This document shows, one piece after another, positions 1 to 64,000 of a DNA stretch of 64,000 bases. The stretch spans positions 4,256-68,255 of the forward strand of contig CAZUVH010000006.1 in NCBI GenBank assembly GCA_964623775.1, given 5' to 3'. Source of the DNA: an uncultured Candidatus Saccharibacteria bacterium. Its GTDB lineage: Bacteria; Patescibacteriota; Minisyncoccia; Phycocordibacterales; UBA2100. How positions within the stretch are numbered: the stretch's first letter is position 1; the number at the start of each line of letters is the position of its first letter. The notes beneath the pieces are model-generated. The model did no database searches. It was not told the origin of the DNA and worked only from the letters and a program-made list of their open reading frames with translations. The position numbers and the translations under genes were made by a program.

Positions 1-947
1 CTCCGATGCTCAAAGAGGCGGTCCTTACACCAGAAGACACGCTCGGATTTCTTAAGGTCCTCATCAATTCAGACGTCTTAAAAAAATTCCTCGTCGATCA
101 GGAAGTTGATTTTGCATACGAGACAGAAGACAAATTCCGTTTCCGAGGTAATGCGTACTTCCAGCGCGGGACAATCGGCATCGCGCTGCGCCTCATCTTG
201 AAGAAGATCCGTACGGTCGCAGAACTCAATTTGCCGGATGTCCTCGCAAGTTTTGCGCGCAAATCTCAGGGATTTTTCCTCGTTGTCGGCCCGGTAGGGC
301 AGGGCAAGACCACGACACTCGCCGCACTCATCGATCTCATCAATACAGAACGCATGGAGCACATCGTGACGATCGAAGATCCGATCGAATACATTTTCGA
401 ACCCAAGCAATCGCTCATCGATCAGCGCGAAGTGCGTATCGATACCAAGGATTTCGCGACGGCGCTTGAGTCGGCTTTCCGCCAAGACATCGACGTCCTT
501 CTCGTGGGCGAAATGCGAGGGCAAGATACCATGGCTGCAGCCGTCACCGCCGCCGAGACCGGCCACCTCGTCTTTTCCACGCTCCACACAAACAACGCCG
601 CCCAGACAATCGACCGCATCATTGATACGTTCCCGGGGACGCAGCAAGACCAGATACGTCTTCAGCTCGCCTCCTCCCTTGCGGGGATCTTTTCCCAGCG
701 CCTCATTCCGCGCATTTCGGGCGGTCTCGTACCCGCGTATGAGCTTCTCATCAACAACAAAGCGGTCGCAAACCTCATCCGTGAGAAACGCACGCATGAG
801 ATCAATACCGTCATCGAGACGGGTTCTTCAGAAGGCATGATCGATATGAATCGCTCACTCGCCGAGCTCGTCGCGCGCGGAGAGGTCACGGTAGAAAATG
901 CGTACCAGTACTCACTCAATCCAAACGTGTTGAATAAATTGCTATGA
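1..947 (+). CDS. pilT: Twitching motility ATPase PilT, 5'-truncated by the window edge
   Basis: Walker A GPVGQGKTTT; HIVTIEDPIEY and GEMRGQDTMAAAVTAAETGHLVFSTLHT motifs typical of PilT/GspE-family retraction ATPases; the ORF runs off the window start. Confidence 0.85.
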   Translation, partial: PMLKEAVLTPEDTLGFLKVLINSDVLKKFLVDQEVDFAYETEDKFRFRGNAYFQRGTIGIALRLILKKIRTVAELNLPDVLASFARKSQGFFLVVGPVGQGKTTTLAALIDLINTERMEHIVTIEDPIEYIFEPKQSLIDQREVRIDTKDFATALESAFRQDIDVLLVGEMRGQDTMAAAVTAAETGHLVFSTLHTNNAAQTIDRIIDTFPGTQQDQIRLQLASSLAGIFSQRLIPRISGGLVPAYELLINNKAVANLIREKRTHEINTVIETGSSEGMIDMNRSLAELVARGEVTVENAYQYSLNPNVLNKLL

Positions 948-972
948 GCAAAGCGAATTACATGGTTTTCAA

Positions 973-1046
973 CCCAGCACCTTTCGCAAAAGGTGCTGGG
1001 CGTAAGTTATTTCTAAGCTCGCTCGTGCTCGCTAAGAAAAACTAAC
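973..1046 (+). promoter_or_regulatory. Hairpin (CCCAGCACC..GGTGCTGGG) plus conserved roughly 65-nt leader ending in CTAACATGGCTC, upstream of pilC; homologous to the leader upstream of ftsX
   Basis: 12-bp stem at 973..1000 followed by GTAAG..TTTCTAAGCTCG..CGCTAAGAA..CTAACATG, which is about 85% identical to 27611..27671. Confidence 0.4.
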
Positions 1047-2255
1047 ATGGCTCAATTTTCGTACAGTGCGCTCGACAACCAAGGGAATACGCGAGACGGC
1101 ACGATTGATGCCGTCAATATCGATATCGCGATCACCGCGCTCCAGCGTCGCGGGCTTGTTGTTGCCCAGATAAATCCCGTCGAGGCCGAGCACACGTTTA
1201 GAGAGCGCATCCCATTCCTCGACCGCATCACCAATGCCGACGTGGTCATGGTCTCTCGCCAAATCACGACGCTTTTCCAGGCTCAAGTCTCGGCGCTTCG
1301 CGCGTTCCGCTTGCTCGCGTCCGAGGCACGCACGCCGCAGCTGGGCGCACGCTTGAGCGAGATTGCCAATGACATCCAAAGCGGCAGCTCGATCTCAGCC
1401 GCGCTCTCTTCGCACTCCGAAATCTTCTCGCAGTTTTACGTCAACATGGTGCGCGCAGGTGAGGAGACCGGCAAGCTCGATGAGACCTTTGCCTACCTTG
1501 CCGATTACCTCGACCGCAACTACGAAATCACACAAAAGGCGAGAAATGCTCTCGTCTACCCGGCGTTCATCATCTTCACGTTCATTGTCGTCATGATCCT
1601 CATGCTCACACTCGTCATCCCGCGACTGGCGGACATGTTGACCGAGGTAGGGCAAGACATCCCAATCTATACAAAAATCGTCATCGGACTCTCGGAATTC
1701 TTGCGCCACTACTTCCTCCTCTTGTTTGCGGCCTTCGTAATCGGAGCCGGTATTCTCGTGCGCTACCTGCGCACTCCGGTTGGCCGCATCCTCTTTTCGC
1801 AGGCGCGATTGCAGACACCCGCTATTGGCAACATCTTCAAAAAGATTTTTCTCTCGCGTATGGCCGACAACCTCTCGACCATGCTCAAAAGCGGCATTCA
1901 GATCCTGCGCGGATTGGAAATCACTGCGTCGGTTGTGGAAGATCCTGTATATGAGGCGATTCTCCTTGAGGCCGCGACCGATGTGAAAGGGGGTATGCCA
2001 ATGTCCGATGCGCTCCGCAAACACCCGGAGATCCCTGGAATCATCACTGCGATGGTGAAAATCGGCGAGGAGACAGGAAATATGGCGGAAATCCTTGAGG
2101 TTATGGCGCGTTACTACCGCCGCGAGGTCAACAACGCCATAGATACGCTCGTGGAACTCATCGAGCCGTTCATCATCGTGCTTTTGGCCGTTGGCGTCGC
2201 CGTGCTCCTTGCATCCGTCCTCGTACCGATCTACAACATCGCTGCCTCTTTCTAA
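1047..2255 (+). CDS. pilC: Type IV pilus assembly platform protein PilC (GspF family)
   Basis: 402 aa, with paired T2SS-F-like domains and three membrane segments; lies between pilT and the pilin genes. Confidence 0.85.
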   Translation: MAQFSYSALDNQGNTRDGTIDAVNIDIAITALQRRGLVVAQINPVEAEHTFRERIPFLDRITNADVVMVSRQITTLFQAQVSALRAFRLLASEARTPQLGARLSEIANDIQSGSSISAALSSHSEIFSQFYVNMVRAGEETGKLDETFAYLADYLDRNYEITQKARNALVYPAFIIFTFIVVMILMLTLVIPRLADMLTEVGQDIPIYTKIVIGLSEFLRHYFLLLFAAFVIGAGILVRYLRTPVGRILFSQARLQTPAIGNIFKKIFLSRMADNLSTMLKSGIQILRGLEITASVVEDPVYEAILLEAATDVKGGMPMSDALRKHPEIPGIITAMVKIGEETGNMAEILEVMARYYRREVNNAIDTLVELIEPFIIVLLAVGVAVLLASVLVPIYNIAASF

Positions 2256-2368
2256 GAGGGCGATATCCACAGCGAGTCGTAGGGTGCCCGTAAGTGGGGT
2301 ATACAATAAAGCCACACGAAGACGTGTCTATTTATTAAGTGCATTAGCATTATTTATTTGTAACTATT

Positions 2369-2875
2369 ATGCAATTAGAACAGAAGCGCGGTTTCACCCT
2401 GATCGAACTCTTGGTGGTCATCGCAATCATCGGCCTTCTCGCATCAATCGTATTGGCCTCCCTTAACAGCGCCCGCAAAAAGAGCCGCGACGCCCGTCGT
2501 ATCGCAGACTTGAAGCAGCTCCAAAATGCGCTTGAGCTCTACGCCAACGACAACTCAGGTAATTATCCGAGTAACGCGACTACAGATGATGCTGGTGGTC
2601 AGACGGCCGCTACTGGTCTCGCAGCTCTCGTCACCGGAGGCTTCATCGCTGCAATCCCGGGCGATCCTCTTGGCGGTACTGTGATCTACTTGTACAAAAC
2701 TATTCCTTCTGGAAATACAACCGACAATGCGACCGGCTATTGCGTGGCCGCGAAGATAGAAGGCACAGCTCCGACACCATCGAGCACATGCCAGGGCGGT
2801 GCGACTCTCCTCGTGAGTGGCGACACCGATACGGGTGGATCAACTGTTGCCCCGAACTACGAAGTCGGTAACTAG
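2369..2875 (+). CDS. Type IV pilin (prepilin with N-terminal methylation motif)
   Basis: N-terminus KRGFTLIELLVVIAIIGLLASIVLASL is a class III signal peptide with the G-F-T-L-I-E cleavage/methylation site. Confidence 0.8.
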   Translation: MQLEQKRGFTLIELLVVIAIIGLLASIVLASLNSARKKSRDARRIADLKQLQNALELYANDNSGNYPSNATTDDAGGQTAATGLAALVTGGFIAAIPGDPLGGTVIYLYKTIPSGNTTDNATGYCVAAKIEGTAPTPSSTCQGGATLLVSGDTDTGGSTVAPNYEVGN

Positions 2876-2892
2876 TTTTCTCAGAAAACCTC

Positions 2893-3480
2893 ATGACACC
2901 AAAAACGTCAGAAAGGTTTTCACAGAACCACGCCCCCAAGGGGCGTGGTTCTGGGTTTAGTCTCATCGAGCTCCTCGTCGTGATCGCAATCATCGGTATC
3001 CTCTCCGCGATTGTCCTCTCATCACTCAGTGGTTCGCGCAAAAGGGGGCGCGACAGTCGTCGTGTTGCTGATGTCGCTCAGCTTAAGCTCGCGCTTGAGC
3101 TCTATTACGACGCGAATCAGCAGTATCCCACCGTGCTCTCATCGCTCACGGCGCCAGGATATATCCCCGCTATTCCAAAAGACCCGAAATCAAATCTTGA
3201 TTATGCATACGTAGCCCTCAAGGGCGCTTCGACCAATCCCGCGGTGTGCGCGAGCTATCACCTCGGGGCAAAGCTCGAGATAGACACAACAGCCAATTCC
3301 GGATCGCCGTTCCTCGATGACAAAGACGCCACCGTGGGCGGCACGTACGGTACGGGAGTGCAGAATGGCCCGGTATGTACAGGGAGTGCGTGGGCAGGGA
3401 ATACGGATATTGCCGCAAGCGCGAGCGATTTTGATGGCAGCAGCGACGCAACGAATCTCGTATACGACATGCGTCCGTAA
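2893..3480 (+). CDS. Type IV pilin paralog
   Basis: SGFSLIELLVVIAIIGILSAIVL prepilin motif; the RKRGRDSRRVADV..LELYY region is shared with the neighbouring pilins. Confidence 0.75.
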   Translation: MTPKTSERFSQNHAPKGRGSGFSLIELLVVIAIIGILSAIVLSSLSGSRKRGRDSRRVADVAQLKLALELYYDANQQYPTVLSSLTAPGYIPAIPKDPKSNLDYAYVALKGASTNPAVCASYHLGAKLEIDTTANSGSPFLDDKDATVGGTYGTGVQNGPVCTGSAWAGNTDIAASASDFDGSSDATNLVYDMRP

Positions 3481-3504
3481 TTTTCACAATTTATTTAATA
3501 CATC

Positions 3505-3999
3505 ATGAATACAGATTCACGGGGCCGAAAGGGTTTTACGCTCATTGAGCTCCTCGTTGTCATGGCGATCATTGGTCTTGCCGCAGCAGTAGTCCTCGCT
3601 TCTATGAGCGGTGCTCGTAAAAAGAGCCGCGACGCGAGGCGGCAAGCGGATCTCAAGCAGATTCACAATGCGCTTGAGCTCTACGTGAGCGACAACAAGA
3701 CATCCCCGACGACCGCCCAAGGGCTCGCCGTGCTCGCTCCGAATTTTATTGCAGCGATTCCTCCTGAACCACGTGGGGGATCGGGCGCATATGGATACGT
3801 GCAAGTAGGGGCAAGTGGGTACGTGATCGGGGCGATTATGGAGACAGTGGGGCAGGTGTCGCCACTCAACACCGATTACGATGGCGCTCAAAATAGCATG
3901 TCTATCAACGGTATCGCAGCAGGCGCGGGGAGTGCCGCAAATTGCAACGCGAATGCGGGCCTTGCGACGGAAGCTGTCTATTGCGAGTACTGGCCGTGA
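3505..3999 (+). CDS. Type IV pilin paralog
   Basis: KGFTLIELLVVMAIIGLAAAVVLAS prepilin motif; third tandem pilin. Confidence 0.75.
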   Translation: MNTDSRGRKGFTLIELLVVMAIIGLAAAVVLASMSGARKKSRDARRQADLKQIHNALELYVSDNKTSPTTAQGLAVLAPNFIAAIPPEPRGGSGAYGYVQVGASGYVIGAIMETVGQVSPLNTDYDGAQNSMSINGIAAGAGSAANCNANAGLATEAVYCEYWP

Positions 4000-4091
4000 T
4001 CGTTCGTCAGAAGTGTACACAAAGAACTCCGCAGGAGTTTTTTGTTTTTTGTGCGCATCCGGCTGGTAATCCACGCTATAATCGAGATCAC

Positions 4092-4892
4092 ATGCTCATG
4101 CTCGATATTGCGCTCCTGGGATTTGGTCTCATCATCGGAAGTTTTCTCAACGTATTGATTCTGCGGCACGGCGAGCGTTCTATCGGGGGGAGAAGTGCGT
4201 GCATGTCGTGCGGCCGCACACTGACATCCATGGATCTCATTCCTGTGCTCTCGTGGGTGATGCTCCGAGGGAAATGCCGCACCTGCAAAGCTCCGATTTC
4301 CATCCAGTATCCAATTGTGGAGGCCGCGACGGGCATCTGTTTTGTCGTTATTGGCAATGCGTTCTTTCAATATGGCTTCGAGATGTCGTGGCACTCACTG
4401 ATTGTTGTGCCGTACCTCGCCATCGTAGCGCTCCTCATCGCAATTACTGTGTACGACCTTCGTCACATGATTATTCCCGATGAGTGGGCGTATCTTTTTG
4501 CAGCGATCGCTTTCGTGACATCGCTTGTATCTATGGATTCAGGAGCGAGTGTCCTCGCGGTGATTTTGGGAGGACCGATCGCCGCATTTCCACTCTTTGC
4601 GCTGTGGTTTGTTTCAAGAGGGAGATGGATGGGGCTCGGAGATCCAAAGCTCGCGCTCGGTATTGGGTGGCTGCTCGGACCTTGGAACGGACTCATCGCC
4701 ATCTTCTTCGCATTTGTGATTGGTGCAGTCATCTCTCTTTGCGTTCTTATCCCCGTAAGTCGACTGCGACATGCAGGGGAACAGATTACAATTAAAAGTG
4801 AGGTGCCGTTTGGTCCCTTTCTTGTCGCGAGCACGGCTCTGGTATGGCTCATGACGATGTATGGGATCCCGCTCCCTCTCTTTACATGGTAA
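4092..4892 (+). CDS. pilD: Prepilin peptidase / N-methyltransferase (A24 family)
   Basis: Start taken at ATG 4092 (MLMLDIALLGF). Zn-binding CxxC..CxxC (CMSCGRTL..CRTCKAP) and a multi-TM body typical of PilD. Confidence 0.8.
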   Translation: MLMLDIALLGFGLIIGSFLNVLILRHGERSIGGRSACMSCGRTLTSMDLIPVLSWVMLRGKCRTCKAPISIQYPIVEAATGICFVVIGNAFFQYGFEMSWHSLIVVPYLAIVALLIAITVYDLRHMIIPDEWAYLFAAIAFVTSLVSMDSGASVLAVILGGPIAAFPLFALWFVSRGRWMGLGDPKLALGIGWLLGPWNGLIAIFFAFVIGAVISLCVLIPVSRLRHAGEQITIKSEVPFGPFLVASTALVWLMTMYGIPLPLFTW

Positions 4893-5530
4893 AAAAGGTA
4901 CCGAAAAGTACATCCACTGGGTTTACCCTCATAGAAATGCTCGTCGTCGTCGGGGTTATCGTCGTCGTGACGTCGGTCGTGCTCGCCAATAATTCAAGAT
5001 TCGGCGGTACCGTTTTGCTTCAAAATCTCGCCTACGATATCGCGCTCTCAAGCCGCGAGACACAAATCTACGGCGTGTCGGTAACGCGCTTCCAGACGTC
5101 GTTTACGGCCTCGTTTGGCATACACTTCGACGTATCGACACCCGCCTCCTCCAAGGTGTACACCGTTTTTGCCGACGCCGCGGCGACCGGTGCGGACAAC
5201 GGCCACTACGATTGCGTGGCGCCAGGGACGAGCGACTGCGAGATCGTACAAGCCACCAATATCACCCGTGGGTACTATATCTCTGAGGTGTGCATCACGG
5301 GCTCCGGCGCCGAAGATTGTACGAATAAAGTACTCGACGTCATCTACAAACACCCCGAGCCCGATGCCTACATATATGCGTGCCCGACGACGTCCACATG
5401 CGGCTCTCCGGGGACACAGTATCAGCGCGCGAGAGTCGTCGTCGCGTCTCCGCGCGGCGATACGATGAATATCTGCATAGATCTCAATGGACAGATTTCC
5501 ATACATGCCGGCAGTTCCTGCACATATTAA
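4886..5530 (+). CDS. Pseudopilin / minor pilin
   Basis: Start at ATG 4886 (MVKKVPKSTSTGFTLIEMLVVVGVIVVV); its 5' end overlaps the pilD stop. Confidence 0.7.
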   Translation: MVKKVPKSTSTGFTLIEMLVVVGVIVVVTSVVLANNSRFGGTVLLQNLAYDIALSSRETQIYGVSVTRFQTSFTASFGIHFDVSTPASSKVYTVFADAAATGADNGHYDCVAPGTSDCEIVQATNITRGYYISEVCITGSGAEDCTNKVLDVIYKHPEPDAYIYACPTTSTCGSPGTQYQRARVVVASPRGDTMNICIDLNGQISIHAGSSCTY

Positions 5531-5536
5531 TACGGT

Positions 5537-6187
5537 ATGGAGTACAGAGTAGAGAGTATGGAGCAAGAGAAAACACATCACGGTGTGCCTTTACGCCATA
5601 CGCGAAACTCTGAGCGCGGCTTTACGCTCATTGAAATGATCGTCGCTGTCGGACTCTTTGCGGTCGTGATGGTTATTTGTGTGTCGACGCTCTTTGCACT
5701 CGTCAATGCGAATCGAAAAGCGCAGGCGCTCCAATCCGTCATGAACAACCTCGACATCGCACTCGACGGCATGGCGAGGGCCATACGCGAGGGAAGTCAC
5801 TATCACTGCGGAAGTGCAGGAGATCCCACCGCGACACGGGATTGCGCCACAGGCGACACGTTGTTCCAATTCGAGCGCTATGGCGGTAATACGAGCGTGT
5901 TTACCGACCAGTGGTACTACGTATACGACTCCGACGGATCTGTCTGTGGGAGCAAAAGAATCTGTAAGTCGGAGCAGGGTGGTGCAGCCGGTACGTTCTA
6001 TCCGCTCACGGCGCCGGAGGTCACGATCGATGCCATGACGTTCTACACGATCGGCACGACGCGCACCGATACGGTGCAGCCGAAAGTCGTCATAGTGATC
6101 AAGGGCACAGCCGCTCCCGCAAACGCAAAGACAAAGAGCACATTCCACATCCAGGCAGCTGCGACGCAGCGACTCATTGATCTATGA
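5537..6187 (+). CDS. Pseudopilin / minor pilin
   Basis: RGFTLIEMIVAVGLFAVVMV motif after a roughly 27-aa leader. Confidence 0.65.
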   Translation: MEYRVESMEQEKTHHGVPLRHTRNSERGFTLIEMIVAVGLFAVVMVICVSTLFALVNANRKAQALQSVMNNLDIALDGMARAIREGSHYHCGSAGDPTATRDCATGDTLFQFERYGGNTSVFTDQWYYVYDSDGSVCGSKRICKSEQGGAAGTFYPLTAPEVTIDAMTFYTIGTTRTDTVQPKVVIVIKGTAAPANAKTKSTFHIQAAATQRLIDL

Positions 6188-7155
6188 TTAAACGTATAGC
6201 GTACAGTGTATGGCGTATGGCGGGAAAAATACAATCCCGCATAGAGAGCACTCGCGCCACTCCCTCCATACTCAATACCCCATACTCTATACGTTCTGGG
6301 TTTACTCTCGTCGAGACGCTCGTCGCGATTTCACTGCTCTCGATCGCAATCGTAGCGCCGATGTCGCTCACGACGCAAAGCCTCGTCGGTGCCTATTACG
6401 CACGCGACCAGGTCACCGCGTTTTTCCTTGCACAAGAGGCGATCGAAGCGGTGCGCAGCGCGCGCGATGCCAACGTGCTCGCGACCGCACTCGGTACGCC
6501 GACGGACCTCATGACAGGCATCCCTTCCTCTGGCGCAGCCTTTACGGTTGATGCGCACACCGTACCAGTGACGATGTCGCTTTGCTCTGGCACCTGCGCG
6601 CCCTTACAGACCGACGGCGAATTCTACGGATACCAGAGCGGATGGTCCGATACGAATTTCACGCGCTACGTCACCGCCACCTATGTGCCAGGGACGAGTA
6701 ACAACGAGATCGAAATATCCGCAACCGTCGTGTGGCAGACTGCCGCATACGAGCCGCGCACATTCACGCTCAAGGCAAATTTGTATCGATGGGTTTTTGA
6801 TTCGAGTGCGGTGACGGTTGAGGAAGGGAGCACTCCGCCACCCGCCGTGACAAATCTCACTGTCTCGTGTCCATCTCCGGGCACGTCTGCTGCCATCAAC
6901 TGGGCGGCGTCTCCAGGCGCGACCTCGTACGGCGTAAATGTAAACAACGACACAAATCCATGGGCGCCTGTCCGCTGCGACGGTACAATCAATGACGGCA
7001 ACACCAACGATCTTTGCTGGGCCGAGGTGGCTTCCCCCGCATACACATTTCCCTTCGGGATAGCGGGGACGGGTTACTGGGTCACTGTTTATGCAGAAAA
7101 TTCTAATGGGATCTCGCCTGTAAGTCAGGTAGTGAATTTCACGTGCGCATCATAG
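6184..7155 (+). CDS. Pseudopilin with a C-terminal fibronectin-III-like domain
   Basis: SGFTLVETLVAISLLSIAIV motif; C-terminus PPAVTNLTVSCPSPGTSAAINWAASPGATSYGVNVNN..WVTVYAENSNGISP resembles an FN3 fold. Confidence 0.6.
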   Translation: MIKRIAYSVWRMAGKIQSRIESTRATPSILNTPYSIRSGFTLVETLVAISLLSIAIVAPMSLTTQSLVGAYYARDQVTAFFLAQEAIEAVRSARDANVLATALGTPTDLMTGIPSSGAAFTVDAHTVPVTMSLCSGTCAPLQTDGEFYGYQSGWSDTNFTRYVTATYVPGTSNNEIEISATVVWQTAAYEPRTFTLKANLYRWVFDSSAVTVEEGSTPPPAVTNLTVSCPSPGTSAAINWAASPGATSYGVNVNNDTNPWAPVRCDGTINDGNTNDLCWAEVASPAYTFPFGIAGTGYWVTVYAENSNGISPVSQVVNFTCAS

Positions 7156-7164
7156 TCATCGTTT

Positions 7165-11412
<4,248 letters not shown>

Positions 11413-11413
11413 T

Positions 11414-12847
11414 ATGGATCTCAAGAAACTCACGGTAGCGCAGGCACGTCGGGATTTGGATGCAAAAAAATACTCTTCGCTCGATCTCACCAATGCGTAT
11501 TTGAAGCAGATTGCCGAAAAGGATGGCGATATCCATGCGTATCTGGAAGTGTGGGGAGATTCCGCGCGAGCGGAGGCAAAAGCGGCGGACGAGCGTATTG
11601 CGCGCGGAGAATCGGCACCGCTTCTGGGCATTCCCGTTGCGATGAAAGACAATATTTTGATTCATGGCCGCCATGCGAGTAGTGCCTCGAAAATTCTCGA
11701 GAATTATGTCGCGTCGTACGACGCGACCGTCGTGAAGAAATTGAAGGCGCAGGGTGCCGTCTTCCTCGGTCGCACCAACATGGACGAATTCGCGATGGGA
11801 AGCTCCACCGAGAACTCTGCATTTGGCCCGACGAAAAATCCTATCGACACAGAGCGCGTCCCCGGAGGATCGTCCGGCGGCTCCGCCGCTGCACTCGCGG
11901 CAGATATGGCACTCGCTTCCTACGGCTCCGACACCGGTGGCTCTATTCGTCAGCCGGCAGCACACTGCGGACTCATCGGGCTCAAGCCCACCTATGGCGC
12001 AGTGTCCCGCTTCGGGCTCATGGCGATGGGCTCCTCGCTCGATCAGATTGGACCCTTTGGCAAAACGATCGAAGACGTGCGCATCCTCTTTGATGCTGTT
12101 GCCGGGCATGATCCGCACGATGGGACGTCGCTGCCGGATAATACGAAGTCCGCCCAAGGCGGATCGGCCTTGGGCCGAAAGCCGAAAGTGATCGGCGTGC
12201 CGCGCGCATTTCTAAAGAGTGGAGTCGACCCCGACCTCTTGAAAATATTCGAGCAACGCTTGGAGGATTTGAAAGGGAAGGGCTACGAGATCCGCGATAT
12301 CGAGATGCCGACACTGCCGTATGGACTTGCCGTGTACTATATCGTGATGCCTGCAGAGGTCTCCACAAATCTCGCGAGATACGACGGCATTCGCTACGGA
12401 CTCTCGATCCCAGCAGAGACGATCGGCGATGTGTATGGAAAAAGTCGCGGAGCTGGATTCGGCGCCGAGGTCCGTCGTCGTATCATCCTCGGCACCTACG
12501 TTCTCTCAGCGGGATATGCCGATGCCTACTATCGAAAGGCGCGAGCCGTGCGAGCGACGATTCGCGACGAGTTTGCGAGCGCTTTCAAGGAGGTTGATGC
12601 GATTGCAGTTCCCACGACGCCATCGCCCGCATTCAAGATTGGGGAGAAAGCGGCAGATCCGCTCGCGATGTATGCAGAAGACATTTTTTCAGTCCCCGTG
12701 AATCTCGCGGGCGTGCCTGCAATCTCGATTCCGATGGGGTACGTAGAAAGGGAAGGCAAGCAGCTGCCAGTCGGATTTCAAATCATCGCGCCGCACAGCG
12801 CGGAAGAAACATTGTTCACGATTGGAGCCGAGATTGAGTCAAAGTGA
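11414..12847 (+). CDS. gatA: Asp-tRNA(Asn)/Glu-tRNA(Gln) amidotransferase subunit A (amidase)
   Basis: Start at ATG 11414 (MDLKKLTVAQARRDL); amidase signature GGSSGGSAAALA..GSDTGGSIRQPA. Confidence 0.9.
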   Translation: MDLKKLTVAQARRDLDAKKYSSLDLTNAYLKQIAEKDGDIHAYLEVWGDSARAEAKAADERIARGESAPLLGIPVAMKDNILIHGRHASSASKILENYVASYDATVVKKLKAQGAVFLGRTNMDEFAMGSSTENSAFGPTKNPIDTERVPGGSSGGSAAALAADMALASYGSDTGGSIRQPAAHCGLIGLKPTYGAVSRFGLMAMGSSLDQIGPFGKTIEDVRILFDAVAGHDPHDGTSLPDNTKSAQGGSALGRKPKVIGVPRAFLKSGVDPDLLKIFEQRLEDLKGKGYEIRDIEMPTLPYGLAVYYIVMPAEVSTNLARYDGIRYGLSIPAETIGDVYGKSRGAGFGAEVRRRIILGTYVLSAGYADAYYRKARAVRATIRDEFASAFKEVDAIAVPTTPSPAFKIGEKAADPLAMYAEDIFSVPVNLAGVPAISIPMGYVEREGKQLPVGFQIIAPHSAEETLFTIGAEIESK

Positions 12848-12862
12848 CCTTATAATGGAGTA

Positions 12863-13567
12863 ATGGAAGGAGATCCCACGATCGGCAGTACGCTCGGCTG
12901 GTTTGCGTGGTTTTTGGGTGATGTGGCATTCAAATGGATACCGGCGACCGTTATCGCACTTACACAAGTCGGCGACAGTGGCCTGGGGACGCCGCCGCCC
13001 CTGCAACCCATCACTGCACCAGTCACCACATCAGATGTCGCCAATTACCTGGCTCAGTCCTCGGACCCGAGGATCTACGACGTTTTGTATCACAGCTGGA
13101 GCACGTACACTTCTTTCATCACGATCGTCTGCCTCGCACTTGCCGGCGTATTGATCTACTCGATTATCCGCATACGACAGATCAGACACATGGAGCACCA
13201 GAAATTCATGACGACCGCACATACGGTGGTGTCGCGAGATTTGCCGAAGACACAGCTTCGCTGGAATCATATTTTGGAGCAAGTAGGCTCGGATTCAGAA
13301 CAGAATTGGCGACTCGCAGTCCTCGAAGCAGATATTATGCTCAACGAGCTTTTGGATATGCAGGGGTACAAGGGTGAGACGATGGGCGACAAGATGCGTC
13401 AGGTGGATCGCTCAAGCTTCAATACGATCGATATCGCGTGGGAGGCCCACCGCGTACGCAACAGGATCGCGCATGAAGGCATGTCGCACTTTATGAATGC
13501 GCGCGAAGTGCGGCGTGTGATCGGACTCTACGAACGTGTCTTCAGGGAATTTCGCATCATTCAGTAG
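12863..13567 (+). CDS. Hypothetical membrane-anchored protein with a C-terminal HEPN-like (Rx4H) motif
   Basis: One TM helix (FITIVCLALAGVLIYSIIRI); the C-terminal domain contains WEAHRVRNRIAHEG, matching an RN(x)3H HEPN-type motif. Confidence 0.45.
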   Translation: MEGDPTIGSTLGWFAWFLGDVAFKWIPATVIALTQVGDSGLGTPPPLQPITAPVTTSDVANYLAQSSDPRIYDVLYHSWSTYTSFITIVCLALAGVLIYSIIRIRQIRHMEHQKFMTTAHTVVSRDLPKTQLRWNHILEQVGSDSEQNWRLAVLEADIMLNELLDMQGYKGETMGDKMRQVDRSSFNTIDIAWEAHRVRNRIAHEGMSHFMNAREVRRVIGLYERVFREFRIIQ

Positions 13568-13637
13568 CCGGAAATAATACTTTGACATTTCAGAAATAGA
13601 AAGTTAGGGTGCTACAAGTTGAACAAGGGAGGTAATA

Positions 13638-14024
13638 ATGGCGTATGACAGTGACGGATTTAGTTCGTACATTGTGCGTGGCGGCAAGAGAGAGTTCATC
13701 AACCCCGAAAAAGCCAGTATGAAGATGGGGGATGACGAAGTCTTCCGATTCGACGGCAAGAGCGGACTTCTGGAACTCTCGATGAGTCAGGTCGACATCG
13801 ACTTCCTGATCAAGGGATACGGTGGATTACCCATCGTACAAATGCAGGTGCCAGCGCCATTCGAGCAGCCAATCGTTCAGAATGTAAAAGAGATACGGCC
13901 ACTTCCGAAAAAGGACGGCACGTTCTTGATGACTTTTTCTTCGGAAGAACCTGAAAAATCTCAAGCGGCTCAAGCTGCACAGCGGCCTGCCCGCCGCGGA
14001 TGGTTACGCAGAATCTTTGGTTGA
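13638..14024 (+). CDS. Hypothetical protein (128 aa)
   Basis: Clean ORF with an upstream AGGGAGG-like ribosome-binding site; no recognisable family. Confidence 0.4.
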   Translation: MAYDSDGFSSYIVRGGKREFINPEKASMKMGDDEVFRFDGKSGLLELSMSQVDIDFLIKGYGGLPIVQMQVPAPFEQPIVQNVKEIRPLPKKDGTFLMTFSSEEPEKSQAAQAAQRPARRGWLRRIFG

Positions 14025-14116
14025 ACATTTCAGCGCACGACCGATCAGGTACGGCGCTTTTTCTTTATCTAAAATATTCACGCAAAAATTCCGCTTTCGC
14101 GGAATCCTTGCATTTT

Positions 14117-14224
14117 CGTGTTGCGGGGGCAAGAACCCTGGGAAACCCACGGTTTTCCCAGACCTTCCTCCACGGGGAAACAAATGTTTCCCCGACCCCC
14201 TTCAATTCCAGCCCCCGCAACACG
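14117..14224. repeat. tRNA-associated structured repeat element, copy X: core with two hairpins, closed by arms that copy the 3' end of the adjacent tRNA-fMet
   Basis: 14117..14130 CGTGTTGCGGGGGC is identical to the tRNA 3' end region (plus strand); 14203..14224 is its 22-nt inverse complement. The core CTGGGAAACCCACGGTTTTCCCAG..CGGGGAAACAAATGTTTCCCCG is about 85% identical to the reverse complement of 37610..37680. Confidence 0.5.
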
Positions 14225-14274
14225 CTCTTAAAACAAAAACGCCTCCTTAAAGGAAGTGTTTTTGTCATTACGTG

Positions 14275-14346
14275 TTGCGGGGGCTGGAATTGCACCAGCG
14301 ACCTCCAGGTTATGAGCCTGGCGAGCTACTCCTGCTCCACCCCGCT
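14275..14346 (-). tRNA. tRNA-Met (initiator-like, anticodon CAU), no encoded CCA
   Basis: Reverse complement reads GCGGGGTGGAGCAGGAGTAGCTCGCCAGGCTCATAACCTGGAGGTCGCTGGTGCAATTCCAGCCCCCGCAACA, a near-match to E. coli tRNA-fMet including the three G-C pairs in the anticodon stem. Confidence 0.8.
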
Positions 14347-14460
14347 AGGACGCAATATACTCCAAAAGAGATGGAGTCGCAATTAAAACTGTCTCTGAAA
14401 ATGTCGCACTATGTATAATAATTATCGCATTGATTGACAATGAGCGCGTGAAAAGGAAGT

Positions 14461-16347
14461 ATGACCGCAGTGTTCCAAGAACAATTGGAAGGAAATATGG
14501 ACATGACAAAACAACAGAAGACCGGCGCAGAAAACGCGAGATGGGATCTCAGCTTCCTATATTCAGGAGTCGATGATCCGCAACTCGATCGTGATTTTAC
14601 GCAGTGGAAATCAATGGCGAAGCGCTTCAATGCAGCGTATCGCGGCATTCTCACGCACGAGCTAGGGAACGCAATCGCAGATTACGCGGCGCTTGTGGTG
14701 CTGAGCAATAAAATCGGTTACTACCTAATGTTTCTCCTCACGCTCGACACCGATGATAGTGCGGCGAAGCGCAAGAGGACCGAGATCGACCGAGGCTTCA
14801 ATCAGGTCAGTGGCGATTATCTCGAATTCTTCACGATCGAAATCGCGAATATGCCGCAGACTTCACTCGATGCATTGTATGCAAACGACTACAGGGTCGG
14901 TCAGCATCGTCCGTGGATCGAAAAAATCCGTCTTTTCCGGAAACATCAGTTGGGTGTAGAGGTGGAATCGGCGCTTACCAAGCGAGGCGAGTTCGGTGCC
15001 GGTGCATGGTCGGAATTTTTCGACGAGCTCGAATCCGATCTGCACTTCTCCTATCACGACAAGGAAGGGAAGCTCGAAGAAATTCTGCATGACATGACCG
15101 TGTCGAAAGATGCAGAAGATCGCGCAACGATACTGAAAATCGTCAACGATGGACTCAAGAAAAATTTCATCAAGTATTCGGCGCAGACGCTCAATATGGC
15201 GATTGGGCAAAAGGCGGTCGAAGACCATGAGCGCGGATTCGTGCACCCGATGGAGGCACGCAACAAAGAGAGTCTCATACCCGACGCCGTCGTCGAAGCG
15301 CTTCACGCATCTGTTATCAATGCGAGTCCTTTGGTCCATCGGTACTACAAATTGAAAGCAGCACATCTGGGGTTGGAAAAACTGCGCTGGAGTGATCGCA
15401 ATGCTCCGATGCCCTTTGAAGACACATCAGTAGTCTCATGGGACGATGCACTCAAAATAGTGATCGCTGCATATGAGAGCTTCAGCCCGACGCTCGCCGG
15501 ATTGATCCGTCAATTTGTCGACAAGAAATGGATCGATGCCCCCGTGACTCCGACGAAGCAGGGTGGTGCGTACAATGCCTCCGCGTATCTGCCGAATGGC
15601 ACTTTTGCGCTTACGACGATGAACTATCTTGGCTCGTCACGCGACGTCGCCACGTTGGCACACGAGCTTGGTCACGGAGTGCATGGAATACTTGCCGGTG
15701 AAGCGCAGGGACCTCTCATGATGAGGGCGCCAATGGCGTATTGCGAAACAGCGTCTGTCTTCGGTGAAATGGTCACGTTCAACAACCTTAAAGCTGGACT
15801 TGCGCAGAAGGGCGATCCAAAGATGATGCTCGCGCTCGTCATGGGTAAACTCGACGACATGGTCAACACGGTCGTGCGGCAAATCGGCTTCTCCAATTTC
15901 GAGCGTCGTGCACATGCGATGGATAGCGCCACGATGACGCGCGGGAAAACCGATCGGCTCTCTGTCGAAGATTTCGACCGGATCTGGGCTGAGACTCGCA
16001 ATGAACTCTACGGTAAGCCGGGCGATGTGTTCACGTATGAAAATACAGAGCATCTCTGGTCGTATGTGGGTCACTTCCATCGTCCATTCTATGTGTATGC
16101 GTACGCATTCGGAGAACTTCTCACGCATTCGCTCTATGCCAAGAGGGGTGAATTCGGCGATCGCTTCGAGTCGCTCTATCTTGATCTGCTTCGATCCGGC
16201 GGCACGAAGGATGTCGTGGAGTTACTGAAGCCCTTCAATCTCGATCCGACCGATCCGGATTTCTGGAACGCCGGCATTGAAGTCAGTATCGGCGCATTTG
16301 TCAAAGAGGCAGAAGACCTCTCAAGGCAGATGGGCGTGAGTGTCTAG
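14461..16347 (+). CDS. pepF: Oligoendopeptidase F (M3B family)
   Basis: HELGHGVH zinc motif and a further downstream E; 628 aa with M3B-typical organisation. Confidence 0.8.
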   Translation: MTAVFQEQLEGNMDMTKQQKTGAENARWDLSFLYSGVDDPQLDRDFTQWKSMAKRFNAAYRGILTHELGNAIADYAALVVLSNKIGYYLMFLLTLDTDDSAAKRKRTEIDRGFNQVSGDYLEFFTIEIANMPQTSLDALYANDYRVGQHRPWIEKIRLFRKHQLGVEVESALTKRGEFGAGAWSEFFDELESDLHFSYHDKEGKLEEILHDMTVSKDAEDRATILKIVNDGLKKNFIKYSAQTLNMAIGQKAVEDHERGFVHPMEARNKESLIPDAVVEALHASVINASPLVHRYYKLKAAHLGLEKLRWSDRNAPMPFEDTSVVSWDDALKIVIAAYESFSPTLAGLIRQFVDKKWIDAPVTPTKQGGAYNASAYLPNGTFALTTMNYLGSSRDVATLAHELGHGVHGILAGEAQGPLMMRAPMAYCETASVFGEMVTFNNLKAGLAQKGDPKMMLALVMGKLDDMVNTVVRQIGFSNFERRAHAMDSATMTRGKTDRLSVEDFDRIWAETRNELYGKPGDVFTYENTEHLWSYVGHFHRPFYVYAYAFGELLTHSLYAKRGEFGDRFESLYLDLLRSGGTKDVVELLKPFNLDPTDPDFWNAGIEVSIGAFVKEAEDLSRQMGVSV

Positions 16348-16363
16348 AGATTATTCAATAATC

Positions 16364-16396
16364 CCCGCGAGCATGGGCTCGCGGGGCTCTTTTTTA
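16364..16396 (+). terminator. Rho-independent terminator after pepF
   Basis: CCCCGCGAGC-ATGG-GCTCGCGGGG stem followed by CTCTTTTTT. Confidence 0.6.
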
Positions 16397-16579
16397 GTCG
16401 GCAATGAAAGCGATGACGACCTGGGTCAGACTGAAGAATGCAATCGCGATGATCCCGTACAAAAAGCGATTCCAGTCGAATGACAGCACCCCATACGTGA
16501 CGGCATAGACGCAATACGTCGCTGCCAATATCCAGAGGCAGGAGTTGATGAGAAGCAACTTTTTCCAGATTGTTTTCAT
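16394..16579 (-). CDS. Small two-TM membrane protein (61 aa)
   Basis: Hydrophobic ORF with two predicted TM helices; weak support. Confidence 0.3.
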   Translation of the reverse strand: MKTIWKKLLLINSCLWILAATYCVYAVTYGVLSFDWNRFLYGIIAIAFFSLTQVVIAFIAD

Positions 16580-16597
16580 AGCGTAGAGATACTGTAA

Positions 16598-16852
16598 CTA
16601 TAGCAAAGTGTTCCTCAGTCTTTTACGAAGCTGCGCGTAAGCTCTACCTTTCAATTTTAATGCCGCTTCACGTAATCGAGCATCTTTCTCGACTTTATAT
16701 GCTTCGTAATAGAGTAGCTCAAGAGGTCTTCGAGGCCTGGTCGATTTCACATCGCCATCGTTATGTTCTTTCAGGCGTCGTTTAAGATCCGTAGTTGAGC
16801 CGATGTAGCTTTTCCCGTCACTCTTGCTGCGAATTACATATACGTAAAACAT
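16598..16852 (-). CDS. GIY-YIG nuclease family protein (small, YhbQ/UPF0213-like)
   Basis: YVYVIRSKSDGKSYIGSTTDLKRRLKEHN is a GIY-YIG motif in an 84-aa protein. Confidence 0.75.
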   Translation of the reverse strand: MFYVYVIRSKSDGKSYIGSTTDLKRRLKEHNDGDVKSTRPRRPLELLYYEAYKVEKDARLREAALKLKGRAYAQLRKRLRNTLL

Positions 16853-16863
16853 AACTGATTCAG

Positions 16864-16968
16864 GGTGTCAGGACACCACACCAATAGCTGTCACTTGTAA
16901 TCACATCTCAAAATACCATATGCACCGGCGTCTGATTCCGTTGAGAATTTCAACTATTGGTGTGGTGT
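16864..16968. mobile_element. MITE-like palindromic element, copy 1, inserted at the 3' end of tRNA-Met(CAU)
   Basis: Terminal inverted repeats ACACCACACCAATAGCTG (16873..) and CAACTATTGGTGTGGTGT (..16968); a flanking direct copy GGTGTCAGG (16864..16872) repeats the tRNA 3' end. The same repeat core CACACCAATAGCTG recurs at 33101..33208. Confidence 0.5.
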
Positions 16969-17039
16969 CAGGGGCGGGAGTCGAACCCGCGACCTTAGCG
17001 TTATGAATGCTATGCTCTAACCATCTGAGCTACCCTGAC
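16963..17039 (-). tRNA. tRNA-Met / Ile2 (anticodon CAU), CCA encoded
   Basis: Reverse complement GTCAGGGTAGCTCAGATGGTTAGAGCATAGCATTCATAACGCTAAGGTCGCGGGTTCGACTCCCGCCCCTGACACCA gives a cloverleaf with a CAU anticodon; elongator Met versus lysidine-modified Ile cannot be told apart by eye. Confidence 0.8.
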
Positions 17040-17195
17040 AAGTGAGCCGCAAAGTGAGAATTCAAGGATTCTCATTTTCGGCGAACGCCGTCAGGGCATG
17101 AGCTGGCGATTACCCTGACCCGTACCCCTAAATACTACTGATTTTTAGCCCGTAATCAAAGGCATGCAAGAAAAGGGACGCACCGAATGCGTCCC

Positions 17196-17816
17196 TTATG
17201 TGTGCACAAATATCAGATACAGACCCGCGGTGATTGAGAGGCCTCCACCGATACTGAGTATAAGTTTCAGATTTTCTCGAAGCCACGGGAGAAGGGAGAA
17301 CACTTTCACGAATCCTATCCACGTGAGGAGTCCGCCGATCGAAAACCCGAGCAAGATGAGATCCAGATGACCCTTAGCACTTTCTGCGTGTACACCGAAG
17401 TTCGTAAGTACGATGCCGACGAGCAGGAAATTTTGCGGCAGGACCGATCCGAGGAATGGGGTCAGGAACAAGCCCCTTTCTGCCACCGTATTTCGAAGTG
17501 CCGTAAAAATCAGAAACGTTCCCACTGCAATAAGTCCTACACCACGTACGACATGGCTTAGAAAGAATGTGCTCAGGAGCGCACCTGTGCCCGGCGATAA
17601 GAACTCAGCAATCTGGCTCCCAATGAGATACATGAGGACCATGAGAATGTCGCCCGTGACTCCGCCGAGCGCGACGATGATTGCCGCTTTCCATCCTCTG
17701 CTGACGAAGATGTGAATAGCCCAAATACCAAAGGGACCAAGAGGGACACTCACACAAAAGCCGGCGAGCATACCCAGTGCAAACTGCGACACGGGCTTCT
17801 CCCCACCTTGTTTCAA
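17196..17816 (-). CDS. LysE/RhtB-like small membrane transporter (putative)
   Basis: 206 aa with about 6 TM helices; size and topology are consistent with the LysE family, a weak call. Confidence 0.35.
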   Translation of the reverse strand: MKQGGEKPVSQFALGMLAGFCVSVPLGPFGIWAIHIFVSRGWKAAIIVALGGVTGDILMVLMYLIGSQIAEFLSPGTGALLSTFFLSHVVRGVGLIAVGTFLIFTALRNTVAERGLFLTPFLGSVLPQNFLLVGIVLTNFGVHAESAKGHLDLILLGFSIGGLLTWIGFVKVFSLLPWLRENLKLILSIGGGLSITAGLYLIFVHT

Positions 17817-17873
17817 GAATATTCGCTACTCAAAATGGTAGCACCTAATACATTCAGTCAAAACCACATTGCT

Positions 17874-19769
17874 TTACAGATTGCGATTGATCAATTTTTT
17901 AAACCTCGGATGTTTTAGGTGGCGTAGAGCCTTTGTCTCAATGCCGCGGATGAGCTCTTTGGTTCCTCCATAGACGTTCGCCACTTCTTCGAGCGTGCAA
18001 TCAGGTGCAAGAGGATACTTTTCCGCCTGTTCTTGGTTTAGTGCGCCCAACATCGCAAGAAAGAGCCGCTCCGCTCCATTGTATTTTTCTAGTTCGGTAT
18101 CTGTAAGGGGCTCTCGATCGGCCTTGTGTGCCTGCTCTAAGAGCTCAACAAAATGCATAGTACGGCCCGTGGCACTCGTCCCGCGTAATTTCTTGTCCTC
18201 CATTACGCTTCGCGCACGTCTCAACAAATCATCGATCGGCTCCTTCTCGAGAGTTTCTTCCGGAAGTGAAAAATAAAATCCGCCGTTGATGAGTGCCCGA
18301 ATATCAATCGGTTTACTGGGGATTATTCCGAATCGCATACAGAGAATAAGCTCCTCTCTGGGAGGTAACTGCGATATCGCTTCGTGTAAGAGCTCTGCGC
18401 GCTCCGTCTCAAGTGTTGCGTTTTCCGACGACTCAGAAAAAAGCGGGTTTCCGTTCAGATCAATACGCTCAGGTAATGCTTCCGCAAACGATTCATCAAG
18501 TGGATCAAAGCGACTTTGTATGAAGTATGTACGTTCAAATTTATCGAGCGATGCCTCTGTGGGTGGCCAAATCATTTCCTTTTCGTGCAGTGCCGCAGCA
18601 AGAACTCTCCGGTCACGAATTCCGGCCTCTTCCAGGGGTTTTTTCAATTTGTGATACTGGGAGCGGATTGTTGATGTGTGTGCAGGAAGATGGACCACTC
18701 GTCTTTTTTCGGCTATGAATCTGCGCATCCGAGACTCGGCATACATGAGCGCGACAGTACCGAAGGTCGCCCTCCCAGGCTCCCATTTGACAAAAGCTCT
18801 CGTCAATCCCATGAGTCCCTCTTGAAATATATCGTCAGGCTGAAGATCAGAGCCGCCCTGCCTTTTCCAAACACGAGCCTGTGCTCGCAATACGAGTCCC
18901 ACGTTCATCCGCACGGCTTCTTCCAGTGCTTTTGCGTCGCCATTTTTTGCGTTTGCGTATAGTGCCTCGCGATCTTCTTTCGTAATGTGTTTGCCGGAGT
19001 GTCGCTCGTACATTTCCCCCTTATCCCAAATATATTTTTGAGGAAAGAGCGTGAGTGTGGGTAATTCGCCGAGACGCGCCTTGAATTCGGGGGAGTCGGT
19101 AATGTCGGGATTGCCGCTATCAAAAGCATCGACGATCTTCTGGAGCTCCTCATCTATTTCCCGTGGCTCGTCAGGTGCGCCATCTTGTTTTTCGGCAGGA
19201 TTACGCCGCATCGTCTCTTTTTTTGATTCTTGTGGTGGAAATGGAAAGGCGTGTGGGTCAAACCGTGGTCGCTTTGGCAGTTCGTCCAAAATCCCTTGTG
19301 CAGACTCGTCGAGTGACGCCGTCCTTTCGGGGTCGACAAGTTCGATGGTGGGATCTTCGACCGGCGCCCCCGTCGGTAAGAGAGGAGTTTCGGGGTGCTG
19401 AATTTTTTCTTCATCCGGTATGAATCCGGCAGCCCGAAGTTTCTCCACGTCTTTTCGATGCTCAATGATGAGTAGGCCGTTTTCTTCCCAGGGAAAAATA
19501 CCGAGGTCGGTTAGATTTTCAAGAATCCTATCTTTTTGCTCAGCAGATATTAAAGGGACGACAAATTCGCGTCTATCCTGACGGTACAAGCCCCTGCTTG
19601 TAGCACCGGTTCTCGGAGCATTTCTAAATTCTTCCTGGAGATTGAGGACTGCCTGTCGCACCGCCTCAAAGTCTCCCTGGATCACCTCTGCCAGTTCTTC
19701 GAAATCAATCGTTCTATTCTTTTCGGCACCGCCTTCATTTGTTTTACTCAATGCGATCCGCTCCTTCAT
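17874..19769 (-). CDS. RNA polymerase sigma factor, sigma-70 family (RpoD-like) with a long N-terminal extension
   Basis: Region 2 DIFQEGLMGLTRAFVKWEP and region 4 LTLEEVANVYGGTKELIRGIETKALRHLKHP align to RpoD. Confidence 0.75.
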   Translation of the reverse strand: MKERIALSKTNEGGAEKNRTIDFEELAEVIQGDFEAVRQAVLNLQEEFRNAPRTGATSRGLYRQDRREFVVPLISAEQKDRILENLTDLGIFPWEENGLLIIEHRKDVEKLRAAGFIPDEEKIQHPETPLLPTGAPVEDPTIELVDPERTASLDESAQGILDELPKRPRFDPHAFPFPPQESKKETMRRNPAEKQDGAPDEPREIDEELQKIVDAFDSGNPDITDSPEFKARLGELPTLTLFPQKYIWDKGEMYERHSGKHITKEDREALYANAKNGDAKALEEAVRMNVGLVLRAQARVWKRQGGSDLQPDDIFQEGLMGLTRAFVKWEPGRATFGTVALMYAESRMRRFIAEKRRVVHLPAHTSTIRSQYHKLKKPLEEAGIRDRRVLAAALHEKEMIWPPTEASLDKFERTYFIQSRFDPLDESFAEALPERIDLNGNPLFSESSENATLETERAELLHEAISQLPPREELILCMRFGIIPSKPIDIRALINGGFYFSLPEETLEKEPIDDLLRRARSVMEDKKLRGTSATGRTMHFVELLEQAHKADREPLTDTELEKYNGAERLFLAMLGALNQEQAEKYPLAPDCTLEEVANVYGGTKELIRGIETKALRHLKHPRFKKLINRNL

Positions 19770-19787
19770 AGAGATGAGTATAGCAGT

Positions 19788-20519
19788 TTGGAGCTACTGT
19801 CTACTTGCGCGGTCAGTGTGGGCTTGCGCTCGGGAGGATGGGGAAATAGAGTGATTTCAGGAATAGTAGGGGAGGTTGCGGTGAGCACAGTTGTACCCGT
19901 GAGCGGCACATTTGCCGAGCGGCGAAGGATTCAGGAAGACGTCGCAGAAGGACTGCATAGTCTTGGATCTCGTGAAGGCACACGATTCTTTATGAATACA
20001 GTGCATTATCCGCCCTGGGATGAGAGCGACATCATAGTGGTTCCCGGCAAACTCAAGCTGGTTCAGAAAAGACCCGAAGAACCTGAGAAGATATACCGAA
20101 ATCAATATTTATCACCCGATTTTCTCGTTGTCCTCGAAAAACCTGATACGCAGTTATATCTCCTTCGTGATTTTCTTCCGAGTTATCGGGCCGAAGCGGG
20201 AACGGTCAAGGGTTTCCAGGTGCTCGCGGCAGTCGCGTTTGGTCTTGTCGTCTCTTCCATGCTCGCGGTGGGGTATGGGTTCGGGTGGTGGAGTTTCCTG
20301 TATGCTCTTGCGACGGCGATCATGATAGTTATGTATTTCGCGCATGAGTATAGATTGAAAGCGTGGTTCATCGGCATGTGGGGGGCGCTCTTCATCCGGC
20401 GACAAGTTTCGCTCGGTAGGAAATCGCTCGAGGAGTATTGGACACTGGTCGACCACCTCTCGCGCAGCGACGAGCCCGACGTAGCCATCGTCAATCGGAT
20501 GATCCTGAAATTCATTTAA
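19788..20519 (+). CDS. Hypothetical membrane protein
   Basis: 243-aa ORF with two to three TM helices in the C-terminal half; start uncertain. Confidence 0.4.
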   Translation: MELLSTCAVSVGLRSGGWGNRVISGIVGEVAVSTVVPVSGTFAERRRIQEDVAEGLHSLGSREGTRFFMNTVHYPPWDESDIIVVPGKLKLVQKRPEEPEKIYRNQYLSPDFLVVLEKPDTQLYLLRDFLPSYRAEAGTVKGFQVLAAVAFGLVVSSMLAVGYGFGWWSFLYALATAIMIVMYFAHEYRLKAWFIGMWGALFIRRQVSLGRKSLEEYWTLVDHLSRSDEPDVAIVNRMILKFI

Positions 20520-20525
20520 AACAAA

Positions 20526-20556
20526 GCACCTGGGAAAACCCCAGGTGCTTCCTTTG
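20526..20556. terminator. Bidirectional hairpin terminator between gene 19788..20519 (plus) and tRNA-Asp (minus)
   Basis: GCACCTGGG-AAAAC-CCCAGGTGC with a T-rich tract on both strands. Confidence 0.55.
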
Positions 20557-20843
20557 CGCGAGTGACGGGACTCGAACCCGCAGCCTCTTCCGTGCACGTT
20601 ATCCGCTATTTTCATAGTGGCATGGACTATATCTTCACCATAGAAGGAAATTCCGTAGGTGCTCCGGTATCTAGTCTCTACGGCGCCCCCAACTTAATTC
20701 AGAAGGGGTTCCCTCGGTATTCGCATATCCGTCAGATTGACGAACTTAGCCTTCACCGATATCCCAGAGAGTTTCAATCGGCCTTTTCGACAGAAAGCTG
20801 CACATCTACAGGGAAGTGCTCTAACCAATTGAGCTACACCCGC
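20557..20843 (-). tRNA. tRNA-Asp (GUC) interrupted by a group I intron in the anticodon loop; no encoded CCA
   Basis: Exon 1 20843..20808 (GCGGGTGTAGCTCAATTGGTTAGAGCACTTCCCTGT) and exon 2 20594..20557 (CACGGAAGAGGCTGCGGGTTCGAGTCCCGTCACTCGCG) splice to an anticodon loop CUGUCAC and a T-arm identical to E. coli tRNA-Asp. G73, C38 and G10 all fit Asp identity. Confidence 0.75.
20595..20807 (-). other. Group I intron (about 213 nt, IC3-like) inside tRNA-Asp
   Basis: 5' splice site after U and a terminal G; P7-like GTAGAGACTAGA..GAAGATATAGTCC closely resembles the Azoarcus and Tetrahymena P7 and guanosine-binding-site sequences. Confidence 0.7.
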
Positions 20844-21535
20844 ATTTGATACAGAGTCTGCATCGCCCTCTTGAATATACGACGTTTTCGAGGCAAGCAG
20901 AGGTCTGTAGCAGCCACATTATGATACATGAGTCTATAGAGTGCAAGGCTGTCGCGATGACTAAGTATCAGTTCGAACCCACTGCGATTACTTTTTTTCA
21001 CAATAAATCCCTTCTTAATCCCGTGTGTCTTCAGGGCATTATGTAACCCGACAAGGAAAGTATTACTTCCAGAAATGAAACGTGAAGAAAATACCCATCT
21101 TTCTTTGTCTCGATCTTTTGCCCAATGTTTTTTGAAATATACATTGCCATCCCCGTCAAAGTAGCCACGCACAAAATCACCGATATACTCGGCGGGAACC
21201 GGAGGAAAAAGTATTATTTTTGATTTATTTTGCGAAAATCCACGAGCTTTCAAGTCCGCGAACATCTTTAAGCTACCGAATTGTATCCGGTATGCGGGCT
21301 TCCACTTCTCATTCATCTCATTTAGTTTTCTCACTCCAATGCGATGGCTCGATTTAAATGCATTACGAACGTGCGTGATCAGGATCTTGTCGGTGCTGTG
21401 GAATTCAATAAAATGTGCGCCGCGATTATTTTTGATCATTGCTCCGTCCGCGGCAAAATAGCCGAGCACATATGCCATCCGAGACGACCAGGTGCTAAAA
21501 AAATCGTGATCAACTTCTTTAAAAACAGGTGCCAC
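20834..21535 (-). CDS. LAGLIDADG homing endonuclease (double-motif), free-standing; its last 10 nt overlap the tRNA-Asp 5' end
   Basis: Motifs YVLGYFAADGAMI and VRGYFDGDGNVY; the stop codon TAG sits inside the tRNA acceptor-stem sequence GCGGGTGTAG. Confidence 0.8.
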   Translation of the reverse strand: MAPVFKEVDHDFFSTWSSRMAYVLGYFAADGAMIKNNRGAHFIEFHSTDKILITHVRNAFKSSHRIGVRKLNEMNEKWKPAYRIQFGSLKMFADLKARGFSQNKSKIILFPPVPAEYIGDFVRGYFDGDGNVYFKKHWAKDRDKERWVFSSRFISGSNTFLVGLHNALKTHGIKKGFIVKKSNRSGFELILSHRDSLALYRLMYHNVAATDLCLPRKRRIFKRAMQTLYQMRV

Positions 21536-21610
21536 AGATACAGTTTACCGCATGACAGTGCGTGTGTATAACCAAGGATAGTTGCATCTGCAACATAGTA
21601 TACTAATCGC

Positions 21611-22171
21611 ATGTCAGAAAAGCACAGTATTAATCTGAAGATAGGGGGTGAAAAGCCCATGTCGACACCAGAGCAGCAAAATACTCTTGAAGTGAAGAAG
21701 GTTACCCACGAAGAATTTCCCAAATTGGCGCGTCAGATCCGGGGCCTCGGCCGCAACGCACTTGATACCCATGAAGGAACGGGATTTTCCGAACGAGAGG
21801 AAGACGTACAAGATCTTGATCGTAAGTATTTGGAAGCCGCCAAACATGGCGATTTGTATGTGGGGGTAAAGAACGATGTCGTGATCGCGTTTGTCGCCCT
21901 CAAGAAAACAGGGGATGGGGCGGGGAAGAAAGCGATCATCGAGCAGATACGGTATGCGGCGGGTATGCACAGGCCGGATCGAATTGTTGGAGATATTCTT
22001 ATGCACATAAAGTCCGATCTCGAACACAAGGGGATTTACCATACTGAGATCGAGACGGAGGGCGGACACCACAATCTCGACAATGTAGAAGGGGCGGCGT
22101 GGTTTCAAAAAATGTTTGAGATCACGGATTCAAAGGCGGCAAATGCGCACGATCTCGATGCGCACGTGTAG
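21611..22171 (+). CDS. Hypothetical protein (possibly GNAT-like)
   Basis: 186-aa ORF with no firm motif. Confidence 0.35.
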   Translation: MSEKHSINLKIGGEKPMSTPEQQNTLEVKKVTHEEFPKLARQIRGLGRNALDTHEGTGFSEREEDVQDLDRKYLEAAKHGDLYVGVKNDVVIAFVALKKTGDGAGKKAIIEQIRYAAGMHRPDRIVGDILMHIKSDLEHKGIYHTEIETEGGHHNLDNVEGAAWFQKMFEITDSKAANAHDLDAHV

Positions 22172-22180
22172 AATGCATGT

Positions 22181-22840
22181 ATGAAAACGCCTCGTGAGAT
22201 CTACGCGGCATACAAGATCATGCCGAATTTGCAGCTCCACCAGCTGCGTGTCGCGGCAGTGGGGAAGCGTATCGCCGAGAGTGCGCCCTACGCCCTTGAT
22301 GTGAATTCGATCGTTCTCGCAAGCCTTTTTCACGACATGGGTAACATCATAAAATCTGATTTTTCCGTTTTCCCCGAATTCGCAGAGCCGGAGGGTGTCG
22401 AGCATTGGGAAAAGGTAAAAGCAGACTTTATTCAAAAATACGGACAGAAAACTCATCGGGCCAATGTCATGATCGCTCAGGAGCTAAAGCTCTCGCGGCG
22501 GGTGGTCGATATTATCGATGCGGTCGGCTTTTCAAATATCAAAAACGTCTCAGATGCCGACTTGTGGGAAGAGAAGATCGTGGAATATTCGGATTGTCGC
22601 GTAGGACCCAAGGGCGTGCTTTCCCTCAAAGACCGTCACGAAGAGGCGCATCATCGGTACATGTCACATATGCCGCAGAGTGAAAAGTATTCAGAAGATG
22701 AATATATGCAATTGATCGCTTCGGCCGCGGCGATTGAGACCCAAATCTTCGCCATGAGCCTGATCGCTCCGTCCGACATAACCGACGCCGCGATCGCACC
22801 GATCATTGAGCAATTGTGGGACTATCCCGTCACGGCGTAG
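22181..22840 (+). CDS. HD-domain phosphohydrolase
   Basis: LFHDMGN HD motif with further conserved H and D downstream. Confidence 0.6.
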   Translation: MKTPREIYAAYKIMPNLQLHQLRVAAVGKRIAESAPYALDVNSIVLASLFHDMGNIIKSDFSVFPEFAEPEGVEHWEKVKADFIQKYGQKTHRANVMIAQELKLSRRVVDIIDAVGFSNIKNVSDADLWEEKIVEYSDCRVGPKGVLSLKDRHEEAHHRYMSHMPQSEKYSEDEYMQLIASAAAIETQIFAMSLIAPSDITDAAIAPIIEQLWDYPVTA

Positions 22841-22871
22841 AAAAGCAATACCTGTAAGATATAATGGTCTA

Positions 22872-23468
22872 ATGTTATCGAAGGATGCATTGGAGGAGCT
22901 TTACTTACAAAAAAGACTGCCGGTATCGTTCATAGCTAGTCGATTAAAATGCTCGGAAGGCAAGATAAATTACTGGCTTGCCGAGTATAAAATTCAAAAA
23001 CGAACGATCAGCGACGCCATATACAACAAATGGAATCCGCTGGGAGACCCTTTCTCAATAAAGAAACCAAGAACGATTGAGCAGGCCATCCTTTACGGTA
23101 TCGGAATCGGACTGTACTGGGGTGAGGGCACGAAAAGTAATAAAGTCTCAGTCCGACTAGGTAACACCGATCCGCGACTGATAAAAAAATTCATTCAATT
23201 TCTAACAAACATATATCAGATCGATAAAAGGAAGCTACACTTCGGGCTGCAGATTTTTTCAGACATGAACGCCGATGTGGCACTTGATTTCTGGACATCC
23301 GCATTAAAAATTTCTCGGAAACAATTCTACAAAGTAATCGTTACTCCGTATCGCGGGGTAGGGAACTATCGCCAGAAAACAAAACACGGTGTTCTTACGG
23401 TTTACTTCAACAACAGAAAATTGCGTGATATTATCTGCCATGCCATCGAAGAACAATCGATGAGCTAA
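22872..23468 (+). CDS. LAGLIDADG-like (single-motif) homing endonuclease or maturase with an N-terminal helix-turn-helix; stop abuts the tRNA-Thr 5' end
   Basis: AILYGIGIGLYWGEGTK fits the G-L-x-x-x-[DE]-G LAGLIDADG pattern; the stop TAA at 23466..23468 lies immediately before tRNA nucleotide 1 at 23469. Confidence 0.55.
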   Translation: MLSKDALEELYLQKRLPVSFIASRLKCSEGKINYWLAEYKIQKRTISDAIYNKWNPLGDPFSIKKPRTIEQAILYGIGIGLYWGEGTKSNKVSVRLGNTDPRLIKKFIQFLTNIYQIDKRKLHFGLQIFSDMNADVALDFWTSALKISRKQFYKVIVTPYRGVGNYRQKTKHGVLTVYFNNRKLRDIICHAIEEQSMS

Positions 23469-23726
23469 GCCGACGTAGCTCAGTTGGTAGAGCACGTCCT
23501 TGGTAAAGAAAATTGCCCGCTGGTGGAGCAATCTACCAGATGTAACTCGAATAACGGTTAAAGGCCTCCCGGAGGTTCAGACCGTGGCGAATCGACCGGA
23601 TTCGCCCGAACGACTGACAAGAGCGACTCACGTAGTCGAATATACAGTCTAATCCTCTGATAATTCATAAACAGAGGTAGGAAATGAAGGACGAGGTCAC
23701 CGGTTCAATCCCGGTCGTCGGCTCCA
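23469..23726 (+). tRNA. tRNA-Thr (GGU) interrupted by a group I intron; CCA encoded
   Basis: Exon 1 23469..23504 (GCCGACGTAGCTCAGTTGGTAGAGCACGTCCTTGGT) and exon 2 23687..23726 (AAGGACGAGGTCACCGGTTCAATCCCGGTCGTCGGCTCCA) give an anticodon loop UUGGUAA and a perfect acceptor stem. Confidence 0.75.
23505..23686 (+). other. Small group I-like intron (about 182 nt) in tRNA-Thr(GGU)
   Basis: 5' splice site after U36 and a terminal G at 23686; internal GACTG..CAGTC (P7-like) and CGACTCACGTAGTCG hairpins. Less clearly conserved than the tRNA-Asp intron. Confidence 0.55.
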
Positions 23727-23781
23727 AATGCTAGGGCTATATGCAGGCCACTTTAAAAAATTAAAGTGGTATGATGTTACG

Positions 23782-24267
23782 ATGAACGCAAAGAAGCCCA
23801 GGACCCCGTGTCGCAATTGTGGTAAAGAGCCTTATCGTTCATACTACAAATACTGCAGCAACGTGTGTCAGATCGAATACCAATTCACACTCTATATCGC
23901 AAGATGGAAAAGAGGAGAGGTGAGCGGTTTGCAGACTATCGGTACTGTCTCGCCGCATCTCAAAAGATACCTTCGTCAGAAATTTGGAAACAAGTGTTGT
24001 TTATGCGGATGGGCCGCTGTCAATAAAAAAACCGGCCTCGTTCCGCTTGTTGCCGATCATATAGATGGAGATTGGCGAAACAATATCGAGGATAATCTAA
24101 GGCTCTTGTGCCCCAATTGTGATTCACTCAGTCCCACCTTTGCAGCTTTGAACAAAGGTAACGGAAGAAAGAACCGGGCAGTAAGTAATCGCGTCAAAGA
24201 AGGTCGTATGCTGATTGAAAAACAACGCATTAAGAGAAAGATCCGCGTATTACCGTATTCTGTTTGA
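23782..24267 (+). CDS. HNH endonuclease
   Basis: CCLCGW..ADHIDGDWRNNIEDNLRLLCPNCDS is an HNH/His-Me finger motif; the alternative start at 23728 would abut the tRNA 3' end. Confidence 0.7.
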   Translation: MNAKKPRTPCRNCGKEPYRSYYKYCSNVCQIEYQFTLYIARWKRGEVSGLQTIGTVSPHLKRYLRQKFGNKCCLCGWAAVNKKTGLVPLVADHIDGDWRNNIEDNLRLLCPNCDSLSPTFAALNKGNGRKNRAVSNRVKEGRMLIEKQRIKRKIRVLPYSV

Positions 24268-24304
24268 ATGAGTCATGATGTGCTATATTCTTATCTCATA
24301 CACT

Positions 24305-24377
24305 GCCGCCTTAGCTCAGTTGGTAGAGCACAGCTTTCGTAAAGCTGGGGTCCGGAGTTCGATCCTCCGAGGCGGCT
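24305..24377 (+). tRNA. tRNA-Thr (CGU)
   Basis: GCCGCCTTAGCTCAGTTGGTAGAGCACAGCTTTCGTAAAGCTGGGGTCCGGAGTTCGATCCTCCGAGGCGGCT folds as a canonical cloverleaf; only CA follows the discriminator. Confidence 0.8.
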
Positions 24378-24396
24378 CAGGTTATACTTAACAACC

Positions 24397-25395
24397 ATGA
24401 TCAAAAGATTTTTATTCGCTTTTTGGGGTCCGATTCTTGCAACGATAGTCGGGCTCATTGCAGTCGCTCTGTGGGGTGGGGTCACCGCATTCGTGATTGC
24501 AATCCTGCTCGTGATTCTTGAAGTCACGCTCTCGTTCGACAACGCCGTCGTCAATGCAAAAGTACTAAAGCAATTGTCTGAGAAATGGCAGCACCGATTC
24601 CTCACATGGGGTATTTTCGTCTCGGTCGTCCTGACACGAGCACTGTTGCCGATCGCGATTGTCGCGATATCGACCGGCGTTTCCTATTTCACGATCGCGC
24701 ACATCGCGCTCTATGACTCAGAGCACTATGCCGAGCTCCTTGAAGGCGCGCACATTATCATCTCGGCATTCGGCGGCATTTTCCTGACCATCGTCGGCCT
24801 CAGGTACTTCTTCGATAAAGAAAAACAAGTGCATTGGATTCAGTCGGTCGAGAAGAAACTGGCCGAATGGGGGACGATCGAATCTGTCGTTATCGGCCTC
24901 GCGCTCCTCATCCTTTTCATAATCGCGTTTGCACTACCCGATCACCGCACCGAAGTCTTGTTCTCGGGGCTCGCAGGCGTGCTGGTATTCATCGTATTGC
25001 AGGGAATCATCAGTGCGTTTGGCGCCGAGTCGTACAAAATGCATCACACTGGCTTCGCACTTTTCGCGTATCTCAACGTCCTCGACGCAGCCTTCTCTCT
25101 CGATAGCGTCGTCGGAGCATTCGCGCTCTCGACGCAGCTTCCCGTCATCATCGTCGGCCTCGGCGCGGGTGCGTATTTCGTCCGATCACTCACCGTCTAC
25201 ATGGTGCAACACAAAGTCCTCGATGAACTCATATACATCGAGCACGGAGCGCACTGGGCGATCCTCGGTCTTGCCGGCGCGATGCTCGGGAGCATGTTCA
25301 TTAATTTGCCCGAGCCCATCACGGGCTTGATCGGTCTCACGCTCGTCATACTCGCGTACATTTCTTCGATTAAAATCGAAAACAAGACCCTATAA
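24397..25395 (+). CDS. TerC/DUF475-family integral membrane protein
   Basis: EVTLSFDNAVVNA motif repeated in the second half (SLDSVVGAFALS); about 9 TM helices. Confidence 0.5.
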   Translation: MIKRFLFAFWGPILATIVGLIAVALWGGVTAFVIAILLVILEVTLSFDNAVVNAKVLKQLSEKWQHRFLTWGIFVSVVLTRALLPIAIVAISTGVSYFTIAHIALYDSEHYAELLEGAHIIISAFGGIFLTIVGLRYFFDKEKQVHWIQSVEKKLAEWGTIESVVIGLALLILFIIAFALPDHRTEVLFSGLAGVLVFIVLQGIISAFGAESYKMHHTGFALFAYLNVLDAAFSLDSVVGAFALSTQLPVIIVGLGAGAYFVRSLTVYMVQHKVLDELIYIEHGAHWAILGLAGAMLGSMFINLPEPITGLIGLTLVILAYISSIKIENKTL

Positions 25396-25410
25396 GGGTA
25401 TACTCGAGAG

Positions 25411-26319
25411 ATGCCGAAAGATAAAATCGAGGCGCGCATCAAAGAGATAGAGGGAGCGATGGGAAGCCCCGATTTTTGGAATGATAAAGACAGGGCGCAG
25501 GCAGTACTCAAGGAATATCAGGATTTGAAGGCCAAGCTTGCGGGTGGAGGGGGATACGACAAGAGTGACGCGATCGTCACGATCGTCTCCGGCGCTGGAG
25601 GCGACGATGCGGAGGATTTCTCGCGCATGCTTTTTTCCATGTACGGCAAATACGTAGCGGGCCGCGGATGGCGCATCTCAATGCTCTCGTCCAATGAAAA
25701 TTCAATGGGTGGATTTCGAAGTGTTTCGTTTGAGGTAATCGGTGGCGGAGCCTACGGTGCGCTCAAGAACGAGGCGGGCGTCCATCGCCTTGTGCGCATG
25801 TCACCGTTCAATTCCGCCGGCAAACGCCAGACATCATTTTCACTCGTCGAGGTCCTGCCGAAGCTCCCAGATGTAGGAGAGGCGCATGTCCCCGAGAGCG
25901 ATCTCGAGATCACCGTGGCCCGCTCAGGCGGCCCTGGTGGGCAGAATGTGAATAAGCGTGACACTGCGGTGCGCATGACGCACAGGCCGACCGGCATCTC
26001 CGTGCATGTCACGAGCGAGCGCAGCCAGGTACAAAACAAAGAGAAGGCGCTCGAAATGATCCGCGGCAAACTCTTCCAGATGAAACAGGAGGCCCAGCTG
26101 CGCGAATCACGCGGCCTCTCCGTCGCCTCGAGCACCAAGATCGAGTGGGGGAGTCAGATCCGCTCCTATGTGCTCCACCCATACCAGTTGGTCAAAGACC
26201 ACCGCACCAATCATGAAGAGAGAAACGTCGATAAGGTGCTTGAGGGCAGCATTCAGCCATTTATTGATGCAGAAAAAGATCTGGAACACGGCGCTATTAT
26301 AGAGAACACGGACGTTTAG
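25411..26319 (+). CDS. prfB: Peptide chain release factor 2 (short form, no programmed frameshift)
   Basis: SPF tripeptide ([14 protein letters not shown]) and GGQ ([11 protein letters not shown]). At 302 aa it is N-terminally shortened relative to E. coli RF2, and no in-frame TGA or upstream frame is present. Confidence 0.8.
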
Positions 26320-26351
26320 TAAGATCGAATCAACGGAGTTACAATATTTTC

Positions 26352-26720
26352 ATGTCTTTAAATGAAGCTCCGAGAATAGTTCAAGGTGAACGTACACAGG
26401 AAAAAATCAGAAATGCCGCAGTTTTGTACAAAGGAAAAATATATGAGGGTGCTAGCCATGGACACGCTTTCGGCGAGCTTTTAAAGGAGTTAAAAATTAG
26501 CGACCCAGAATTGTTTAAAAAAGTGCATGGTGACGAATTCGAGCTTGTTACGATATTAGAGGCCGAGGAGGGTGGTTCAAGCAATTTTGAGGGTTTTGTC
26601 ACAAATACTGGCAGATACGTCGGCAGATCTGAGGCGACCGTCATCGCCGAACGAGCACGACAGCTGAAAAAACGAAAAGATTTGGGCAGCGACCTGTACT
26701 CCGAAGATTTGGTCGGCTGA
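26352..26720 (+). CDS. Hypothetical protein (122 aa)
   Basis: Clean ORF, no family recognised. Confidence 0.4.
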   Translation: MSLNEAPRIVQGERTQEKIRNAAVLYKGKIYEGASHGHAFGELLKELKISDPELFKKVHGDEFELVTILEAEEGGSSNFEGFVTNTGRYVGRSEATVIAERARQLKKRKDLGSDLYSEDLVG

Positions 26721-26788
26721 GTCACAGTTCCTGTCCCGTTAAAAATGAATTTTCACGATTCGCACATTAGGCGGTATAATTATCTGCG

Positions 26789-27478
26789 TTGTTTATGATC
26801 TATTACGACAAGGTTACGAAGCAGTACGCAGACACCGCGCTCCCCGCGGTCGCAGATATCAACCTTCATATAGAGCCGGGAGAATTCGTCTCAATCGTGG
26901 GTCACTCCGGCGCGGGCAAGACGACACTCCTCAAGATGCTTTTTGCGGAAGTGTATCCTACCGAGGGCACGGTGCATTTCGGCTCTCACGATATCGCCAA
27001 GTTGAAAAACGGCGATCTTCTCCGATTGCGCCGCAATATCGGCACTATTTTTCAGGACTTCCGGCTTCTTCCCACAAAAACTGTTTATGAAAATATCGCA
27101 TTCGCACTCGAAGTGGCGGGCAAATCCGACGAAGATATCGAGGCCGATGTGCCGCACGTGCTTGATCTCGTGGGCTTAAGCGAGAAGATCTGGAGTTTCC
27201 CCAACGCACTCTCCGGAGGGGAGCAACAGCGAGTCGCGATCGCCCGCGCAATCGTCAATCAGCCCGATGTTCTTATTGCCGATGAGCCGACGGGTAATCT
27301 TGATCCGATCAATACACACGATGTCGTCGGTATCCTCAAGAAGATCAATGACTTGGGCACGACCGTCATTCTCACGACGCACAATAAATCCGTCGTCGAT
27401 TCCGTGGGTCGCCGCGTGGTCACCATGGATCAGGGCAGGATCGTGCGTGACGATCGGCAGGGGAAATACGTCTTGTGA
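26789..27478 (+). CDS. ftsE: Cell division ATP-binding protein FtsE
   Basis: Walker A GHSGAGKTTLLK, ABC signature LSGGEQQRVAIARA, Walker B LIADEPTGNLD; about 228 aa, followed by ftsX. Confidence 0.85.
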   Translation: MFMIYYDKVTKQYADTALPAVADINLHIEPGEFVSIVGHSGAGKTTLLKMLFAEVYPTEGTVHFGSHDIAKLKNGDLLRLRRNIGTIFQDFRLLPTKTVYENIAFALEVAGKSDEDIEADVPHVLDLVGLSEKIWSFPNALSGGEQQRVAIARAIVNQPDVLIADEPTGNLDPINTHDVVGILKKINDLGTTVILTTHNKSVVDSVGRRVVTMDQGRIVRDDRQGKYVL

Positions 27479-27511
27479 AATAACGAGCCGAAGGCGACTA
27501 TATTTCACTAG

Positions 27512-27625
27512 ACCCAGCACCACTTTTGTATGCACAGCAATTTTCCACCTAGCAACCTCGTTGAGAGCGTTCCAACCAACGCGTATAATGTACCTATGGT
27601 TTTGTATACAAAAGTGGTGCTGGGT
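27512..27625. repeat. Perfect 19 to 20-bp inverted repeat (ACCCAGCACCACTTTTGTAT / ATACAAAAGTGGTGCTGGGT) enclosing a sigma-70 promoter
   Basis: Arms at 27512..27531 and 27606..27625; the loop contains TTGAGA-17-TATAAT. Confidence 0.5.
27561..27589 (+). promoter_or_regulatory. Sigma-70-type promoter for ftsX (TTGAGA-17 nt-TATAAT)
   Basis: -35 at 27561..27566 and -10 at 27584..27589 with a 17-nt spacer, about 80 nt upstream of the ftsX ATG. Confidence 0.5.
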
Positions 27626-27668
27626 GTAAGAGTTTCTAAGCTCGTAATACTCGTTAAGAATCTCTAAC

Positions 27669-28598
27669 ATGGCTCTCTGGGTTAATGTCAAACGTGTCAC
27701 TCGCTATGGCCTCATTGGTTTCATACGCAACGGCTTCGTCTCACTCTCGGCGATCCTGATCATGACGATCACGCTCTTCGTGGTCGCCTCGCTCCTCATC
27801 TCGGGAGCGGCACTGCGCTCTGTGCTCGCTGACCTCACGAGCAAGGTGGACGTAACGGTTTATTTTCTTCCCACTGCTGCGCAGTCGCAGATAGACAATG
27901 CAAAGAGAGATCTTGAGAGCCTGCCGCAGGTTGCCTCCGTCACGTATGAGAGCCCCGAGCAAGCGCTTGAGCAATTCAGGGAGCGTCACAAGGGTAATCA
28001 GGTAGAGCTGCAGGCGCTCGATCTCTTGAGCAGCAATCCCTTCGGTGCGGCGCTCGAGATTCGCGCCAAGCAGACCTCTCAATACGAGAGCATTGCAAAG
28101 TACCTCAGTGATAAGCAGGCCTCCGATCAGGCGCTCGCCTCCGCTATTCACGACGTCAATTTCTACCAAAACAAAACCGCAATCGATCGACTCACGGCCA
28201 TCATAGAAACAAGTCAGCGTCTTGGAGTTGCACTTGCCATCGTGCTCGGACTCTCCTCGCTCCTCATCGCATTCAACACTGTGCGCCTCGCCATCTACAC
28301 GGCACGCGACGAGATCGGCGTGATGAATCTTGTCGGTGCGGGCCACTGGTTCGTGCGCGGCCCCTTTATGATCGCGGGCATATTGTACGGAGCCGTGAGC
28401 GGCGTCATCGTCCTCGCGGTCATGTATCCACTTGCCGCCTGGATCGGCCCTGCTTCTGAGCAATTTTTCGGCACGTTCAACGTCTTTACGTACTTCATCA
28501 GCTCATTCGCATTTCTTTTCTTTGTCGTGATGGGTTCCGGCATCGTTCTCGGCGCGCTATCCAGCTATCTGGCAGTACGTAGGTATTTGTACACGTAA
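27669..28598 (+). CDS. ftsX: Cell division permease FtsX
   Basis: 309 aa with an N-terminal TM helix, a periplasmic domain and three C-terminal TM helices; follows ftsE. Confidence 0.8.
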   Translation: MALWVNVKRVTRYGLIGFIRNGFVSLSAILIMTITLFVVASLLISGAALRSVLADLTSKVDVTVYFLPTAAQSQIDNAKRDLESLPQVASVTYESPEQALEQFRERHKGNQVELQALDLLSSNPFGAALEIRAKQTSQYESIAKYLSDKQASDQALASAIHDVNFYQNKTAIDRLTAIIETSQRLGVALAIVLGLSSLLIAFNTVRLAIYTARDEIGVMNLVGAGHWFVRGPFMIAGILYGAVSGVIVLAVMYPLAAWIGPASEQFFGTFNVFTYFISSFAFLFFVVMGSGIVLGALSSYLAVRRYLYT

Positions 28599-28602
28599 AA
28601 TT

Positions 28603-30249
28603 ATGGCCGAAGCGAGCGCAAATCCGAAATACATTTTCGTAGTTGGCGGAGTCATGTCCGGCATCGGCAAGGGTGTCGCCTCATCCTCTATTGCTCGCAT
28701 ACTCAAATCCAAGGGCTACAAAGTGACTGCCATCAAGATCGATCCATATATCAACGTCGATGCGGGCACCATGAATCCGACAGAGCATGGCGAGGTCTTT
28801 GTCCTCGACGACGGATACGAGACAGACCAAGACATGGGCAATTACGAGCGTTTCCTCGATGAATCGCTGCCGTCGATCAACTACATGACGACCGGTCGCG
28901 TGTATCAGGAAGTCATCCGCCGCGAGAGGAACCTCGAATACAAAGGCAAGAATGTCGAGGTCGTTCCCGATGTACCACTCGAAGTCATTCGTCGCATACA
29001 GGAGGCGCAAAAGGCCGCCAAGTCCGACGTCACGATCATCGAGATCGGCGGTACGATCGGTGAGTATCAAAACATTATTTTCCTCGAAGCGGCCCGCATG
29101 CTCAAAAATAGATTCCCGCGCGACGTGGCGGTCGTTATGGTCTCATACCTGCCGGTGCCGGGAAATATCGGCGAAATGAAGACGAAGCCCACACAATATG
29201 CAGCGCGAAGCCTCAATTCGGTAGGACTCCAGGCCGACGTGATTTTGGCGCGCGCGTCGACCGCAATAGATGCAAAACGCAAGGAAAAAATCGCGATCTT
29301 CTGCAACATCAATCCGGATCACGTAATCTCTGCTCCCGATCTCCAAACCATCTACGAGGCCCCGCTCAATTACGAGAAAGATGGCATGGGCGATATTCTC
29401 TGTGACGTTCTCGGACTCGAGAAACGCAAGACCGACCTGTCGGACTGGGAAGCGTTTGTCAAAAAGATAAAGAATGGCAGCAGGGAAATAAAGATTGCTG
29501 TCGTTGGCAAATACTTCATGTCGGGCGAGTACGTCCTCTCGGATGTGTATATTTCAGTCATCGAGGCTATCAAGCATGCGGCGGCGTATCAGGATGTGAA
29601 AGTATCGCTCGCGTATCTTGATTCCGAAGAATACGAGCGTGATCCCAAGAAGCTTGAGGAGTTGCGGCAGTACGCCGGAATCGTCGTTCCCGGAGGTTTT
29701 GGTTCGCGCGGCGTTGAGGGGATTGTGCAGGCGATCAAATTCGTTCGTGAAAACAAAATCCCGTACCTCGGTCTTTGCTACGGCATGCAGTGGATGGTCG
29801 TCGAATGTGCGCGCAACATGGCAGGCCTCAAAGACGCCAACACCGCCGAGGTCAATAAAGACGCGCCGCATCCGGTCATCGACATCATGGAGGATCAGAA
29901 AGAAAAGGTCATCAAGCAAGATTTTGGCGGTACGATGCGCCTCGGCACGTACCCATGCGCACTTACTCCAGGGAGCGTGGCACGCGAGGCGTATGGGAAA
30001 GACCAAATCGACGAGCGTCACCGCCACCGCTACGAAGTAAATCCAAAGTATATTGAGCAGATCGAAAAAGCCGGACTTGTCTTCAGTGGGAAGTCCCCAT
30101 CGGGCGTTCTTATGGAAATAGCCGAATTGCCCAAGAACGTACACCCATTTTTCGTCGGATCACAATTCCATCCCGAGCTTCTCTCGCGCCCACTTTCTCC
30201 GCACCCGCTTTTCACTGCGTTCATCAAGGCTGCCTCGAAAGCACGTTGA
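28603..30249 (+). CDS. pyrG: CTP synthase
   Basis: N-terminus KYIFVVGGVMSGIGKGV..; C-terminal glutamine amidotransferase domain with GLCYGMQ and HRHRYEVN. Confidence 0.95.
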   Translation: MAEASANPKYIFVVGGVMSGIGKGVASSSIARILKSKGYKVTAIKIDPYINVDAGTMNPTEHGEVFVLDDGYETDQDMGNYERFLDESLPSINYMTTGRVYQEVIRRERNLEYKGKNVEVVPDVPLEVIRRIQEAQKAAKSDVTIIEIGGTIGEYQNIIFLEAARMLKNRFPRDVAVVMVSYLPVPGNIGEMKTKPTQYAARSLNSVGLQADVILARASTAIDAKRKEKIAIFCNINPDHVISAPDLQTIYEAPLNYEKDGMGDILCDVLGLEKRKTDLSDWEAFVKKIKNGSREIKIAVVGKYFMSGEYVLSDVYISVIEAIKHAAAYQDVKVSLAYLDSEEYERDPKKLEELRQYAGIVVPGGFGSRGVEGIVQAIKFVRENKIPYLGLCYGMQWMVVECARNMAGLKDANTAEVNKDAPHPVIDIMEDQKEKVIKQDFGGTMRLGTYPCALTPGSVAREAYGKDQIDERHRHRYEVNPKYIEQIEKAGLVFSGKSPSGVLMEIAELPKNVHPFFVGSQFHPELLSRPLSPHPLFTAFIKAASKAR

Positions 30250-31322
30250 TCAATTCTATGCGTGAAGGTGGTCGACAGGATTGGAAGAGACCCTCGTCTT
30301 CGCCTCGGGAAAAGCAACGACCGCCGGCGGAAGTGTTGCGGGAACGCGCCCGAAAAGGCGAATGGGATCCTGATATCTGGTATCAACAGATGATGGACTC
30401 GGGCATGGTAGCTACGGAAGAAGACGCTCTAATATCGCGAAGAAAATTCCTGCTCGGTGCGGGAGCGGTTGCCGCAACACTCGTAATAGACAATGTCGGC
30501 AAATTCACTCCGCTCGCAAAATGGCTTGATGACAAAGTTGTGGGTCAGTACGACTACGATGCGGAAGTCAGTCGGGCGAAAAGCTATCTCAAGGAAAGAT
30601 ATGGTATTGACCTCGTAATGGGGGAGGACAAAAATAGAGAGCAAATTTTAGGTGACCCAGTGACTCTGGAAAAATACCGAACGACACTTCGAATTCTCTT
30701 TCAAGAAATATCAAAATATCCTCCTGAGATGATCCATAAGATGAGAGAAGGGCGTGTTTTCGAAATTCGAATAGTTCATACGCTCTACCGTAAAGATATA
30801 GGTAATCCGGATATACCACCAAAGCGTGTAGCGGGCACAGCTCTATGGCCCTCAGAAAAAGGGCCGACAAGAGTTGCCTTAGATGCGGGCTTTGACGAGT
30901 TTTTTCAAAGAAAAAACATCCATCACGAACTTAACCACAAGTTTGCTGAACGTAATTGGCAAGAAAGGGATAAAAAATGGGTTAGTTTTCATGCCGCAGT
31001 GTCGGTGAAACCATATCACCCAGAAAGTGCGAACGTATCGTCGGACGTGATGGCCGAAGAGCGCTACTTCCTAACTAAATATGCGTCATCAGCACCGCCT
31101 GAAGATCAAGCCGTTTGTGCAGAGTGGATGATGACGCCTTCTTTACATGTTATTTTTCTTGACCGATGGCGGAACGAAAAGGACCCAGTCACAAAAGATA
31201 TTCTTGCGGCAAAATACATTGAGACAAAGAAGAATTACTCTGACTGGAGCGATGGGAAAATAGGGGATGCTTTTTGGGAATCAATCATTGCGCAGGGCGA
31301 GAAGGAGAGAGGGTCAAAATAA
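30246..31322 (+). CDS. Putative Tat-secreted protein with an HExxH motif (possible zinc peptidase)
   Basis: SRRKFLLGAGAVAATLV twin-arginine-like signal and HHELNH, a single motif only. Confidence 0.4.
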   Translation: MINSMREGGRQDWKRPSSSPREKQRPPAEVLRERARKGEWDPDIWYQQMMDSGMVATEEDALISRRKFLLGAGAVAATLVIDNVGKFTPLAKWLDDKVVGQYDYDAEVSRAKSYLKERYGIDLVMGEDKNREQILGDPVTLEKYRTTLRILFQEISKYPPEMIHKMREGRVFEIRIVHTLYRKDIGNPDIPPKRVAGTALWPSEKGPTRVALDAGFDEFFQRKNIHHELNHKFAERNWQERDKKWVSFHAAVSVKPYHPESANVSSDVMAEERYFLTKYASSAPPEDQAVCAEWMMTPSLHVIFLDRWRNEKDPVTKDILAAKYIETKKNYSDWSDGKIGDAFWESIIAQGEKERGSK

Positions 31323-31383
31323 GGTCATTGCGCAGTGCCCCTGGCGCGTTATATTTGCACAAGACAATCAAGGGGTATGACCG

Positions 31384-32118
31384 ATGCGACTCGTTTCGAT
31401 CAATGTCGAACGTTCAAAACATCTCGATAAAGTAATTCCGTTCCTGAAGAGGCTTAATCCTGACGTGGTATGTGTCCAAGAGCTGCTGCAGCGTGATATT
31501 CCACTTTTCGCACAGGTCACCAAAGGCAGCCATGTGTGGGCCCCGAATTGTGCCCATCATCCGGATCCCCCGGATCTTGAGCCGCAGATCATGGGGAGCG
31601 GTATATTTGCGAAAGGGCATGCATGTACGTCGGATGTTCGCTATTACTGCGGATCGTGGCCCAGTGCCATGTCATTCCCGGCAAAAGAATATGTTGAGGA
31701 TCATTGCCTTGTCTGCCTGGATGTCGTCGCGAACGATGGTACGTATCGATTCATGACAACGCATTTCACGTGGTCCCATGGTGGGGAAGCGACGGATCTA
31801 CAGCGCGAGAACATCAAAAATCTTCAACGCCTACTCGAGCAATTCGGAGATTTCATCCTGACCGGAGATTTCAATGCCCCGCGCGGTGGAGAAATTTTCC
31901 GTGAGCTTTCGTCCCGCTACAAAGACAATGTGCCTGCGTGCTACCAGACCAGTATCGACGTGAATTTGCATCGGGCCGGCAAAGTGCGACCACGTGAACT
32001 CAGTGACAAAATGGTCGACGGTCTCTTCACGACACCCGCGTACGCGGCCACGAATGTCGAACTCGTCTTTGGCATCTCCGATCATGCGGCGATCGTCGCG
32101 GATATACATAAGATCTAA
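31384..32118 (+). CDS. Endonuclease/exonuclease/phosphatase (EEP) family protein
   Basis: N-terminal VSINVE..VVCVQE and C-terminal LTGDFNAP..SDHAAIV are EEP signatures. Confidence 0.65.
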   Translation: MRLVSINVERSKHLDKVIPFLKRLNPDVVCVQELLQRDIPLFAQVTKGSHVWAPNCAHHPDPPDLEPQIMGSGIFAKGHACTSDVRYYCGSWPSAMSFPAKEYVEDHCLVCLDVVANDGTYRFMTTHFTWSHGGEATDLQRENIKNLQRLLEQFGDFILTGDFNAPRGGEIFRELSSRYKDNVPACYQTSIDVNLHRAGKVRPRELSDKMVDGLFTTPAYAATNVELVFGISDHAAIVADIHKI

Positions 32119-32126
32119 TTGTACAA

Positions 32127-33119
32127 ATGCACCCATGCGCAAAGCGTATGGGTGCTTTCTGGCATAATGGGGAAGTGAATCAATTTTTCGCGTCATTTTT
32201 TGCGTCACTCCTCGCGCTTTTTCCGGTACATGGTCGGCCGGTTGCTGCGGTCGCGGCTACGCCGCGGCCACCGATCAAGGAAGCGCGGATTCTTTTTGGA
32301 GGCGACATGATGTTTGATCGCTACATCCGCGAGACTATTGAAAGTAGAGGTGATGACTACGTCCTTTCGTGCATCAAGCCACTTTTTCAAAAGGCGGACC
32401 TCGTCGTTGCCAATCTCGAAGGACCGATTACGCAAGAGCCCTCAAAAAGTCTGGGAAGTGTCGTCGGTTCGCCAAATAATTTCAAGTTTACGTTTCCAGT
32501 GTCAGTCGCCCCCATGTTGTATGAGAGCAACATTCGGCTTGTGAATCTCGGCAACAATCACATCGACAATTTTGGCACCGAGGGAGTGTTCTCGACGCTC
32601 GAAGAATTGAATAAGGCGGGAGTTGAATACTTCGGCGACCCGATTTCATGGACCGTCGCCAAAAAAACGATCGGCAACGTGCGTATTGCATTTGTGAATT
32701 ACAACGAATTCATTCGGCCGACTATCGGATCAAGCGCGTCGACGACAATCGCGCAGATTCGTGCGGCGCGCGAGAGCGGTTATATCCCTGTTGTGTATAC
32801 ACACTGGGGTGCAGAGTACGCCACCACGTCCTCGGCTCGCCTCCATTCGCTCGCGCATCAATTCATCGACATGGGCGCCGAAATCGTGATTGGCTCGCAT
32901 CCGCACGTTGTCGCCGAGAGCGAAGTCTATAAAGGAAAGCATATTTACTATTCCCTTGGCAATCTCGTGTTTGACCAGTATTGGAACGAAGCTGTAAGAC
33001 GCGGGCTTGTGGTAGAAGTCCATTTCGACGGACTCGGCGTGCTGTCGGTAAAGGAAATTCCGGTCAATATCTTTCGAAGTGGCATTACGTGTCCCGACGA
33101 TACACCCCCACACCAATAG
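32127..33119 (+). CDS. CapA/PgsA-family metallophosphatase-like protein
   Basis: ILFGGDMMFDR, NLEGP, NLGNNH, THWGAEY and GSHPHV motifs; the stop codon lies inside the MITE-like element. Confidence 0.65.
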   Translation: MHPCAKRMGAFWHNGEVNQFFASFFASLLALFPVHGRPVAAVAATPRPPIKEARILFGGDMMFDRYIRETIESRGDDYVLSCIKPLFQKADLVVANLEGPITQEPSKSLGSVVGSPNNFKFTFPVSVAPMLYESNIRLVNLGNNHIDNFGTEGVFSTLEELNKAGVEYFGDPISWTVAKKTIGNVRIAFVNYNEFIRPTIGSSASTTIAQIRAARESGYIPVVYTHWGAEYATTSSARLHSLAHQFIDMGAEIVIGSHPHVVAESEVYKGKHIYYSLGNLVFDQYWNEAVRRGLVVEVHFDGLGVLSVKEIPVNIFRSGITCPDDTPPHQ

Positions 33120-33208
33120 CTGTCAACACACGTTAATCTCGAAACGTCACGGCACAAAAAATTTGACTATATTGTACACAATTGCAGCTATTGGTGTGGG
33201 GGTACACC
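33101..33208. mobile_element. MITE-like palindromic element, copy 2
   Basis: Terminal inverted repeats TACACCCCCACACCAATAGCTG (33101..33122) and CAGCTATTGGTGTGGGGGTACACC (33185..33208), sharing the CACACCAATAGCTG core with copy 1. It supplies the stop codon of gene 32127..33119. Confidence 0.45.
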
Positions 33209-33268
33209 GCCGGGAGGACAGATTTTGCAGTCGTAGGTCGACCTTTTTTCTTGGTACACTTTGAGTAT

Positions 33269-33778
33269 ATGTTCAAATCAAGCGGATCGGCAGCATATTT
33301 TCGCAATTTCATCTTTGGCGTCGAGGACGGCCTCGTCTCCACTGTCGCGTTTCTAGCGGGCGTATCTGTCACTGGCATCGACGTAAAGACCCTTTTTATA
33401 AGCGGCATCGTCCTTATCTTTGTCGAAGCATTTTCCATGGCCGCGGGCAGCTACCTCTCCGAAGAATCAACGGAGGAGTACGAACGACGATCGACTGTCC
33501 ACCCGCTCATAGCGATGGGGGGAGCGGTCGTTATGTTTTTCTCGTATTTTATCGCCGGTCTCATTCCACTGCTTCCGTACATCGTGTTTGATGGAGGATC
33601 CGCGAGAGTTATTTCCATAGCCTGCACGCTCTTCGCACTCTTTATCCTTGGGGTTGTAGGCGGCACGCTCTCTGGCATTCGTACGGTTAAAAGCGGCCTG
33701 CGCGCTGCAGTGGTCGGCGGTCTCGCGATCGCGCTCGGCGTTATCGTCGGCTCGATTTCGGAAGCAAACTTCAATTAA
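33269..33778 (+). CDS. VIT1/CCC1-family membrane protein (putative metal transporter)
   Basis: Start at ATG 33269 (MFKSSG..). FGVEDGLVSTVAFLAG and GAVVMFFSYFIAG motifs with a five-TM layout. Confidence 0.5.
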   Translation: MFKSSGSAAYFRNFIFGVEDGLVSTVAFLAGVSVTGIDVKTLFISGIVLIFVEAFSMAAGSYLSEESTEEYERRSTVHPLIAMGGAVVMFFSYFIAGLIPLLPYIVFDGGSARVISIACTLFALFILGVVGGTLSGIRTVKSGLRAAVVGGLAIALGVIVGSISEANFN

Positions 33779-33842
33779 GACATTGGATTATAAAAAAAAG
33801 AAACGGCCGACTCAAGGAGTCGGCCGTCTTGATAAACGAACT

Positions 33843-34574
33843 TTAGCTTCCCCCTACGGCCGCCGGAGTAGCGGAGTCGAAGTAATTATAGCGGCTTCCA
33901 TCGTTAAAATGGAAGGGTCGCCAGTCCCAGTACCCGCCATCATGCTGAAAGAGATAGCGCACGTATAACTGACCCGTGATGCGATCTCGGTAAATCGTAC
34001 CCCAGAAGAAGACGTACAGGCCCTTCAATTCTTCAGGGATGAGATGCCTGTGCTTGAGTAAATAGTCGAGCACATTCGCATTGAGGACTGGTTGGCCCCT
34101 CAACTCCTCGCGGAGTTCAGCAGCTGGGATTGTATTGCGGTCACGCTGCCACAGTGATCTATAGAGCCCAAACTCATCTCCGTCCCACTTCAGCTTCCCA
34201 GCTGCTCGGTGCTCGACAACTTCGTCGCCCTCGGGCCGATAGGGGGCGGCATCGAGGTCGATCACATGCGCAAGCGCCGATACCTCGAACGGATTGCGAT
34301 GTTCAAGGAGCGCTTGCACGTGCGCACGTGTAATAGACCCCTCCTTGATCTGGCGAAAGAGATTTTCGAGTACCGGAGCCGTCACATCTGGTGTCGTCTC
34401 CACGTCATAGCTGTGGCGCAGAGTCGCCGAGTGTTCGAACGGATTTCGATGCGCGAGGAATGCTTCCAGGTGGTGGCACAAGAGACCTGCGTCGCCGATT
34501 TGACGAAAGAGATCCTTGAGCTGCGAAGCCGTCACTCTGGACGACCCCGCCACGACAACCTTCTGAGTCGCCAT
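33843..34574 (-). CDS. Hypothetical protein with an internal tandem duplication
   Basis: LKDLFRQIGDAGLLCHHLEAFLAHRNPFE and LENLFRQIKEGSITRAHVQALLEHRNPFE repeat within the protein; start at ATG 34574. Confidence 0.45.
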   Translation of the reverse strand: MATQKVVVAGSSRVTASQLKDLFRQIGDAGLLCHHLEAFLAHRNPFEHSATLRHSYDVETTPDVTAPVLENLFRQIKEGSITRAHVQALLEHRNPFEVSALAHVIDLDAAPYRPEGDEVVEHRAAGKLKWDGDEFGLYRSLWQRDRNTIPAAELREELRGQPVLNANVLDYLLKHRHLIPEELKGLYVFFWGTIYRDRITGQLYVRYLFQHDGGYWDWRPFHFNDGSRYNYFDSATPAAVGGS

Positions 34575-34642
34575 GGATATTCTCCTTGTGTGAATGAGCT
34601 GTCGTACAATCCGACGAACGTCGGGTATACCAGCCAGAATGT

Positions 34643-34670
34643 TTATAATGTACTTTGTGACCCTTGTCAA
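34643..34670 (-). promoter_or_regulatory. Promoter for gene 33843..34574 (TTGACA-17-TATAAA on the minus strand)
   Basis: Consensus -35 and near-consensus -10, preceded by the shared motif TTACTACTGCCTGTGACCGGCCCG. Confidence 0.45.
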
Positions 34671-34762
34671 GTGGGGTGCTCGGGCCGGTCACAGGCAGTA
34701 GTAAAAAAATGCGCCCCAGTGATCTGGGGCGCATCGGGAAAGATCGGGGCCGACGATTTGTC

Positions 34763-35014
34763 CTAGGCGATCAGCGAGCGTGCTTCGTTTGCGATTCGCC
34801 GGAGGTCGGCACTGCCGATCGTATGGTATGCGTGCCCGACTAGCATGATGGAGCCGCGTGTATCCTTGAGCGTAATGGGCACATACGGCAAGCCGTCATT
34901 GGGACCATGCGGTATCACGCCGACGTCACCGATCGATCGTACCTCGGCCATCCTCGGAAGGTGAGGGTGGCTTTGAAAGAAGTGCTGGTTGTCGATGAAT
35001 GGCTCACGTGCCAT
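34763..35014 (-). CDS. Hypothetical small protein (83 aa)
   Basis: ORF with its own promoter and a downstream hairpin terminator (GCGCCCCAG-TGATC-TGGGGCGC plus a T-tract on the minus strand). Confidence 0.4.
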   Translation of the reverse strand: MAREPFIDNQHFFQSHPHLPRMAEVRSIGDVGVIPHGPNDGLPYVPITLKDTRGSIMLVGHAYHTIGSADLRRIANEARSLIA

Positions 35015-35044
35015 GGCTGTCTCCTCTGGGTTGGAACTTATGAA

Positions 35045-35073
35045 TCTATACTATATTATTTCCTATGAGTCAA
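35045..35073 (-). promoter_or_regulatory. Promoter for gene 34763..35014 (TTGACT-17-TATAGA on the minus strand)
   Basis: Preceded by the shared motif TTACTACTGCCTGTGACCGACCCG (35080..35103 on the plus strand). Confidence 0.4.
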
Positions 35074-35164
35074 GTGTGGCGGGTCGGTCACAGGCAGTAG
35101 TAAGTAAAAAGAATCAAAAGAAATCGGCCTCCACGAGAGGTGGAGGCCGGGGCCGCTTGAGCGG

Positions 35165-35383
35165 CTAAATCTTCAGAAACGTGATCTCAACGGCGGGATT
35201 TCGCGACTCGATCTTTTCGAGTGCCACTCGGAGCTCGGCCACCGTTTCACCTCGGGTGAAATCGTGGAGTACGTCGATGCCAGTGCTCTCGCCCTTAAAG
35301 TCGGGCGCTCGGTGACAAAAGGCCAGTCCAGACACGATGGCGGTGTCGGGAAGAAACTTCAGGTCAATCGTGGCTTTAGTCAT
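35165..35383 (-). CDS. Hypothetical small protein (72 aa)
   Basis: ORF only. Confidence 0.3.
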   Translation of the reverse strand: MTKATIDLKFLPDTAIVSGLAFCHRAPDFKGESTGIDVLHDFTRGETVAELRVALEKIESRNPAVEITFLKI

Positions 35384-35655
35384 CCTTCTATCCTTTGCGG
35401 CTGGTGCTGTGGGAGGAAACGTTCGAACCGATTAACACAATACGTTGAATTTAATATAGTGTCAAGTTCACGCTCTCCCGCATGCAATATTCCTGAATTT
35501 TTTTAAAATCGCGCCCTGCTCGGCCATGCGGAGCAGGGCGAAAAAAAAGTGCGACGAGCCTCAGGACTGGCGTTCCGAGACCGCATACACGAAACCATAA
35601 TCGTTGACATACTGTCAAAATTCCATAAAGTCTCCTGAGCTGAAAGGAGGTCCAG

Positions 35656-36285
35656 GTGACCTTAGAAGGTGCGAAAGCTGTTGCCCGCACGTGGGCCCTC
35701 GCACAACACCTACCTGATGGTTGGTTTCTGGCCTTAACAAGGGAGTGGGTAGGGTGTTGGTCGTTTTCAATACGGCAACGAGCGCGAGAGCACGACTCGG
35801 TACTTACGCTTATGTTGATTCTTGTGGATGAAGACGGGTCAGTCAAAGTAATGGCTGACCGACGCCAGCAAGTAGTAAGACTTTCGCCGATAGGTTTTGT
35901 CCGCGAGACGAGACTGTTTAATGTGATGAAGTTGAGAACGGCGCCGACACCGGACTGGTACCTCAAATGCGAACGAGGTTCCTACGGGCTAGATAAGCGC
36001 GGTGTCGATGGCTTCGCAAAAATCTCTACACCAGGAGGAACAATCAAGATTCCTTTCCAGGTTAAATCTTCGATATTGAGCGTCAAAAGATTCTTCGAAG
36101 AATACCCCGAGTATCGAGGCATAGTTGCTGCGGTGGTCGTCAATGACAATAGCTCGGATGATGAACTTCGAAGCAGTATGTACACTGCTCTCGAAGAGCT
36201 GCGCAATACGATCATCCGTGGAGAGCGCACGGTTGCAGAGTTCAAACAACAGATTACGGACCGCCTACGAAGCCGCACGCGATAG
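35656..36285 (+). CDS. Hypothetical protein (GTG start)
   Basis: AAGGAGG ribosome-binding site 8 nt upstream of the GTG; 209 aa, no family recognised. Confidence 0.4.
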   Translation: MTLEGAKAVARTWALAQHLPDGWFLALTREWVGCWSFSIRQRAREHDSVLTLMLILVDEDGSVKVMADRRQQVVRLSPIGFVRETRLFNVMKLRTAPTPDWYLKCERGSYGLDKRGVDGFAKISTPGGTIKIPFQVKSSILSVKRFFEEYPEYRGIVAAVVVNDNSSDDELRSSMYTALEELRNTIIRGERTVAEFKQQITDRLRSRTR

Positions 36286-36295
36286 TGCGGCTTCT

Positions 36296-37504
36296 TTATA
36301 ACTCACCGTTCTTTATGCGTCTGCGCACCTGCGCTGCAAGTGCATTGAAGTAAAAGAGATTGTGAAAGGTCGCGAGTTTCATGCCGGTCAGTTCGTGGCC
36401 GCGCATAAGATGTGATACATATGCGCGAGAATAATTTTTGCATACATCGCATCTACAATTCGGATCGAGGGGTTTGTCCAAATCCTTCAAATATTTTTTA
36501 TCAGCGATCTGCACGCGGCCTTTTGAGGTAAAGATAGTGCCCCGACGCGCGTAGTGCGTGGGTGCGATGCAATCGAAGGTGTCACCGCCGCTTTGCGCGA
36601 TGATTGCAAAATCCTCCGGATGTCCGATGCCGAGCACGTGACGCGGCTTTCCGTAGGGGAGGGTGTCGGAAACTGCGCTCACGACTTTCTTGAGTGATTT
36701 CTTGTCATATCCAAATTCTCCGCCAAAACCAAAACCGTCAAAATCCATCGCGCCGATAATGCCGGCGCTTTCAAGTCGCATTTCGATCGAACCGCCGCCC
36801 TGGACGATTCCGTAGAGTGCCTGCTTTTTATTTGTCTTTGCATCGAGGCACTCCTGCGCCCATCGGTGCGTCGTATCGATCGACTTACGCATGTACTCCG
36901 GCGTGGCAAGCGGCGAAGGGCATTCGTCGAAGGCAAAGATAATATCCGCACCGAGCGCCTCCTGGATCTTGATCGACTCTTTTGGTCCTAAGAAAAGTTC
37001 TTTACCATCGATGGGAGAGCGGAATTTCACACCGTGTTCGGTGATCTTCACTGATTTTGGCTGCGAGCCCTCGATGACTCTCTTGTCTTGCTCGTGGCGG
37101 AGCACTTTCCCGACGCCGTGGTCAGTGCCGAATCCGAGGGAAAACACCTGGAATCCACCCGAATCAGTCATGAGTGGCTTTTTCCACCCCATGAATCCGT
37201 GAATGCCGCCCGCTTTTTTTACGATTTTCTCTCCTGGAGTTACGTGGAGGTGGAAGGTGTTGCATATCAAGACCTGCGCGCCGATGTCGTGAATTTCCGA
37301 GGTATCGAGCGTGCGGATCGTGGCACGTGTCGCTACGGGTACAAATGCTGGTGTCTCGATCTCGCCATGGGGCGTTGATATCACACCGAGCCTGGCCCGA
37401 CTCTTCTTGGATTTCTTTAATATCTTAAAGTTGAACATTTGGACGATTGTACTTGTTTTATGGAGATTGAATAGAGGTCCATTTTCGGGTATCTTTAGCT
37501 TCAT
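36296..37504 (-). CDS. tgt: Queuine tRNA-ribosyltransferase
   Basis: TPAFVPVATRATIRTL, QGGGS, and the Zn motif CxCxxC..H (CRCDVCKNYSRAYVSHL). The true start may be the internal M at MFNFK (37435). Confidence 0.85.
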   Translation of the reverse strand: MKLKIPENGPLFNLHKTSTIVQMFNFKILKKSKKSRARLGVISTPHGEIETPAFVPVATRATIRTLDTSEIHDIGAQVLICNTFHLHVTPGEKIVKKAGGIHGFMGWKKPLMTDSGGFQVFSLGFGTDHGVGKVLRHEQDKRVIEGSQPKSVKITEHGVKFRSPIDGKELFLGPKESIKIQEALGADIIFAFDECPSPLATPEYMRKSIDTTHRWAQECLDAKTNKKQALYGIVQGGGSIEMRLESAGIIGAMDFDGFGFGGEFGYDKKSLKKVVSAVSDTLPYGKPRHVLGIGHPEDFAIIAQSGGDTFDCIAPTHYARRGTIFTSKGRVQIADKKYLKDLDKPLDPNCRCDVCKNYSRAYVSHLMRGHELTGMKLATFHNLFYFNALAAQVRRRIKNGEL

Positions 37505-37575
37505 TGCGGGATCGTCTAATGGTAGGACTACTGCCTCTGGAGCAGTGTATCTTGGTTCGAGTCCAAGTCCCGCAG
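37505..37575 (+). tRNA. tRNA-Gln (CUG), no encoded CCA
   Basis: TGCGGGATCGTCTAATGGTAGGACTACTGCCTCTGGAGCAGTGTATCTTGGTTCGAGTCCAAGTCCCGCAG, with a 3-bp D-stem typical of Gln/Glu tRNAs and anticodon loop CUCUGGA. Confidence 0.8.
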
Positions 37576-37595
37576 CTAACGAACGAAGTGAGGAA

Positions 37596-37695
37596 GATGC
37601 GGGACTTGGATTGGGAAGGGGTCGGGAAACGGGAGTTTCCCGTGGAGGAAGGTTTGGGAAAACCGTGGGTTTCCCAGTCGTCCTTGTCCCGCAGC
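37596..37695. repeat. tRNA-associated structured repeat element, copy Y: same core as 14117..14224 in inverse orientation, with arms copying the tRNA-Gln 3' end
   Basis: 37596..37609 GATGCGGGACTTGG is the inverse complement of the tRNA 3' end CCAAGTCCCGCAGC (1 mismatch); 37685..37695 TGTCCCGCAGC is a direct copy. The core hairpins are CGGGAAAC..GTTTCCCG and TGGGAAA..TTTCCCA. Confidence 0.5.
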
Positions 37696-37757
37696 AAATA
37701 TAGTCTCATTTTTTGCTGGGTAGACCATTGTGTGGCCCATGGTACGATTGGGCCCAT

Positions 37758-38660
37758 ATGAAAAACATCATCATCACAGTTCTTGTCATAGTCTTTGCCG
37801 GTGCCGGCACGTATTTTTATATGCAGCGTGCGCCGGGTACGGTAGATGTCGTCAGTAATAATCAGCCAGCAGCGCCTGTCGCGACCTCGACCGAAGGGCA
37901 GCAGTCCTCACTCGAGAGTAATGAGACCGTCATTGGCAAATCCGTTCAAGGTAACAATATCAGCGCATTTAAATATGGATCAGGGTCGAAGAAAATCGTT
38001 TTTGTCGGCGGTATTCACGGCGGATATGAATGGAATACCGTTCTCGTCGCGTACGAATTGATGGATTATTTGAAAGCAAATCCGGGCACACTTCCTGCAA
38101 ATGTAGAGGTGACAGTTATCCCGGTCCTCAATCCCGACGGCCTCAACAAAGTAGTGGGCAAAGCGGGTCGCTTTGCCGCTGTGGATGTCCCAGTATCGCA
38201 GGAAGTGCTTATCTCCGGTCGATTCAATGCCAACAACGTCGATTTGAACCGCAACTTTGATTGCGATTGGAAGCCTTCTGGTATGTGGCAGAACACTGCC
38301 GTTGAAGGTGGAAGCGCGGTCTTCTCGGAGCCGGAGAGTCAGGCGATGAAAGCATTTATCGAAGCGTACGCGCCGACTGCCGTCGTCGCATGGTACAGCG
38401 CGGCTGGGGGAGTCTATTCATCCAATTGTCAGGGTGGCATTTTGCCTCAGACGAAGACATTGAACGCTGTATATTCAAAAGCCTCGAAATATCCTGCACA
38501 CGAAGTGTTCGACAATTACGCAATCACAGGCGACATGACAAACTGGCTTGCCAAGATCAAGATTCCGGCGATCAGTGTTTTGTTGACCAACCATCAGGAT
38601 ACGGAGTGGGATAAAAATCTCGAGGGCGTGAAAGCGGTGCTTCAGTATTACAGCAAGTAA
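37758..38660 (+). CDS. M14-family zinc carboxypeptidase-like protein (murein peptide amidase-like), secreted
   Basis: N-terminal TM/signal; GGIHGGYEWNT (H..E zinc ligands) and VDLNRNFDC (Asn-Arg substrate anchor) motifs. Confidence 0.6.
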   Translation: MKNIIITVLVIVFAGAGTYFYMQRAPGTVDVVSNNQPAAPVATSTEGQQSSLESNETVIGKSVQGNNISAFKYGSGSKKIVFVGGIHGGYEWNTVLVAYELMDYLKANPGTLPANVEVTVIPVLNPDGLNKVVGKAGRFAAVDVPVSQEVLISGRFNANNVDLNRNFDCDWKPSGMWQNTAVEGGSAVFSEPESQAMKAFIEAYAPTAVVAWYSAAGGVYSSNCQGGILPQTKTLNAVYSKASKYPAHEVFDNYAITGDMTNWLAKIKIPAISVLLTNHQDTEWDKNLEGVKAVLQYYSK

Positions 38661-38668
38661 GCCTTCTC

Positions 38669-39520
38669 ATGTCGCCACTAAAGATCATGGGGGCGATTCT
38701 GGCGATCGCCGGGCTCGCAGGCGGTGTGTACTTCAGCTTGCCTCGTGCGGAGAAAAAGCCAGTCGTGGGACCGGTGGTCGTTCATGACCCGACACTGATA
38801 GGCACATCTGTAGAAGGTCGCGAGATTCGTGCATACACGTATGGCTCTGGCCCTACTCGTCTGCTTTTTGTTGGCGGCATGCACGGCGGATATGAGTGGA
38901 ACAGCGTCGTCCTTGCGTATCAATTCAAAGACTATCTCGAGGCACATCCCGAGATGATCCCTGCAAATCTCTCGGTCACCGTCATTCCCAGTATCAATCC
39001 AGACGGTGTCTTCAGGGTGGTCGGCAAAGAGGGGCGCTTCTCTCCGGAAGATGTCCCGGAAGGAGACACCTCAGCCGGACGATTCAATGCGCGCGAGGTC
39101 GACCTGAACCGCAATTTCGATTGCAAATGGAAGCCAGAGAGTATGTGGAAGTCGACGAAAGTATCAGCTGGCACGGCTCCTTTTTCGGAGCCAGAGGCGC
39201 AGGCGCTCCGTGATTTTGTGATTGCAAACAAGCCGAGTGCTGTTGTCTTTTGGCACAGCAAGGCCAATGCGGTGTACGCATCGGAGTGTGAAAAAGGGAT
39301 ACTCCCTCAAACGCTCGATATTGTGGATGCGTACGCGAAAGCTGCAAAATATCCCGCAATCAAATCATTCGACTCCTACGCGATCACGGGCGATGCCGAA
39401 GGCTGGCTTGCCTCGATCAACATCCCCGCTATCACCGTCGAACTCTCGACTCACGAAACGATCGAGTGGGATCGCAATCTTGAGGGTGTCAAAGCGCTCC
39501 TCAGCTTCTTCTCAAAGTAA
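38669..39520 (+). CDS. M14-family carboxypeptidase-like paralog (tandem duplicate)
   Basis: Same GGMHGGYEWNS and VDLNRNFDC motifs, about 50% identical to the upstream gene. Confidence 0.6.
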   Translation: MSPLKIMGAILAIAGLAGGVYFSLPRAEKKPVVGPVVVHDPTLIGTSVEGREIRAYTYGSGPTRLLFVGGMHGGYEWNSVVLAYQFKDYLEAHPEMIPANLSVTVIPSINPDGVFRVVGKEGRFSPEDVPEGDTSAGRFNAREVDLNRNFDCKWKPESMWKSTKVSAGTAPFSEPEAQALRDFVIANKPSAVVFWHSKANAVYASECEKGILPQTLDIVDAYAKAAKYPAIKSFDSYAITGDAEGWLASINIPAITVELSTHETIEWDRNLEGVKALLSFFSK

Positions 39521-39544
39521 CTTGATTACATGTACGCTAATTAG

Positions 39545-39790
39545 ATGTACTTCATATACATTCTCGAGTGCAAAGACGGTTCACTCTATACCGGTATCAC
39601 GACAGACGTGGCTCGGAGATTTGAACAGCATAAAGCGGGAAAAGGTGGCGCATATACACGGTCGCACGGAGCAAAGAAAATTTTGTATACGGAGAAAAAA
39701 CTCGATAGAAGTCGTGCTCTGAGGCGGGAAGCCGAGATCAAAAGTTGGTCACGAGAAAGGAAGCTTTCTCTCACACGATCACACCTGTAA
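39545..39790 (+). CDS. GIY-YIG nuclease family protein (small, UPF0213-like)
   Basis: MYFIYILECKDGSLYTGITTDVARRFEQH GIY-YIG motif; 81 aa. Confidence 0.7.
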   Translation: MYFIYILECKDGSLYTGITTDVARRFEQHKAGKGGAYTRSHGAKKILYTEKKLDRSRALRREAEIKSWSRERKLSLTRSHL

Positions 39791-39978
39791 GCGCCCCTTG
39801 ACAAAGGCCTTTCTACCTGCTACTCTTAAACGGTCTAACCTTCTCTAGTGGTTTTTTGTCTTGGGATTCCCAAGGCCCCTTGAGCTCATAGGGTGAACCT
39901 ATCCCGAGAACCAGTTCGACAAAATTTAAAAGGTCCTTTTAGGACCAAAGCCCTTCAATGGGCTCATAAAACTATTAA

Positions 39979-41250
39979 GTGAACTATATGAGTATCTACT
40001 CAAGTCATGGACGCAGCCCCTCCCGTCATGGAGGGTCTCGCTCTGGCGGACGTTCGGATGGTGGTCGCGCAGCGTTGCGTGGTCGTTCATTCTCTCGCCC
40101 GTCTTTTAACAACCGACGTGGTGGAGGCAATCGCGGTCCGAAAGGGGATCGCATTGATGTGTCGCGTTTTATAAATCATGCCGTCGAGCCGGTGCACGCA
40201 CAGGTATTTGTACCGAAGCACCAATTTTCCGATTTTGCTCTCGATACTCGTATCAAGCAGAATATCGCTCGCAAGGGATACGTAACTCCGACGCCGATTC
40301 AGGATCATTCGATCCCGGTCGTGCTCACCGGCGCTGATATCGTCGGTATTGCCAATACCGGCACAGGAAAGACCGCGGCATTTCTTTTGCCGCTCATCCA
40401 CAAGGTGCTCAACGATCGCTCGGCGCGCGTATTGATCATGGTCCCGACGCGCGAGCTCGCCGTCCAGATCGAGGATGAATACTGGGGTTTTGCCGATTCG
40501 CTCCGCATTGGCGCGGTTACCTGCGTCGGCGGTGTTTCGATCGGTAAGCAAATCGCCACACTGCGTCGCAATCCTAATTTCGTCATCGGCACGCCGGGAC
40601 GACTCAAGGATCTCATGGAGCGCCGTGAATTGGACATCTCTACCTTCTCGACCGTTGTGCTCGACGAAGCTGATCGCATGCTCGACATGGGATTCATCCA
40701 CGACATGCGCTTCATCCTTTCGAAGATGGTTGTGCCACGTCACACACTCTTTTTCTCCGCGACGCTTTCGCGCGAGATCGAGATGCTCATCGGCACCTTC
40801 CTCAATAATCCGGTACGCGTATCTGTAAAGACAGGAGACACCTCAAAAAATGTCCATCAGGATATCGTCCGTGTCGAGGGAGGCAAGAATAAGATCGACA
40901 TCCTTCACGATCTTTTGACGCAGGCCGATTTCCAGAAAGTGCTCGTCTTCGGACGAACAAAGCACGGAGTCGAGAAGCTCTCGAAAGTGCTCGTCCAGCG
41001 AGGGTTCAAATCAGAATCAATTCATGGCAACAAGAATCAAAACAAGCGCCAAAGGGCACTCGATCTCTTCAAGAAGAATCAAATCCAAGTGCTCGTCGCG
41101 ACCGACGTCGCAGCCCGCGGCATCGACGTTGATGATGTGAGTCATGTCATCAATTACGACCTTCCGACTACGTACGAGGATTACGTGCACCGCATCGGCC
41201 GTACTGGCCGCGCAGGGAAGCAGGGCAAGGCACTTACATTCGTCGAATAG
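39979..41250 (+). CDS. DEAD-box ATP-dependent RNA helicase
   Basis: Q motif, TGTGKTAAF (I), DEAD (II), SAT (III) and HRIGRTGRAG (VI); a glycine/arginine-rich N-terminal tail. Confidence 0.9.
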   Translation: MNYMSIYSSHGRSPSRHGGSRSGGRSDGGRAALRGRSFSRPSFNNRRGGGNRGPKGDRIDVSRFINHAVEPVHAQVFVPKHQFSDFALDTRIKQNIARKGYVTPTPIQDHSIPVVLTGADIVGIANTGTGKTAAFLLPLIHKVLNDRSARVLIMVPTRELAVQIEDEYWGFADSLRIGAVTCVGGVSIGKQIATLRRNPNFVIGTPGRLKDLMERRELDISTFSTVVLDEADRMLDMGFIHDMRFILSKMVVPRHTLFFSATLSREIEMLIGTFLNNPVRVSVKTGDTSKNVHQDIVRVEGGKNKIDILHDLLTQADFQKVLVFGRTKHGVEKLSKVLVQRGFKSESIHGNKNQNKRQRALDLFKKNQIQVLVATDVAARGIDVDDVSHVINYDLPTTYEDYVHRIGRTGRAGKQGKALTFVE

Positions 41251-41302
41251 CCAGACCATCCGTTTCCTGGCACGGAGGCACCGATTTGCTATCATTATCG
41301 GT

Positions 41303-41767
41303 ATGGCAATCGAATCGGGCTATGGGGTGTTTGGATCGCAAAGAATACCGCATTACTGGGGCGACGTCGTGCGAGTGCTTTTCGTCACTTCTGCGGCACT
41401 TTCAATAATTGCAATCCCGCTTTTGGGCGATCTACTGCCGTTTGGATCTTTTTTTGAAATCATACTAGCGGTCGCGCTCGTGATCTTGGCCGCCCTCACA
41501 AATCCGCATAGCCGTTCGATCATGACGGCAAATGCAATTCTCGCTGGCATCGGCGTAGTCGTCTACGAGCAAGCTGCGGTCTCGCTCTACTCGACCGACT
41601 CTTTTCCTCTCTTTATCGCTCGCGAAGCAGTCGCGCTCATGCTTCTTTTTGCACTCTACTACAGTGCCAAGACACTGCGCTCCATGATGCTGCGCAAGAT
41701 AGGGCGCGGAGATGCGTTTGGTGAATTTGTCGAGACCGAGGTAGAGAGTGATACGACGGAGGACTGA
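41303..41767 (+). CDS. Hypothetical membrane protein
   Basis: Start at ATG 41303 (MAIESGYG..), four TM helices and an acidic C-terminus. Confidence 0.4.
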   Translation: MAIESGYGVFGSQRIPHYWGDVVRVLFVTSAALSIIAIPLLGDLLPFGSFFEIILAVALVILAALTNPHSRSIMTANAILAGIGVVVYEQAAVSLYSTDSFPLFIAREAVALMLLFALYYSAKTLRSMMLRKIGRGDAFGEFVETEVESDTTED

Positions 41768-41833
41768 TCAAAGCTCGAATCAATAGATGTGGATGTGACT
41801 AAATCCCCGCAGTCTATGGGGTAAAATACAGCA

Positions 41834-43147
41834 ATGATTCCCCCGAAGTTTGTTGCGCTCGCACTCGTCTTCGTCACGCTTATTTCTGGAGGTGTGTACG
41901 GTTCTTACACGTACGTGACACCTGCAAAGCAGCAAGAGGTCACTGTTCAGTATGCGACTCCCGAGGAATCGGATGTGTACGTGCGTTTCGGCATGGAAGC
42001 GTACGATTCAATACTTAAAAATTATTGGAAGAAAGTATCGGAGGCTGATCTCGCTCAGCTTTTTCAGCAGTCTCTCCAAAAAGCCACCAGTTCCTCGACG
42101 CCACTCTCGAGCCCCGACAGGGCGGGCACGGCAAAAATGCTGCATCAGGGATTTGGTGCCGTCGCGGAGGGTGCAAAAAAGGAGCTCGCGATCAATACAC
42201 TCATCGTCGCGCTCTATAATTTGCCGCCGGTCGGCCGAGCGCAGCTCCTTTCTGCCAAGCAGGAGACGACGCTTCGTCAGGAGGTGAGCAATGTCAATCC
42301 GAATAAGGATTTGTATGCAGATGTGGGCGCGGCAAGTGGTGCGACGGTCGAGGATGTTAAGGCTGCATTCATCGAAAAGAAAGAAGAGCTCGAGAAAAAG
42401 GATACCGAGGAGGCAAAGCAGCAGCTCGCGCAGGCTAAATACGCGTACGATGTCCTCACGAAAGACGAGACCAAGACACGATACGACGTGGCAAAAATCG
42501 AACCCACCATTTTCACGCGTCAGATAGGGACGACGCTCTACCTCTATATTGAAAAGATGTCGCCAACGACACTCGATGAATTCATAAGCGCGGTCAATGA
42601 GGGTGCGAAAAATAAGACGACAAGCCTCATCATCGACATGCGCGGCAATATCGGCGGGTCGCTCGATATCGCGCCATCGTTCATCGGATTATTTGAGGGA
42701 CAAAATTCGTATACCTTCGATCTTTTTCATCAAGATGATTATCAGGTGCTGAGGTCGCCCGCGCCGAAGCTCGATTCGCTCGCGCAATTTCAAGAAGTCG
42801 CCGTGTTGACCGATGGCATGACACAATCGACCGCCGAGGTGATCACCGCAGCTCTGCGCCGTTTCAATATCGCGCATGTCGTCGGTGCGACGACGCGTGG
42901 GTGGGGGACTGTCGAGAATACATTCCCACTTTCCACCGAAATCGATCCCACCGAGAAGTACACGATGCTCCTCGTGCACAGCCTCACGCTGCGGGATGAC
43001 AATCAACCGATTGAAAGCCGTGGTGTCGATCCCGATATCGCAATCAGTAACCCAAATTGGCGCACTGAATTGGTCAAATACTTCAGGTCCACCAGTTTTA
43101 TAGAGGTGATTCGCTCCGTGGCGACAAAACCGCCCCTAAAAGGCTAG
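41834..43147 (+). CDS. S41-family C-terminal processing peptidase-like protein with an inserted degenerate J-domain-like segment
   Basis: LIIDMRGNIGGSLD is the S41 signature. DLYADVGAASGATVEDVKAAFIEKKEEL..YAYDVLTKDETKTRYD resembles a DnaJ J-domain but lacks HPD. Confidence 0.6.
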   Translation: MIPPKFVALALVFVTLISGGVYGSYTYVTPAKQQEVTVQYATPEESDVYVRFGMEAYDSILKNYWKKVSEADLAQLFQQSLQKATSSSTPLSSPDRAGTAKMLHQGFGAVAEGAKKELAINTLIVALYNLPPVGRAQLLSAKQETTLRQEVSNVNPNKDLYADVGAASGATVEDVKAAFIEKKEELEKKDTEEAKQQLAQAKYAYDVLTKDETKTRYDVAKIEPTIFTRQIGTTLYLYIEKMSPTTLDEFISAVNEGAKNKTTSLIIDMRGNIGGSLDIAPSFIGLFEGQNSYTFDLFHQDDYQVLRSPAPKLDSLAQFQEVAVLTDGMTQSTAEVITAALRRFNIAHVVGATTRGWGTVENTFPLSTEIDPTEKYTMLLVHSLTLRDDNQPIESRGVDPDIAISNPNWRTELVKYFRSTSFIEVIRSVATKPPLKG

Positions 43148-43243
43148 CCCTTGCATCCTCGCAAAAATAGTGGCATAGTGCACGCATTAAGAGCGGCAAA
43201 ATCACCATTTTAAGCCATTATTTAGCCATTTAAGGTATTTATT

Positions 43244-44995
43244 ATGAAGACATTTATCACATTTGTAGCCAGTTTCGTGCTCGTCCTCGGAGCCTCTCCG
43301 GTCTCTGCCCAGACGTTCAATAGTTTCTATAGTGCCGTCAATCCGGGCGTCTGTGCCAATCTCACGAGTGATCTCTCGATTGGCTCGAAAGGCTCTCAGG
43401 TACGCGCCCTCCAAACGTTCCTCGTCGCACAGAATTATTCTGGTGGTGGTAATTGGATGATCACAGGTAATTACGGACAAGCGACAGCAGCTGCGGTGAG
43501 GATTTTTCAGCAGCAACGCGGGTTGCCGATCACGGGGTGGGTGGATGCCGCGACACGTGCCGCGATTAATCAAGCGGGATGTGGCAATAGCTACGGATAC
43601 AACAATTTTAATTTCGGCAACACGTATCCCGACTACAGCTTCCCCAACAATTACTTCTACCCGTACAACTACAATAACTACCCCTATAACAACTACCCGT
43701 ACAACTACAACAACAACTGTGGCGCATATCCGTACTTCTACAGCTGCCAGACGAACACCGGATCTGCCCCGACCATCACATCGCTCTCGAACCAGTACGC
43801 AATGCCGGGGACCTCTGTCACCGTGTATGGCACAGGATTTGATAGTGTAAACAACACTGTATATGTCGGCGGTACCACGCTGCGCAATATTGCTTCCTAC
43901 AACGGCACGACACTTACCTTCGTCGTACCGACAAGCGCGGTTGGCACCGTATCGATCTCAGTCGCCAATACATACGGCACCAGCAATGCACTAACGCTCA
44001 ATACGGGCGTAAATCCTAATACCTGCAACACGTATCCGTATTATCAGTACGGCTACGGCAGCTATTGCCCGCCAGCATCCAACGGCCAGATCAGTATCTA
44101 TCCAGCTTCGGGCGGAGTCGGCACGAACGTTACCGTCTATGGCTGGAATTTCACGCAGACCAACAACACAGTGCGCTTTGGCAACGGCATCATCGCAAAC
44201 CTTAGCTCCAATGATGGCCGTTCGATCTCGTTCACCGTACCCTCCTCGATTTCCGGCTATGGCTACCAGCCGATTGGCTTGGGATCGTACAACGTATCCG
44301 TGACGAATGGCGTGGGTCAAACGAGCGGATCTGTGCCGTTTATGATTACTTCGCTTGGCGGCAGCGGCAACTCGGCAGCTCCGACCATCACGAGTGTCTC
44401 TGGTCCGACGACGATTGCCGTAAACACGCAGGGCACATGGACGCTCCAGATCAACAACAATCAGACCAATTCCTACACGACAACCTCTGTAAACTGGGGT
44501 GATCAGAATGTTTATGGCGCCGCACTCTCCGCGAATCAGACGACGTACGCGCAGGGGAGTCAGTCGGTCAGCTTCACGCACACGTACACGACGACGGGCA
44601 CCTACACGATCGTCTTTACGGTGACCGGCGTCAACGGTCTCTCGAATACTTCGAGCGTGACGGTAAATGTGAATGCAAATAATGCCGGCAACGTATCGCT
44701 GACCTCGCTCTCACCGAGCTATGGTCCGATCGGTACGCAAATCATTCTCGTAGGCACTGGTTTCACCAACGACAACACGATTTACTTCGGAATCGGCGGC
44801 AAGCTTCATGTCCCTTCGTTCAACAACGGTACGCTCATGTCGTTCACCGTCCCGCAGTACGTCGCCCCGTGCGATCTCGTACAGCCGGGCCAGGTGTGCA
44901 CTCAAAATATCCAGCAGGTCATGCCGGGTGCGATCCAGGTGAAAGTAGGGAATAGCAACGGCACCTCCCAGACCCTCTACTTTCAGGTGCTGTAA
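43244..44995 (+). CDS. Secreted cell-surface protein with a peptidoglycan-binding domain, a Tyr/Asn-rich linker and IPT/TIG-like repeats
   Basis: Signal peptide; a PG_binding_1-like segment (QVRALQTFLVAQNY..GNYGQATAAAVRIFQQQRGLPITGWVDAATRAAI); repeated PTITS..GTSVTVYGTGF beta-sandwich units. Confidence 0.55.
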   Translation: MKTFITFVASFVLVLGASPVSAQTFNSFYSAVNPGVCANLTSDLSIGSKGSQVRALQTFLVAQNYSGGGNWMITGNYGQATAAAVRIFQQQRGLPITGWVDAATRAAINQAGCGNSYGYNNFNFGNTYPDYSFPNNYFYPYNYNNYPYNNYPYNYNNNCGAYPYFYSCQTNTGSAPTITSLSNQYAMPGTSVTVYGTGFDSVNNTVYVGGTTLRNIASYNGTTLTFVVPTSAVGTVSISVANTYGTSNALTLNTGVNPNTCNTYPYYQYGYGSYCPPASNGQISIYPASGGVGTNVTVYGWNFTQTNNTVRFGNGIIANLSSNDGRSISFTVPSSISGYGYQPIGLGSYNVSVTNGVGQTSGSVPFMITSLGGSGNSAAPTITSVSGPTTIAVNTQGTWTLQINNNQTNSYTTTSVNWGDQNVYGAALSANQTTYAQGSQSVSFTHTYTTTGTYTIVFTVTGVNGLSNTSSVTVNVNANNAGNVSLTSLSPSYGPIGTQIILVGTGFTNDNTIYFGIGGKLHVPSFNNGTLMSFTVPQYVAPCDLVQPGQVCTQNIQQVMPGAIQVKVGNSNGTSQTLYFQVL

Positions 44996-45114
44996 AAGTT
45001 CGTAGTTCTTTGAAAAAGGATCAGCTGTTTGCCGCAGCGAAAAGCACCCATACGGGTTCTTCTCGCTGCGGCACAACCATTCTGGTAAAGCCGCGCAACA
45101 GAAGGAGACCCATT

Positions 45115-45798
45115 ATGGGGAGCCTCATTACTGAGACGCCGTTTTCGGAAATTACGGCAACACTCGAAGTCTTGGACCGCCACGGAGTGGGACGAGATCA
45201 TCTGAAGAAATTTCGTGCAGCGTCGTCGGGAGTGCAGGGACATATCGCCCTTATCCTGAAGACGGCTGACACGTGCACAATGATTTCGAGCACGAACACG
45301 TATACGAGCGATAACTCGAAGCCCAAGAAACTCCTCGTATCTGTTCGCTCGTTCAGGGCACCGGGCGCCAAGAAATTTGTTGCCATGAAGCAATTCCACA
45401 TCAGAATTTCTACGGACGCACGCGTGCGTATCTCGCGTCTCGGCGCCAACTTCATGACGAATTTTTTCGAGAAGACTGAGGCCGACGTTGCCGAATGCGT
45501 GCTCAAGCTTAAGCAGCTTCGTCAGGCTTCACTCGACACTCCGATCATCATGGAGCAAGGTGGCGAGAAGAAGGCCGAAATCAACCTGTGTGAATACTAC
45601 GAGACACTCGCGTATAAGCAGGCGATTCGTGACTTTTCGCGCTTGGTTGCCCATATCCGCGCTGTGGACGGCGGTCTCATGGCGGTCGCTGCTCACTGGG
45701 GCACTGAAGGCTTTGGTGGTGATGGATGGATCATCGAGGCCTTCCCGGTTGGCAATCCGCACGGCTGGAATGCTGGCAACGAGTTCGTCTCTCGCTAA
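45115..45798 (+). CDS. Paralog of the DGR target protein, carrying a degenerate VR-like 3' end
   Basis: About 60% identical to 50501..51121 across the body; its 3' end 45676..45795 is homologous to the TR but has non-adenine mismatches and a 15-nt indel. Confidence 0.55.
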   Translation: MGSLITETPFSEITATLEVLDRHGVGRDHLKKFRAASSGVQGHIALILKTADTCTMISSTNTYTSDNSKPKKLLVSVRSFRAPGAKKFVAMKQFHIRISTDARVRISRLGANFMTNFFEKTEADVAECVLKLKQLRQASLDTPIIMEQGGEKKAEINLCEYYETLAYKQAIRDFSRLVAHIRAVDGGLMAVAAHWGTEGFGGDGWIIEAFPVGNPHGWNAGNEFVSR

Positions 45799-45899
45799 TT
45801 CTATAGCTCTCTGATTTTGACCTTTCGACCCTTCGAATCTTTGTCACTTTGACGAAATTCGGAGGGTTTTTATTTTTTTTACTTTGCTATACTCCACGC

Positions 45900-46157
45900 A
45901 TGGATCCTAATAAAGTAGCGAAGCAGTTTTGCGACAATATATCAGTAGCGTTCTCACAGGAGTTTTTTGTCATGGGTATGCTCACCGGCGAAAATGGCAT
46001 TACGTACGCGCTCACGCCGCAGCACATGAAGCGTCTCGCGCAATATCTGAGTCATCAGATTACGGATTACGAAAAGGCGTTTGGTGAGATCAAGGCGGAG
46101 TGGAAGCCGGGTGTGCAGAGCCCCATCCAGACCAAGGATGTGATGGGCGGCAAGTAA
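45900..46157 (+). CDS. DUF3467-family small protein
   Basis: Start at ATG 45900; NISVAFSQEFFVMGM..TPQHMKRLAQYLSHQITDYEKAFG matches the DUF3467 pattern from memory. Confidence 0.5.
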   Translation: MDPNKVAKQFCDNISVAFSQEFFVMGMLTGENGITYALTPQHMKRLAQYLSHQITDYEKAFGEIKAEWKPGVQSPIQTKDVMGGK

Positions 46158-46196
46158 GCTTGCAAAGCAATCTTTTTGCGTCTTTGCTCGGACGAA

Positions 46197-46910
46197 ATGA
46201 AAATTGATTTTCATTTCGCATCCTCGCTAGCCGCAATGACCGAAAATGATACGATACTGCTATCTATGCGCGCGCGACTCATACTCGCAGTCGTAGGACT
46301 TCTCGCGATTGCAGCCGCCTTGATCATTGGTGCGTTTGGCATGCGTCTCGCGATGTCGCCCTACATGTACACCTCCCTTGATTCCGTGCCCCATGCAAAA
46401 GCGGCACTTATACTCGGCGCATCAGTCCAGCGAGGCTTGCCGTCACCCATCCTCGCCAATCGTGCAAATGCCGCGATCGTGCTGTATAAGGCTGGCAAAG
46501 TCGAAAAGATACTGGTGACCGGCGACGATGGTCAGTACGATTACGATGAAGTTACTCCCGTCCGAAAGTACCTTGTAGACGCCGGTATTGCAGAAGAAGA
46601 TATTTTTCTCGATCACGCAGGTTTCGATACATACAGCAGTATGTATCGCGCTCGCGATATTTTCGGTGTTGAGTCGATGATTGTCGTGACACAGGATTTC
46701 CATATGCCGCGATCTCTTTTTCTTGCGCGGCGTCTCGGCATCACCGCATATGGATACCTCGCTCCACACGAAGGAGGATATGCACGCACCTACCTTCGCG
46801 AAATTCCGGCATCGCTGAAAGCATATCTCGATCTTTTTACGCACCGCTTGCCTCGTTTTCTCGGAGATCAGATCCCACTCTCAGGGAGCGGTACGACCAC
46901 ATGGTATTGA
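46197..46910 (+). CDS. SanA/YdcF (DUF218) family membrane-anchored protein
   Basis: N-terminal TM then ILGASV..ILVTGDDGQYDYDEV..VVTQDFHMPRSL, typical of DUF218. Confidence 0.6.
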   Translation: MKIDFHFASSLAAMTENDTILLSMRARLILAVVGLLAIAAALIIGAFGMRLAMSPYMYTSLDSVPHAKAALILGASVQRGLPSPILANRANAAIVLYKAGKVEKILVTGDDGQYDYDEVTPVRKYLVDAGIAEEDIFLDHAGFDTYSSMYRARDIFGVESMIVVTQDFHMPRSLFLARRLGITAYGYLAPHEGGYARTYLREIPASLKAYLDLFTHRLPRFLGDQIPLSGSGTTTWY

Positions 46911-46950
46911 AATAATTGTAGTACTCGTCCGTCTACGCTACTATCAGGAT

Positions 46951-48453
46951 ATGAAACGTTTGTTGATTGTTGCTATGGCGATTGTTTTTTCGATGCCCGC
47001 GAGCGTCGCCGCGGCACCTCTTGAGTTTGAAGTGACGGGGTGGTTGCCGTACTGGCGAGCTTCCTCGAGTACCAAAGATGTGATGCCGCACCTCGATCTT
47101 CTTACTGAAGTAAATCCGTTCGTCTATACACTCAAGAACGACGGCACGCTTGTCGATAACGGTAGACTCGAAGAGGAGCCATGGGCGAGTTTCATTGCTG
47201 CCGCAAAAGCCAAAAAAGTGCGCGTCATCCCGACGATCATGTCAGGCAGTGGCGAGACGCTTCACCGCATATTGAGCGATACAAAATCGCGCATCGCACT
47301 TGAGGATGCGATCGCCGCCGAGGTAAAGGCCAAGGGGTACGACGGCATTGATATTGATTTCGAGGGCAAGCGCGCCGAGACCCGCGATTACTTCTCACTT
47401 TTTTTGAAGGGCCTCTACCAACGTATGGGCAACAAATGGGTCATGTGCACGATCGAATCGCGCACGCCGATCGATGATCGATACTATGGTGCCGAAACTC
47501 CGTCCGACGCGACAATCTATGCCAATGATTTCAAGGAGATCAATAAATACTGCGATCGTGTGCGCATCATGGCGTACGATCAGCAGGGGATCGATCAGTC
47601 GCTCACATCTCTGGCCGAAAAGTCCTCACAGCTTTATGCGCCTGTCGCGGACCCGCGCTGGGTAAGGAAGACGGTCGAAGTCGCCTCGAAAAATATCGCA
47701 AAAAGCAAAATACTCATCGGTATTCCGACATACGGATATGAGTACGAGGTTACCGCGTATGCAGGCAATCAATACATGTACGATATTCTTTGGACATTCA
47801 ATCCCGGCTGGGCGTATCAGCTCATGGCAAAGTACGGTGTCACAGCTGAGCGCAACGCTGCGGGCGAAATGCACTTCACGTATACGCCGAATCCCAACGA
47901 AAGTTCCATGGTGCCGCGCACTCCGACGCCGAATTCTGCTATGGTCGCAGCGATGGCGGCAAGCATGGTCGCGACGCAAGGCAACACAAATCTGAAATTT
48001 AGGCTTGTCGATTGGCCGGATGCACAATCGATTGCGGGTAAAATTGAGCTCGCAGAAATGCTTGGCGTACGCGGTGTCTCGATATTCAAAATGGATGGCG
48101 GCGAAGATCAGGGTATGTGGAAGGTGCTTGTGGGCGTCAAAGGCAGCCCTGTCGCTGCATCTGCTGCACCGCGCAGTACGATAAGTTCGATCACGAGTGA
48201 GCTCGAGCTCGGCGATAAGGGAGAAGATGTTCGTCGTTTGCAGGTCGCGCTCAACTCCGACCCCGCGACGCGTGTAGCCGCAAGCGGACTCGGCTCAAAA
48301 GGCAAAGAGAGCACGTACTTTGGCCCTGCTACACAGGCGGCTGTAAAGAAATTGCAGGAGAAATACAATATCGTCCGTCCCGGACAGACAGGCTACGGTC
48401 GCGTCGGCCCCTCGACCAAGATGCGCATCAATGCGATCCTTGATACGCTCTAA
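46951..48453 (+). CDS. Glycoside hydrolase family 18 (chitinase-like) protein with a C-terminal peptidoglycan-binding domain
   Basis: Signal peptide; GH18 catalytic motif YDGIDIDFE; C-terminal PG_binding_1-like LELGDKGEDVRRLQVAL..GPATQAAVKKLQEKYNI. Confidence 0.7.
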   Translation: MKRLLIVAMAIVFSMPASVAAAPLEFEVTGWLPYWRASSSTKDVMPHLDLLTEVNPFVYTLKNDGTLVDNGRLEEEPWASFIAAAKAKKVRVIPTIMSGSGETLHRILSDTKSRIALEDAIAAEVKAKGYDGIDIDFEGKRAETRDYFSLFLKGLYQRMGNKWVMCTIESRTPIDDRYYGAETPSDATIYANDFKEINKYCDRVRIMAYDQQGIDQSLTSLAEKSSQLYAPVADPRWVRKTVEVASKNIAKSKILIGIPTYGYEYEVTAYAGNQYMYDILWTFNPGWAYQLMAKYGVTAERNAAGEMHFTYTPNPNESSMVPRTPTPNSAMVAAMAASMVATQGNTNLKFRLVDWPDAQSIAGKIELAEMLGVRGVSIFKMDGGEDQGMWKVLVGVKGSPVAASAAPRSTISSITSELELGDKGEDVRRLQVALNSDPATRVAASGLGSKGKESTYFGPATQAAVKKLQEKYNIVRPGQTGYGRVGPSTKMRINAILDTL

Positions 48454-48517
48454 CTTGAAATTCGGCATTTTTTCTGTATAGTTGCACTGAAGCCCTCGGG
48501 GCTTTTCTCATTTACGT

Positions 48518-50302
48518 ATGGAAATCCGCAATATTGCTATTATCGCGCACGTCGACCACGGTAAGACAACCCTTACCGATGCTGTTTTGCGTCAAACGGG
48601 TGCGGCCGAAGAGGGGGTATCGATGGACTCCAATGACCTTGAACGCGAGCGCGGCATCACGATCTATTCCAAGAATGCTGCCATTTTCTATAAAGACACC
48701 AAAATTAATCTGGTTGATACACCCGGTCACTCCGACTTTGGTTCGGAAGTAGAGCGTGTCTTACGCAGTATCGACTGCGTGCTGCTTGTCGTTGATGCTC
48801 AGGAAGGTCCGATGCCACAGACACGATTCGTCCTCAAGAAATCTCTTGAGTTGGGGATCAAGCCAATCGTGGTGATCAACAAGATAGACAAGCCGGCAGC
48901 TGATCCTGCGCGCGCCGAAGAGCAGGTGCTCGAACTTTTCCTTGAACTCGGCGCGTCTGATGCTCAGTCCGACTTTCCCGTTGTGTACACGATCGGGAAG
49001 CAGGGAATTGCCAAATTGAAGCTCACCGATGAGTCCAAGGACCTGACGCCGCTCTTGGACATGATCCTGAAGCACGTGCCGCCAGCTGCCCCGGAAGGTT
49101 CCGATAACAAGCCTGTTCGCGCGCAACCTTTTAATCTCGCGTACGACAATTACCTTGGACGCCTCGCGATCGTTCGCATGTACGAAGGTGTCCTCAAGAC
49201 GGGCGATGCGGTCTTCGAAAAAACGGCTGCAGGGACAACGCGCAACGGCAAAATCACCAAGATGTTCACTTTCAAGGGATTATTGCGAGTCGAGACACCG
49301 GAAGTAGGGCCCGGTGATATCGCGATGATCGCGGGCCTACCCGATACATTTATCGGAGAGACGATCACGACTGATGCGGGGGCGGAGCCGCTTCCTGCGA
49401 TTGCGATTGATGAGCCGACGATCACGCTCAATTTCTTGGTCAACAATTCTCCATTTGCAGGTCGTGAAGGCAAATTTGTCACGACTCGTCAGATCCGCGA
49501 ACGACTTGAGCGCGAGCTCGAAGTTAACGTCGGTCTACGAGTCGATCTCGATAAAGGAGATGTCTTCCATGTTTCCGGCCGTGGCGAATTACATATCGCT
49601 ATTCTGCTCGAAAACATGCGTCGCGAGGGCTACGAAATGCAGGTCTCGCAGCCGCAGGTCATTTTCCATGAAGAAAATGGAGAGAGGCACGAGCCATACG
49701 AAGAGGTCATCGTTGATACCCCGCAAGAATATCAAGGCGCGATCATTGAGCGCCTCGGCACACGTAAATTCATCATGAAAGACATGAAAGTGCACGAGAA
49801 TCAGGTGCGACTCACCTTTGAAGGTCCGACACGTGGATTGCTCGGCTACCGCAATCAATTTGTTCTTGATACAAAAGGTGAGGGTATCATGTCTTCGCGC
49901 GTCGTAGGCTTCAAGCCGTTTGCAGGGGAGATCAAGAAGAAGCAGGTAGGCTCCATGATCTCGATGGCGACCGGCAAAGCACTCGGCTTTTCTCTGTGGA
50001 ATCTTCAGGATCGCGGCGTACTTTACATTCCGGCTGCGACTGAGGTATATGAAGGCATGGTCATCGGCAACACCTCTAAGGGTGAAGAAATGACCGTCAA
50101 CCCGACCAAGAACAAGAATCTCACCAACGTCCGTTCATCCGGCACAGACGAGGCGCTCACACTCATCCCTCCTTTCCAGCTTACGATCGAACGCGGCCTC
50201 GAGGTCATGGCAGAAGACGAATATTTGGAGATCACACCGGTCTCCGTTCGCCTGCGCAAACAGCAGCTTACCGAAAACGACCGTACACGCGCCCGCCGGT
50301 AA
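48518..50302 (+). CDS. typA: Translational GTPase TypA/BipA
   Basis: [18 protein letters not shown] and NKIDKP GTPase motifs; 594 aa with an EF-G-like domain order. Confidence 0.9.
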
Positions 50303-50500
50303 GGAATAGCATATTTTGTGGCTCTAAATCTGGTTTGAATGGAGCTTGCTTTTTGTATGAAAAGTAGTATAATACCAACGGTTCTTTGAAAGTGATTTGC
50401 CACAGCAGAAAGCAGCTTATTTTAAGCATTTTTCTGCTGTGGCGAATCCGATAGGATTGGCTAGAACAGCGGCTGTAAACCCACTCAAAAGGAGAATACC

Positions 50501-51121
50501 ATGAGTGAACAACAGATCGCCAAGCTCGCTGGTAAGATTGTCGAGCATCAAACGTTCCTCAGCGCACTCTCAACCGATGACGCCCAGTGGGCGATCATGA
50601 ACCCGAAGGACGCGATTGCGATCTTCTGCGAAGCGGTGAAGAGCCGTACCGAGAAGGTCGTCGAGAAACTCCTCGAATCCGTCGCCTCGTTCAAGGTGCC
50701 GGGCGCCAAGGAGTTCATCGCCAAGAAGCGCTTCGTCGTCGATACCTCCGAGAATGCGCGCGTGCGCATTTCGTGGCTCGGTGGCAACTTCAAGACGAAC
50801 TTCCTCGGGAAGACCGAGACCAATGTCGTCGAATGCGAGCTCAAACTCAAGAAGCTTCGTAAAGCTTCGCTCGATGCTTCCATCATCGTGGAGCAGGGTG
50901 GCGAGGAGAAGGCCGAGATCAGCTTGTGCGAGTACTACGAGACCCTTGCACATAAGCAGGCGACTCGGGACTTCTCGTGGCTTGTCGCGTACATCCGCGA
51001 CGTGAACGGCATCCTCTGGGCAGTCAGTGCCCGCTGGGGCGGTGGCGGCTGGCGCGTCGAGGCCTACTCCGTCGACTACCCGCGCGGCTGGGATGCTGGC
51101 TGCGAGTTCGTCTCTCGCTGA
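50501..51121 (+). CDS. DGR target protein (the variable repeat occupies its last 106 nt)
   Basis: The 3' end 51014..51119 is the VR of the downstream TR. The C-terminus WAVSARWGGGGWRVEAYSVDYPRGWDAGCEFVSR maps onto TR AAC (Asn) codons. Confidence 0.7.
   Translation: MSEQQIAKLAGKIVEHQTFLSALSTDDAQWAIMNPKDAIAIFCEAVKSRTEKVVEKLLESVASFKVPGAKEFIAKKRFVVDTSENARVRISWLGGNFKTNFLGKTETNVVECELKLKKLRKASLDASIIVEQGGEEKAEISLCEYYETLAHKQATRDFSWLVAYIRDVNGILWAVSARWGGGGWRVEAYSVDYPRGWDAGCEFVSR
51014..51119 (+). repeat. DGR variable repeat (VR)
   Basis: 106 nt with 89 identities to the TR; all 17 mismatches fall at TR adenines. Confidence 0.8.
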
Positions 51122-51437
51122 TCCTGTAGTCCTCTGCGTTTGCACCTTTGACCCTCTGAGTCTTTGTCACTTTGACAAAATTTGGAGGGTCTTTTTTCAT
51201 ATACAATGAGACACGAGGAACGCTCTGGCGCGACGGCCATGGCTTTCGCGCAGCGCCTCGGATATTCGTGAGCGAGAATTGCGAGCGGCATGCCGTGCGC
51301 GAGTGTGTTTGCGGAAATTCTACAAAAAAAGAAATAGGATCGGTGCGTTGCACTGGCGGACTTTGAAGTCCCACATTCGATACAGCGGCTTAGAGTATTC
51401 GAACTGCAGTGATATGGGTGGTGCGGCGCACAAATGG

Positions 51438-51543
51438 CTCTGGGCAGTCAATGCCAACTGGAACGATGACGGCTGGAACGTCGAGGCCAACTCCGTCGAC
51501 AACCCGAACAGCTGGAATGCTGGCAACGAGTTCGTCTCTCGCT
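51438..51543 (+). repeat. DGR template repeat (TR), non-coding
   Basis: Same 106-nt register as the VR, with AAC at every diversified codon; located between the target gene and the Avd-like/RT genes. Confidence 0.8.
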
Positions 51544-51560
51544 ACCCCTTCTTTCCCCGC

Positions 51561-51917
51561 TCAACCCTCTTTGTTGAGTGGGGTTTTCGTTAAGATTCCT
51601 TTGCGCCAACCGCCGATCATTCGACCCGTTTCTTCAATGAGTGCTCCAAGTTCTTCAAAGTGTTTATTTGCTATCAACTTTGCCTCCCATGCGATGTGGA
51701 CGAAAAAGCGCAGAGAATCGGTGATGCCGACTGCTCTTGTCAGCAGGGGAAGTTTCTCATGCGTGCCCGCGTATGTTGCCACACGTAGCGTTTCGAGAAG
51801 ATCAAGAAATAGTAGGTCTATTTTTGATCCGATTCCGAACCGCTCGTCACGCGATATGTTACGGCGGATGGGCAGCCACGTGCGGTATAGTTTCTTCACA
51901 TGTTCAACGACAGGCAA
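51561..51917 (-). CDS. Four-helix-bundle protein (23S rRNA IVS / Avd-like DGR accessory protein)
   Basis: 118 aa, start codon TTG or GTG; the helical pattern LLFLDLLETLRVATYA..LTRAVGITDSLRFFVHIAWEAKLI..FEELGALIEETGRMIGGW is typical of the four-helix-bundle family that includes DGR Avd. The family assignment is recalled from memory, not searched. Confidence 0.65.
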   Translation of the reverse strand: MPVVEHVKKLYRTWLPIRRNISRDERFGIGSKIDLLFLDLLETLRVATYAGTHEKLPLLTRAVGITDSLRFFVHIAWEAKLIANKHFEELGALIEETGRMIGGWRKGILTKTPLNKEG

Positions 51918-52966
51918 GACTCGGTTGGGGGGGGGGTCGTACGGGACGGGTTCAGTTCACTCATAGCTACGAGGATATCATTTCGATAGAAAATTTCCTT
52001 GCGGCGTGGAAAGAGTTCGTAAAGGGTAAACGTAAGAAGAAAGATGTGCAGGAATTCCAATACCGTCTGATGAACAATGTTCTCGCACTCCATCGGGATC
52101 TCGCGACGAAGATGTACAAGCACGGCGAATATCAGCACTTTAAGATCAACGATCCAAAGCCCCGTGATATTAACAAGGCGACCGTCCGTGACCGTCTGCT
52201 TCACCATGCGATATACCGAAAACTCTACCCATTCTTCGATCGAACGTTCATTGCCGACTCGTACTCGTGTCGGAAAGGGAAGGGGACGCACCGTGCTATG
52301 AACCGGTTTCGAGATTTCGCATACAGGGTGTCAAAAAATCACACACGCACGTGCTGGGTACTCAAGTGCGATATTCGCAAATTCTTCGCCTCAATCGACC
52401 AAAAGATTCTTCTCGATATCGTCGCGGACTATGTACCTGATAAGAATATCCTCGGACTCATTGCCGAAGTCGTCGGCAGTTTCAATTGCCCCCAATTGTT
52501 CACGGCCGTTGATAATAGGGGGAAATCAAAGAAAGGACTTCCGCTCGGTAATCTCACATCGCAACTCCTCGTGAATATCTACATGAATGAGTTCGATCAG
52601 TTCGTAAAGCATAAACTGAAAGTAAAGTATTACATCCGCTACGCCGACGATTTCGTAGTTCTCTCCCATGATAGGGCACAGCTGGTAGAAATGGAGCGAT
52701 ATATCGCTCCATTTCTGAAGGAACGGTTGTTACTCGAATTACATCCGAACAAAGTATTTATCAAGACGCTTGCATCCGGAGTGGATTTTCTGGGGTGGGT
52801 GCACTTTCCCGATCATCGAGTGTTACGGACAGTGACGAAGCGGCGGATGGCACGCCGCACAGCGGGACTCGCAGAGGAGAGTCCGATTGTCCAGTCATAC
52901 CTCGGCCTCACGTCGTACGGGAATACTGAGAAAGTGCGTCATGAAGTGAGAAAGAATCTTATTTGA
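51900..52966 (+). CDS. DGR reverse transcriptase (5' end split across two frames at a G10 tract)
   Basis: RT motifs including LPLGNLTSQLLVNIYMN (DGR-type IGxxxSQ motif 4) and YIRYADDFVV (YxDD). The conserved N-terminal region SYEDIISIENFLAAWKEF lies in frame 2, while the only upstream ATG (51900) is in frame 0, separated by G10 at 51927..51936. Confidence 0.85.
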
Positions 52967-52978
52967 TATAATTCCGGC

Positions 52979-53374
52979 ATGACTCAAAAATCTATGCCCG
53001 AGAACGAAGAAGGATATAAAGAAATGCTTACGCCCGAGGAGTACGCGGTGTTGCGCCAGAAGGGGACGGAGGCGCCTTTTACTGGCGAATACGTGCATGA
53101 AAAAGCCGACGGCACGTATGAATGCAGGGCGTGTGGCAATCCACTTTTCTCATCTGATGCAAAATTCGACTCAGGGACTGGCTGGCCGTCTTTCGATCAG
53201 GCTCTACCGGACGCGATCGAGACTCACAATGACAATTCCCACGGAATGCAGCGCACCGAGATCACGTGCGCGCGCTGCGGCTCGCACCTCGGCCACGTAT
53301 TTGATGACGGTCCTACAAAAACTGGTAAAAGATATTGTATAAATTCCGTGTGCTTAGATCTGGAGCAGAAATAA
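52979..53374 (+). CDS. msrB: Peptide methionine sulfoxide reductase MsrB
   Basis: CxxC..CxxC zinc site and catalytic RYCINSV; GTGWPSF motif. Confidence 0.9.
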
Positions 53375-53401
53375 AAAATTACCCACGCAGTGCGTGGGCA
53401 A

Positions 53402-53830
53402 TTAGTTTTCAAGGTCCGGGAGGATCAGGCAGTAGACGGTTTGTACTTTTTGCCCCCAGAAACCAGTTTTTCTGGCACAAACATGGGCGAGGGAATCCAG
53501 CTTTTTGATCTTCTTGATTTTTGTGGACGGGACAAGTATCCATTCGCGATCAATGTACGCGTACACATCGTCGTTGATCCACTTGACCTTCGTGGGGCGA
53601 CAGTCATCGTTGCAGCACGAACTACTGGGCATATCGGGGCGCATGATGGGGCCGCCGTTCTCGCCGGTCTGATACCACTGATGGTAGTCGGTATGGCGAC
53701 AACCGAAATCGCCAATCTCGCAAGGCTGAACCGGTGTTTCTTGCGCCTGTTTCCCGTTGAGATTTTGCGATGACGCAAAGATCGTCGAACTGAGAACGAT
53801 CAAAATACTGGTGAAAAGACTTTTCAACAT
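53402..53830 (-). CDS. Secreted cysteine-containing hypothetical protein
   Basis: Signal peptide MLKSLFTSILIVLSSTIFASS; ten cysteines. Confidence 0.4.
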   Translation of the reverse strand: MLKSLFTSILIVLSSTIFASSQNLNGKQAQETPVQPCEIGDFGCRHTDYHQWYQTGENGGPIMRPDMPSSSCCNDDCRPTKVKWINDDVYAYIDREWILVPSTKIKKIKKLDSLAHVCARKTGFWGQKVQTVYCLILPDLEN

Positions 53831-53930
53831 CACACACGTCCTTCTTTTCGAATTGAATTGTTCTTATTCGAGCGTACCGTTATCGAAACTGCCGTGCAAG
53901 CAGTTTGAATATTGCGGTGGGGATTGAGCG

Positions 53931-55574
53931 CTACTTGAGAAGCTCCTGAAAGATTGCAAAAACCGACGCGGTAAACATAGAGAGTGGTGTCATAGATGTT
54001 GGGCCGCTTTGTTGTGCGTCCGTATCCGGTCTCTGCGTAGGATCCATCATTCCATTACCGGGCCTTTGCGCGGGTATATTCATCGGAGGTCTTACCCCCT
54101 CAGGTCTCATGCCTTGGGGCATGTCAGGACGTGTTCCCGGTTGTCCAAAATTCCTTTCGTATTCACCGGCCGGTGCACCCTGGCGCAAAGGCATCGCACC
54201 TTGCGGTCTTTGCGGCATATTTTCTGAGGGCTCGACCATAACGCGAGGTCTCATATCGTCACTTTGTGATTGGTCGAAGTTTCCTTGCGGCCTCCTCTGC
54301 GGCGGAATTTCAGAACCTTCTTCCCTCATGCCCTGCGGGTAGGGACGCTGGGGCATTCCTTGGATTTGCTGAGCATCTATCATTTCAGGTCGTTGCCCGA
54401 TTTCGCGACACTGATCGGGATTTTCTTTGCAGAATGCCTCACATTCTTCCCGATTCTTGCATCCGCCAGGACCCTGCATCATGCCGGGCACGCCTTGTGG
54501 CGGACCCATTCGCATATCCGAACCGCCTTCAAATTGTCCACGCCCTTCTCTTTGCATGAATCCATTTTGCATTGCAAACTGGCGGCACTCTTCTGCGTGC
54601 GCACTGTCTTCGCAATATGTTTTGCACTCCTCGCCCTTGCATCCGCCAGGACCCGTCATTTGCATAAATGTGCGTGCTCTCTGCGCGTCTTCAGATTTCA
54701 TAAAGCCGTTCTTCTCGGCGAATGCGACACACTCTTCTGTATGTGATTCATCGGCGCAGTAGGTACGGCACTCCTCACTTTTGCATCCGCCCGGTCCGGG
54801 CTTTCCGGCAAATTTTTGTGCACGCTCAGCCTCGTCTTTAGTCATGAGGCCATTCTCCTTTGCAAAAGTTATGCATTCTTCCGCATGAGTGCTGTCGGTG
54901 CAGTATGTTTTGCATGAATCAACATCGGTGCATCCACCGGGACCGGTTTTTGTCGAAAGGATATCGTTGATCTTCCCGCGCAGCTGTGCCGGTGGGCCAT
55001 CCGGTCGTTCTATGTCAGACATCTCGCGCCCATCGCGTGGCGCCCTTAGTCCGTGTTCTTCTGCAAATTTCTTGCACTCCTCAAAATTCGCTTCTTGCGA
55101 GCAGTACGTGCGGCACTCCTGTTCGCTCTTGCAGCCGCCAGGGCCCCCCTTACTTTCGAGTGTCTCTGCGATTTTCTGCTCCCTCTCATCCAGGAGTCCG
55201 TTTTTCTTTGCAAAGTCGAAACACTCCTGCCTGTTGGCTTCCACTTCGCAGTACGCACGGCATTCGGTCGCACTGGTGCAGCCACCGGGGCCTTTACTTT
55301 TTATGCTCATGAATTTTCGTGCTCTTTGCGCCTCGTCTTTTTTCATGAGTCCATGCGTTTCCGCGTAGGCGAGACAGGCATCTTGGTGCGACGCATCAGC
55401 GCAGTACGCACGACACGATTCTTTGGACTCGCAGTTGCCGAGTTCTGGGATAGGGAAGGTGACCTGCGGCTGAGGAGGAGCGGATTCGTCAGCGCTGGTT
55501 ACTTCCTGCGCGAATACGACGCCCGCAGTCATGAAAACCGCAGTTGCGAGCGACGCGGTCAATAATTTCTTCAT
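53931..55574 (-). CDS. Secreted protein with six to seven tandem cysteine-rich repeats (GPGGCxSxxECRxYC..EEC..FA..NG) and a Pro/Gln/Met-rich C-terminal tail
   Basis: Signal peptide; repeats of about 45 aa, each with 4 Cys and a conserved His; low-complexity tail ending in a hydrophobic segment. Confidence 0.5.
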   Translation of the reverse strand: MKKLLTASLATAVFMTAGVVFAQEVTSADESAPPQPQVTFPIPELGNCESKESCRAYCADASHQDACLAYAETHGLMKKDEAQRARKFMSIKSKGPGGCTSATECRAYCEVEANRQECFDFAKKNGLLDEREQKIAETLESKGGPGGCKSEQECRTYCSQEANFEECKKFAEEHGLRAPRDGREMSDIERPDGPPAQLRGKINDILSTKTGPGGCTDVDSCKTYCTDSTHAEECITFAKENGLMTKDEAERAQKFAGKPGPGGCKSEECRTYCADESHTEECVAFAEKNGFMKSEDAQRARTFMQMTGPGGCKGEECKTYCEDSAHAEECRQFAMQNGFMQREGRGQFEGGSDMRMGPPQGVPGMMQGPGGCKNREECEAFCKENPDQCREIGQRPEMIDAQQIQGMPQRPYPQGMREEGSEIPPQRRPQGNFDQSQSDDMRPRVMVEPSENMPQRPQGAMPLRQGAPAGEYERNFGQPGTRPDMPQGMRPEGVRPPMNIPAQRPGNGMMDPTQRPDTDAQQSGPTSMTPLSMFTASVFAIFQELLK

Positions 55575-55577
55575 ACG

Positions 55578-55826
55578 TTACTCAAAAGGATTAACCTTTA
55601 CATCCTCATAGGGATTGGTCTTGATATCCTCGAGCGGATTCGCCTGAGCCTCTGCCTTCGGAGCTGGCATTTGCAGCTGGACAGTCGCGCGCTCGGCCGC
55701 AATACCTTGGGCTTGTCCGAGGAGCCATCCTGCGTAGTACCCGCCTCCGCCTCCAATAATGAGGCCAAGAATAATCCCTATAAAAAGTTTCTCATTGTGG
55801 GGTGTATCTAATTTTTGCGGGTCCAT
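55578..55826 (-). CDS. Small membrane protein (82 aa)
   Basis: Single TM FIGIILGLIIGGGGGYYAGWLL; ORF only. Confidence 0.35.
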   Translation of the reverse strand: MDPQKLDTPHNEKLFIGIILGLIIGGGGGYYAGWLLGQAQGIAAERATVQLQMPAPKAEAQANPLEDIKTNPYEDVKVNPFE

Positions 55827-55963
55827 AGAATGATATTAGTGCCCTTAATAAATAGAAAAGCGTTACATTCATTATATAGGCGGATATGCAGTGAGGTTTT
55901 GCATGTGTTGATATCATTTCGATTTCGTCGCCGAGTTGAGCCATTGTGATATAGTCGCCTCAC

Positions 55964-56224
55964 ATGGAACGCGGACGAGTCAGTGATGATGTGGTAAAGA
56001 AGGCGACGGGGAAAACCTGGGACGAATGGTTTATGCTTTTGAATAAGGCTGGCGTAAAGCAAATGGACCATTCTGAAATCGCTCATTTTTTGAGCACGAG
56101 ATACATCAGCAATGGCTGGTGGGCGCAGATGGTGACTGTTGAGTACGAACGCATGCTCGCGAAACGGAAGTCCGGCAGAGCGTCAAAAGTGTCGATTTCC
56201 GAGCTTCTCGAAAGAAAGTCCTGA
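55964..56224 (+). CDS. DUF4287-family protein
   Basis: GKTWDEWFMLLNKAG..HSEIAHFL..WWAQMVTVEYE matches the DUF4287 pattern from memory. Confidence 0.5.
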   Translation: MERGRVSDDVVKKATGKTWDEWFMLLNKAGVKQMDHSEIAHFLSTRYISNGWWAQMVTVEYERMLAKRKSGRASKVSISELLERKS

Positions 56225-56252
56225 TAATTCAGACAAAGAGTACAATACTGGT

Positions 56253-57191
56253 ATGCGTGTCACGGTAAACATGCTTCTGTTGATACTTATCGGTGGTGCC
56301 GCTTTTGTATATCGAGACGAGGTACGCGTGGCGGCGACGCAGATCTATGCCCGAGCATTGCCGTGCTCATCTCCCATCACTTTTCGCATAGGTACCGTTG
56401 ACGAGGAGTTTAATCTGTCTCGATCACAGTATCTTGCAACAATAGAGGCTGCAGCAGCCATCTGGGAGAAAGGCTCGAAGAGAGATCTTTTTGCACACGA
56501 TCCAGACAAGGGCAGTGTCGTGATCAACCTCGTCTACGATTACCGCCAGCAGGCGATCGACAGATTGAAAAAAATTGGCCTTACGATCGACGACACGCAA
56601 TCGTCGTACGACAGTCTCAAAGTGAAATACGATGCGATGAGGGCCTCGTATGATCAGAAAAAGGCGACACTCGAAGCTCACATCGCTGATTTTAAACGCG
56701 CGCAGGATGCATACAACGCAGAAGTCCAATCCTGGAATGCACGCGGAGGAGCTCCGCCAAAAGTGTACGACGAATTGCAGCGCACGAAGGAGGTGCTGAA
56801 CGCGCAGCGTGAGCAAATCGAAGTGGAGCAGCGCGCGTTTAATGCAGATGTGGATACGATCAATGCGCTCGCGACGTCGCTCAATCGGCTCGTCGGCGTA
56901 CTGCATTTGCAGGCGGCAAAATACAACGCGATCGGAGAGGAGACTGGCGGTGAATTCGAAGAGGGTGTCTATGAAAGCAGGCTTGGTGTGCAGAAAATAG
57001 ACATCTTTGAATTTGGCAATCGGGACGAACTTACCCGCGTGCTCGCGCATGAGCTCGGCCACGCGCTCGGCCTCGATCACGTGGAGGACAAAGACGCCAT
57101 CATGTATCGGCTCAATCAAAGCTCGAATGATCGCATGAGGCCTGCCGATTTGGATGAGCTCGAACGCGTCTGCGGCACACGTTCCTCGTGA
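56253..57191 (+). CDS. Matrixin-like (metzincin, M10) zinc metalloprotease with a coiled-coil middle region
   Basis: Start at ATG 56253 (MRVTVNML); VLAHELGHALGLDHVEDKDAIMY gives HExxHxxGxxH plus a Met-turn. Confidence 0.65.
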   Translation: MRVTVNMLLLILIGGAAFVYRDEVRVAATQIYARALPCSSPITFRIGTVDEEFNLSRSQYLATIEAAAAIWEKGSKRDLFAHDPDKGSVVINLVYDYRQQAIDRLKKIGLTIDDTQSSYDSLKVKYDAMRASYDQKKATLEAHIADFKRAQDAYNAEVQSWNARGGAPPKVYDELQRTKEVLNAQREQIEVEQRAFNADVDTINALATSLNRLVGVLHLQAAKYNAIGEETGGEFEEGVYESRLGVQKIDIFEFGNRDELTRVLAHELGHALGLDHVEDKDAIMYRLNQSSNDRMRPADLDELERVCGTRSS

Positions 57192-57425
57192 CAGTATTCA
57201 GGAGATTTTCACTCGATTCACGGTACAAGGGTACGGTGGTCGAGCACCTTATTGGCCCACAATACACATATATGAACGAAGAAAACAAAGATCAGGAGCA
57301 GAGAGCTAAGGAGAGAAATTGGGAAAAGGATTGGGATGAGGAAAAATCGTCCACTGCGGAAAAAAAGAGTGAAGATGATGTCAGTGAGAAAGACTGATTA
57401 AGCCCGTCGCACTCATTCATTCAAA

Positions 57426-57456
57426 TTACCTCCGCTGCAAGGCGGAGGTAATTTTT
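57426..57456 (+). terminator. Rho-independent terminator
   Basis: TTACCTCCGC-TGCAA-GGCGGAGGTAA followed by TTTTT. Confidence 0.5.
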
Positions 57457-57553
57457 GTCACTGTCCCGCTGGTTCACCCTTGTTTCACTCCGACATTGCT
57501 TGAATGGTTATGGTCGAACAAATTACCACCTTAGATTCTGTAGCCTACACATT

Positions 57554-57820
57554 ATGACTTCAAAAAAGAAAATCATAGGCACGATGGCGCTCGCGCTTAT
57601 GGTATCGGCTGGGGTCGCCGGAGCGCAGACTACCACCGACACTGTGACAACGGATACTGCAGGCGGTGCAGTGAGTACTACAACCACGGGATTACCGGGC
57701 ACGCCAAATACGGGAGTGGGCGGTGATGCCGCAGAGAACATGCTCTTGCTGGGATCCTCTGCGCTCGCTGCAATAGCCGGTGCCGCGTACTTGCTCTCGC
57801 GTAGATCGCCTGTTCGATAA
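57554..57820 (+). CDS. Small secreted Thr-rich protein with a C-terminal sortase-type sorting signal (non-canonical motif)
   Basis: Start at ATG 57554; signal peptide; C-terminus TGLPGTPNTG-VGGDAAENMLLLGSSALAAIAGAAYLL-SRRS follows the motif / hydrophobic / basic-tail layout. Confidence 0.5.
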   Translation: MTSKKKIIGTMALALMVSAGVAGAQTTTDTVTTDTAGGAVSTTTTGLPGTPNTGVGGDAAENMLLLGSSALAAIAGAAYLLSRRSPVR

Positions 57821-57890
57821 GGTGAAATAAAGCAGTCCTCCCTCGACTTGTCCCGAACCCGTCGAAGGGGACTGCTTTTTCGCATGATGT

Positions 57891-58487
57891 ATGAGATACG
57901 GCCTTACCTTTTTTATTTTCATAATCACCGCCATGGCTATTGCGGTATTCAGCTGGACGGCAGTGCATGCGCTCTGGTATGCCCCCGATGTCGATGCAAA
58001 GGTGCCGGAGCAAAGATCGCGAACCACAGCATCTCAAGGTGATGCTCCCGTACGACTTATCATCCCTGCGCTCGCGATTGATGCGCATGTTCAGGAGGTG
58101 GGTATCAATGGAAAGGGTAATATGGCCGTTCCAAGCAATTACACTGATGTCGCGTGGTACAAGTACGGGCCCACCCCGGGAGAGATCGGGAGCGCTGTCA
58201 TCGGTGGCCACGTCGACAACGCACTTGGGCTAGCCGGCGTCTTCAAGCGCTTGGAAGGTATACAGATTGGAGATGATATATACATTGATACAAAAAGTGG
58301 GAAGCGTCTCCACTTTATCGTTCGCAACGTGGAATCATACCACTATACGCAAGTACCTACAGAGCTTCTTTTCAATCTTGACGACACTGCTCGCCTCAAT
58401 CTCGTTACATGCGGGGGCTCATGGGTGAAAGAGGATGAGACGTACAGTCAGCGACTCGTCGTGTACACAGAGCTCAAAGCGTCCTAG
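57891..58487 (+). CDS. Sortase family transpeptidase
   Basis: N-terminal TM anchor; IGGHVDN (catalytic His) and LNLVTCGG (TLxTC active-site Cys); catalytic Arg candidate in YSQRL. Confidence 0.7.
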   Translation: MRYGLTFFIFIITAMAIAVFSWTAVHALWYAPDVDAKVPEQRSRTTASQGDAPVRLIIPALAIDAHVQEVGINGKGNMAVPSNYTDVAWYKYGPTPGEIGSAVIGGHVDNALGLAGVFKRLEGIQIGDDIYIDTKSGKRLHFIVRNVESYHYTQVPTELLFNLDDTARLNLVTCGGSWVKEDETYSQRLVVYTELKAS

Positions 58488-58493
58488 TATGAA

Positions 58494-59558
58494 ATGATGC
58501 AGGCGCGATTGCGAGCGATACGTGAAAGAGCAAGCCGTGCACTTGAGCAGAAAGTGTTTCCCGGCTGCGTGATTGGCATCGTGTATACGGGTGGTGAGCG
58601 CTTCATCATGCCATTCGGCACTCTCACCTTCGAGAATGATGCGGGTCGTGTGCGGGAAGACACCATATACGATCTTGCATCTGTTACGAAATCGATACCC
58701 ACCACATCGCTCGCTCTGCACTATCTGGAGAGTGGGCAACTCAAGCTCACCGACAAACTCATCAAATATGTGCCCGAGTTTAAAAATTCGGATCGCAGTG
58801 CGGTGAAGATCAAACACCTGCTCACATACACACTCGGCGGCTATCCGCTTTCGCAGTACAAAGACAAAACACCCCAAGAACTCTACGAAATACTCATGAC
58901 GCGCGATTTCGACGTGCGGCCGGGTACTGGCTTCAGTTATTCCAACCTTCCCGCATTTCTGCTCGGCCTTGTGGTCGAGCGGGTCGGCGGTCGTACGCTT
59001 GATAAGCTAGCGTACGAATTATTTTTCAATCCACTGCACATGATACACACATCTTTTTTCCCGCAGTACTTTTTGAGCGATGATATTGCACCCACGGAAG
59101 TCGACGATGAGCGCGGGGAAGTGCGGGGTATGGTGCACGACGAGAGTGCGTATGTATTTACGGTAAAAGGAGGAAAGGCTGTCGGACACGCGGGACTTTT
59201 TTCGACCGCACCGGATCTTCTCAATTTTTTGGAAATGCTTTTGCACGAAGGCGATTTTCGCGGGCATCAATATTTTCTGCCGGACACGATTGACCAGATG
59301 TCGAGCAATCAGATACCGGAACTCAACGCTTCCACGGGACTCGGATGGCAAACAGGTGAGTGGGGCAGGCATTCAGGTCTGCACACGTTCGGAAAGACCG
59401 GTTTTACCGGTACCTGCGTAGTCTGTGACGTGGAAAAAGGCGCTGCATTCACCATCCTCTCCAATCGCACCTACCCGAAACGCCCGCTCAACAATGAAGC
59501 GATCAAAGCATTCCGCGACGACATCGCGGATATCGTACTCAGTGACCCTGCTTCGTGA
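58494..59558 (+). CDS. Serine hydrolase, beta-lactamase / PBP4*-like family
   Basis: SxxK motif ASVTKS, a Y-x-N motif YSN, and HAGL near the C-terminus. Confidence 0.7.
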   Translation: MMQARLRAIRERASRALEQKVFPGCVIGIVYTGGERFIMPFGTLTFENDAGRVREDTIYDLASVTKSIPTTSLALHYLESGQLKLTDKLIKYVPEFKNSDRSAVKIKHLLTYTLGGYPLSQYKDKTPQELYEILMTRDFDVRPGTGFSYSNLPAFLLGLVVERVGGRTLDKLAYELFFNPLHMIHTSFFPQYFLSDDIAPTEVDDERGEVRGMVHDESAYVFTVKGGKAVGHAGLFSTAPDLLNFLEMLLHEGDFRGHQYFLPDTIDQMSSNQIPELNASTGLGWQTGEWGRHSGLHTFGKTGFTGTCVVCDVEKGAAFTILSNRTYPKRPLNNEAIKAFRDDIADIVLSDPAS

Positions 59559-59573
59559 GTTACACTTAATGCT

Positions 59574-60284
59574 ATGTGGCGGTATGCCAGGTTGGGGGTG
59601 CTCATCGTTGTTACGGGCGTCATCACGACGACCGCGATCGAGTTCAACGAACTCTACGCGACAAGTCCACAGTTGGCGGGTGCTGCGGCATCAGGGGAAT
59701 TTGGCGATACGCTCGCATGGGTGATCGCGGGCGGATATTTGCTCATGTATTTAGGAATGGTCGCAGAAGGCCCGATCGTGACAGCTGCGGCATCTTTTGC
59801 CGCGGCTCTCGGTTATTTCGATGTCGGAATAGTGTTTTTGCTTGCGATACTTGGCGATCTGACAGGTGACGCTGCGTACTATGCCATCGGATATATCGGT
59901 AGGAGGACGGTAATCGATCGATTCGGACATCGGCTCGGGCTTTCACGTGCACGCATGGAGCGCATCGAGCGCCTGATCAAGACCCATCCGTGGAAGGCGA
60001 TGGTCGCGATCAAATTTACGTTCGCTACCCCGGGATTGATCATGGTCGGCGTGACCCGTATGGATATACGAAAGTACACCATGTACTGCGTGGCGATCAT
60101 TCTGCCGAGAGTGCTACTTTTTACAGTACTCGGTTACTACTTCGGCAATGCATACGCATCGATCTCGCAATACATCGAAAATGCGCAGTATTTCCTCGTC
60201 ATGACAATAATGGTCGTCCTCGTCATCTACTATGGATATACCAAACTGAGCATTGCTCTCTCAAGGCGCCTCCAGCCGATCTGA
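59574..60284 (+). CDS. DedA/TVP38-family membrane protein
   Basis: GPIVTAAASFAAALGYFD and G(D)LTGDAAYYAIG motifs typical of DedA. Confidence 0.6.
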   Translation: MWRYARLGVLIVVTGVITTTAIEFNELYATSPQLAGAAASGEFGDTLAWVIAGGYLLMYLGMVAEGPIVTAAASFAAALGYFDVGIVFLLAILGDLTGDAAYYAIGYIGRRTVIDRFGHRLGLSRARMERIERLIKTHPWKAMVAIKFTFATPGLIMVGVTRMDIRKYTMYCVAIILPRVLLFTVLGYYFGNAYASISQYIENAQYFLVMTIMVVLVIYYGYTKLSIALSRRLQPI

Positions 60285-60338
60285 CCTTCATCAATCCTTC
60301 CATTACGGCCGTATAGTATCGGTGATACTATTTTCTAT

Positions 60339-62186
60339 ATGTGCGGCATCTTTGCATACACAGGGAATAACGGCAAAGAGGCACGCGACGTGCTCCTCGA
60401 AGGCCTCCTTTCACTCGAATATCGAGGTTACGATTCTGCGGGAATCTATGTACCGGAAAGTGGTTTTATCAAAACGCCCGGAGCTGTGGCGGCCTTGCGG
60501 GCAAAAGTCCCCAAGGTCTTCAAAGGCAAGAGTGGCATCTCTCATTTGCGCTGGGCGACACATGGAGAGCCGACAGCAAAAAATGCCCATCCGCATTCCG
60601 ACTGCACCGGGGAGATTTGGGTCGTGCACAATGGCATCATCGAGAATTTCAAGGAGTTGAAAGCAAAACTAGAAATGAAGGGGCACACGATCGTCTCGGA
60701 TTCAGATACGGAAATCCTCGCGCACCTGGTCGAGGAGCACATGAAATCCGCCCGAGGCGGATCGGCCTTGGGCCGAAATTTTGAAAAAGCAGCAGTCGCA
60801 GCGTTGAAGGAAATTCGCGGCACGTACGGTATTGCGTTGCAGTGGAAACGTGAACCGGACAAAATCATCGCCGCACGCATGGGCTCGCCGATTGTACTGG
60901 GCCTCGGGAAGGGTGAGCACTTCGTGGCTTCCGACCCTTCTCCGATTTTGCCGCACACACGGACGGTACTTTTCCTCGAAGACGGAGAAGTGGCCGTGAT
61001 ATCGCCCACGGAACACAAGGTGTTCAAGCTTGCGGGGGCGAGTGTTCGTCGCAAAGCGACCGAGATCGAATGGAATGCCGAGGAAGCGCAAAAGGGTGGC
61101 TACGATCATTTCATGCTCAAAGAGATCATGGAAGGTCCGGAAGTGATCCGCAATACACTGCGCGGACGCCTTTTGCCGGAAAAAGGAATGGCGAAGCTCG
61201 GCGGACTCGAGAGTGTCGCCAAAAAGTTGGAGCGCATCAATCGCATTATTATCGTCGGTTGCGGCACTGCGTATTACGCAGGATTGATCGGCGAGTACAT
61301 GATCGAAGAACACACGGGCATCCCTGTCGAGGTGGAGCTTGGCAGCGAATTTCGCTATCGCAAGCCGGTCATCAACGATCGCACGATCGTGCTTGCGATC
61401 TCGCAATCAGGTGAGACGGCCGATACGCTTGAGGCGATCCGAGAAGGGAAGCGCCGTGGCGCGCTTACACTCGGTATTTGTAATACAGTTGGCAGTACGA
61501 TCGCTCGTGAGACGGATGCAGGCGTCTACAATCACGCGGGGCCTGAGATCGGTGTTGCCTCCACGAAAGCTTTTGTATCACAGCTCACAGCGCTTGCGCT
61601 CCTCACTCTTTTCCTCGGGAGGCAGCGTGATATGTCGGTCGCGGAGGGGAGAGACATTGCGCGCGAGCTCGAATTGCTGCCAAAGAAAGTGGAAAAGATT
61701 CTTGAGAATCGAAAAGCGATAGAAAAAATCGCAAAGAAATATGCGAAGAGCCGCGACTTCCTTTTCATGGGCCGCAAATACAATTACCCGATCGCATTCG
61801 AGGGCGCGCTCAAGCTTAAAGAGGTTTCGTATATTCACGCCGAAGGCGTTGGGGCGGGGGAGATGAAGCACGGGCCCCTCGCTATGATCGACGAGCACTT
61901 CCCGACAGTCGCAATCGTGCCCGCCGACAGCATGTACGACAAAATGCTCTCCAATGTAGAGCAGATCAAGGCACGTAGAGGGCCCCTCGTCGCGATCGCT
62001 ACCGAGGGCGACACCGAGGTCACCAAACTCGCGGACGATGTGATCCATGTGCCGAAGACCATTGAGATGCTGAGTCCCATCCTCAACATCATCCCACTCC
62101 AGCTTTTCGCGTACTCAGTCGCCAATTCAAAGGGCCTCAACGTCGATCGTCCGAGAAATTTAGCGAAGTCTGTAACTGTTGAATAG
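60339..62186 (+). CDS. glmS: Glutamine--fructose-6-phosphate aminotransferase
   Basis: N-terminal MCGIFAY (Cys2 nucleophile); two SIS domains; C-terminal KSVTVE. Confidence 0.95.
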   Translation: MCGIFAYTGNNGKEARDVLLEGLLSLEYRGYDSAGIYVPESGFIKTPGAVAALRAKVPKVFKGKSGISHLRWATHGEPTAKNAHPHSDCTGEIWVVHNGIIENFKELKAKLEMKGHTIVSDSDTEILAHLVEEHMKSARGGSALGRNFEKAAVAALKEIRGTYGIALQWKREPDKIIAARMGSPIVLGLGKGEHFVASDPSPILPHTRTVLFLEDGEVAVISPTEHKVFKLAGASVRRKATEIEWNAEEAQKGGYDHFMLKEIMEGPEVIRNTLRGRLLPEKGMAKLGGLESVAKKLERINRIIIVGCGTAYYAGLIGEYMIEEHTGIPVEVELGSEFRYRKPVINDRTIVLAISQSGETADTLEAIREGKRRGALTLGICNTVGSTIARETDAGVYNHAGPEIGVASTKAFVSQLTALALLTLFLGRQRDMSVAEGRDIARELELLPKKVEKILENRKAIEKIAKKYAKSRDFLFMGRKYNYPIAFEGALKLKEVSYIHAEGVGAGEMKHGPLAMIDEHFPTVAIVPADSMYDKMLSNVEQIKARRGPLVAIATEGDTEVTKLADDVIHVPKTIEMLSPILNIIPLQLFAYSVANSKGLNVDRPRNLAKSVTVE

Positions 62187-62329
62187 GTTTCGGCAAAGTA
62201 CGCAATCTCGCTTGCACGTCCGTAGCCGTGGACGGAGGAGGGCGAAGTCGGTAACCGTGGAATAATTGACGTCGTTCACTGCGTACTGTAAATTGCCGAC
62301 TGGTCTAAATTGCAAATGGGAGAACAGGC

Positions 62330-62920
62330 GTGAGTGGTATCGAACTTTTAAAGCAGCCGGTGACGGAGCGCGAATACTTCGATGTTATCGAGGGACTGGG
62401 CGCCATGATACACAGCACCAATCGCGGCATCATAAAAGGGCATATCAAAGACAGTCTCGGGGCAAGTTCCGAAGTCGCCGAAATGGCTGCGTTGCAGAGG
62501 CGGATGGCCGACGAGCTTGAAACGAAATTCGGCGTTCTTCATGTCAGTAAGACGCCGACGAAGAACGCTGACGGCACGTATCCGCCACCGCCCGAAGGAA
62601 AACAATGGTACTGGTCGTGGTATAAGCAGATGAAAGAGCAGTGGCTTCGCGAAGAGTATGAGGGGGAAATTTGTTCCGTGTGCCCCTTCAGTTCCGGTTT
62701 CAGTGCAAGTTTCACCAATCGGGTTCCATGCACGGCCATTCAGGGATATATGTCGAGACTCATGAGAGCAGATATGTGCGGCATGGTCTCGTTCAATTAC
62801 TGGTCGCAGGAAGTTCTCATTGAGAAAATCCGAGCAAATGGCGGCGACGAAGCCGTGGAAAAATTTGAGAAGAAGCGGACCGAGATCGCTGCGCGTCTTA
62901 ACGCAAAAACCACTGCGTGA
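62330..62920 (+). CDS. Hypothetical protein (GTG start)
   Basis: 196-aa ORF with several Cys and Trp; no family recognised. Confidence 0.4.
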   Translation: MSGIELLKQPVTEREYFDVIEGLGAMIHSTNRGIIKGHIKDSLGASSEVAEMAALQRRMADELETKFGVLHVSKTPTKNADGTYPPPPEGKQWYWSWYKQMKEQWLREEYEGEICSVCPFSSGFSASFTNRVPCTAIQGYMSRLMRADMCGMVSFNYWSQEVLIEKIRANGGDEAVEKFEKKRTEIAARLNAKTTA

Positions 62921-63028
62921 TCTTTGCAAAAGGCCGTCCACAATGGGGCGGCCCACTCTCTTTCAAGAGTTCCTTGACTTACCTTGTCCTCAGGTGCAAT
63001 GTGGGGTCCGGCAACAAAGGAGATTAAA

Positions 63029-63235
63029 ATGTCGCAGTTCATCATGCAGATCAGGGACGATCAGGAGCTTCAGGTCCTGATGGAATTTTTCGGCACTCGC
63101 AGCAAGGCCGCGGCTATTCGCTCGGCTCTTCAGCTTGCGGTGCATGTCACACGTTCTGCGGGCAGCGCCAAAGACAAGGTCATCGTCAAAGATCTGAATA
63201 GAGGCGGATACGCGCAAATCAAATTTTCCCGCTGA
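63029..63235 (+). CDS. Small protein, possibly ribbon-helix-helix (antitoxin/CopG-like)
   Basis: MSQFIMQIRDDQELQVLMEFFGTRSKAAAIRSALQLAV shows a beta-strand then helix pattern reminiscent of RHH; weak. Confidence 0.3.
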   Translation: MSQFIMQIRDDQELQVLMEFFGTRSKAAAIRSALQLAVHVTRSAGSAKDKVIVKDLNRGGYAQIKFSR

Positions 63236-63249
63236 TCGTTAAAATGTAA

Positions 63250-63278
63250 CTGCTGACCTGTTGGTCAGCGGTTTTTTT
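63250..63278 (+). terminator. Rho-independent terminator
   Basis: CTGCTGACC-TGTT-GGTCAGCGG followed by TTTTTTT. Confidence 0.55.
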
Positions 63279-63283
63279 GTTGA

Positions 63284-63970
63284 TCACTTGTTAATTTTTG
63301 ATTCGAATTCTCCCACAAGACGCATGACATCGGTCATTGAGTCGGCGTACACATCTGCCCCTACTTGCTGGTAGCCTTGCGGTATGTGGCCGCGGAAACC
63401 GATCGTGTATGCGCCGGAATCTTTCGCGGCACGAAGACCGGCGTTCGAGTCCTCAAGGATCATCGAGGTGGTCGGACCTGCGCCAAGTACCTCCATCGCT
63501 TTTTTATATCCATCGGGGGAGGGCTTACCCCGCAAAAAAGGATGCTGATCCAATGAGAGCACGATCCCAAACTGATCGCGGAAAGAAATTTTTGCGAGCG
63601 TCAGATCTATCCATTTTTGTGGCGACATCGATACAAGGCCGATCTTAAAATCATGTTTGAGCAGGTAGCCTCCCAATTCCTCGACTCCGTCGGTGATAGG
63701 GGAATTTGCATAGACATCCGCAGACTCCCGTTCATAGGCTTCGATGAATTCATCTCGCGAGATCGTGGCGCCCAAGTGAACGGCGCTATCGTAGAAGTCA
63801 TGGAGACTTAAGCCCAGCGAACTCCCGATCTGACGCGCGATCGTTTCTCCAAAGAGTTGCGGCAGAACGCGACGTTCTATCGGCGCCCAATTCGACTCAC
63901 TGTCGATAAGTACTCCGTCCATGTCGAAGACGAACGCCTTGTTCATCTTTTGATGATACCTTAGATTCAC
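63284..63970 (-). CDS. HAD-superfamily hydrolase (beta-phosphoglucomutase-like, subfamily IA)
   Basis: N-terminal FVFDMDGVLIDSE (DxDG), middle S/T motif, C-terminal K..GD motif. Confidence 0.8.
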   Translation of the reverse strand: MNLRYHQKMNKAFVFDMDGVLIDSESNWAPIERRVLPQLFGETIARQIGSSLGLSLHDFYDSAVHLGATISRDEFIEAYERESADVYANSPITDGVEELGGYLLKHDFKIGLVSMSPQKWIDLTLAKISFRDQFGIVLSLDQHPFLRGKPSPDGYKKAMEVLGAGPTTSMILEDSNAGLRAAKDSGAYTIGFRGHIPQGYQQVGADVYADSMTDVMRLVGEFESKINK

Positions 63971-64000
63971 CCGTATAGAGCCATGAAATGTGTTTTAGGC

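Follow-up and report, generated by a model that had tools for sequence, protein, structure and literature searches.

Small structured elements in Patescibacteria with direct and inverted arms copied from the ends of adjacent genes

Islands and prophages of the tyrosine-integrase type insert in tRNA genes at the T-loop or in the 3' part, leaving the gene intact and its 3' end as a direct repeat flanking the insert; their sublocation classes in tRNA genes were reportedly set out by Williams in 2002. The elements analyzed here, in which a small conserved core is bracketed by two copies of the adjacent gene's end, one inverted and one direct, resemble them in these respects and also in that the block of identity runs from a fixed stem-loop point to a variable outer end. 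They differ in that the insert is only 90-150 nt and has no integrase, in that one core is found at more than 20 tRNAs and several protein genes, with a single subtype at no fewer than nine isoacceptors and not at one cognate tRNA, and in that an inverted copy of the target is added next to the core, whereas att sites have no such copy.

Inverted triplications formed by template switching at short inverted repeats have been documented, and both tandem inversion duplication and origin-dependent inverted-repeat amplification are described as template switching at two short inverted repeats (PMC4689423, PMC10766183). They share with the present elements the direct-inverted-direct order; junctions centred on short quasi-palindromes (in the elements, the T-arm and a trailer hairpin) and the lack of need for a dedicated enzyme would be further points in common. 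However, the described triplications are kilobase-scale, sporadic and cargo-free, whereas the unit of the elements is 10-70 nt, the inner junction always holds a conserved, structured, multi-copy core and the arrangement recurs at gene ends across the phylum.

MITEs and REP/REPIN sequences are, like the elements, small, non-coding, dispersed and hairpin-forming, and presumably mobilised in trans or passively. On the other hand, their inverted repeats are fixed and family-specific, and MITEs make a fixed short target duplication, while the repeats of the elements are target-derived and the duplication is long and variable. The core also differs from REP/REPIN, which have one conserved palindrome with a fixed 5' tetranucleotide, in that it combines a purine tract with two different hairpins, both in direct orientation.

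The window, that is, the whole 64-kb stretch of DNA that was analyzed, had been read from its sequence alone as holding two repeated loci of about 100 nt downstream of tRNA genes. Inspection of the sequence and comparison of the arms confirmed that both loci are real and arranged as that reading had said. In each, a conserved core of about 66 nt lies between inverted and direct copies of the 3' end of the adjacent tRNA and, read in the tRNA sense, the parts follow in the same order: tRNA, spacer, inverted copy (X'), purine tract, hairpin A, linker, hairpin B, a junction of about 7 nt and direct copy (X''). The intact gene end is termed X (Table 1). At both loci the linker between the hairpins is TGGAGGAAGGT. 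A 20-mer of hairpin B has two exact occurrences in the window against none expected from shuffled sequences, and the covariance model R1 found these two matches only in the 64 kb. Both copies were predicted to fold into a closing stem and two hairpins, with z-scores of -6.4 and -3.6 relative to shuffled sequences. Rfam gave no family match at the element loci, either in the window or at 28 loci elsewhere (E up to 1). Neither tRNA-Met nor tRNA-Gln encodes CCA, as had been noted, but this trait is general to the tRNA genes of these genomes and not linked to the element.

Table 1. Features of the two element copies and of the coreless related locus in the window
Feature	Position	Strand	Evidence
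tRNA-Met(CAT), copy 1 target gene, probably the initiator	14274-14346	-	ARAGORN; Rfam tRNA 56.2 bits
Segment X, copy 1 (tRNA-Met 3' end + 4 trailer nt)	14271-14291	-	sequence
Spacer, copy 1, 46 nt	14225-14270	-	sequence
Terminator-like hairpin in copy 1 spacer, followed by T run	14242-14256	-	hairpin/terminator inspection
X', copy 1, 21-nt inverted copy of AATTCCAGCCCCCGCAACACG (T-loop AATT to 4 trailer nt)	14204-14224	-	inverted score 22
Core, copy 1	14137-14203	-	covariance model R1 91.5 bits; fold; alignments
Purine tract, copy 1	14195-14203	-	alignments, fold
Hairpin A, copy 1	14173-14194	-	alignments, fold
Linker GGAGGAAGG, copy 1	14162-14172	-	alignments, fold
Hairpin B, copy 1	14138-14161	-	alignments, fold
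Degenerate T-loop-like junction, copy 1 (overlaps last position of model)	14131-14137	-	sequence
X'', copy 1, 14-nt direct copy GCCCCCGCAACACG	14117-14130	-	direct score 14
Second, stronger terminator-like hairpin right after copy 1 X'', probably the terminator of the displaced tRNA-Met gene end	14080-14113	-	15 pairs + T tail
tRNA-Gln(CTG), copy 2 target gene	37505-37576	+	ARAGORN, Rfam
Segment X, copy 2	37562-37576	+	sequence
Spacer, copy 2, 21 nt, with recurrent ACGAACGAAGTGAG module	37577-37597	+	sequence, module counts
X', copy 2, 13-nt inverted copy (TGCGGGACTTGGA) of TCCAAGTCCCGCA	37598-37610	+	sequence, arm scoring
Core, copy 2, starting with purine tract	37611-37678	+	covariance model R1 84 bits at 37615-37678; fold
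Hairpin A, copy 2	37623-37642	+	alignments, fold
Linker, copy 2	37643-37653	+	alignments, fold
Hairpin B, copy 2	37654-37677	+	alignments, fold
Junction followed by X'', copy 2	37679-37695	+	sequence, arm scoring
X'', copy 2, 10-nt direct copy GTCCCGCAGC	37686-37695	+	sequence, arm scoring
tRNA-Met(elongator), coreless related locus	16963-17039	-	arm search, tRNA call
Inverted copy of GACACCACACCAATAG at coreless locus, after 65-nt spacer	16872-16887	-	arm search
Direct copy CTGACACC, abutting the inverted copy, no core between	16864-16871	-	arm search
GIY-YIG ORF beyond coreless locus	16598-16852	-	ORF/domain search

A search of other genomes for the core motif, proposed in the sequence-only reading, recovered many further copies, nearly all in Patescibacteria. 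The scan covered species-representative genomes with the query GGGAAAACCNNGGGTTTCCC and returned at least 117 loci (the three-digit L numbers used below). Among the matches listed, the full core, GRRRGGGGTC followed by hairpin A, GTGGAGGAAGGNNT and hairpin B, was present in at least about 110 loci, spread over more than 80 Patescibacteria assemblies. The hosts include Kaiser-, Yonath-, Nomura-, Zambryski- and Taylorbacteria, Paceibacterota, Minisyncoccia and many metagenome assemblies labelled as Saccharibacteria. Several assemblies carried three to five loci apiece among the matches listed, and in SURF_41 copies at tRNAs and at protein genes were found in a single genome (L004, L013, L091, L112 and L117). 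Since the copies are phylogenetically related, these counts overstate the number of independent events. The few matches in other phyla were attributed to chance, the rest of the core being absent there, and viral contigs gave one match, which was unrelated and indicated no phage link. The two repeats of about 100 nt are members of a large family of tiny insertion elements in Patescibacteria (CPR). The family is apparently undescribed; in the literature library that was searched, no paper had the motif or a description of such elements.

A tRNA gene on the same strand was found just upstream of at least 81 copies of the family and of 5 variants with core insertions, and about 20 isoacceptor types were targeted (both among the matches listed), with constant orientation of the element relative to its target tRNA. 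The distance from the tRNA end to hairpin B was 48-170 nt in most cases and reached about 360 nt where other elements or tRNAs intervened. Three apparent exceptions without a tRNA (L009, L058 and L099) were intron-bearing tRNAs missed by ARAGORN, and some others were cut by the contig end. ARAGORN also called a spurious tRNA-His across one element copy. tRNAs of one type carried the element in some genomes and lacked it in others; tRNA-Thr(CGT), for instance, is without it in the window and has one copy in L030.

Each right flank was scored by its best ungapped match to the tRNA 3' end, and each left flank by that to the reverse complement of this end. Averaged over 86 copies from other genomes, matches of a copy to its own tRNA scored 13.5 for the direct arm (right flank) and 13.1 for the inverted arm (left flank), compared with 5.5 and 6.3, respectively, when the tRNAs were swapped between loci, indicating that the match is not due to chance. 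With a 12-mer comprising the T-stem 3' strand and the acceptor 3' strand, the mean number of mismatches was 1.8 (direct), 3.4 (inverted) and 5.4 (control). The direct copy was perfect over the 12-mer in 36 of 82 copies, and an exact copy of at least 10 nt was present at 76 of the 85 tRNAs trailed by the family core. The arms often extended 1-8 nt into the trailer beyond the discriminator and never contained CCA, indicating that they were copied from the gene (DNA) or a precursor; copying from mature tRNA, as in retrovirus-like priming, was ruled out on the same evidence. These scores and the protein-gene copies described below bear out the proposal that the core is conserved while the arms vary with the neighbouring gene, for which a mobile element with fixed ends cannot account.

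Copies away from any tRNA had been expected to point to a plain MITE. Such copies were found, so that specificity for tRNAs does not hold, but their arms are copied from the end of the protein gene next to them, which generalises the idea of templated ends and does not reduce the family to a plain MITE. The duplicated protein-gene ends include the stop or the start codon. The last 17 or so codons and the stop codon of the ribosomal protein L33 gene were duplicated in three genomes, the C-terminus of S9 in four, and the end of an unnamed gene in L115. Copies on the opposite strand duplicated the first 15-20 codons, with the start codon, of genes for an EF-G-like GTPase, a LepA-like GTPase, RNase H and a family 4 glycosyltransferase (GT4; two genomes). 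In the EF-G-like and LepA-like genes the insertion was at a homologous codon boundary, between AH(V/I) and D, in the G1 motif of the two paralogues. No sequence motif common to the targets was found. The X and X'' segments of L33 were more alike within one genome than the same segments between genomes, and two synonymous versions of the S9 C-terminus swapped proximal and distal positions between L019 and L117.

The tRNA genes and protein ORFs upstream of the element were intact; with its end duplicated, the target gene survives the insertion. Rickettsia palindromic elements are selfish palindromes that lie in frame inside genes and are translated within the protein. The present elements are likewise palindromic, probably selfish and tolerated in coding contexts, but they lie outside the functional ORF, and the gene is restored by the duplication of its end. 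The results at tRNA and protein genes show that the arms are copies of local target DNA and are not carried as fixed ends, and that elements have repeatedly inserted at gene ends in a set orientation, each time with direct and inverted copies derived from the target.

The layout was always gene body, X (the intact end, often with trailer or terminator), spacer, X', core and X''. X' repeats the first 6-24 nt of the duplicated segment in inverted form and usually spans a few nt leftward as well, across the insertion point. Insertions were located within the last 15-70 nt of a conserved gene, most commonly in the tRNA T-loop near position 59/60, and in tRNA copies the direct duplication usually started at T60 (TCC). 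Its outer end varied from the discriminator to 54 nt past the encoded CCA end, then including the terminator, and its length from about 8 to 71 nt; the inner end of X' ranged from position 49 to 56. Between hairpin B and TCC, the T-loop-like stretch represents a variant carried by the element and not a decayed local copy. One such junction variant, GTGAGATAGCGAAGCG, was common to 17 copies at nine or more isoacceptors among the matches listed, and GTTCGCAG, GTTCTA and GTGAGATA also recurred. X' bears the complement of the local T-loop. That X' follows the local T-loop while X'' has the element-borne variant indicates that X' was written from the functional gene or from the uninterrupted target, and rules out its formation by fold-back copying of X''. 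The spacers often held ACGAACGAAGTGAG or GCGAAGC, both enriched on the sense strand only (19 sense GCGAAGC mini-hairpins versus 1 antisense), and a stray TTCGAA was present at the junction of the EF-G-like gene copy.

Locus L102, in which a perfect 71-nt duplication surrounds a 91-nt insert of another core family, is a recent insertion as judged by the perfect duplication. The duplicated unit runs from foot to foot of a stem-loop. In spite of the perfect duplication, X' matched the local tRNA at only 13 of 16 positions, indicating that at least some cassettes arrive with a ready-made X'. At L035, the duplicated terminators differ by compensatory changes, and the duplicates of both S9 and L035 resemble orthologues from different lineages. 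For these two cases import by recombination would fit better than in-situ copying, judging from the sequences, and across the family both in-situ duplication and import by recombination seem to occur.

No pair of empty and filled alleles from one population was recovered. The closest homologues of the PepF gene beside tRNA-Met, used for synteny, were only 71% and 61% identical and lay on contigs without a tRNA there. Neither the empty nor the filled junctions predicted for the two window sites were matched in an exact-match scan of metagenome contigs, and an all-against-all BLAST of locus flanks revealed orthologous filled sites (tRNA-Phe: L035, L075 and L107) with no clean empty partner. Insertion is therefore argued from presence and absence across distant genomes and from the perfect 71-nt duplication.

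Among 192 tRNAs in the fetched loci, 85 were trailed by the family core. The remaining 107 included 27 with 10 nt or more of their own 3' end copied downstream, and most of the 27 carried a hybrid core or one of three or more cores unrelated to that of the family, again in the order X, X', core, X''. The elements thus belong to a superfamily of at least four different cores sharing one architecture, widespread in Patescibacteria. Tandem arrays were found at L029, L030, L067 and L101, and the window itself has a related locus without a core at the elongator tRNA-Met (Table 1). A GIY-YIG nuclease, for which an ORF follows that locus, was considered as a partner enzyme and found unconvincing, as the 0.9 Mb of loci held no more than 4 ORFs of this type and just 2 of the 4 were near elements.

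Selection on the structure of the core, as two hairpins, is strand-specific. In hairpin A, compensatory changes were found at 7 of 9 pairs (64 cells), a value reached by none of 500 shuffles. All its non-Watson-Crick pairs were G.T and none was A.C, indicating that the sense strand is the folding strand, as RNA or as single-stranded DNA; the arms showed no such bias (G.U 31, A.C 20). Together with the displaced gene end, the element may fold into a long hairpin capped by the core. The strand-specific structure of the core and its two similar hairpins of like orientation would suit a single-strand transposon derivative of the IS200/IS605 type, which has subterminal hairpins on one strand. Such a derivative would have neither target duplication nor inverted repeats, however; the present elements have long duplications and inverted arms, and the window yielded neither TnpA nor TnpB.

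Mirror-symmetric covariation links the purine tract 5' of hairpin A to the 5' strand of the stem, as in AAGGGGG/GGGGAAA, AGAGGGG/GGGAGAG and GAGAGGG/GGAGAAC, with T allowed opposite A. At position -5/+5 the combinations were A/A 29, G/G 24, T/A 5 and A/G 3 (MI 0.76); at -6/+6 the MI was 0.49, and the MI matrix was diagonal (shuffle p <0.001). Watson-Crick pairing cannot give rise to such symmetry. The pattern fits the G.GC, A.AT, T.AT rule of antiparallel purine-motif triplexes, suggesting a putative triple helix. Polypurine reverse-Hoogsteen hairpins and intramolecular H-DNA triplexes have a mirror-repeat purine tract beside a purine-pyrimidine stem. The element has a mirror purine tract and a stem with the corresponding G.G-C, A.A-T and T.A-T combinations, but differs in that its putative triplex would be a natural, covarying module of a repeated element.

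Among 96 cores, 72 were free of stop codons in all six frames, compared with 18% of dinucleotide shuffles and 1.8% of genomic 66-mers, and inspection of the EF-G-like and LepA-like leader fragments indicated that the core is read through. The linker GGAGGAAGG is Shine-Dalgarno-like and lies 5 nt ahead of an NTG. X'' was in frame with this NTG in all 8 same-strand protein-gene copies (the L33 and S9 ends included), and frame-0 ORFs ended earlier than those of other frames (p = 5e-5). Translational coupling of the NTG ORF to downstream genes was not enriched over other frames. An ATGA overlap in the window (37758-37761) is probably fortuitous.

The description of the family is well supported, and its mechanism is put forward as a hypothesis. 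Of the three options raised by the sequence-only reading, repeated insertion with target-templated ends fits best. We favour, at somewhat better than even confidence, a mobile DNA element that is non-autonomous, has its arms written on the template of its target and forms a superfamily with at least four cores. How the arms would be written is more tentative, and template switching at quasi-palindromes with a detour through an existing copy is offered as a possibility to which we give less than even weight. The direct-inverted-direct pattern would arise by template switching during replication or repair at short quasi-palindromes, much as in inverted triplications, with the T-arm (or a 5-bp hairpin in L33) and the trailer hairpin as switch points, and during switching the nascent strand would detour through an existing element copy by means of T-loop homology. 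Such a T-loop-aligned detour would explain the preference for tRNAs, the fixed orientation and the donor-type junction variants, and also the stray TTCGAA at the EF-G-like junction. An established cassette may in addition pass from one lineage to another when the duplicated gene end takes part in homologous recombination, as a few cases suggest.

The inner junction is at the T-arm or the L33 hairpin, and a palindromic outer junction, with the palindromic X-X' spacer that template switching predicts, is present in L039, L071, L076 and L086. Neither window copy has it: the spacer holds a terminator at tRNA-Met and a conserved module at tRNA-Gln, with no symmetric flanks. In some copies X' stands between conserved modules, an arrangement more suggestive of a programmable guide than of something left over from copying.

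A broader formulation, offered with similar reserve, is that of a class of selfish elements without ends of their own, whose structured cores and putative triplex would exploit or force strand switching at quasi-palindromes so that each copy is written with copies of its target; in a variant of it, X' would be the rewritable guide of a nucleic-acid-guided insertion system. Group I internal guide sequences, group II exon-binding sites and transposon RNA guides also combine a conserved structured core with a variable segment complementary across the insertion site. The element differs from them in that its core (66 nt) is not ribozyme-sized and has no Rfam match, and in that its complementarity is 13-24 nt and rewritten at each site. 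It further differs from group I and group II introns in that it is not removed from the gene product, and the gene is uninterrupted upstream. Integrase-borne islands in tRNA genes, MITEs and REPINs, Rickettsia palindromic elements and the guide segments of introns or transposons each fail at least one defining test.

Insertion catalysed by an enzyme acting on folded single-stranded DNA is a serious rival, although we consider it rather unlikely. A trans-acting transposase, HUH nuclease, Cas1-like integrase or similar enzyme would recognise the folded core and small target hairpins such as the T-arm and make widely staggered cuts, and the filling of the gaps would produce the long, variable direct duplication; X' would serve, or be written, as a guide or splint complementary to the target across the insertion point. 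The strictly constant orientation, the left boundary fixed in the T-loop with a variable right boundary, and the strand-specific core structure (G.T without A.C) are in agreement with this, as is the L102 unit, which runs exactly from foot to foot of its stem-loop as in Cas1-type repeat duplication. Both the purine-motif triple and the GCGAAGC mini-hairpins are known best as DNA structures and would suit a single-stranded DNA intermediate, and X' spans the insertion point as a guide would. However, no candidate gene, and no related autonomous element encoding a transposase, was found beside any of the 110 or more copies among the matches listed or in the window, where about 60 ORFs included none with a transposase or integrase Pfam domain, and a Y1 transposase domain, sought as a test of REP/REPIN-RAYT, was also absent. 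The enzyme could be encoded elsewhere in these genomes. It would nevertheless have to recognise each of at least four unrelated cores, at targets sharing no sequence motif, and the boundaries are fuzzy, as seen in the inner end of X'.

A homing-type cassette spread by homologous recombination only is distinctly unlikely as a full account. In this explanation a unit of replacement gene end, terminator, X' and core would spread by DNA uptake and RecA, with the gene body and X'' as homology arms and no transposition chemistry. The targets are highly conserved (the tRNA T-arm, the GTPase G1 motif at a homologous codon, the L33 and S9 C-termini), and the swapped synonymous S9 versions, the compensatory differences between the L035 terminators and the imperfect X' beside a perfect duplication in L102 all argue for it; type IV pilus genes in the window could serve DNA uptake. 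Recombination alone, however, cannot create new sites, whereas the same core subtype and junction variant are found at nine isoacceptors or more with the arms rewritten each time, and the closer likeness of X and X'' of L33 within a genome than between genomes is also against it. Homing by recombination probably acts in addition to, and not instead of, the templating step.

A functional structured RNA is improbable. In this reading, tRNA-processing enzymes would release the element as a tRNA-trailer or tRNA-like RNA, its closing stem imitating the acceptor/T helix; alternatively, X' would pair with the 3' end to regulate tRNA maturation. Its position on the same strand just downstream of tRNAs, an X':X'' helix ending at the discriminator, the sense-strand G.U pairs and strong covariation in hairpin A, the conserved Shine-Dalgarno-like linker and NTG with early-ending frame-0 ORFs, and the L33 and S9 ends always in the NTG frame are consistent with such a role. 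The sequence-only reading had included a trailer RNA obliged to pair with the acceptor stem, and this found no support: the arms lack the excess of G.U over A.C expected of wobble pairing, a terminator-like hairpin separates tRNA-Met from the element, and several copies are antisense to the duplicated gene. Moreover, the arms at protein genes are coding sequence, unrelated cores share the same arms, no Rfam family matched and translational coupling to downstream genes was not enriched. An ordinary MITE or REP-like repeat with fixed ends, its tRNA likeness coincidental or due to a shared T-loop motif, would suit a small, non-coding, multi-copy, palindromic, extragenic sequence but deserves next to no credence, being refuted by arms that vary from copy to copy and match the local gene past the T-loop into the acceptor strand, trailer and protein-coding ends, and by duplications of 8-71 nt.

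If the preferred reading of a mobile element with arms written from its target is correct, mobile DNA can colonise even tiny, streamlined genomes in which the genes for tRNAs and ribosomal proteins are present as single copies; the element would "pay" for its insertion by copying the gene end, making essential single-copy genes available to it. Terminal repeats written from the target would then be a new mode of mobility, and the core may provide a natural, covarying example of a purine-motif triplex. The tRNA-like fragments and duplicated gene ends may mislead tRNA finders, gene callers and assemblers in Patescibacteria metagenome assemblies, and the elements mark recombination hot spots between lineages.

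The window also contains a diversity-generating retroelement with a reverse transcriptase at 50501-52963. A link to it was rejected, since it is unrelated in sequence and position and the differences between X and X'' were not adenine-specific on inspection. The Rfam matches in the window were four tRNAs and, elsewhere in the window, a group I intron.

In the window (37643-37761) and in all family copies, the core linker GGAGGAAGG followed by NTG forms the start of a short ORF encoding M/L-GKPWVSQ.... Among the matches listed, the displaced L33 and S9 ends, which are the second direct copies at these protein genes, share the reading frame of this ORF in all eight cases. In the tRNA contexts of the family copies the ORF ended early. 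Its TGA stop codon in the window shares nucleotides with the start codon (ATG) of the M14 peptidase gene, at 37758.

Other conserved cores were found downstream of tRNAs in the fetched loci, filling the same frame of intact gene end (X), spacer, inverted copy (X'), core and second direct copy (X''). Neither core families 2, 3 and 4 nor the hybrids matched any Rfam family at the loci listed in the table, where L-numbers denote loci of other, mostly Patescibacteria, genomes. Two elements were also observed in tandem behind a single tRNA at three loci, and in the L029 array a near-perfect 44-nt copy of the tRNA-Gln 3' half lies between the two elements. False tRNA predictions can arise from these elements: the 94-nt "tRNA-His" called by ARAGORN at L002 (392-485) is actually an element core plus X''.

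Features of the window and of loci in other genomes (array coordinates on the motif strand)
Feature	Position or loci	Strand	Remark
Type IV pilus/type II secretion gene cluster	6-6184		
Small GIY-YIG nuclease ORF, first of two	within 16598-16887	minus	
tRNA-Asp(GTC)	20560-20845	minus	interrupted in anticodon loop by group I intron
LAGLIDADG ORF	20837-21535		adjoins tRNA-Asp(GTC) gene
tRNA-Thr(GGT)	23469-23727	plus	intron of ~180 nt, located after CCTTGGTAA
Small GIY-YIG nuclease ORF, second of two	39545-39790	plus	
Diversity-generating retroelement	50501-52963		
Variable repeat	51014-51119		106 nt; 3' end of ORF 50501-51118
Template repeat	51438-51543		
Reverse transcriptase ORF of retroelement	51737-52963		RVT_1, E = 1e-22
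Core family 2	L013, L009, L023, L035, L101		
Core family 3	L016, L023, L047, L071		
Core family 4	L041, L080, L086, L102, L113		
Hybrid cores	L059, L109, L074		
Tandem array	L029 ~6650-7100		
Tandem array	L030 ~2965-3290		
Tandem array	L067 ~5770-6080		

An inverted and a direct copy without the core were found at the elongator tRNA-Met, immediately followed by the first GIY-YIG ORF. This coreless arrangement may be the footprint left by an excision or represent a precursor state, or it may mark a different element.

Two tRNA genes of the window carry introns. The tRNA-Asp(GTC) gene was detected neither by ARAGORN nor by the Rfam tRNA model; its intron (20603-20805) was assigned to group I by Rfam RF00028 at 42.5 bits (E = 1e-8), which is below the gathering score. 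The tRNA-Thr(GGT) intron matched no Rfam family, and introns of this type also interrupt tRNAs in L009 and L099. In the retroelement, the variable and template repeats are 84% identical. The pilus/secretion cluster could function in DNA uptake; it encodes an ATPase, a platform protein and a prepilin peptidase, together with several pilins that carry methylation motifs at their N-termini.

Follow-up and report, generated by a model that had tools for sequence, protein, structure and literature searches.

The window, a 64,000-nucleotide stretch of a contig from an uncultured Candidatus Saccharibacteria bacterium, holds a tRNA-Asp gene that is split by an intron and a homing endonuclease gene that runs into the same tRNA gene from upstream. 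The arrangement raises the question of whether the endonuclease serves the intron, by helping it to move or to splice, or whether the two elements only share an address. A phage with a tRNA array was considered as the source of the window and rejected, as the window carries LigA, GatA, CTP synthase, BipA, GlmS and TGT.

In intron mode ARAGORN called the whole split gene, tRNA-Asp(gtc) c[20556,20843], on the minus strand at 20556-20843, with a 213-nt intron and the junctions CCTGT|...G|CACGG. Default ARAGORN and the Rfam tRNA model both missed the gene. The 5' exon (20808..20843, minus strand) is 36 nt long and ends in C32-U33-G34-U35, while the 3' exon (20556..20594, minus strand) is 39 nt long and does not encode CCA. 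The ORF-less intron (20595..20807, minus strand) sits at anticodon-loop position 35/36, after U35, at exactly the coordinates that the initial annotation had given it. It is precisely absent from two relatives, L001 and L004, whose alleles read CCTGTCACGG and align gaplessly across CCTGT|CACGG, and both splice junctions are thereby fixed to the base. Removing the intron gives the spliced-exon sequence CACTTCCCTGTCACGGAAGAGG, with the anticodon loop CUGUCAC. An intrinsic-terminator-like hairpin of 13 bp with a T run (20523..20551, minus strand), a pattern match in a consensus scan, lies 4 nt past the gene. Two short contigs in public records break off within tRNA-Asp.

The intron folds as a group I intron. 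Rfam RF00028 (Intron_gpI) matches it over the whole model (positions 1-253) at 20603..20805 on the minus strand with 42.5 bits, E=1.4e-9 in a local search and 1.8e-7 over the whole window. The curated gathering score for this family is 50 bits and a default Rfam scan is therefore silent on the intron, which is a shortfall against a threshold and no evidence against a group I fold. Reading the sequence, we identified an internal guide, GCAG (20798..20801, minus strand), whose pairing with the exon sequence CUGU makes up P1 and puts a U.G pair at the splice junction; together with the final G, this agrees with the splice site after U and the terminal G proposed earlier. The GUG directly 5' of the guide can pair with the 3'-exon CAC to form P10, and the guide region is kept as TGCAGC or GGCAGC in 27/27 homologous tRNA-Asp introns.

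The remaining helices, all on the minus strand, were placed by alignment. The RNAalifold consensus and covariation table gave P3 (20662..20769), formed by CUCUGG (20769-20764) and CCGGAG (20667-20662), and inside it the P4-P6 domain (P4/P5 at 20759-20714, P6 at 20712-20682). The Rfam alignment gave the P7 pseudoknot (20625..20676), formed by GACUAG (20676-20671) and UAGUC (20629-20625), and P8 (20661-20636), which P7 brackets together with P3'. With RNAalifold it also gave the P9 hairpin CCACUAU-GAAA-AUAGCGG (20603..20620), which is followed by the terminal G at 20595. Among 22 homologous tRNA-Asp introns, 30 of the 46 predicted pairs showed compensatory changes and the consensus recovered P2, P3, P4, P5, P6, P8 and P9. 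Both strands of P7 are invariant in the 22 aligned introns, so covariation neither supports nor contradicts it. No P7.1/P7.2 insertion between P7 and P3' was seen in the sequence of the tRNA-Asp intron. The full-model match, the covariation and the precise intron-less alleles establish that the insertion in tRNA-Asp is a small group I intron lacking an ORF, as the initial annotation had proposed, and an intron-aware tRNA search and the Rfam group I search each find it.

This class of intron is already published and is not new. Nakagawa et al. (mSystems 2026, PMC13011429) described group I introns at position 35/36 of Patescibacteria tRNA-Asp(GUC) and tRNA-Asn(GUU) that are short, have no ORF and are missed by default tools and by the RF00028 threshold. 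The intron here has in common with theirs the host phylum, the tRNA, the insertion position, the ORF-less shortness and the blindness of the tools. Their covariance-model classes put none of the Patescibacteria tRNA introns in IC and 25 of the 28 at 35/36 in IA, and a homologous tRNA-Asp 35/36 intron self-spliced in vitro without protein (PMC13011429). The likeness to the Azoarcus IC3 intron that the initial annotation drew finds no support in these classes.

The endonuclease gene, which we call HEG1, lies outside the intron, immediately upstream on the same strand (20834..21535, minus strand), where it had been reported, and it overlaps the tRNA gene. The ORF list and Pfam show a free-standing gene with a GTG start for a 233-residue protein that scores 36.8 bits against Pfam LAGLIDADG_3 (PF14528; cut-off 22.5). 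It has two LAGLIDADG motifs, YVLGYFAADGAM and FVRGYFDGDGNV, at residues 22-33 and 121-132, and their catalytic aspartates, D30 and D129, are invariant across a 23-sequence alignment. The AlphaFold2 model (pLDDT 89.5) runs twice through the order alpha-beta-beta-alpha-beta-beta-alpha. Its best match among solved structures is I-Tsp061I (Foldseek E=4.6e-10, TM 0.63/0.71); I-AniI, I-DmoI and I-OnuI likewise match at E<=1e-7. There are 124 solved chains that match at E<=0.001, and every one of the best 50 of these 124 is a LAGLIDADG endonuclease, maturase or intein endonuclease domain. Distant relatives in phage records (22-30% identity) carry the annotation endonuclease or mobile intron protein. 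The Pfam match, the motifs and the model mark HEG1 as a protein of endonuclease type, which may cleave DNA. The base composition of the gene is foreign-like: it is AT-rich beside its neighbours, with a GC content of 43% against 50-56% in host genes and a GC3 of 44% against 59-68% in housekeeping genes.

The 3' end of HEG1 overlaps nucleotides 1-10 of the tRNA (20834..20843, minus strand; 10 nt). The reading frame closes with aTG CGG GTG TAG (M-R-V-stop), and the stop TAG (20836..20834) is U8-A9-G10 of the tRNA. The stop had been described as lying within the acceptor stem; it does lie within the tRNA, but just beyond the acceptor strand of 7 nt. Across the HEG1 family the C-terminal MR[AVSLP] is kept because the tRNA acceptor strand encodes it.

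A search found 2498 homologues of HEG1. The juxtaposition with the tRNA, which the initial annotation had thought unusual, turned out to be the rule for the family. The homologue ends at or overlaps tRNA-Asp in 78 of 80 species-representative loci (37-57% identity), the other two being one locus cut by a contig end and one without a tRNA call; none of 80 viral relatives has the tRNA-Asp arrangement. The stop codon falls inside the tRNA in 57/81 loci and all three reading frames are used, giving overlap classes of 10, 15 and 23 nt. The ORF is intact in 78/81 loci, and similarity clusters roughly match named lineages of the candidate phyla radiation (CPR). HEG1 is thus one of a large family of genes, restricted to the CPR (Patescibacteria), that keep a constant position at the 5' boundary of tRNA-Asp. 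Such an arrangement appears not to have been described before. What is new is a family of these genes at one spot in dozens of CPR species, with an intron or without one.

The family does not need the intron. The intron is present at 27 of the 81 HEG1 homologue loci, and at the other 54 tRNA-Asp is intron-less. An identical 22-nt anticodon-arm sequence, CACCCGCCTGTCACGCGGGAGG, occurs in HEG1-positive alleles both with and without the intron, which makes a dedicated maturase role for HEG1, or targeting of the insertion site by it, unlikely. Introns are scattered over every major HEG1 cluster. In Mantel tests the distances of HEG1 and intron were not significantly correlated (r=0.11) and those of HEG1 and the tRNA-Asp exons only weakly (r=0.09, p=0.04), against r=0.54 (p=0.002) for intron and exons. 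The weak or null results count against strict co-mobility. Beside HEG1 the intron has a frequency (27/81) roughly ten times that in complete Patescibacteria genomes (3 of 95; Fisher p=8e-8), a comparison between sets of differing taxon sampling whose second denominator comes from the published survey (PMC13011429). This hints at some linkage. Nevertheless, HEG1 is tied to the 5' end of the tRNA independently of the intron.

The gene is also polymorphic at its address. HEG1 is missing from four CPR loci that were picked irrespective of it (L288, L290, L291 and L292; a small unbiased sample), and all four alleles are intron-less. Three of them have tRNA-Met, a spacer of 118-533 nt and then tRNA-Asp, and in L288 tRNA-Asp lies 63 nt from a divergent gene. 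In the spacers of the HEG1-less loci tblastn found no HEG1 relics and Rfam no known RNAs. By its other genes L288 is the nearer relative of the window (TerC 89% identical in amino acids, other tRNAs 85-95%), yet its tRNA-Asp is just 66% identical to that of the window, whereas the more distant L003, L001 and L021, which carry HEG1, have tRNA-Asp genes 89-96% identical. In this single three-way comparison the tRNA-Asp allele tracks HEG1 and not host relatedness. The tRNA-Asp alleles of the window and L288 are too different for their alignment to be informative about an empty site. A metagenome scan with a tRNA-Asp T-arm/acceptor pattern gave 0 endonuclease genes and 0 introns; it returned just high-GC, CCA-encoding, non-CPR tRNA-Asp genes and serves as a negative control. 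When HEG1-less alleles were sought through the conserved 234-aa GatA neighbour, synteny stopped short of tRNA-Asp in two contigs.

We favour the reading, with a probability of roughly 0.6, that the locus carries two separate selfish elements on one essential gene, HEG1 being resident at the 5' boundary independently of the intron. The intron would fold through P1-P10 and be excised by two standard transesterification steps, restoring the anticodon loop. HEG1 would be a monomeric double-motif enzyme that persists by intron-less homing. It may cut HEG1-less alleles at a site spanning the junction of the upstream spacer and tRNA-Asp, a target that its own insertion would destroy, and repair would then copy HEG1 in along with flanking tRNA-Asp sequence by co-conversion. 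The intron, 36 bp away, would be a facultative passenger and not a partner.

A consequence of the overlap may be a limit on expression. The coding sequence reaches nucleotide 1 of the tRNA and in the majority of lineages continues to the first in-frame stop within the D-arm. If HEG1 and tRNA-Asp form a single transcript, the RNase P cut at the tRNA 5' end would take off the borrowed stop codon, so that only unprocessed transcripts would yield HEG1 protein and tRNA processing would act as a built-in brake on its expression. Co-transcription, suggested in the initial annotation, is plausible. A consensus scan found a weak promoter-like site, TCGACA-16-TATCTT (21638..21665, minus strand), some 100 nt before HEG1 begins. 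No second site of this kind was found on the minus strand in the HEG1/tRNA-Asp unit, the stretch between HEG1 and tRNA-Asp included, and the terminator-like hairpin follows the tRNA. These features agree with the suggestion as weak pattern matches; promoter-like sites in the scan were not enriched over shuffles, so the promoter support for it is weak.

The intact ORFs and lineage-following clusters would also fit a gene inherited vertically over a long time and kept by selection for some function in the host. HEG1 could then be a domesticated, vertically inherited host protein, such as a DNA- or RNA-binding factor for the tRNA operon or a general helper in splicing the many CPR introns. Its position is kept across the phylum at 37-65% identity, and LAGLIDADG proteins have a history of co-option: the structural matches of HEG1 include I-AniI and the bI3 maturase, and the matches to ORF2, a second endonuclease-like protein in the window, include WhiA. 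Dedicated maturases and WhiA have usually lost their catalytic aspartates, however, and in HEG1 both are invariant. Nor does a host function sit well with the absence of the gene from four relatives whose tRNA-Asp is otherwise normal, with its foreign-like base composition, or with the lack of an adjacent intron at two thirds of its loci, and 35/36 tRNA-Asp introns need no protein to self-splice in vitro (PMC13011429). We therefore consider domestication unlikely, and prefer a selfish endonuclease that is independent of the intron.

The window contains a second pair of this kind, in which the relationship to the intron is different. ORF2 (22872..23468, plus strand) encodes 198 residues with an N-terminal HTH and a single LAGLIDADG-like domain that has the invariant motif GLYWGEGTK. 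Its stop TAA is flush with nucleotide 1 of tRNA-Thr(GGU) (23469..23726, plus strand; exons 23469-23504 and 23687-23726), which ARAGORN in intron mode found to be split at position 36/37 by a divergent group I intron of 182 nt (23505-23686, plus strand). An RF00028 search of this intron gave no match. Its fold has support from covariation: in nine homologues the P2-P9 helices, including the P3/P7 pseudoknot, are 95.9% paired and 23 of 43 pairs are compensatory, values that 0/500 shuffles reached. Nakagawa et al. reported such 'divergent' introns at 36/37 of Patescibacteria tRNA-Thr(GGU), wholly missed by RF00028 (PMC13011429). All seven independent loci with ORF2 have the intron, against 3/18 loci without ORF2 (Fisher p=6e-4 with six ORF2-positive loci; p=0.05 when ORF2-selected loci are left out). 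Judged from the loci compared, this is the pattern expected for collaborative homing, in which an endonuclease and an intron share a site, and the tRNA-Thr gene would be the putative target. Downstream, between tRNA-Thr(GGU) and tRNA-Thr(CGU) (24305-24378, plus strand), lies an HNH-type ORF of 179 residues (23728..24267, plus strand; weak Pfam HNH_3, E=0.004); L291 and L006 have homologues in the corresponding position, and L288 and L003 lack the ORF.

Could the tRNA-Asp pair work in the same way? HEG1 would then cut intron-less tRNA-Asp at the insertion site, the intron would shield its own genome, and both would spread together. The two lie 36 bp apart on one strand, the intron is enriched beside HEG1, the four HEG1-less alleles are all intron-less, the mechanism is documented in phages (PMC3984707), and the neighbouring ORF2/tRNA-Thr pair has the expected strict co-occurrence. 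But the 54 HEG1-bearing genomes without the intron would cut themselves, and the identical CACCCGCCTGTCACGCGGGAGG with and without the intron, the uncorrelated relatedness of HEG1 and intron and the spread of introns over all major HEG1 clusters argue in the same direction. The idea of homing in trans, raised in the initial annotation, thus fits the tRNA-Thr pair and is poorly supported at the intron site of tRNA-Asp, where we regard it as quite improbable. A role for HEG1 as maturase of the adjacent intron, acting in trans on a co-transcribed precursor as the initial annotation had suggested, is highly improbable despite the common strand, the apparent single transcription unit and the fold that HEG1 has in common with the bI3 maturase and with I-AniI, an endonuclease that is also a maturase, since most HEG1 loci have no intron, the relatedness of the two does not covary and the intron class splices unaided in vitro (PMC13011429).

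With HEG1 taken as an intron-independent resident of the tRNA boundary, the two pairs may be instances of something wider. In the window and about 90 related loci, endonuclease genes lie just outside a tRNA, 36 bp from where an intron inserts; one of the families keeps to tRNA-Asp whatever its intron status and another occurs only with the tRNA-Thr intron. It is possible, and we offer it tentatively, that CPR bacteria contain a broad class of selfish endonuclease genes set flush with the 5' ends of tRNAs (Asp, Thr(GGU), possibly Met and Trp), which would home at the tRNA edge, borrow their stop codons, and in at least the Thr case make ORF-less introns home in trans. Such genes would be throttled by RNase P, as processing would remove the stop codon and leave a non-stop message, and a borrowed stop inside a tRNA would set translation in competition with RNase P processing.

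If this is true, the 'endonuclease-less' tRNA introns of reduced genomes gain a mobility engine, and the inference that they rarely move is overturned. To our knowledge, a single systematic study of tRNA introns in Patescibacteria exists. In it, endonuclease genes were sought only within introns of more than 500 bp, and intron mobility was taken to be limited because most introns lack such genes (PMC13011429). It makes no mention of endonuclease genes that flank tRNAs as HEG1 and ORF2 do here (PMC13011429). Should the enzymes be active, they would give ORF-less introns in cellular chromosomes a means of moving, and would be natural LAGLIDADG enzymes with tRNA gene boundaries as targets. Their activity may also explain faulty MAG assemblies and tRNA counts at these loci; the counts may go wrong because default tRNA callers miss split genes.

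We know of no demonstration of collaborative homing outside phages. The work on F-CphI and psbA is reportedly that of Zeng, Bonocora and Shub (2009) and of Bonocora and Shub (2009). In that system, a free-standing endonuclease, F-CphI, and the ORF-less psbA intron of cyanophage S-PM2 converge on one site (PMC3984707). Both pairs in the window likewise consist of a free-standing endonuclease gene and a neighbouring gene split by an ORF-less intron, and ORF2, found only with the intron (7/7 loci), resembles F-CphI in this. The differences are that F-CphI concerns a protein gene of a phage, while here the putative target sites are in tRNA genes on a cellular chromosome, and that homing of the F-CphI type predicts an intron in every endonuclease-bearing allele, a prediction that HEG1 and tRNA-Asp fail at two thirds of their loci.

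Free-standing endonucleases of T-even phages, the seg and mob genes, home without introns, with SegB encoded in the tRNA gene cluster of T4. HEG1 is like them in occupying a spacer between conserved genes, in being present or absent at one site and, perhaps, in exchange of the flanking marker. They are GIY-YIG or HNH enzymes of phages, whereas HEG1 is a LAGLIDADG protein on a bacterial chromosome, and unlike them its ORF is flush with the tRNA gene, usually reads into it and borrows a stop codon. By sequence and structure the best matches of HEG1 are I-Tsp061I (PDB 2DCH) and I-DmoI, of archaeal rRNA introns, which are similar in size; the profile match to archaeal rRNA-intron endonucleases covers both domains (E=9e-5) at about 20% identity. 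These enzymes are encoded within the introns that they mobilise, and HEG1 lies outside any intron. In CPR bacteria, insertion sequences of rRNA genes also carry LAGLIDADG endonucleases (PMC11270868), which, compared by description, are like HEG1 in phylum, in superfamily and in their habit of using structural RNA genes. They sit inside the rRNA genes (PMC11270868), whereas HEG1 stays outside the tRNA, at its 5' edge.

The tRNA-Asp(GUC) gene of the window (20556..20843, minus strand) is interrupted after U35 by a 213-nt intron (20595..20807, minus strand). The split gene was missed by default ARAGORN and by the Rfam tRNA model, and was called by ARAGORN with introns allowed. The intron aligns over the full length of RF00028, the Rfam group I intron model (20603..20805; 42.5 bits; E=1.4e-9 locally, 1.8e-7 for the whole window), but the default Rfam scan was silent because this score lies below the curated threshold of 50. 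The intron call and the full-length alignment bear out the initial annotation, which had proposed a group I intron here, and the anticodon loop it predicted, CUGUCAC, is confirmed in the spliced product, a standard cloverleaf with discriminator G. Both splice junctions are fixed by gap-free alignment with the intron-less tRNA-Asp genes of two relatives, L001 and L004, over CCTGT|CACGG. All 27 homologous introns are inserted after CCTGT and end in G before CACG. RNAalifold on 22 of them recovered P2, P3, P4, P5, P6, P8 and P9, with compensatory double changes at 30/46 pairs and an invariant P7 (GACUAG/UAGUC). In P1 the guide GCAG pairs with exon CUGU, and a P10 is possible between GUG beside the guide and CAC of the 3' exon.

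This class of intron has already been described. Group I introns occur at 35/36 of Patescibacteria tRNA-Asp and tRNA-Asn, and one tRNA-Asp example self-splices precisely in vitro (Nakagawa et al., mSystems 2026, PMC13011429). Covariance-model classification in that study placed no Patescibacteria tRNA intron in IC and 25 of the 28 at 35/36 in IA; the resemblance to the Azoarcus IC3 intron put forward in the initial annotation is therefore tentative, and we saw no P7.1/P7.2 element in the window's intron sequence. Two loci carry tRNA-Asp introns of 241 and 260 nt at the same site (L058:1009-1324 and L071:1129-1465). Both share with the other introns the guide at the 5' end and J8/7-P7-P9 at the 3' end, but their central core differs (GGTTCAGAGACTATCC...), so they may represent another type of intron or be recombinant.

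Directly upstream of tRNA-Asp on the same strand, and outside the intron as first annotated, lies HEG1 (20834..21535, minus strand), an ORF of 233 aa in which the LAGLIDADG motif occurs twice. The match to Pfam LAGLIDADG_3 exceeds the cut-off, and a profile built from 23 family members aligns with both domains of the archaeal intron enzyme I-Tsp061I (E=9e-5). The catalytic aspartates D30 and D129 are invariant in the family alignment. The AlphaFold2 model (pLDDT 89.5, pTM 0.87) contains two copies of an alpha-beta-beta-alpha-beta-beta-alpha unit and resembles 124 solved chains at E<=0.001. Among the 50 of these that were listed, headed by I-Tsp061I, I-AniI, I-DmoI and I-OnuI, each is a LAGLIDADG endonuclease, a maturase or an intein endonuclease domain. 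In architecture and catalytic residues the predicted protein thus corresponds to a LAGLIDADG endonuclease of the monomeric type. A public record (P0001, 214 aa) starts at Met20 and omits an N-terminal FFxxW segment; as this segment is conserved in the family, we favour the GTG start at 21535.

The HEG1 family has at least 2498 members, and all named sources are of candidate phyla radiation (CPR, Patescibacteria) type. A scan of one genome per species gave 80 homologous loci (37-57% identity). In 78 of these tRNA-Asp(GUC) begins at or within the end of the ORF; one of the others is truncated by a contig end and one has no tRNA call. In the control set, 80 distant relatives with 25-38% identity from viral contigs, tRNA-Asp followed none of the ORFs. 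The intron is present in 27 and absent in 54 of 81 tRNA-Asp genes, L001, L003, L004 and the window included. HEG1 is therefore linked to tRNA-Asp and not to the intron, and the 5' edge of the tRNA gene is its address. A same-strand tRNA-Met lies within 400 nt upstream in 50 of the 80 loci with enough sequence, which places HEG1 in the tRNA-Met/tRNA-Asp spacer.

The endonuclease gene also borrows its stop codon. In the window its TAG is U8-A9-G10 of the tRNA, so that the two genes share 10 nt, and the family's stop lies within tRNA-Asp at 57/81 loci. Thirty loci overlap the tRNA by 10 nt, 14 by 15 nt and 7 by 23 nt. Each class represents one of the three reading frames, continued until a stop is first met in that frame: at U8-A9-G10, at position 13-15 or at the UAG of the D-loop. 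The family's conserved C-terminus, MR[AVSLP], simply reflects translation of the acceptor strand. In the remaining 24 loci the ORF ends at a stop of its own, 1-110 nt before tRNA-Asp.

Two public contigs with HEG1 homologues, L002 (2782 nt) and L005 (1395 nt), stop inside tRNA-Asp, 36-46 nt past the ORF; assembly may have broken off here because of intron or allele polymorphism. ARAGORN also called seven putative intron-split tRNA-Met(CAU) genes near the tRNA-Asp cluster in CPR genomes, with anticodon-loop introns of 206-300 nt (L012:1625-1923, L019:929-1301(-), L025:1171-1540(-), L029:1626-1927(-), L054:2041-2318, L057:2048-2392 and L066:4674-4995).

Spread of HEG1 would be a form of intron-less homing. 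Its cut site in HEG1-less alleles probably spans the junction of spacer and tRNA-Asp and would be split by insertion of the gene. Break repair would then copy in HEG1 and the adjacent tRNA-Asp sequence, and the intron, 36 bp away, could travel along without being required.

HEG1-less alleles were sampled without HEG1 bias at four CPR loci (L288, L290, L291 and L292), reached through a second endonuclease-like gene, ORF2. None has HEG1 or a relic of it beside tRNA-Asp, and none has the intron, so HEG1 is absent from some relatives. The tRNA-Met/tRNA-Asp spacer is 118-533 nt in three; in L288 63 nt separate tRNA-Asp from a divergent gene. The spacers L290:4351-4542 and L291:2822-3354 have a common GC-rich, hairpin-prone motif (GCGCGTRAGGACTTGCA...); an Rfam search of the L291 spacer matched no family. 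L288 is collinear with the window (186-aa ORF, HD, ORF2, both tRNA-Thr genes, TerC) and closer to it than is L003 by TerC (89% aa) and other tRNAs (85-95%). Identity to the tRNA-Asp of the window is nevertheless only 66% in L288, against 89-96% in HEG1-bearing L003, L001 and L021. In this single comparison the tRNA-Asp allele seems to go with HEG1 and not with host relatedness, a pattern that co-conversion would produce.

The strongest rival explanation is that HEG1 has been domesticated. Long residence would fit an ORF that looks intact at 78/81 loci, similarity clusters that roughly match named lineages, and a weak correlation of HEG1 and exon distances (r=0.09, p=0.04). For mobility there are the four loci without the gene, the tRNA-Asp allele pattern and base composition, with HEG1 at 43% GC and 44% GC3 and housekeeping genes at 50-56% and 59-68%. 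A metagenome pattern scan for tRNA-Asp matched non-CPR genes; five non-CPR metagenome contigs (L097, L106, L116, L132 and L157) hold lone 3' fragments, from anticodon loop to 3' end, that look like genomic-island integration-site duplications unrelated to HEG1.

The initial annotation had suggested co-transcription of HEG1 with the tRNA, or a role of HEG1 in trans as a maturase or in homing. Collaborative homing at the intron site fails its key prediction, as two-thirds of HEG1 alleles lack the intron. HEG1-positive alleles with the intron (L011, L014, L053, L059, L061) and without it (L009, L027, L076, L084) share one and the same 22-nt anticodon-arm sequence. Relatedness of the introns is correlated with that of the exons (r=0.54) but not with that of HEG1. 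Some linkage may nevertheless exist, given the intron's frequency beside HEG1, 27/81 against 3/95 complete Patescibacteria genomes (p=8e-8), samples that differ in taxonomy. The maturase role fails on the same intron-less alleles and on the self-splicing of this intron class.

On the HEG1 strand the sole promoter-like site precedes HEG1, and tRNA-Asp is followed by a 13-bp terminator hairpin; these pattern matches suggest a single transcript. RNase P cutting at tRNA nucleotide 1 would then remove the stop codon from the message, and properly terminated full-length HEG1 could come solely from unprocessed RNA. Such processing could plausibly keep a toxic enzyme in check.

A second tRNA gene in the window, tRNA-Thr(GGU) (23469..23726, plus strand, ARAGORN), has a 182-nt intron inserted at position 36/37 (23505..23686, plus strand). 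RF00028 did not match this intron, which belongs to the 'divergent group I introns' noted in Patescibacteria tRNA-Thr (PMC13011429). Nine homologues gave P2, P4, P5, P6, P7 (GACUG/CAGUC), P8, P9 and a crossing P3, with 95.9% of alignment cells paired and compensatory changes in 23/43 pairs; these values were not approached by any of 500 shuffles or by any slid register. ORF2 (22872-23468, plus strand), 198 aa with HTH and LAGLIDADG-like parts, lies flush against the gene. The intron is present in the abutting tRNA-Thr(GGU) at all seven independent ORF2-positive loci (window, L073, L288-L292) and in 3/18 genes without ORF2 (Fisher p=6e-4 over six ORF2-positive loci; p=0.05 excluding loci chosen by ORF2). 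By analogy with phages, for which collaborative homing was defined (PMC3984707), this strict co-occurrence would be its signature. L003 is an empty site, with the HD gene, tRNA-Thr(GGU) and tRNA-Thr(CGU) consecutive and no ORF2, intron or HNH gene. In the window an HNH-type ORF (23728..24267, plus strand) starts 1 nt past tRNA-Thr(GGU) and ends 37 nt before tRNA-Thr(CGU). Homologues occupy the corresponding position in L291 and L006, and the ORF is absent from L288 and L003. The 76-nt tRNA-Thr gene thus has three separate insertions around or inside it.

At seven other loci the ORF2 profile matches distant ORF2-like ORFs (E between 1e-7 and 1e-19) that reach, or stop just short of, tRNA-Met (L010:679-1356, L080:418-1134, L025:1661-2365, L082:1572-2258, L022:1429-2220 and L042:211-951(-)) or tRNA-Trp (L067:3-293). 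Docking at tRNA 5' ends may be more widespread in this protein superfamily.

The window is CPR cellular chromosome, with genes for LigA, GatA, CTP synthase, BipA, GlmS and TGT, and its genes have homologues in Kaiserbacteria and related Parcubacteria. The TGT (queuine tRNA-ribosyltransferase) gene lies at 36296-37504 (minus strand). G34 of tRNA-Asp is among the substrates of TGT. The 5' exon contains the whole U33-G34-U35 triplet, with the splice site one base away, so whether modification precedes or follows splicing may be of interest. A sigma-70 family ORF of 631 aa (17874-19769, minus strand) has region 2 (residues ~298-357) and region 4 (~591-620) more than 230 residues apart, and a long N-terminal extension without a domain match ahead of region 2.

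We found no mention in the searchable literature of endonuclease genes flanking the intron-split tRNA-Asp or tRNA-Thr genes of CPR bacteria; the systematic study of tRNA introns searched inside introns only and inferred limited mobility (PMC13011429). The kinds of element behind the arrangement, free-standing endonuclease genes and collaborative homing, are known. What is new is the setting, at the edge of a tRNA gene on a bacterial chromosome, the endonuclease stop codon borrowed from the tRNA, and the scale, with thousands of HEG1 family members.

What the first reader, a model, noticed from the sequence alone, without database searches (positions are those of the whole stretch)
22872..24267. 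Second intron-containing tRNA (Thr-GGU) flanked by a single-motif LAGLIDADG-like gene upstream and an HNH endonuclease downstream
tRNA-Thr(GGU) exons 23469..23504 and 23687..23726 flank a 182-nt intron (5' splice site after U36, terminal G, P7-like GACUG/CAGUC). An ORF with GIGLYWGEG (a LAGLIDADG variant) and an N-terminal helix-turn-helix ends exactly at the tRNA 5' nucleotide, and an HNH endonuclease ORF starts just after the tRNA 3' end. The same layout of an endonuclease ORF butted against the 5' end of an intron-containing tRNA therefore occurs twice within 3 kb, making this a hotspot of selfish genetic elements around tRNAs.
Basis: partly seen in the sequence, partly recalled or inferred. 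Interest (0 to 1): 0.7.

Follow-up and report, generated by a model that had tools for sequence, protein, structure and literature searches.

The report
Endonuclease genes parked before tRNA genes
A threonine tRNA gene of an ultrasmall (Patescibacteria) bacterium is split by an already-described small self-splicing intron, and the gene butted against its 5' end belongs to a large, unnamed family of homing-endonuclease-like genes that always sits exactly there, with or without the intron, which hints at how such gene-less introns spread.

Summary
tRNA-Thr(GGU) is 23469..23726, split by a 182-nt insert at 23505..23686, after U36 and ending in G. Rfam's group I model misses the insert. Sixty distinct homologous introns support P1-P9 by covariation, and this 36/37 Thr(GGU) class is published for Patescibacteria as missed by RF00028.

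The new result is contextual.
- In the window and all 88 homologous loci, this ORF lies immediately 5' of tRNA-Thr(GGU). Its stop is often the tRNA's U8-A9-G10.
- Sixty-seven carry the intron and 22 do not.
- Conversely, 54 of 97 assessable intron-bearing metagenome loci lack the ORF, and some keep decayed remnants.
- An empty allele with the identical mature tRNA exists.

An obligate maturase role is therefore not supported. A free-standing homing endonuclease gene in the tRNA leader, often travelling with the intron, fits best.

The HNH ORF belongs to the next gene, tRNA-Thr(CGU). A LAGLIDADG_3 ORF does the same at tRNA-Asp(GUC). The layout thus occurs three times in about 4 kb. No nuclease or splicing activity was tested.

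The parts
22838..22865 (+). Promoter-like site TAGAAA-16-TATAAT. The -10 hexamer ends 6 nt before the ORF A start codon, so the mRNA may be leaderless.
   Evidence: Consensus scan, 10 of 12 matches. This is a consensus match only; the number of such sites in the region is no higher than in shuffles.
22872..23468 (+). ORF A, 198 aa. It has an N-terminal helix-turn-helix (about residues 1-45) and one LAGLIDADG-fold domain (about residues 62-198) with the motif GIGLYWGEG, whose glutamate E85 is invariant among 48 aligned homologues. The stop TAA abuts tRNA nucleotide 1.
23469..23504 (+). tRNA-Thr(GGU) 5' exon, ending with U36 of the anticodon.
23505..23686 (+). 182-nt group I intron at tRNA position 36/37. 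Helices: P1 GGU|AA / UUGCC; P2 with a GCAA loop; P3 CUC/GAG; P4-P5; P6; P7 GACUG/CAGUC; P8; P9. Omega-G is 23686.
   Evidence: The class is reported in PMC13011429.
23687..23726 (+). tRNA-Thr(GGU) 3' exon. The discriminator is at 23723 and the encoded CCA is 23724-23726.
23782..24267 (+). HNH/zinc-ribbon ORF (161 aa from the ATG at 23782). Its family lies on the 5' side of tRNA-Thr(CGU).
24305..24378 (+). Intronless tRNA-Thr(CGU), 37 nt downstream of the HNH ORF stop.
20834..21535 (-). ORF B, a two-motif LAGLIDADG_3 protein. Its TAG stop is U8-A9-G10 of tRNA-Asp(GUC).
   Evidence: (PF14528, E 4.8e-9).
20556..20843 (-). tRNA-Asp(GUC) split at position 35/36 by a 213-nt group I intron (20595..20807).
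   Evidence: (Intron_gpI 42.5 bits).

Best explanation
What the locus is. It stacks two separable selfish elements on one essential gene.

(1) The intron. The 182-nt insert is a compact group I intron of the published Patescibacteria tRNA-Thr(GGU) 36/37 class. After transcription it should excise itself. Guanosine attacks after U36, which forms the U.G wobble of P1 with the invariant guide GCC. Omega-G (23686) then defines the 3' splice site and the exons are ligated into a normal tRNA. This step is inferred from structure; it was not assayed.

(2) ORF A. It is a free-standing homing-endonuclease gene, coding for an HTH plus one LAGLIDADG domain that presumably acts as a homodimer. It is lodged in the 5' leader of the tRNA gene. 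I infer that it is transcribed from its own promoter-like site and read through into the pre-tRNA, and that RNase P cleavage at G1 frees the tRNA. The insertion would then be as harmless to the host as an intron.

(3) Proposed spread. I infer that the enzyme cuts tRNA-Thr(GGU) loci that lack it. Repair from an ORF-bearing copy would then carry in the ORF and, because the intron site is only 36 nt away, often the intron as well. This is the 'collaborative homing' arrangement known from phages. The ORF and intron are gained, decay and are lost independently.

(4) Other families. The HNH ORF before tRNA-Thr(CGU) and the LAGLIDADG_3 ORF before tRNA-Asp(GUC) use the same niche.
For: Intron.
- It is split exactly as claimed.
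- Sixty-seven ORF A loci, the window included, carry a homologous intron of 169-229 nt, all with U-1 and omega-G.
- On 60 distinct sequences, 95.2% of cells pair against 79.1% in shuffles and about 34-44% when partners are slid. Thirty-five pairs show compensatory changes. P4 and P7 are invariant.
- The same class is reported as missed by RF00028 but found by a bacterial tRNA-intron model (PMC13011429).

ORF A fold.
- The motif glutamate is invariant in 48 of 48 aligned homologues.
- HTH hits occur across family members.

Position.
- In the window and all 88 fetched ORF A loci, the ORF is immediately 5' of tRNA-Thr(GGU).
- In the 86 loci scored, the stop-to-tRNA gap has a median of 6 nt (intron-bearing) or -10 nt (intronless). 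Twenty of 65 intron-bearing loci use the tRNA's own UAG as the stop.
- Duplicated tRNA 5' ends lie in the spacer in several loci.

Selfish-element signatures.
- L215 is an empty allele whose tRNA is identical to the spliced window tRNA, with neither ORF nor intron.
- Decayed remnants exist with an in-frame stop, a frameshift or deletions (L197, L168, L172, L101).
- ORF identity tracks RF2 identity only weakly (rho 0.26). The window's ORF is closer to RF2-distant loci (L001, L004, L013: ORF 63-64%, RF2 55-59%) than to RF2-close loci (L039, L071: ORF 49-52%, RF2 71-72%).
- The intron is present in 75% of ORF A loci, against 3 of 95 complete Patescibacteria genomes in PMC13011429.

Parallel families.
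- ORF B overlaps tRNA-Asp(GUC) by 10 nt in the window and in L089, L090, L091 and L092; the last two come from look-ups of one and the same protein.
- The HNH ORF lies 5' of tRNA-Thr(CGU) in the window and in L004, L213, L214 and L215.

Precedent. Collaborative homing is described in PMC3984707.
Against: - No nuclease activity, target site or splicing was tested.
- Sequence-level support for LAGLIDADG membership is absent. ORF A gets no Pfam hit. hhalign against the ORF B family gives probability 0.4%. Only one distant relative gives LAGLIDADG_3 at E 0.02.
- Predicted strand order (alpha-beta-alpha-beta-alpha-beta-beta-alpha) is not the textbook alpha-beta-beta-alpha-beta-beta-alpha.
- ORF A is unusually well conserved for a parasite. 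Pairwise identity is 46-68%, length is constant, and invariant residues run along its whole length. Gene order HD-ORF A-tRNA-...-prfB is shared by many lineages. This also fits vertical inheritance of a useful gene.
- The 22 ORF-bearing loci without an intron need another route to self-immunity.
- Pairwise identities of intron and ORF do not correlate (rho -0.04), so strict co-transfer is not shown.
- The CC/GG anticodon-stem signature goes with the intron whether or not the ORF is present. It may reflect splicing needs rather than a cleavage target.
Confidence: 0.6

Rival explanations
1. ORF A is a domesticated LAGLIDADG/HTH DNA-binding protein, in the manner of WhiA. It would serve the host, for example in transcription or tRNA-gene regulation, be inherited vertically, and be co-transcribed with tRNA-Thr(GGU). 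Its link to the intron would be incidental.
For: - Conservation is high and even, and length is constant.
- Identities are comparable to RF2 among distant lineages.
- Shared synteny HD-ORF A-tRNA-Thr-prfB.
- The ORF is present whether or not the intron is.
Against: - The motif glutamate at the canonical metal-binding position is invariant. As I recall, WhiA proteins have lost these residues; I did not check this here.
- Decayed copies and empty sites exist.
- Congruence with RF2 is weak, with rank reversals.
- Two unrelated nuclease families occupy the equivalent spot at other tRNAs, which is hard to explain by three independent domestications.
- The intron is strongly enriched next to the ORF.
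Confidence: 0.22
2. ORF A is a maturase encoded outside the intron. It would bind the compact intron, whose P3 is only 3 bp, and be needed for efficient splicing of the only tRNA-Thr(GGU). That need would keep it under purifying selection beside the gene.
For: - LAGLIDADG proteins can act as group I maturases (general knowledge; PMC3984707).
- The intron is very small and has a minimal P3.
- Seventy-five percent of ORF A loci carry the intron.
Against: - Twenty-two of 89 ORF A loci have no intron.
- Fifty-four of 97 assessable intron loci have no ORF A within at least 700 nt upstream, and others hold only decayed fragments.
- Other Patescibacteria tRNA introns self-splice in vitro without protein (PMC13011429).
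Confidence: 0.08
3. The insert is not a ribozyme but some other insertion, and the adjacency of the ORFs and tRNAs is coincidental.
For: There is no RF00028 hit even at E up to 10 on the insert alone.
Against: - Covariation supports a complete group I core.
- The U-1/omega-G boundaries are identical in 67 loci, the window included.
- The literature reports the same blind spot of RF00028 for this class.
- The ORF-tRNA adjacency holds in all 89 loci.
Confidence: 0.02

Closest known systems
Group I introns in Patescibacteria tRNA genes: the tRNA-Thr(GGU) 36/37 class detected by tFind's gpI_bact_tRNA model (Williams 2020 bioRxiv 10.1101/2020.01.27.920355; Nakagawa et al. 2026, PMC13011429)
   Same: Same tRNA, same insertion site and same phylum. 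The boundaries are U-1 and omega-G. The class is likewise invisible to Rfam RF00028.
   Different: Nothing essential differs. At 182 nt this copy is just under the 184-894 bp range that paper reports, and family members go down to 169 nt. That paper scored homing-endonuclease genes only inside introns and concluded that mobility is limited. It did not examine flanking ORFs.
[quoted passage not shown]
   Same: An endonuclease-type gene sits outside but next to an intron-containing gene whose intron has no ORF. The two elements are separable and close enough to be co-converted.
   Different: Here the host is a cellular genome rather than a phage. The target gene is a tRNA rather than a protein gene. 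The nuclease is LAGLIDADG-like. The ORF occupies the tRNA 5' leader and can end inside the tRNA. Cleavage at the intron insertion site is not shown.
Homodimeric single-motif LAGLIDADG homing endonucleases (I-CreI, I-CeuI, I-MsoI, I-CvuI)
   Different: ORF A is not intron-encoded and carries an extra N-terminal HTH. The first beta hairpin is very short, the predicted strand order differs, and no Pfam LAGLIDADG profile matches.
Phage T4 SegB, a free-standing homing endonuclease in the tRNA gene cluster
   Same: A free-standing nuclease gene embedded among tRNA genes that promotes inheritance of the tRNA region.
   Different: SegB is a GIY-YIG enzyme and is phage-encoded. It is not fused to the 5' end of one particular tRNA.
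WhiA (degenerate LAGLIDADG domains plus HTH)
   Different: WhiA has two LAGLIDADG domains and a C-terminal HTH. As I recall it lacks the catalytic acidic residues and is a universal Gram-positive host factor; neither point was checked here. ORF A has one domain, an N-terminal HTH and an invariant glutamate, and its occurrence includes empty sites and decayed copies.

Membership tests
Group I intron | 5' splice site after a U that forms a U.G wobble in P1 with an internal guide sequence | tested here: met
   U8.G38 of alignment A2 is UG in 60 of 60 sequences, flanked by two invariant G-C pairs (GGU/GCC).
Group I intron | [quoted passage not shown] | tested here: met
   G at 23686. All 67 intron-bearing ORF A loci (window included) end in G, as do 110 of the 117 metagenome pre-tRNA hits; the other 7 could not be parsed by my script.
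Group I intron | Conserved core: a P4-P6 domain and a P3-P7-P8-P9 domain, with P3 and P7 forming a pseudoknot | tested here: met
   All helices are found in the canonical order. Compensatory changes occur in P2, P3, P5, P6, P8 and P9. P4 and P7 are invariant, so they are uninformative. 95.2% of cells pair against 79.1% in shuffles. P3 is only 3 bp.
Group I intron | Match to the curated Rfam model RF00028 | tested here: not met
   There is no hit at E up to 10, even on the insert alone. The same failure is documented for this class in PMC13011429. The neighbouring tRNA-Asp intron scores 42.5 bits.
Group I intron | Guanosine-dependent self-splicing | not testable with these tools
   [quoted passage not shown] Only the 35/36 Asn and Asp introns were assayed in PMC13011429.
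LAGLIDADG homing endonuclease | LAGLIDADG-type interface helix ending in a conserved acidic residue | tested here: met
   The motif is G[IVL]GLYWGEG. G78, G80, L81, Y82, W83, E85 and G86 are invariant in 48 sequences.
LAGLIDADG homing endonuclease | LAGLIDADG domain fold | tested here: met
LAGLIDADG homing endonuclease | Significant match to a Pfam LAGLIDADG profile or to a bona fide family profile | tested here: not met
   No Pfam hit. hhalign against the ORF B LAGLIDADG_3 family gives probability 0.4%, although the motifs align in register. One distant relative gives LAGLIDADG_3 at E 0.02.
LAGLIDADG homing endonuclease | Site-specific double-strand DNA cleavage | not testable with these tools
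   This needs purified protein and the L215-type empty allele as substrate.
Free-standing homing endonuclease gene / collaborative homing | The gene lies outside any intron or intein, at one fixed site next to a conserved target gene | tested here: met
   All 89 ORF A loci (the window plus 88), and 31 further metagenome loci, have the ORF immediately 5' of tRNA-Thr(GGU).
Free-standing homing endonuclease gene / collaborative homing | Presence/absence polymorphism, with empty sites and degenerating copies | tested here: met
   L215 is an empty site with an identical tRNA, and L213 is another. Remnants occur in L168, L197, L172 and L101. Fifty-four intron loci lack the ORF.
Free-standing homing endonuclease gene / collaborative homing | Gene history incongruent with host history (horizontal spread) | tested here: inconclusive
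   ORF and RF2 pairwise identities correlate weakly (rho 0.26) and show rank reversals. However, ORF identities are compressed into 0.46-0.68, so saturation could mimic this pattern.
Free-standing homing endonuclease gene / collaborative homing | The endonuclease target coincides with the intron insertion site, so the intron gives immunity | not testable with these tools
   Only indirect hints exist. Intron-bearing alleles have NNNCC/GGNNN anticodon stems in 63 of 67 ORF A loci and 100 of 110 metagenome loci. ORF-bearing intronless alleles mostly differ there.
Group I intron maturase | The protein and its cognate intron co-occur obligatorily | tested here: not met
   Twenty-two of 89 ORF A loci are intronless. 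Fifty-four of 97 assessable intron loci are ORF-less.
HNH endonuclease (ORF 23782..24267) | Match to an HNH profile, with a beta-beta-alpha-metal motif flanked by CxxC pairs | tested here: inconclusive
   Pfam HNH_3 gives E 0.0036 and 17.3 bits against a cutoff of 24.8. By eye the sequence shows CCLCG ... DHIDGD ... NN ... N ... CPNCD. NCBI names homologue P0293 'HNH endonuclease'.

The most novel reading that the evidence does not exclude
The 5' leader of tRNA genes would be a general, previously unrecognised safe harbour for homing endonuclease genes in Patescibacteria. Because RNase P trims everything upstream of tRNA nucleotide 1, a nuclease ORF placed there, even one that borrows the tRNA's U8-A9-G10 as its stop codon, would be as silent for the host as an intron or intein. 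At least three unrelated nuclease families, each with more than 1,400 relatives, have each specialised on one tRNA: HTH-LAGLIDADG at Thr-GGU, LAGLIDADG_3 at Asp-GUC and HNH at Thr-CGU. These flanking nucleases, rather than intron-encoded ones, would then mobilise the ORF-less tRNA introns of this phylum. That would overturn the published inference that such introns have little horizontal mobility.
Probability: 0.4. Interest if true: 0.75.

Novelty: new variant of a known kind. Interest (0 to 1): 0.6.

Why it matters
The intron is already known. The flanking gene family is not named in Pfam or NCBIfam, and I found no description of it in the searchable literature.

If these ORFs are active homing endonucleases, three things follow.
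- They would explain why group I introns without endonuclease genes are so common in the tiny genomes of Patescibacteria.
- They would extend collaborative homing from phages to cellular tRNA genes.
- They would add a third kind of phenotypically silent niche, the RNase P-trimmed tRNA leader, to introns and inteins.

They would also be a pool of compact, single-domain LAGLIDADG enzymes with a natural tRNA-gene specificity. For annotation, both split tRNAs are missed by default tRNA finders, so the genome would wrongly appear to lack tRNA-Thr(GGU) and tRNA-Asp(GUC).

Tried and rejected
- Rfam RF00028 on 4 kb and on the insert alone gave no hit. I do not take this as evidence against a group I intron, because the literature documents the same miss and covariation is strong.
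- Foldseek of the full-length model against the PDB gave nothing significant.
- A profile of the family against PDB sequences returned only a spurious nanobody hit.
- hhalign of the ORF A family against the ORF B family gave probability 0.4%.
- The afdb50 library was not available.
- Obligate maturase role: rejected on the co-occurrence counts.
- 'HNH gene as 3' partner of tRNA-Thr(GGU)': rejected, because its family tracks tRNA-Thr(CGU).
- A test for co-inheritance of intron and ORF by pairwise identity gave no signal (rho -0.04). Its power is low because intron identity is dominated by an invariant core and unalignable loops.
- The CC/GG anticodon-stem signature as a marker of the nuclease target: not accepted, because it follows the intron regardless of the ORF.
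Full report
**1. The observation**

GCCGACGTAGCTCAGTTGGTAGAGCACGTCCTTGGT occupies 23469..23504. A 182-nt insert follows at 23505..23686. AAGGACGAGGTCACCGGTTCAATCCCGGTCGTCGGCTCCA occupies 23687..23726.

Default ARAGORN and the Rfam tRNA model do not report this gene. ARAGORN run with introns allowed does: tRNA-Thr(ggt) at 23469..23726 with a 182-nt intron after nucleotide 36. The spliced sequence gives a canonical cloverleaf.

ORF A (22872..23468) ends with a TAA whose last base is directly followed by tRNA nucleotide 1.

The other split tRNA, about 2.6 kb upstream on the minus strand, is tRNA-Asp(GUC) at 20556..20843. Its 213-nt intron sits at position 35/36. Rfam's Intron_gpI hits it at 42.5 bits, E 1e-8, below the gathering score of 50.

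**2. Is the 182-nt insert a group I intron?**

Rfam RF00028 finds nothing here, even on the insert alone at E up to 10. The minimum-free-energy fold nevertheless already has the group I layout, with z = -4.7 against shuffles.

Comparative data settle the matter.
- Homologues of ORF A led to 88 loci. Sixty-six of them, plus the window, carry a homologous insert at exactly the same tRNA position.
- These inserts are 169-229 nt long. All follow a U and end in G.
- On the 60 distinct sequences (alignment A2), RNAalifold recovers P1, P2, P4, P5, P6, P7, P8 and P9.
- With the 3-bp P3 pseudoknot added, 95.2% of cells are standard pairs, against 79.1% in column shuffles and 34-44% when partners are slid by 1-3 columns. 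Thirty-five pairs show changes on both sides.
- P4 and P7 (GACUG/CAGUC) never vary, so they neither support nor contradict the fold.
- The P1 splice-site pair is U.G in 60 of 60 sequences.

This class is not new. Nakagawa et al. 2026 (PMC13011429) list tRNA-Thr(GGU) 36/37 introns in three complete Patescibacteria genomes. They state that these introns were not detected with RF00028 but were found by tFind's bacterial tRNA-intron model (tFind is described). Self-splicing of this particular class has not been shown, either there or here.

**3. What ORF A is**

Pfam and NCBIfam give no significant family. The protein has more than 1,400 relatives of about 195-205 aa at roughly 57-80% identity, almost all unnamed, from Patescibacteria. 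It has 407 relatives among GTDB species genomes.

An alignment of 48 sequences shows invariant residues along the whole length. They include G78, G80, L81, Y82, W83, E85 and G86 of the GIGLYWGEG motif.

The structural evidence came in two steps.

The N-terminal 45 residues match many HTH profiles in distant family members.

Sequence-profile evidence for LAGLIDADG is weak.
- hhalign against the ORF B family gives probability 0.4%, although the motifs align in register.
- One relative gives LAGLIDADG_3 at E 0.02.

I therefore call ORF A an HTH plus a single LAGLIDADG-fold domain with the canonical acidic residue retained. Membership of the family rests on fold and motif, not on profile statistics.

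**4. The context result**

The ORF is tied to the tRNA gene, not to the intron.
- In the window and all 88 fetched loci, ORF A is immediately 5' of tRNA-Thr(GGU). Sixty-seven have the intron and 22 have an ordinary, uninterrupted tRNA.
- In the 86 loci scored, the distance from stop codon to tRNA nucleotide 1 has a median of 6 nt in intron-bearing loci and -10 nt in intronless ones.
- In 20 of 65 intron-bearing loci, the stop codon is the tRNA's own U8-A9-G10. This explains the C-terminal ...PM seen in several homologues.
- Several loci with a spacer carry duplicated copies of the tRNA's first 10 or so nucleotides, or acceptor-stem minihelices, between the ORF and the tRNA.

For the reciprocal test I scanned metagenome contigs for the intron core alone. 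Of 117 loci with the split tRNA, 97 could be assessed:
- 31 have a full ORF A upstream.
- 12 have partial matches. Some are cut by contig ends. Others are decayed copies inside long contigs: L197 has an in-frame stop, L168 has N- and C-terminal fragments in different frames, and L172 and L101 have C-terminal stubs.
- 54 have no ORF A, although at least 700 nt of upstream sequence is available.

L215 holds a tRNA-Thr(GGU) identical to the spliced window tRNA, with neither ORF A nor the intron.

**5. The same layout at other tRNAs**

- ORF B (20834..21535, minus strand) matches Pfam LAGLIDADG_3 at E 4.8e-9 and has about 2,500 relatives. In the window and in L089, L090, L091 and L092 its TAG stop is U8-A9-G10 of tRNA-Asp(GUC); L091 and L092 come from look-ups of one and the same protein. 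In those other loci the tRNA is intronless.
- The HNH-like ORF has about 1,570 relatives at 62-79% identity and 145-165 aa, so its start is most likely 23782. In L213, L214, L215, L004 and the window it lies just upstream of tRNA-Thr(CGU). The gaps are 32, -26, 17, 97 and 37 nt. It therefore belongs with the next tRNA, not with the 3' end of tRNA-Thr(GGU).

Three nuclease-type ORFs of three families thus each abut the 5' side of a specific tRNA within about 4 kb.

**6. Mechanism**

Shown here:
- the split gene;
- a covariation-supported group I core;
- an HTH-LAGLIDADG-fold protein;
- fixed ORF-tRNA adjacency;
- separability of ORF and intron;
- empty and decayed sites.

Inferred:
- A promoter-like TAGAAA-16-TATAAT ends 6 nt before the ATG (a consensus match only). 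This suggests a leaderless ORF A mRNA that runs into the pre-tRNA. RNase P would then release the tRNA, and the intron would self-splice.
- The protein would cut loci lacking it, and repair would copy the ORF across. Often it would also copy the intron 36 nt away. This is the 'collaborative homing' arrangement reviewed in PMC3984707.

Consistent with spread and loss:
- ORF and RF2 pairwise identities correlate only weakly (rho 0.26).
- There are rank reversals. The window's ORF is 63-64% identical to those of L001, L004 and L013, whose RF2 is 55-59% identical. It is 49-52% identical to those of L039 and L071, whose RF2 is 71-72% identical.
- The intron is present in 75% of ORF A loci, against 3 of 95 complete Patescibacteria genomes.

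Against, or unresolved:
- ORF identities are compressed into 0.46-0.68, so saturation could mimic incongruence.
- Gene order HD-ORF A-tRNA-...-prfB is widely shared.
- Intron and ORF identities do not correlate.
- The 22 ORF-bearing intronless loci need another form of self-immunity.
- Intron-bearing alleles nearly always have CC/GG at the loop end of the anticodon stem: 63 of 67 ORF A loci and 100 of 110 metagenome loci. ORF-bearing intronless alleles mostly do not. Because this holds with or without the ORF, it may reflect intron-exon pairing rather than a nuclease target.

**7. Rivals**

- A domesticated WhiA-like DNA-binding protein remains possible (about 0.2). The invariant glutamate, the decayed copies, the empty sites and the two parallel nuclease families all count against it.
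- An obligate maturase is not supported by the co-occurrence counts (about 0.08).
- Chance or a non-intron insert is excluded.

**8. Comparison and novelty**

The intron is already known. Free-standing endonucleases paired with ORF-less introns are known from phages. I did not find the following described in the searchable literature, nor in Pfam or NCBIfam:
- this HTH-LAGLIDADG family;
- its fixed position in the 5' leader of a cellular tRNA gene;
- its use of the tRNA's UAG as a stop codon;
- the convergence of three nuclease families on that niche.

The 2026 survey looked for endonuclease genes only inside introns and concluded that horizontal transfer is limited.

I rate the finding a new variant of a known kind, with interest 0.6. 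Everything about activity remains to be tested.

Noticed in passing
window 20556..21535 (minus strand): tRNA-Asp(GUC) is split at position 35/36 by a 213-nt group I intron (20595..20807). A two-motif LAGLIDADG_3 ORF (20834..21535) has its TAG stop at the tRNA's U8-A9-G10. In L089, L090 and L091/L092 the same ORF family overlaps an intronless tRNA-Asp(GUC) by the same 10 nt.
   Followed up: partly
window 23782..24378; L213, L214, L215, L004: The HNH/zinc-ribbon ORF family (about 1,570 relatives at 62-79% identity) consistently lies on the 5' side of tRNA-Thr(CGU), overlapping it by 26 nt in L214. More distant relatives in L042, L050 and L073 lie next to tRNA-Thr(UGU).
   Followed up: partly
alignment A2, columns 13-15 with 304-306 (absent from the window's own intron, which has a short P1 loop): In most family members a CGC in the P1 loop covaries with the last three intron nucleotides, including omega-G (GC to AU in 6 sequences; CG to UA in 11). 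This suggests a pairing that holds the 3' splice site next to P1. It is neither the textbook P10 nor P9.0.
   Followed up: partly
L005-L008 (3601..3744 in L005); also L020, L027, L040, L043, L045, L053, L065: Between the ORF A stop and the real tRNA lie one or two extra copies of the tRNA's first 10 or so nucleotides. Some form acceptor-stem minihelices (GCCGATG...CATCGGC). They look like scars of repeated recombination at the ORF-tRNA junction.
   Followed up: partly
L100, L133, L209, L188: Some intron-bearing tRNA-Thr(GGU) loci without ORF A have other nuclease-type ORFs upstream. L100, L133 and L209 have small ORFs that look GIY-YIG-like by eye. L188 has a LAGLIDADG_3 ORF resembling ORF B.
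   Followed up: no
proteins P0372, P0374, P0382, P0398 and others: Proteins of 400-800 aa consist of 6-14 tandem copies of the roughly 45-residue N-terminal HTH module of ORF A. Their nature is unknown.
   Followed up: no
window 23747..23768: A perfect 9-bp AT-rich hairpin (CCACTTTAA AAAA TTAAAGTGG) lies between the tRNA-Thr(GGU) CCA end and the HNH start codon. The terminator scan did not call it.
   Followed up: no
window 22838..22874: The TATAAT of the promoter-like site ends 6 nt before the ORF A ATG and there is no room for a Shine-Dalgarno sequence, which suggests a leaderless mRNA.
   Followed up: no
window 22181..26319 and L009-L016, L028, L039, L071: Gene order HD-domain protein, ORF A, tRNA-Thr(GGU), (HNH), tRNA-Thr(CGU), (DUF475/TerC), prfB is shared in whole or in part by many Parcubacteria lineages.
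   Followed up: partly

Follow-up and report, generated by a model that had tools for sequence, protein, structure and literature searches.

A probable non-coding integrative mini-element at the ends of tRNA and other conserved genes in Patescibacteria

We analysed a 64,000-nucleotide stretch of an uncultured Candidatus Saccharibacteria genome (hereafter the window) and found, directly downstream of its tRNA-Gln gene, a structured sequence (copy Y) that is probably the integrated copy of a non-coding, non-autonomous integrative mini-element inserting in the ends of conserved genes. According to this interpretation, the family would insert in the terminal 10-50 nt of highly conserved genes and bring along a replacement gene end (A and its trailer) that displaces the resident one, an inverted copy (A') of 10-24 nt across the junction, and a nearly invariant core of two hairpins, behind which the junction is copied imperfectly. 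This would shift the original gene end ~120-150 nt downstream, and the gene, here that of tRNA-Gln, would still be functional.

Results

Anatomy of copies Y and X

The target gene, tRNA-Gln(CTG), occupies positions 37505..37576 of the + strand (ARAGORN, Rfam RF00005), its sequence from 37562 onward being TCCAAGTCCCGCAGCT. The proximal target copy A (37562..37577, +) comprises the 3' strand of the T-stem, the 3' strand of the acceptor stem, the discriminator and 2 nt, and is the 5' arm of the A/A' hairpin, since it forms with 37595-37610 an inverted repeat of 16 nt that is 94% complementary. A' itself (37595..37610, +; AGATGCGGGACTTGGA) is the inverse complement of the tRNA-Gln 3' end with one mismatch. 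The initial annotation, made from the letters alone, had described such an inverse complement about 20 nt after the tRNA, and it is indeed there: 37596-37609 (GATGCGGGACTTGG), 19-20 nt past tRNA-Gln, is complementary to the tRNA end CCAAGTCCCGCAGC except for that mismatch. The loop between the two arms (37578..37594, +; 17 nt) contains the motif ACGAACGAAGTGAG, which takes the same loop position beside other tRNA types in other genomes (L026, L061, L033, L012, L022).

Next to A' lies the conserved core of 68 nt (37611..37678, +), delimited by a covariance-model match of 93.2 bits, by alignment and by folds. It consists of a purine-rich leader (GGGAAGGGGTC), a first hairpin, HP1 (37623-37642, +; GGGAAAC-GGGA-GTTTCCC), the linker GTGGAGGAAGGTT, a second hairpin, HP2 (37655-37676, +; TGGGAAAACC-GTG-GGTTTCCCA), and a final AG. 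The right end of Y ('prox', ..TCCTTG; 37679..37686, +) copies the target TCCAAG with an AA -> TT change, hence a TT/TT tandem mismatch against A'; the same CAAG -> CTTG change is present at rpmG and tRNA-Asp sites. The distal copy of the tRNA-Gln 3' end (TCCCGCAGC and AAA; 37687..37698, +) follows as a direct repeat, and the direct copy GTCCTTGTCCCGCAGCAAA at 37680-37698 is 84% identical to 37561-37579. The two hairpins, the direct copy after them and the location between tRNA-Gln and the M14 peptidase gene, which is the gene downstream of Y, had all been reported in the initial annotation and are borne out here.

Judging from the sequence, the distal copy at Y would be the displaced original end of tRNA-Gln with its ancestral trailer, and the last ~9-16 nt of the present gene, together with its trailer, would have been supplied by the element. 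The empty tRNA-Gln site of a relative reads ..CCCGCAGC|AAAT, which equals the trailer past the distal copy of Y and not the one past the tRNA. The segment inserted would measure ~119 nt (roughly 37568-37686), with ..GTCCAAGTCCCGCAGCAAATATAG as the predicted empty joint and ..GTCGTCCTTG|TCCCGCAGCTAACGAACG as the predicted circle joint.

Copy X (14117..14292, -) has the same order of parts as Y and lies at tRNA-Met(CAT) (14274..14346, -; ARAGORN, Rfam RF00005), a gene with a promoter-like site at 14382-14354. Its A (14271-14292, -) and A' (14203-14224, -), which cover the tRNA end and 4 trailer bases, are complementary at 22 of 22 positions, and the spacer between them holds a terminator-like hairpin (14242-14256, -). 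The core spans 14137-14205 (-) and the distal copy 14117-14135 (-). Right after the latter stands a further terminator-like hairpin (14080..14113, -) that is probably the ancestral terminator of tRNA-Met(CAT). The inserted segment would be ~154 nt long, and the predicted circle joint is ..GGGTTCTTG|CCCCCGCAACACGTAATG.

Once reverse-complemented, Y shares 82 of 100 bases with X if the whole element is aligned; in the core, 61 of 70 are shared (86%), above the roughly 70% under which the initial annotation would have held its claim refuted. Core words of 23 and 15 nt occur exactly twice each in the window, against 0.00 and 0.03 expected from shuffles, and a covariance-model scan of the window retrieved X and Y only. 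The folds of both copies, whose folding that annotation had also proposed, are far more stable than those of shuffled sequence (z -3.6 to -9.8). Y is thus a second copy with exactly the architecture of X, as had been claimed, and this architecture recurs at ~120 other tRNA loci; the 'inverse orientation' then ascribed to Y holds in window coordinates only, X and Y having the same orientation relative to their tRNAs. When the element is circularly permuted, its right end being joined to A, it is predicted with DNA parameters to fold as a dumbbell (z = -5.1 for Y and -9.8 for X), in which a long stem with a bubble is capped on one side by the loop or terminator and on the other by the two hairpins.

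Other features were recorded in the surroundings of these copies. The distal copy and trailer of Y (37687-37712, +; CCCGCAGCAAAT) can pair with ATTTTTTGCTGGG 8 nt further down, and this pairing may reflect either the terminator that tRNA-Gln had ancestrally or what is left of an older insertion. Two contigs of public assemblies from two sequencing runs (L001, L002) that carry the M14 gene of the window start inside the Y core, at about window position 37615; the Y repeat therefore breaks short-read assemblies beside tRNAs. A GIY-YIG gene of 81 aa lies just past the M14 pair (39545-39790, +), and in relatives (L002, L086, L089, P0005 contig) a GIY-YIG gene is also found near this pair at differing positions, which suggests that it is itself mobile. 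At the other tRNA-Met of the window (16963-17039), the 3' end and 12 trailer bases are repeated inverted 60 nt downstream; a short direct copy comes immediately after the inverted one (GGTGTC CT GACACC), with no cargo between them, the whole arrangement being located at 16872-16969 (-), and an 84-aa GIY-YIG gene (16598-16852) starts 14 nt beyond it. Finally, tRNA-Thr(GGT) (23469-23735, +) is apparently split in its anticodon loop by an insertion of ~200 nt (GCCGACGTAGCTCAGTTGGTAGAGCACGTCCTTGGTAA ... AGGACGAGGTCACCGGTTCAATCCCGGTCGTCGGCTCCA), which is conserved in another genome (L007 ~1080-1340). ARAGORN missed this gene, and Rfam returned no intron match and a sub-threshold partial tRNA match (18.7 bits, E = 0.23, 23469-23525); the insert may represent an undescribed or divergent kind of tRNA intron.

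A family of structured insertions at gene ends

A structural pattern in which the linker and the loops were left free was scanned against 185,579 species genomes. It returned 76 loci, whose hosts are nearly all Saccharibacteria, Paceibacteria, Nomura-, Kaiser-, Yonathbacteria and similar lineages, and a second pattern returned 80 metagenome loci. The core lies 25-130 nt downstream of a same-strand tRNA at 60 of the 76 genome loci and 59 of the 80 metagenome loci. Altogether, ~160 Patescibacteria loci were retrieved, 119 of them linked to tRNAs with ~25 different anticodons, and the orientation of the core to the tRNA is fixed in all 119. Other copies (14 from metagenomes and several from genomes) are located at the ends of protein-coding genes.

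The flanks always reproduce the tRNA of their own locus: 5' of the core stands the end of this tRNA in inverse complement, over a stretch that begins in the T-loop or T-stem and stops a few bases beyond the gene, and 3' of the core its last 10-16 nt or more are copied directly. An A'-type inverted copy is present in 67 of the 144 tRNAs of the first loci, and all but one or two of these 67 come with conserved cargo. All distal copies lie within 100-340 nt, with no ORF between the end copies; tandem arrays, likewise devoid of ORFs, and a three-hairpin variant of the element also occur.

The core is almost invariant across Patescibacteria classes, and so is the linker, although the pattern did not require it. 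Diverged copies show compensatory changes in HP1 and HP2, many HP1 loops are GNRA-like, and both hairpins are found 10-14 nt from the element ends. Whereas A' pairs almost perfectly with the proximal copy, its helix with the distal copy always comprises 2-4 bp beside the core, a small tandem mismatch or bulge, and at least 8 bp. The usual mismatches are TT/TT or GA/AG and arise from AA -> TT or TC -> GA changes in the distal copy (tandem-mismatch counts: TT 23, AG 20, GA 15). The direct repeat is variable in length (10-50 nt), with a systematic change of 1-3 nt. Right ends also exist as the variants ..GTGAGAT, with or without the mini-hairpin AGCGAAGCG, ..GGTTCTTG and ..GTTCAGAT; because each of them recurs beside different tRNAs, they belong to the element. 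No covariation between the variable dinucleotide 5' of HP2 and the right end, of the kind expected for an IS200/605-style guide, was seen by eye. The spacers of 63-75 nt in L065 and L101 are not palindromic. A near-invariant core is unusual for selfish DNA and, as a point against a mobile element, would also fit a functional RNA or a binding site for a host protein.

Database searches returned little. With Rfam, at gathering and permissive thresholds, the window and 20 related loci matched tRNA models only, and nothing else reached E<=10 over the element. No match to the element was obtained in phage and plasmid collections; viral contigs yielded only palindromic tandem units in giant-virus bins, which are not the element. 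The literature, as far as it could be searched (coverage being incomplete), yielded no description of it. Clustering of ~1,600 neighbouring ORFs revealed housekeeping synteny only, and no recombinase, transposase, nuclease or integrase was consistently linked within ~8 kb of ~70 copies. Since no enzyme is linked to the element, we infer that it is mobilised in trans. Moreover, ~25 tRNA types and four protein genes serve as targets, each with a matching A/A', and the specificity would therefore reside in the element's own copy of the target.

The survey also brought up other arrangements. After some tRNAs, the A'-cargo-A frame contains at least two other cargos, conserved and hairpin-containing, with no Rfam match (L014, tRNA-Gly; L064, tRNA-His and tRNA-Arg; L038, tRNA-Met; L042, tRNA-Leu; L037, tRNA-Val; L061; L008, tRNA-Arg). 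One reads AGCGAG..GAGCAGGGCYGAGCGGAG..hairpin..GAGCGCTTGGCC and the other GGAGCGATGTC..hairpin..GCGAGKCGGTGCCCAGAC..hairpin..TAGTCGAGGGAG, the hairpin stems being free to vary and the loops (GACG, AGC) conserved. Half-core-like units (AAGGGGTC followed by a GGGAAAC..GTTTCCC hairpin), again with no Rfam match, are found outside Patescibacteria and away from tRNAs, in Clostridia bins (L032, L039, L051, L078), in L025 and in giant-virus bins (L079-L084). Those of the Clostridia bins lie in a long GCGAAGC-rich intergenic region, followed in L032 and L078 by an ORF starting with MPTFNQL, apparently rpsL; those of the giant-virus bins form tandem palindromic repeats. Repeats exist 5' of tRNA genes too: at least the first 18 nt of the tRNA are copied in direct orientation 90-125 nt upstream of the gene (L015, L024, L027, L028, L062), in L028 along with 36 nt of the upstream flank, which suggests further mini-insertions on this side. 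Small GIY-YIG ORFs of 79-91 aa were found as well (L018 6950-7320, L048 7060-7470, L031 2690-3200, L043 2720-3075, L017 12-261, L008 80-417), and in six of nine cases they end 1-14 nt before a tRNA gene. In L018, L048 and L031, a displaced pseudo-copy of the 5' part of the tRNA precedes the ORF, and this pseudo-copy contains palindromic insertions in the D-loop or T-loop. These ORFs look like bacterial counterparts of mitochondrial mobile endonuclease ORFs.

Filled and empty sites

Five genomes share a block in which tRNA-Gly, tRNA-Arg(CCT) and tRNA-Phe are followed by a convergent gene for a 191-aa DEDD-type exonuclease. In L053 the tRNA-Phe site is empty, the tRNA ending 5 nt from the exonuclease stop codon, and the tRNA-Arg site is filled with the core described here; in L014, L041, L075 and L077, tRNA-Phe is filled and tRNA-Arg is empty. 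The distance from the Phe distal copy to the exonuclease stop codon is 3 nt in L077, 11 nt in L075 and ~40 nt in L014 (beyond the terminator hairpin), and in these three genomes the distal copy takes the position of the tRNA end in the empty locus. At the filled Arg site, what stands past the distal copy (AGATGGTATAATG..) corresponds to the sequence behind the tRNA in the empty locus of L075, whereas the sequence past the tRNA proper is unrelated to it.

Because an orthologous site can be filled in one genome and empty in another, the comparisons being between species and not between strains, the element is an insertion. The insertion polymorphism for which the initial annotation had proposed to look is seen at orthologous loci of related genomes. 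Furthermore, the distal copy abuts the ancestral downstream DNA and therefore is the original gene end; as a consequence, the whole stretch that runs from the junction inside the tRNA through the core has been added. For Y and X themselves, we observed no excised or circular form and no polymorphism within the population. A metagenome scan for the predicted empty tRNA-Gln/M14 site gave no match, and in the synteny search through M14 homologues the contigs with available DNA showed a different context.

Foreign ends at protein-coding genes

Besides tRNAs, the targets are the ends of rpmG, rpsI, fusA and an RNase H gene. There, an intact 'new' end stands on one side of the core and a displaced 'old' end on the other, with differences that are mainly synonymous. 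In rpmG (L33), the new end is ..TAC TGC AAG TGG TGC AGG AAG CAG ACT GTT CAT AAG GAA GCA AAA AAG TAA, and the old one, past the core, is ..TGC TTG TGG TGC CGC AAG CAG ACG GTG CAC AAG GAA GCT AAG AAG TAG; the corresponding peptides are YCKWCRKQTVHKEAKK and C-L-WCRKQTVHKEAKK, and the two ends are separated by eight synonymous differences and the AA -> TT change. In rpsI (S9), new PQWSKR* faces old KWSKR* with differing codons. At fusA (EF-G) and the RNase H-family gene, the element lies at the 5' end: the gene body is joined to a new start codon and a new N-terminus, and the fragment of the old N-terminus is found beyond the core. The RNase H gene has MTFTINTDGGARNN.. as its new and MAVIYTDGGARNN| as its old version, and the other pair of N-termini at these 5'-end targets is new MARDYPLEK.. 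and old MARDYPLQK... The element is upstream and antisense at fusA and RNase H, and downstream and sense at rpmG and rpsI. At all protein-gene targets, the 10-20 nt across the junction recur in A' as their inverse complement, and the A-A' spacer is made of the rest of the imported gene end and foreign flanking DNA, recognisably homologous between hosts (e.g. L101 vs L133). From these comparisons, the proximal, gene-side copy is most likely the imported one and the distal copy the original.

Discussion

How does such an element compare with known systems? It resembles tRNA-integrating islands and CIMEs in several respects: insertion in the 3' part of a tRNA gene, restoration of the gene by an element-borne copy, a direct repeat of the tRNA end, tandem arrays at one tRNA and many boundaries at the T-loop, which is reported to be the classical crossover sublocation for tRNA-integrating elements (Williams 2002). 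As expected of an island or a CIME, the element stands between direct repeats of the tRNA 3' end and leaves the tRNA restored. However, islands measure kilobases, whereas the element measures 120-160 bp with no integrase found nearby, carries the site once more in inverted form beside an invariant two-hairpin core, and uses dozens of targets including the ends of protein-coding genes. It is small, non-coding, hairpin-rich, multi-copy and presumably trans-mobilised, like MITEs, REP/BIME, palindrome-associated elements derived from IS200/IS605 and mitochondrial double-hairpin elements. Unlike in any of these groups, the 'terminal inverted repeats' copy each target and not the element, the direct repeat is imperfect and 10-50 nt long, and insertion is gene-end-specific with the gene restored. 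Indeed, the inverted flanks differ from copy to copy according to the local target, no related IS or transposase lies nearby, and the fixed short target-site duplication of MITEs is absent. Subterminal hairpins at both ends are shared with IS200/IS605 derivatives, but instead of insertion 3' of a fixed tetra- or pentanucleotide without duplication, there are long duplications and an inverted copy.

In mitochondrial mORFs (Allomyces atp6; Glomus atp6, atp9, cox2 and nad3), a foreign end replaces the native one, which persists downstream, and the new and old ends of the hybrid genes differ mainly at synonymous sites (PMC3630166). The same pairing of a foreign gene end with a displaced native end is found at rpmG, rpsI, fusA and RNase H. 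Unlike mORFs, the element is bacterial, encodes no endonuclease or other ORF, and has an inverted site copy and a hairpin core; the GIY-YIG ORFs beside tRNAs in the same genomes are closer analogues of mORFs. A further likeness concerns the attP(+) of CTX phage, IMEX and attC sites, since in the predicted fold two inverted target copies could form a mimic of the duplex with a small unpaired region by the presumed exchange point. Integration of the CTX type is expected to leave the order 'site, spacer, inverted site, rest of element, hybrid site', which is the integrated order of the element. Unlike in Xer/IMEX and integron systems, the target is neither dif nor attI. The RYYYAAC ... GTTRRRY order of attC sites is absent from the stem base, and neither ORF cassette arrays nor IntI were found; GAAC...GTTC occurs in T-loop-class copies only, at the inner and not the outer end of the stem.

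By analogy with these sites, our preferred mechanism, which we put forward as a possibility rather than as an expectation, is a folded single-stranded attachment site with a single strand exchange. In the single-stranded form, A, continuous with the right end, would pair with A', and the resulting hairpin would resemble the target duplex but for a bubble of 2 nt beside the exchange point. Joining of the folded form to the gene would then take a single strand exchange, and replication would resolve the product; such a model predicts the exact order 'gene, A, loop, A', core, hybrid site'. For the flipped dinucleotide, a serine- or tyrosine-recombinase logic was considered and set aside, as it conflicts with the need of these enzymes for identical crossover regions.

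The main alternative, only slightly less likely, is spread by gene conversion instead of site-specific recombination. In that case a nuclease acting in trans or natural transformation would provide the break or the single-stranded donor, homology would be supplied on one side by the gene body and on the other by the distal end copy, and masking of the first copy by the A/A' hairpin would keep the insert from being bypassed. These bacteria are naturally competent, the targets are exclusively very conserved genes, which suits homology arms, and no linked recombinase was found. The new-end/old-end architecture is moreover that of mORF gene hybrids (PMC3630166), and the GIY-YIG ORFs next to tRNAs, three of them with displaced pseudo-copies upstream, would fit a nuclease of this kind. 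However, the distal arm is just 10-16 nt at most tRNA sites, ~25 target sequences would demand a nuclease that is programmable or structure-specific, the model gives no role to the invariant core, and no GIY-YIG gene has core-like ends; for this last reason these genes, tRNA-associated as they are, were not retained as an autonomous partner. The renewal of A/A' upon a change of target is explained by neither the folded-site nor the gene-conversion model. Off-target integration at look-alike sites probably would begin such a change, to be followed by flank capture and mismatch correction in the hairpin. Look-alike pairs include ..GACAG|GTGGCTC of tRNA-Thr and ..CACAG|TGGAGC of rpsI, and the T-loop sequence ..GATTCC and ..GGGATTCCC of RNase H. 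A more speculative and somewhat unlikely proposal is that of a protein-less self-targeting unit with its specificity in nucleic acid, in which A', beside the conserved two-hairpin scaffold, would select the site by pairing or through a target-mimicking hairpin and would be re-templated for each host gene; this would amount to a programmable, host-enzyme-driven swapping of essential gene ends among distant Patescibacteria.

Two further readings were weighed. The very stable RNA folds, the compensatory changes and GNRA-like loops, the very strong conservation of the core sequence and its fixed orientation to the tRNA would all suit a structured non-coding or cis-acting RNA co-transcribed with the tRNA, for instance a trailer small RNA cut out by tRNA-processing enzymes via an acceptor-like closing stem, or a four-segment attenuator-like switch. 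We nevertheless hold it to be improbable: a terminator-like hairpin and a T-run separate tRNA and core in X and many other loci, there is no constant transcriptional context because the element is antisense upstream of 5'-end targets and sense downstream of 3'-end targets, and G-U-type mismatches lack a strand bias (18 vs 14 and 23 vs 14), the asymmetry of G-U and A-C mismatches, taken as a test for RNA structure, not being significant. Moreover, no Rfam family matches, and filled and empty sites, foreign gene ends and target mimicry are unexplained by an RNA. Unlike in a tRNA-like substrate, the closing stem often runs past the discriminator into the trailer; a minihelix or RNase P/Z substrate was rejected on this ground and because terminators precede the core, and an attenuator or leader because X has no co-directional downstream gene. 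The core of a DNA element may still be transcribed as well, e.g. as a guide. Less probable still is a local rearrangement without mobility, in which template switching between T-arm and terminator hairpins would have triplicated the tRNA end with inversion. The single cargo-less arrangement (A, 60 nt, A', A) at 16872-16969 and the long-spacer class, palindromic around the terminator loop, would agree with it; against it stand the conserved cargo of nearly all A'-bearing tRNAs, the same core in ~160 loci of unrelated genomes, the many synonymous changes between proximal and distal ends, and the unrelated trailers. A snap-back (U-turn) origin of A' fits the palindromic long spacers and fails for L065 and L101.

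To return to the integrative mini-element, tRNA-end restoration, foreign ends on mobile ORFs and folded single-stranded attachment sites are each already known. What appears new is their combination in a protein-less element of 120-160 nt with an invariant two-hairpin core, spread throughout Patescibacteria and targeting tRNA, ribosomal-protein and EF-G genes; among gene-end-replacing mobile DNA, it is probably a variant not described before. If our interpretation is correct, the smallest bacteria carry a very small integrative element, of ~120 bases and without a gene, that moves between distant lineages and puts foreign copies in the place of a few dozen terminal bases in tRNA, ribosomal-protein and elongation-factor genes. 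It would let horizontal transfer reach the most conserved genes of reduced genomes, and would account for assembly breaks beside tRNAs in metagenome bins of the candidate phyla radiation (CPR, i.e. Patescibacteria) and be a source of mis-annotated tRNA fragments. The element would also offer a natural system of integration steered by a target-mimicking hairpin or a hairpin-masked homology arm with no enzyme of its own, and its invariant core provides a handle for finding the host factor that acts on it.
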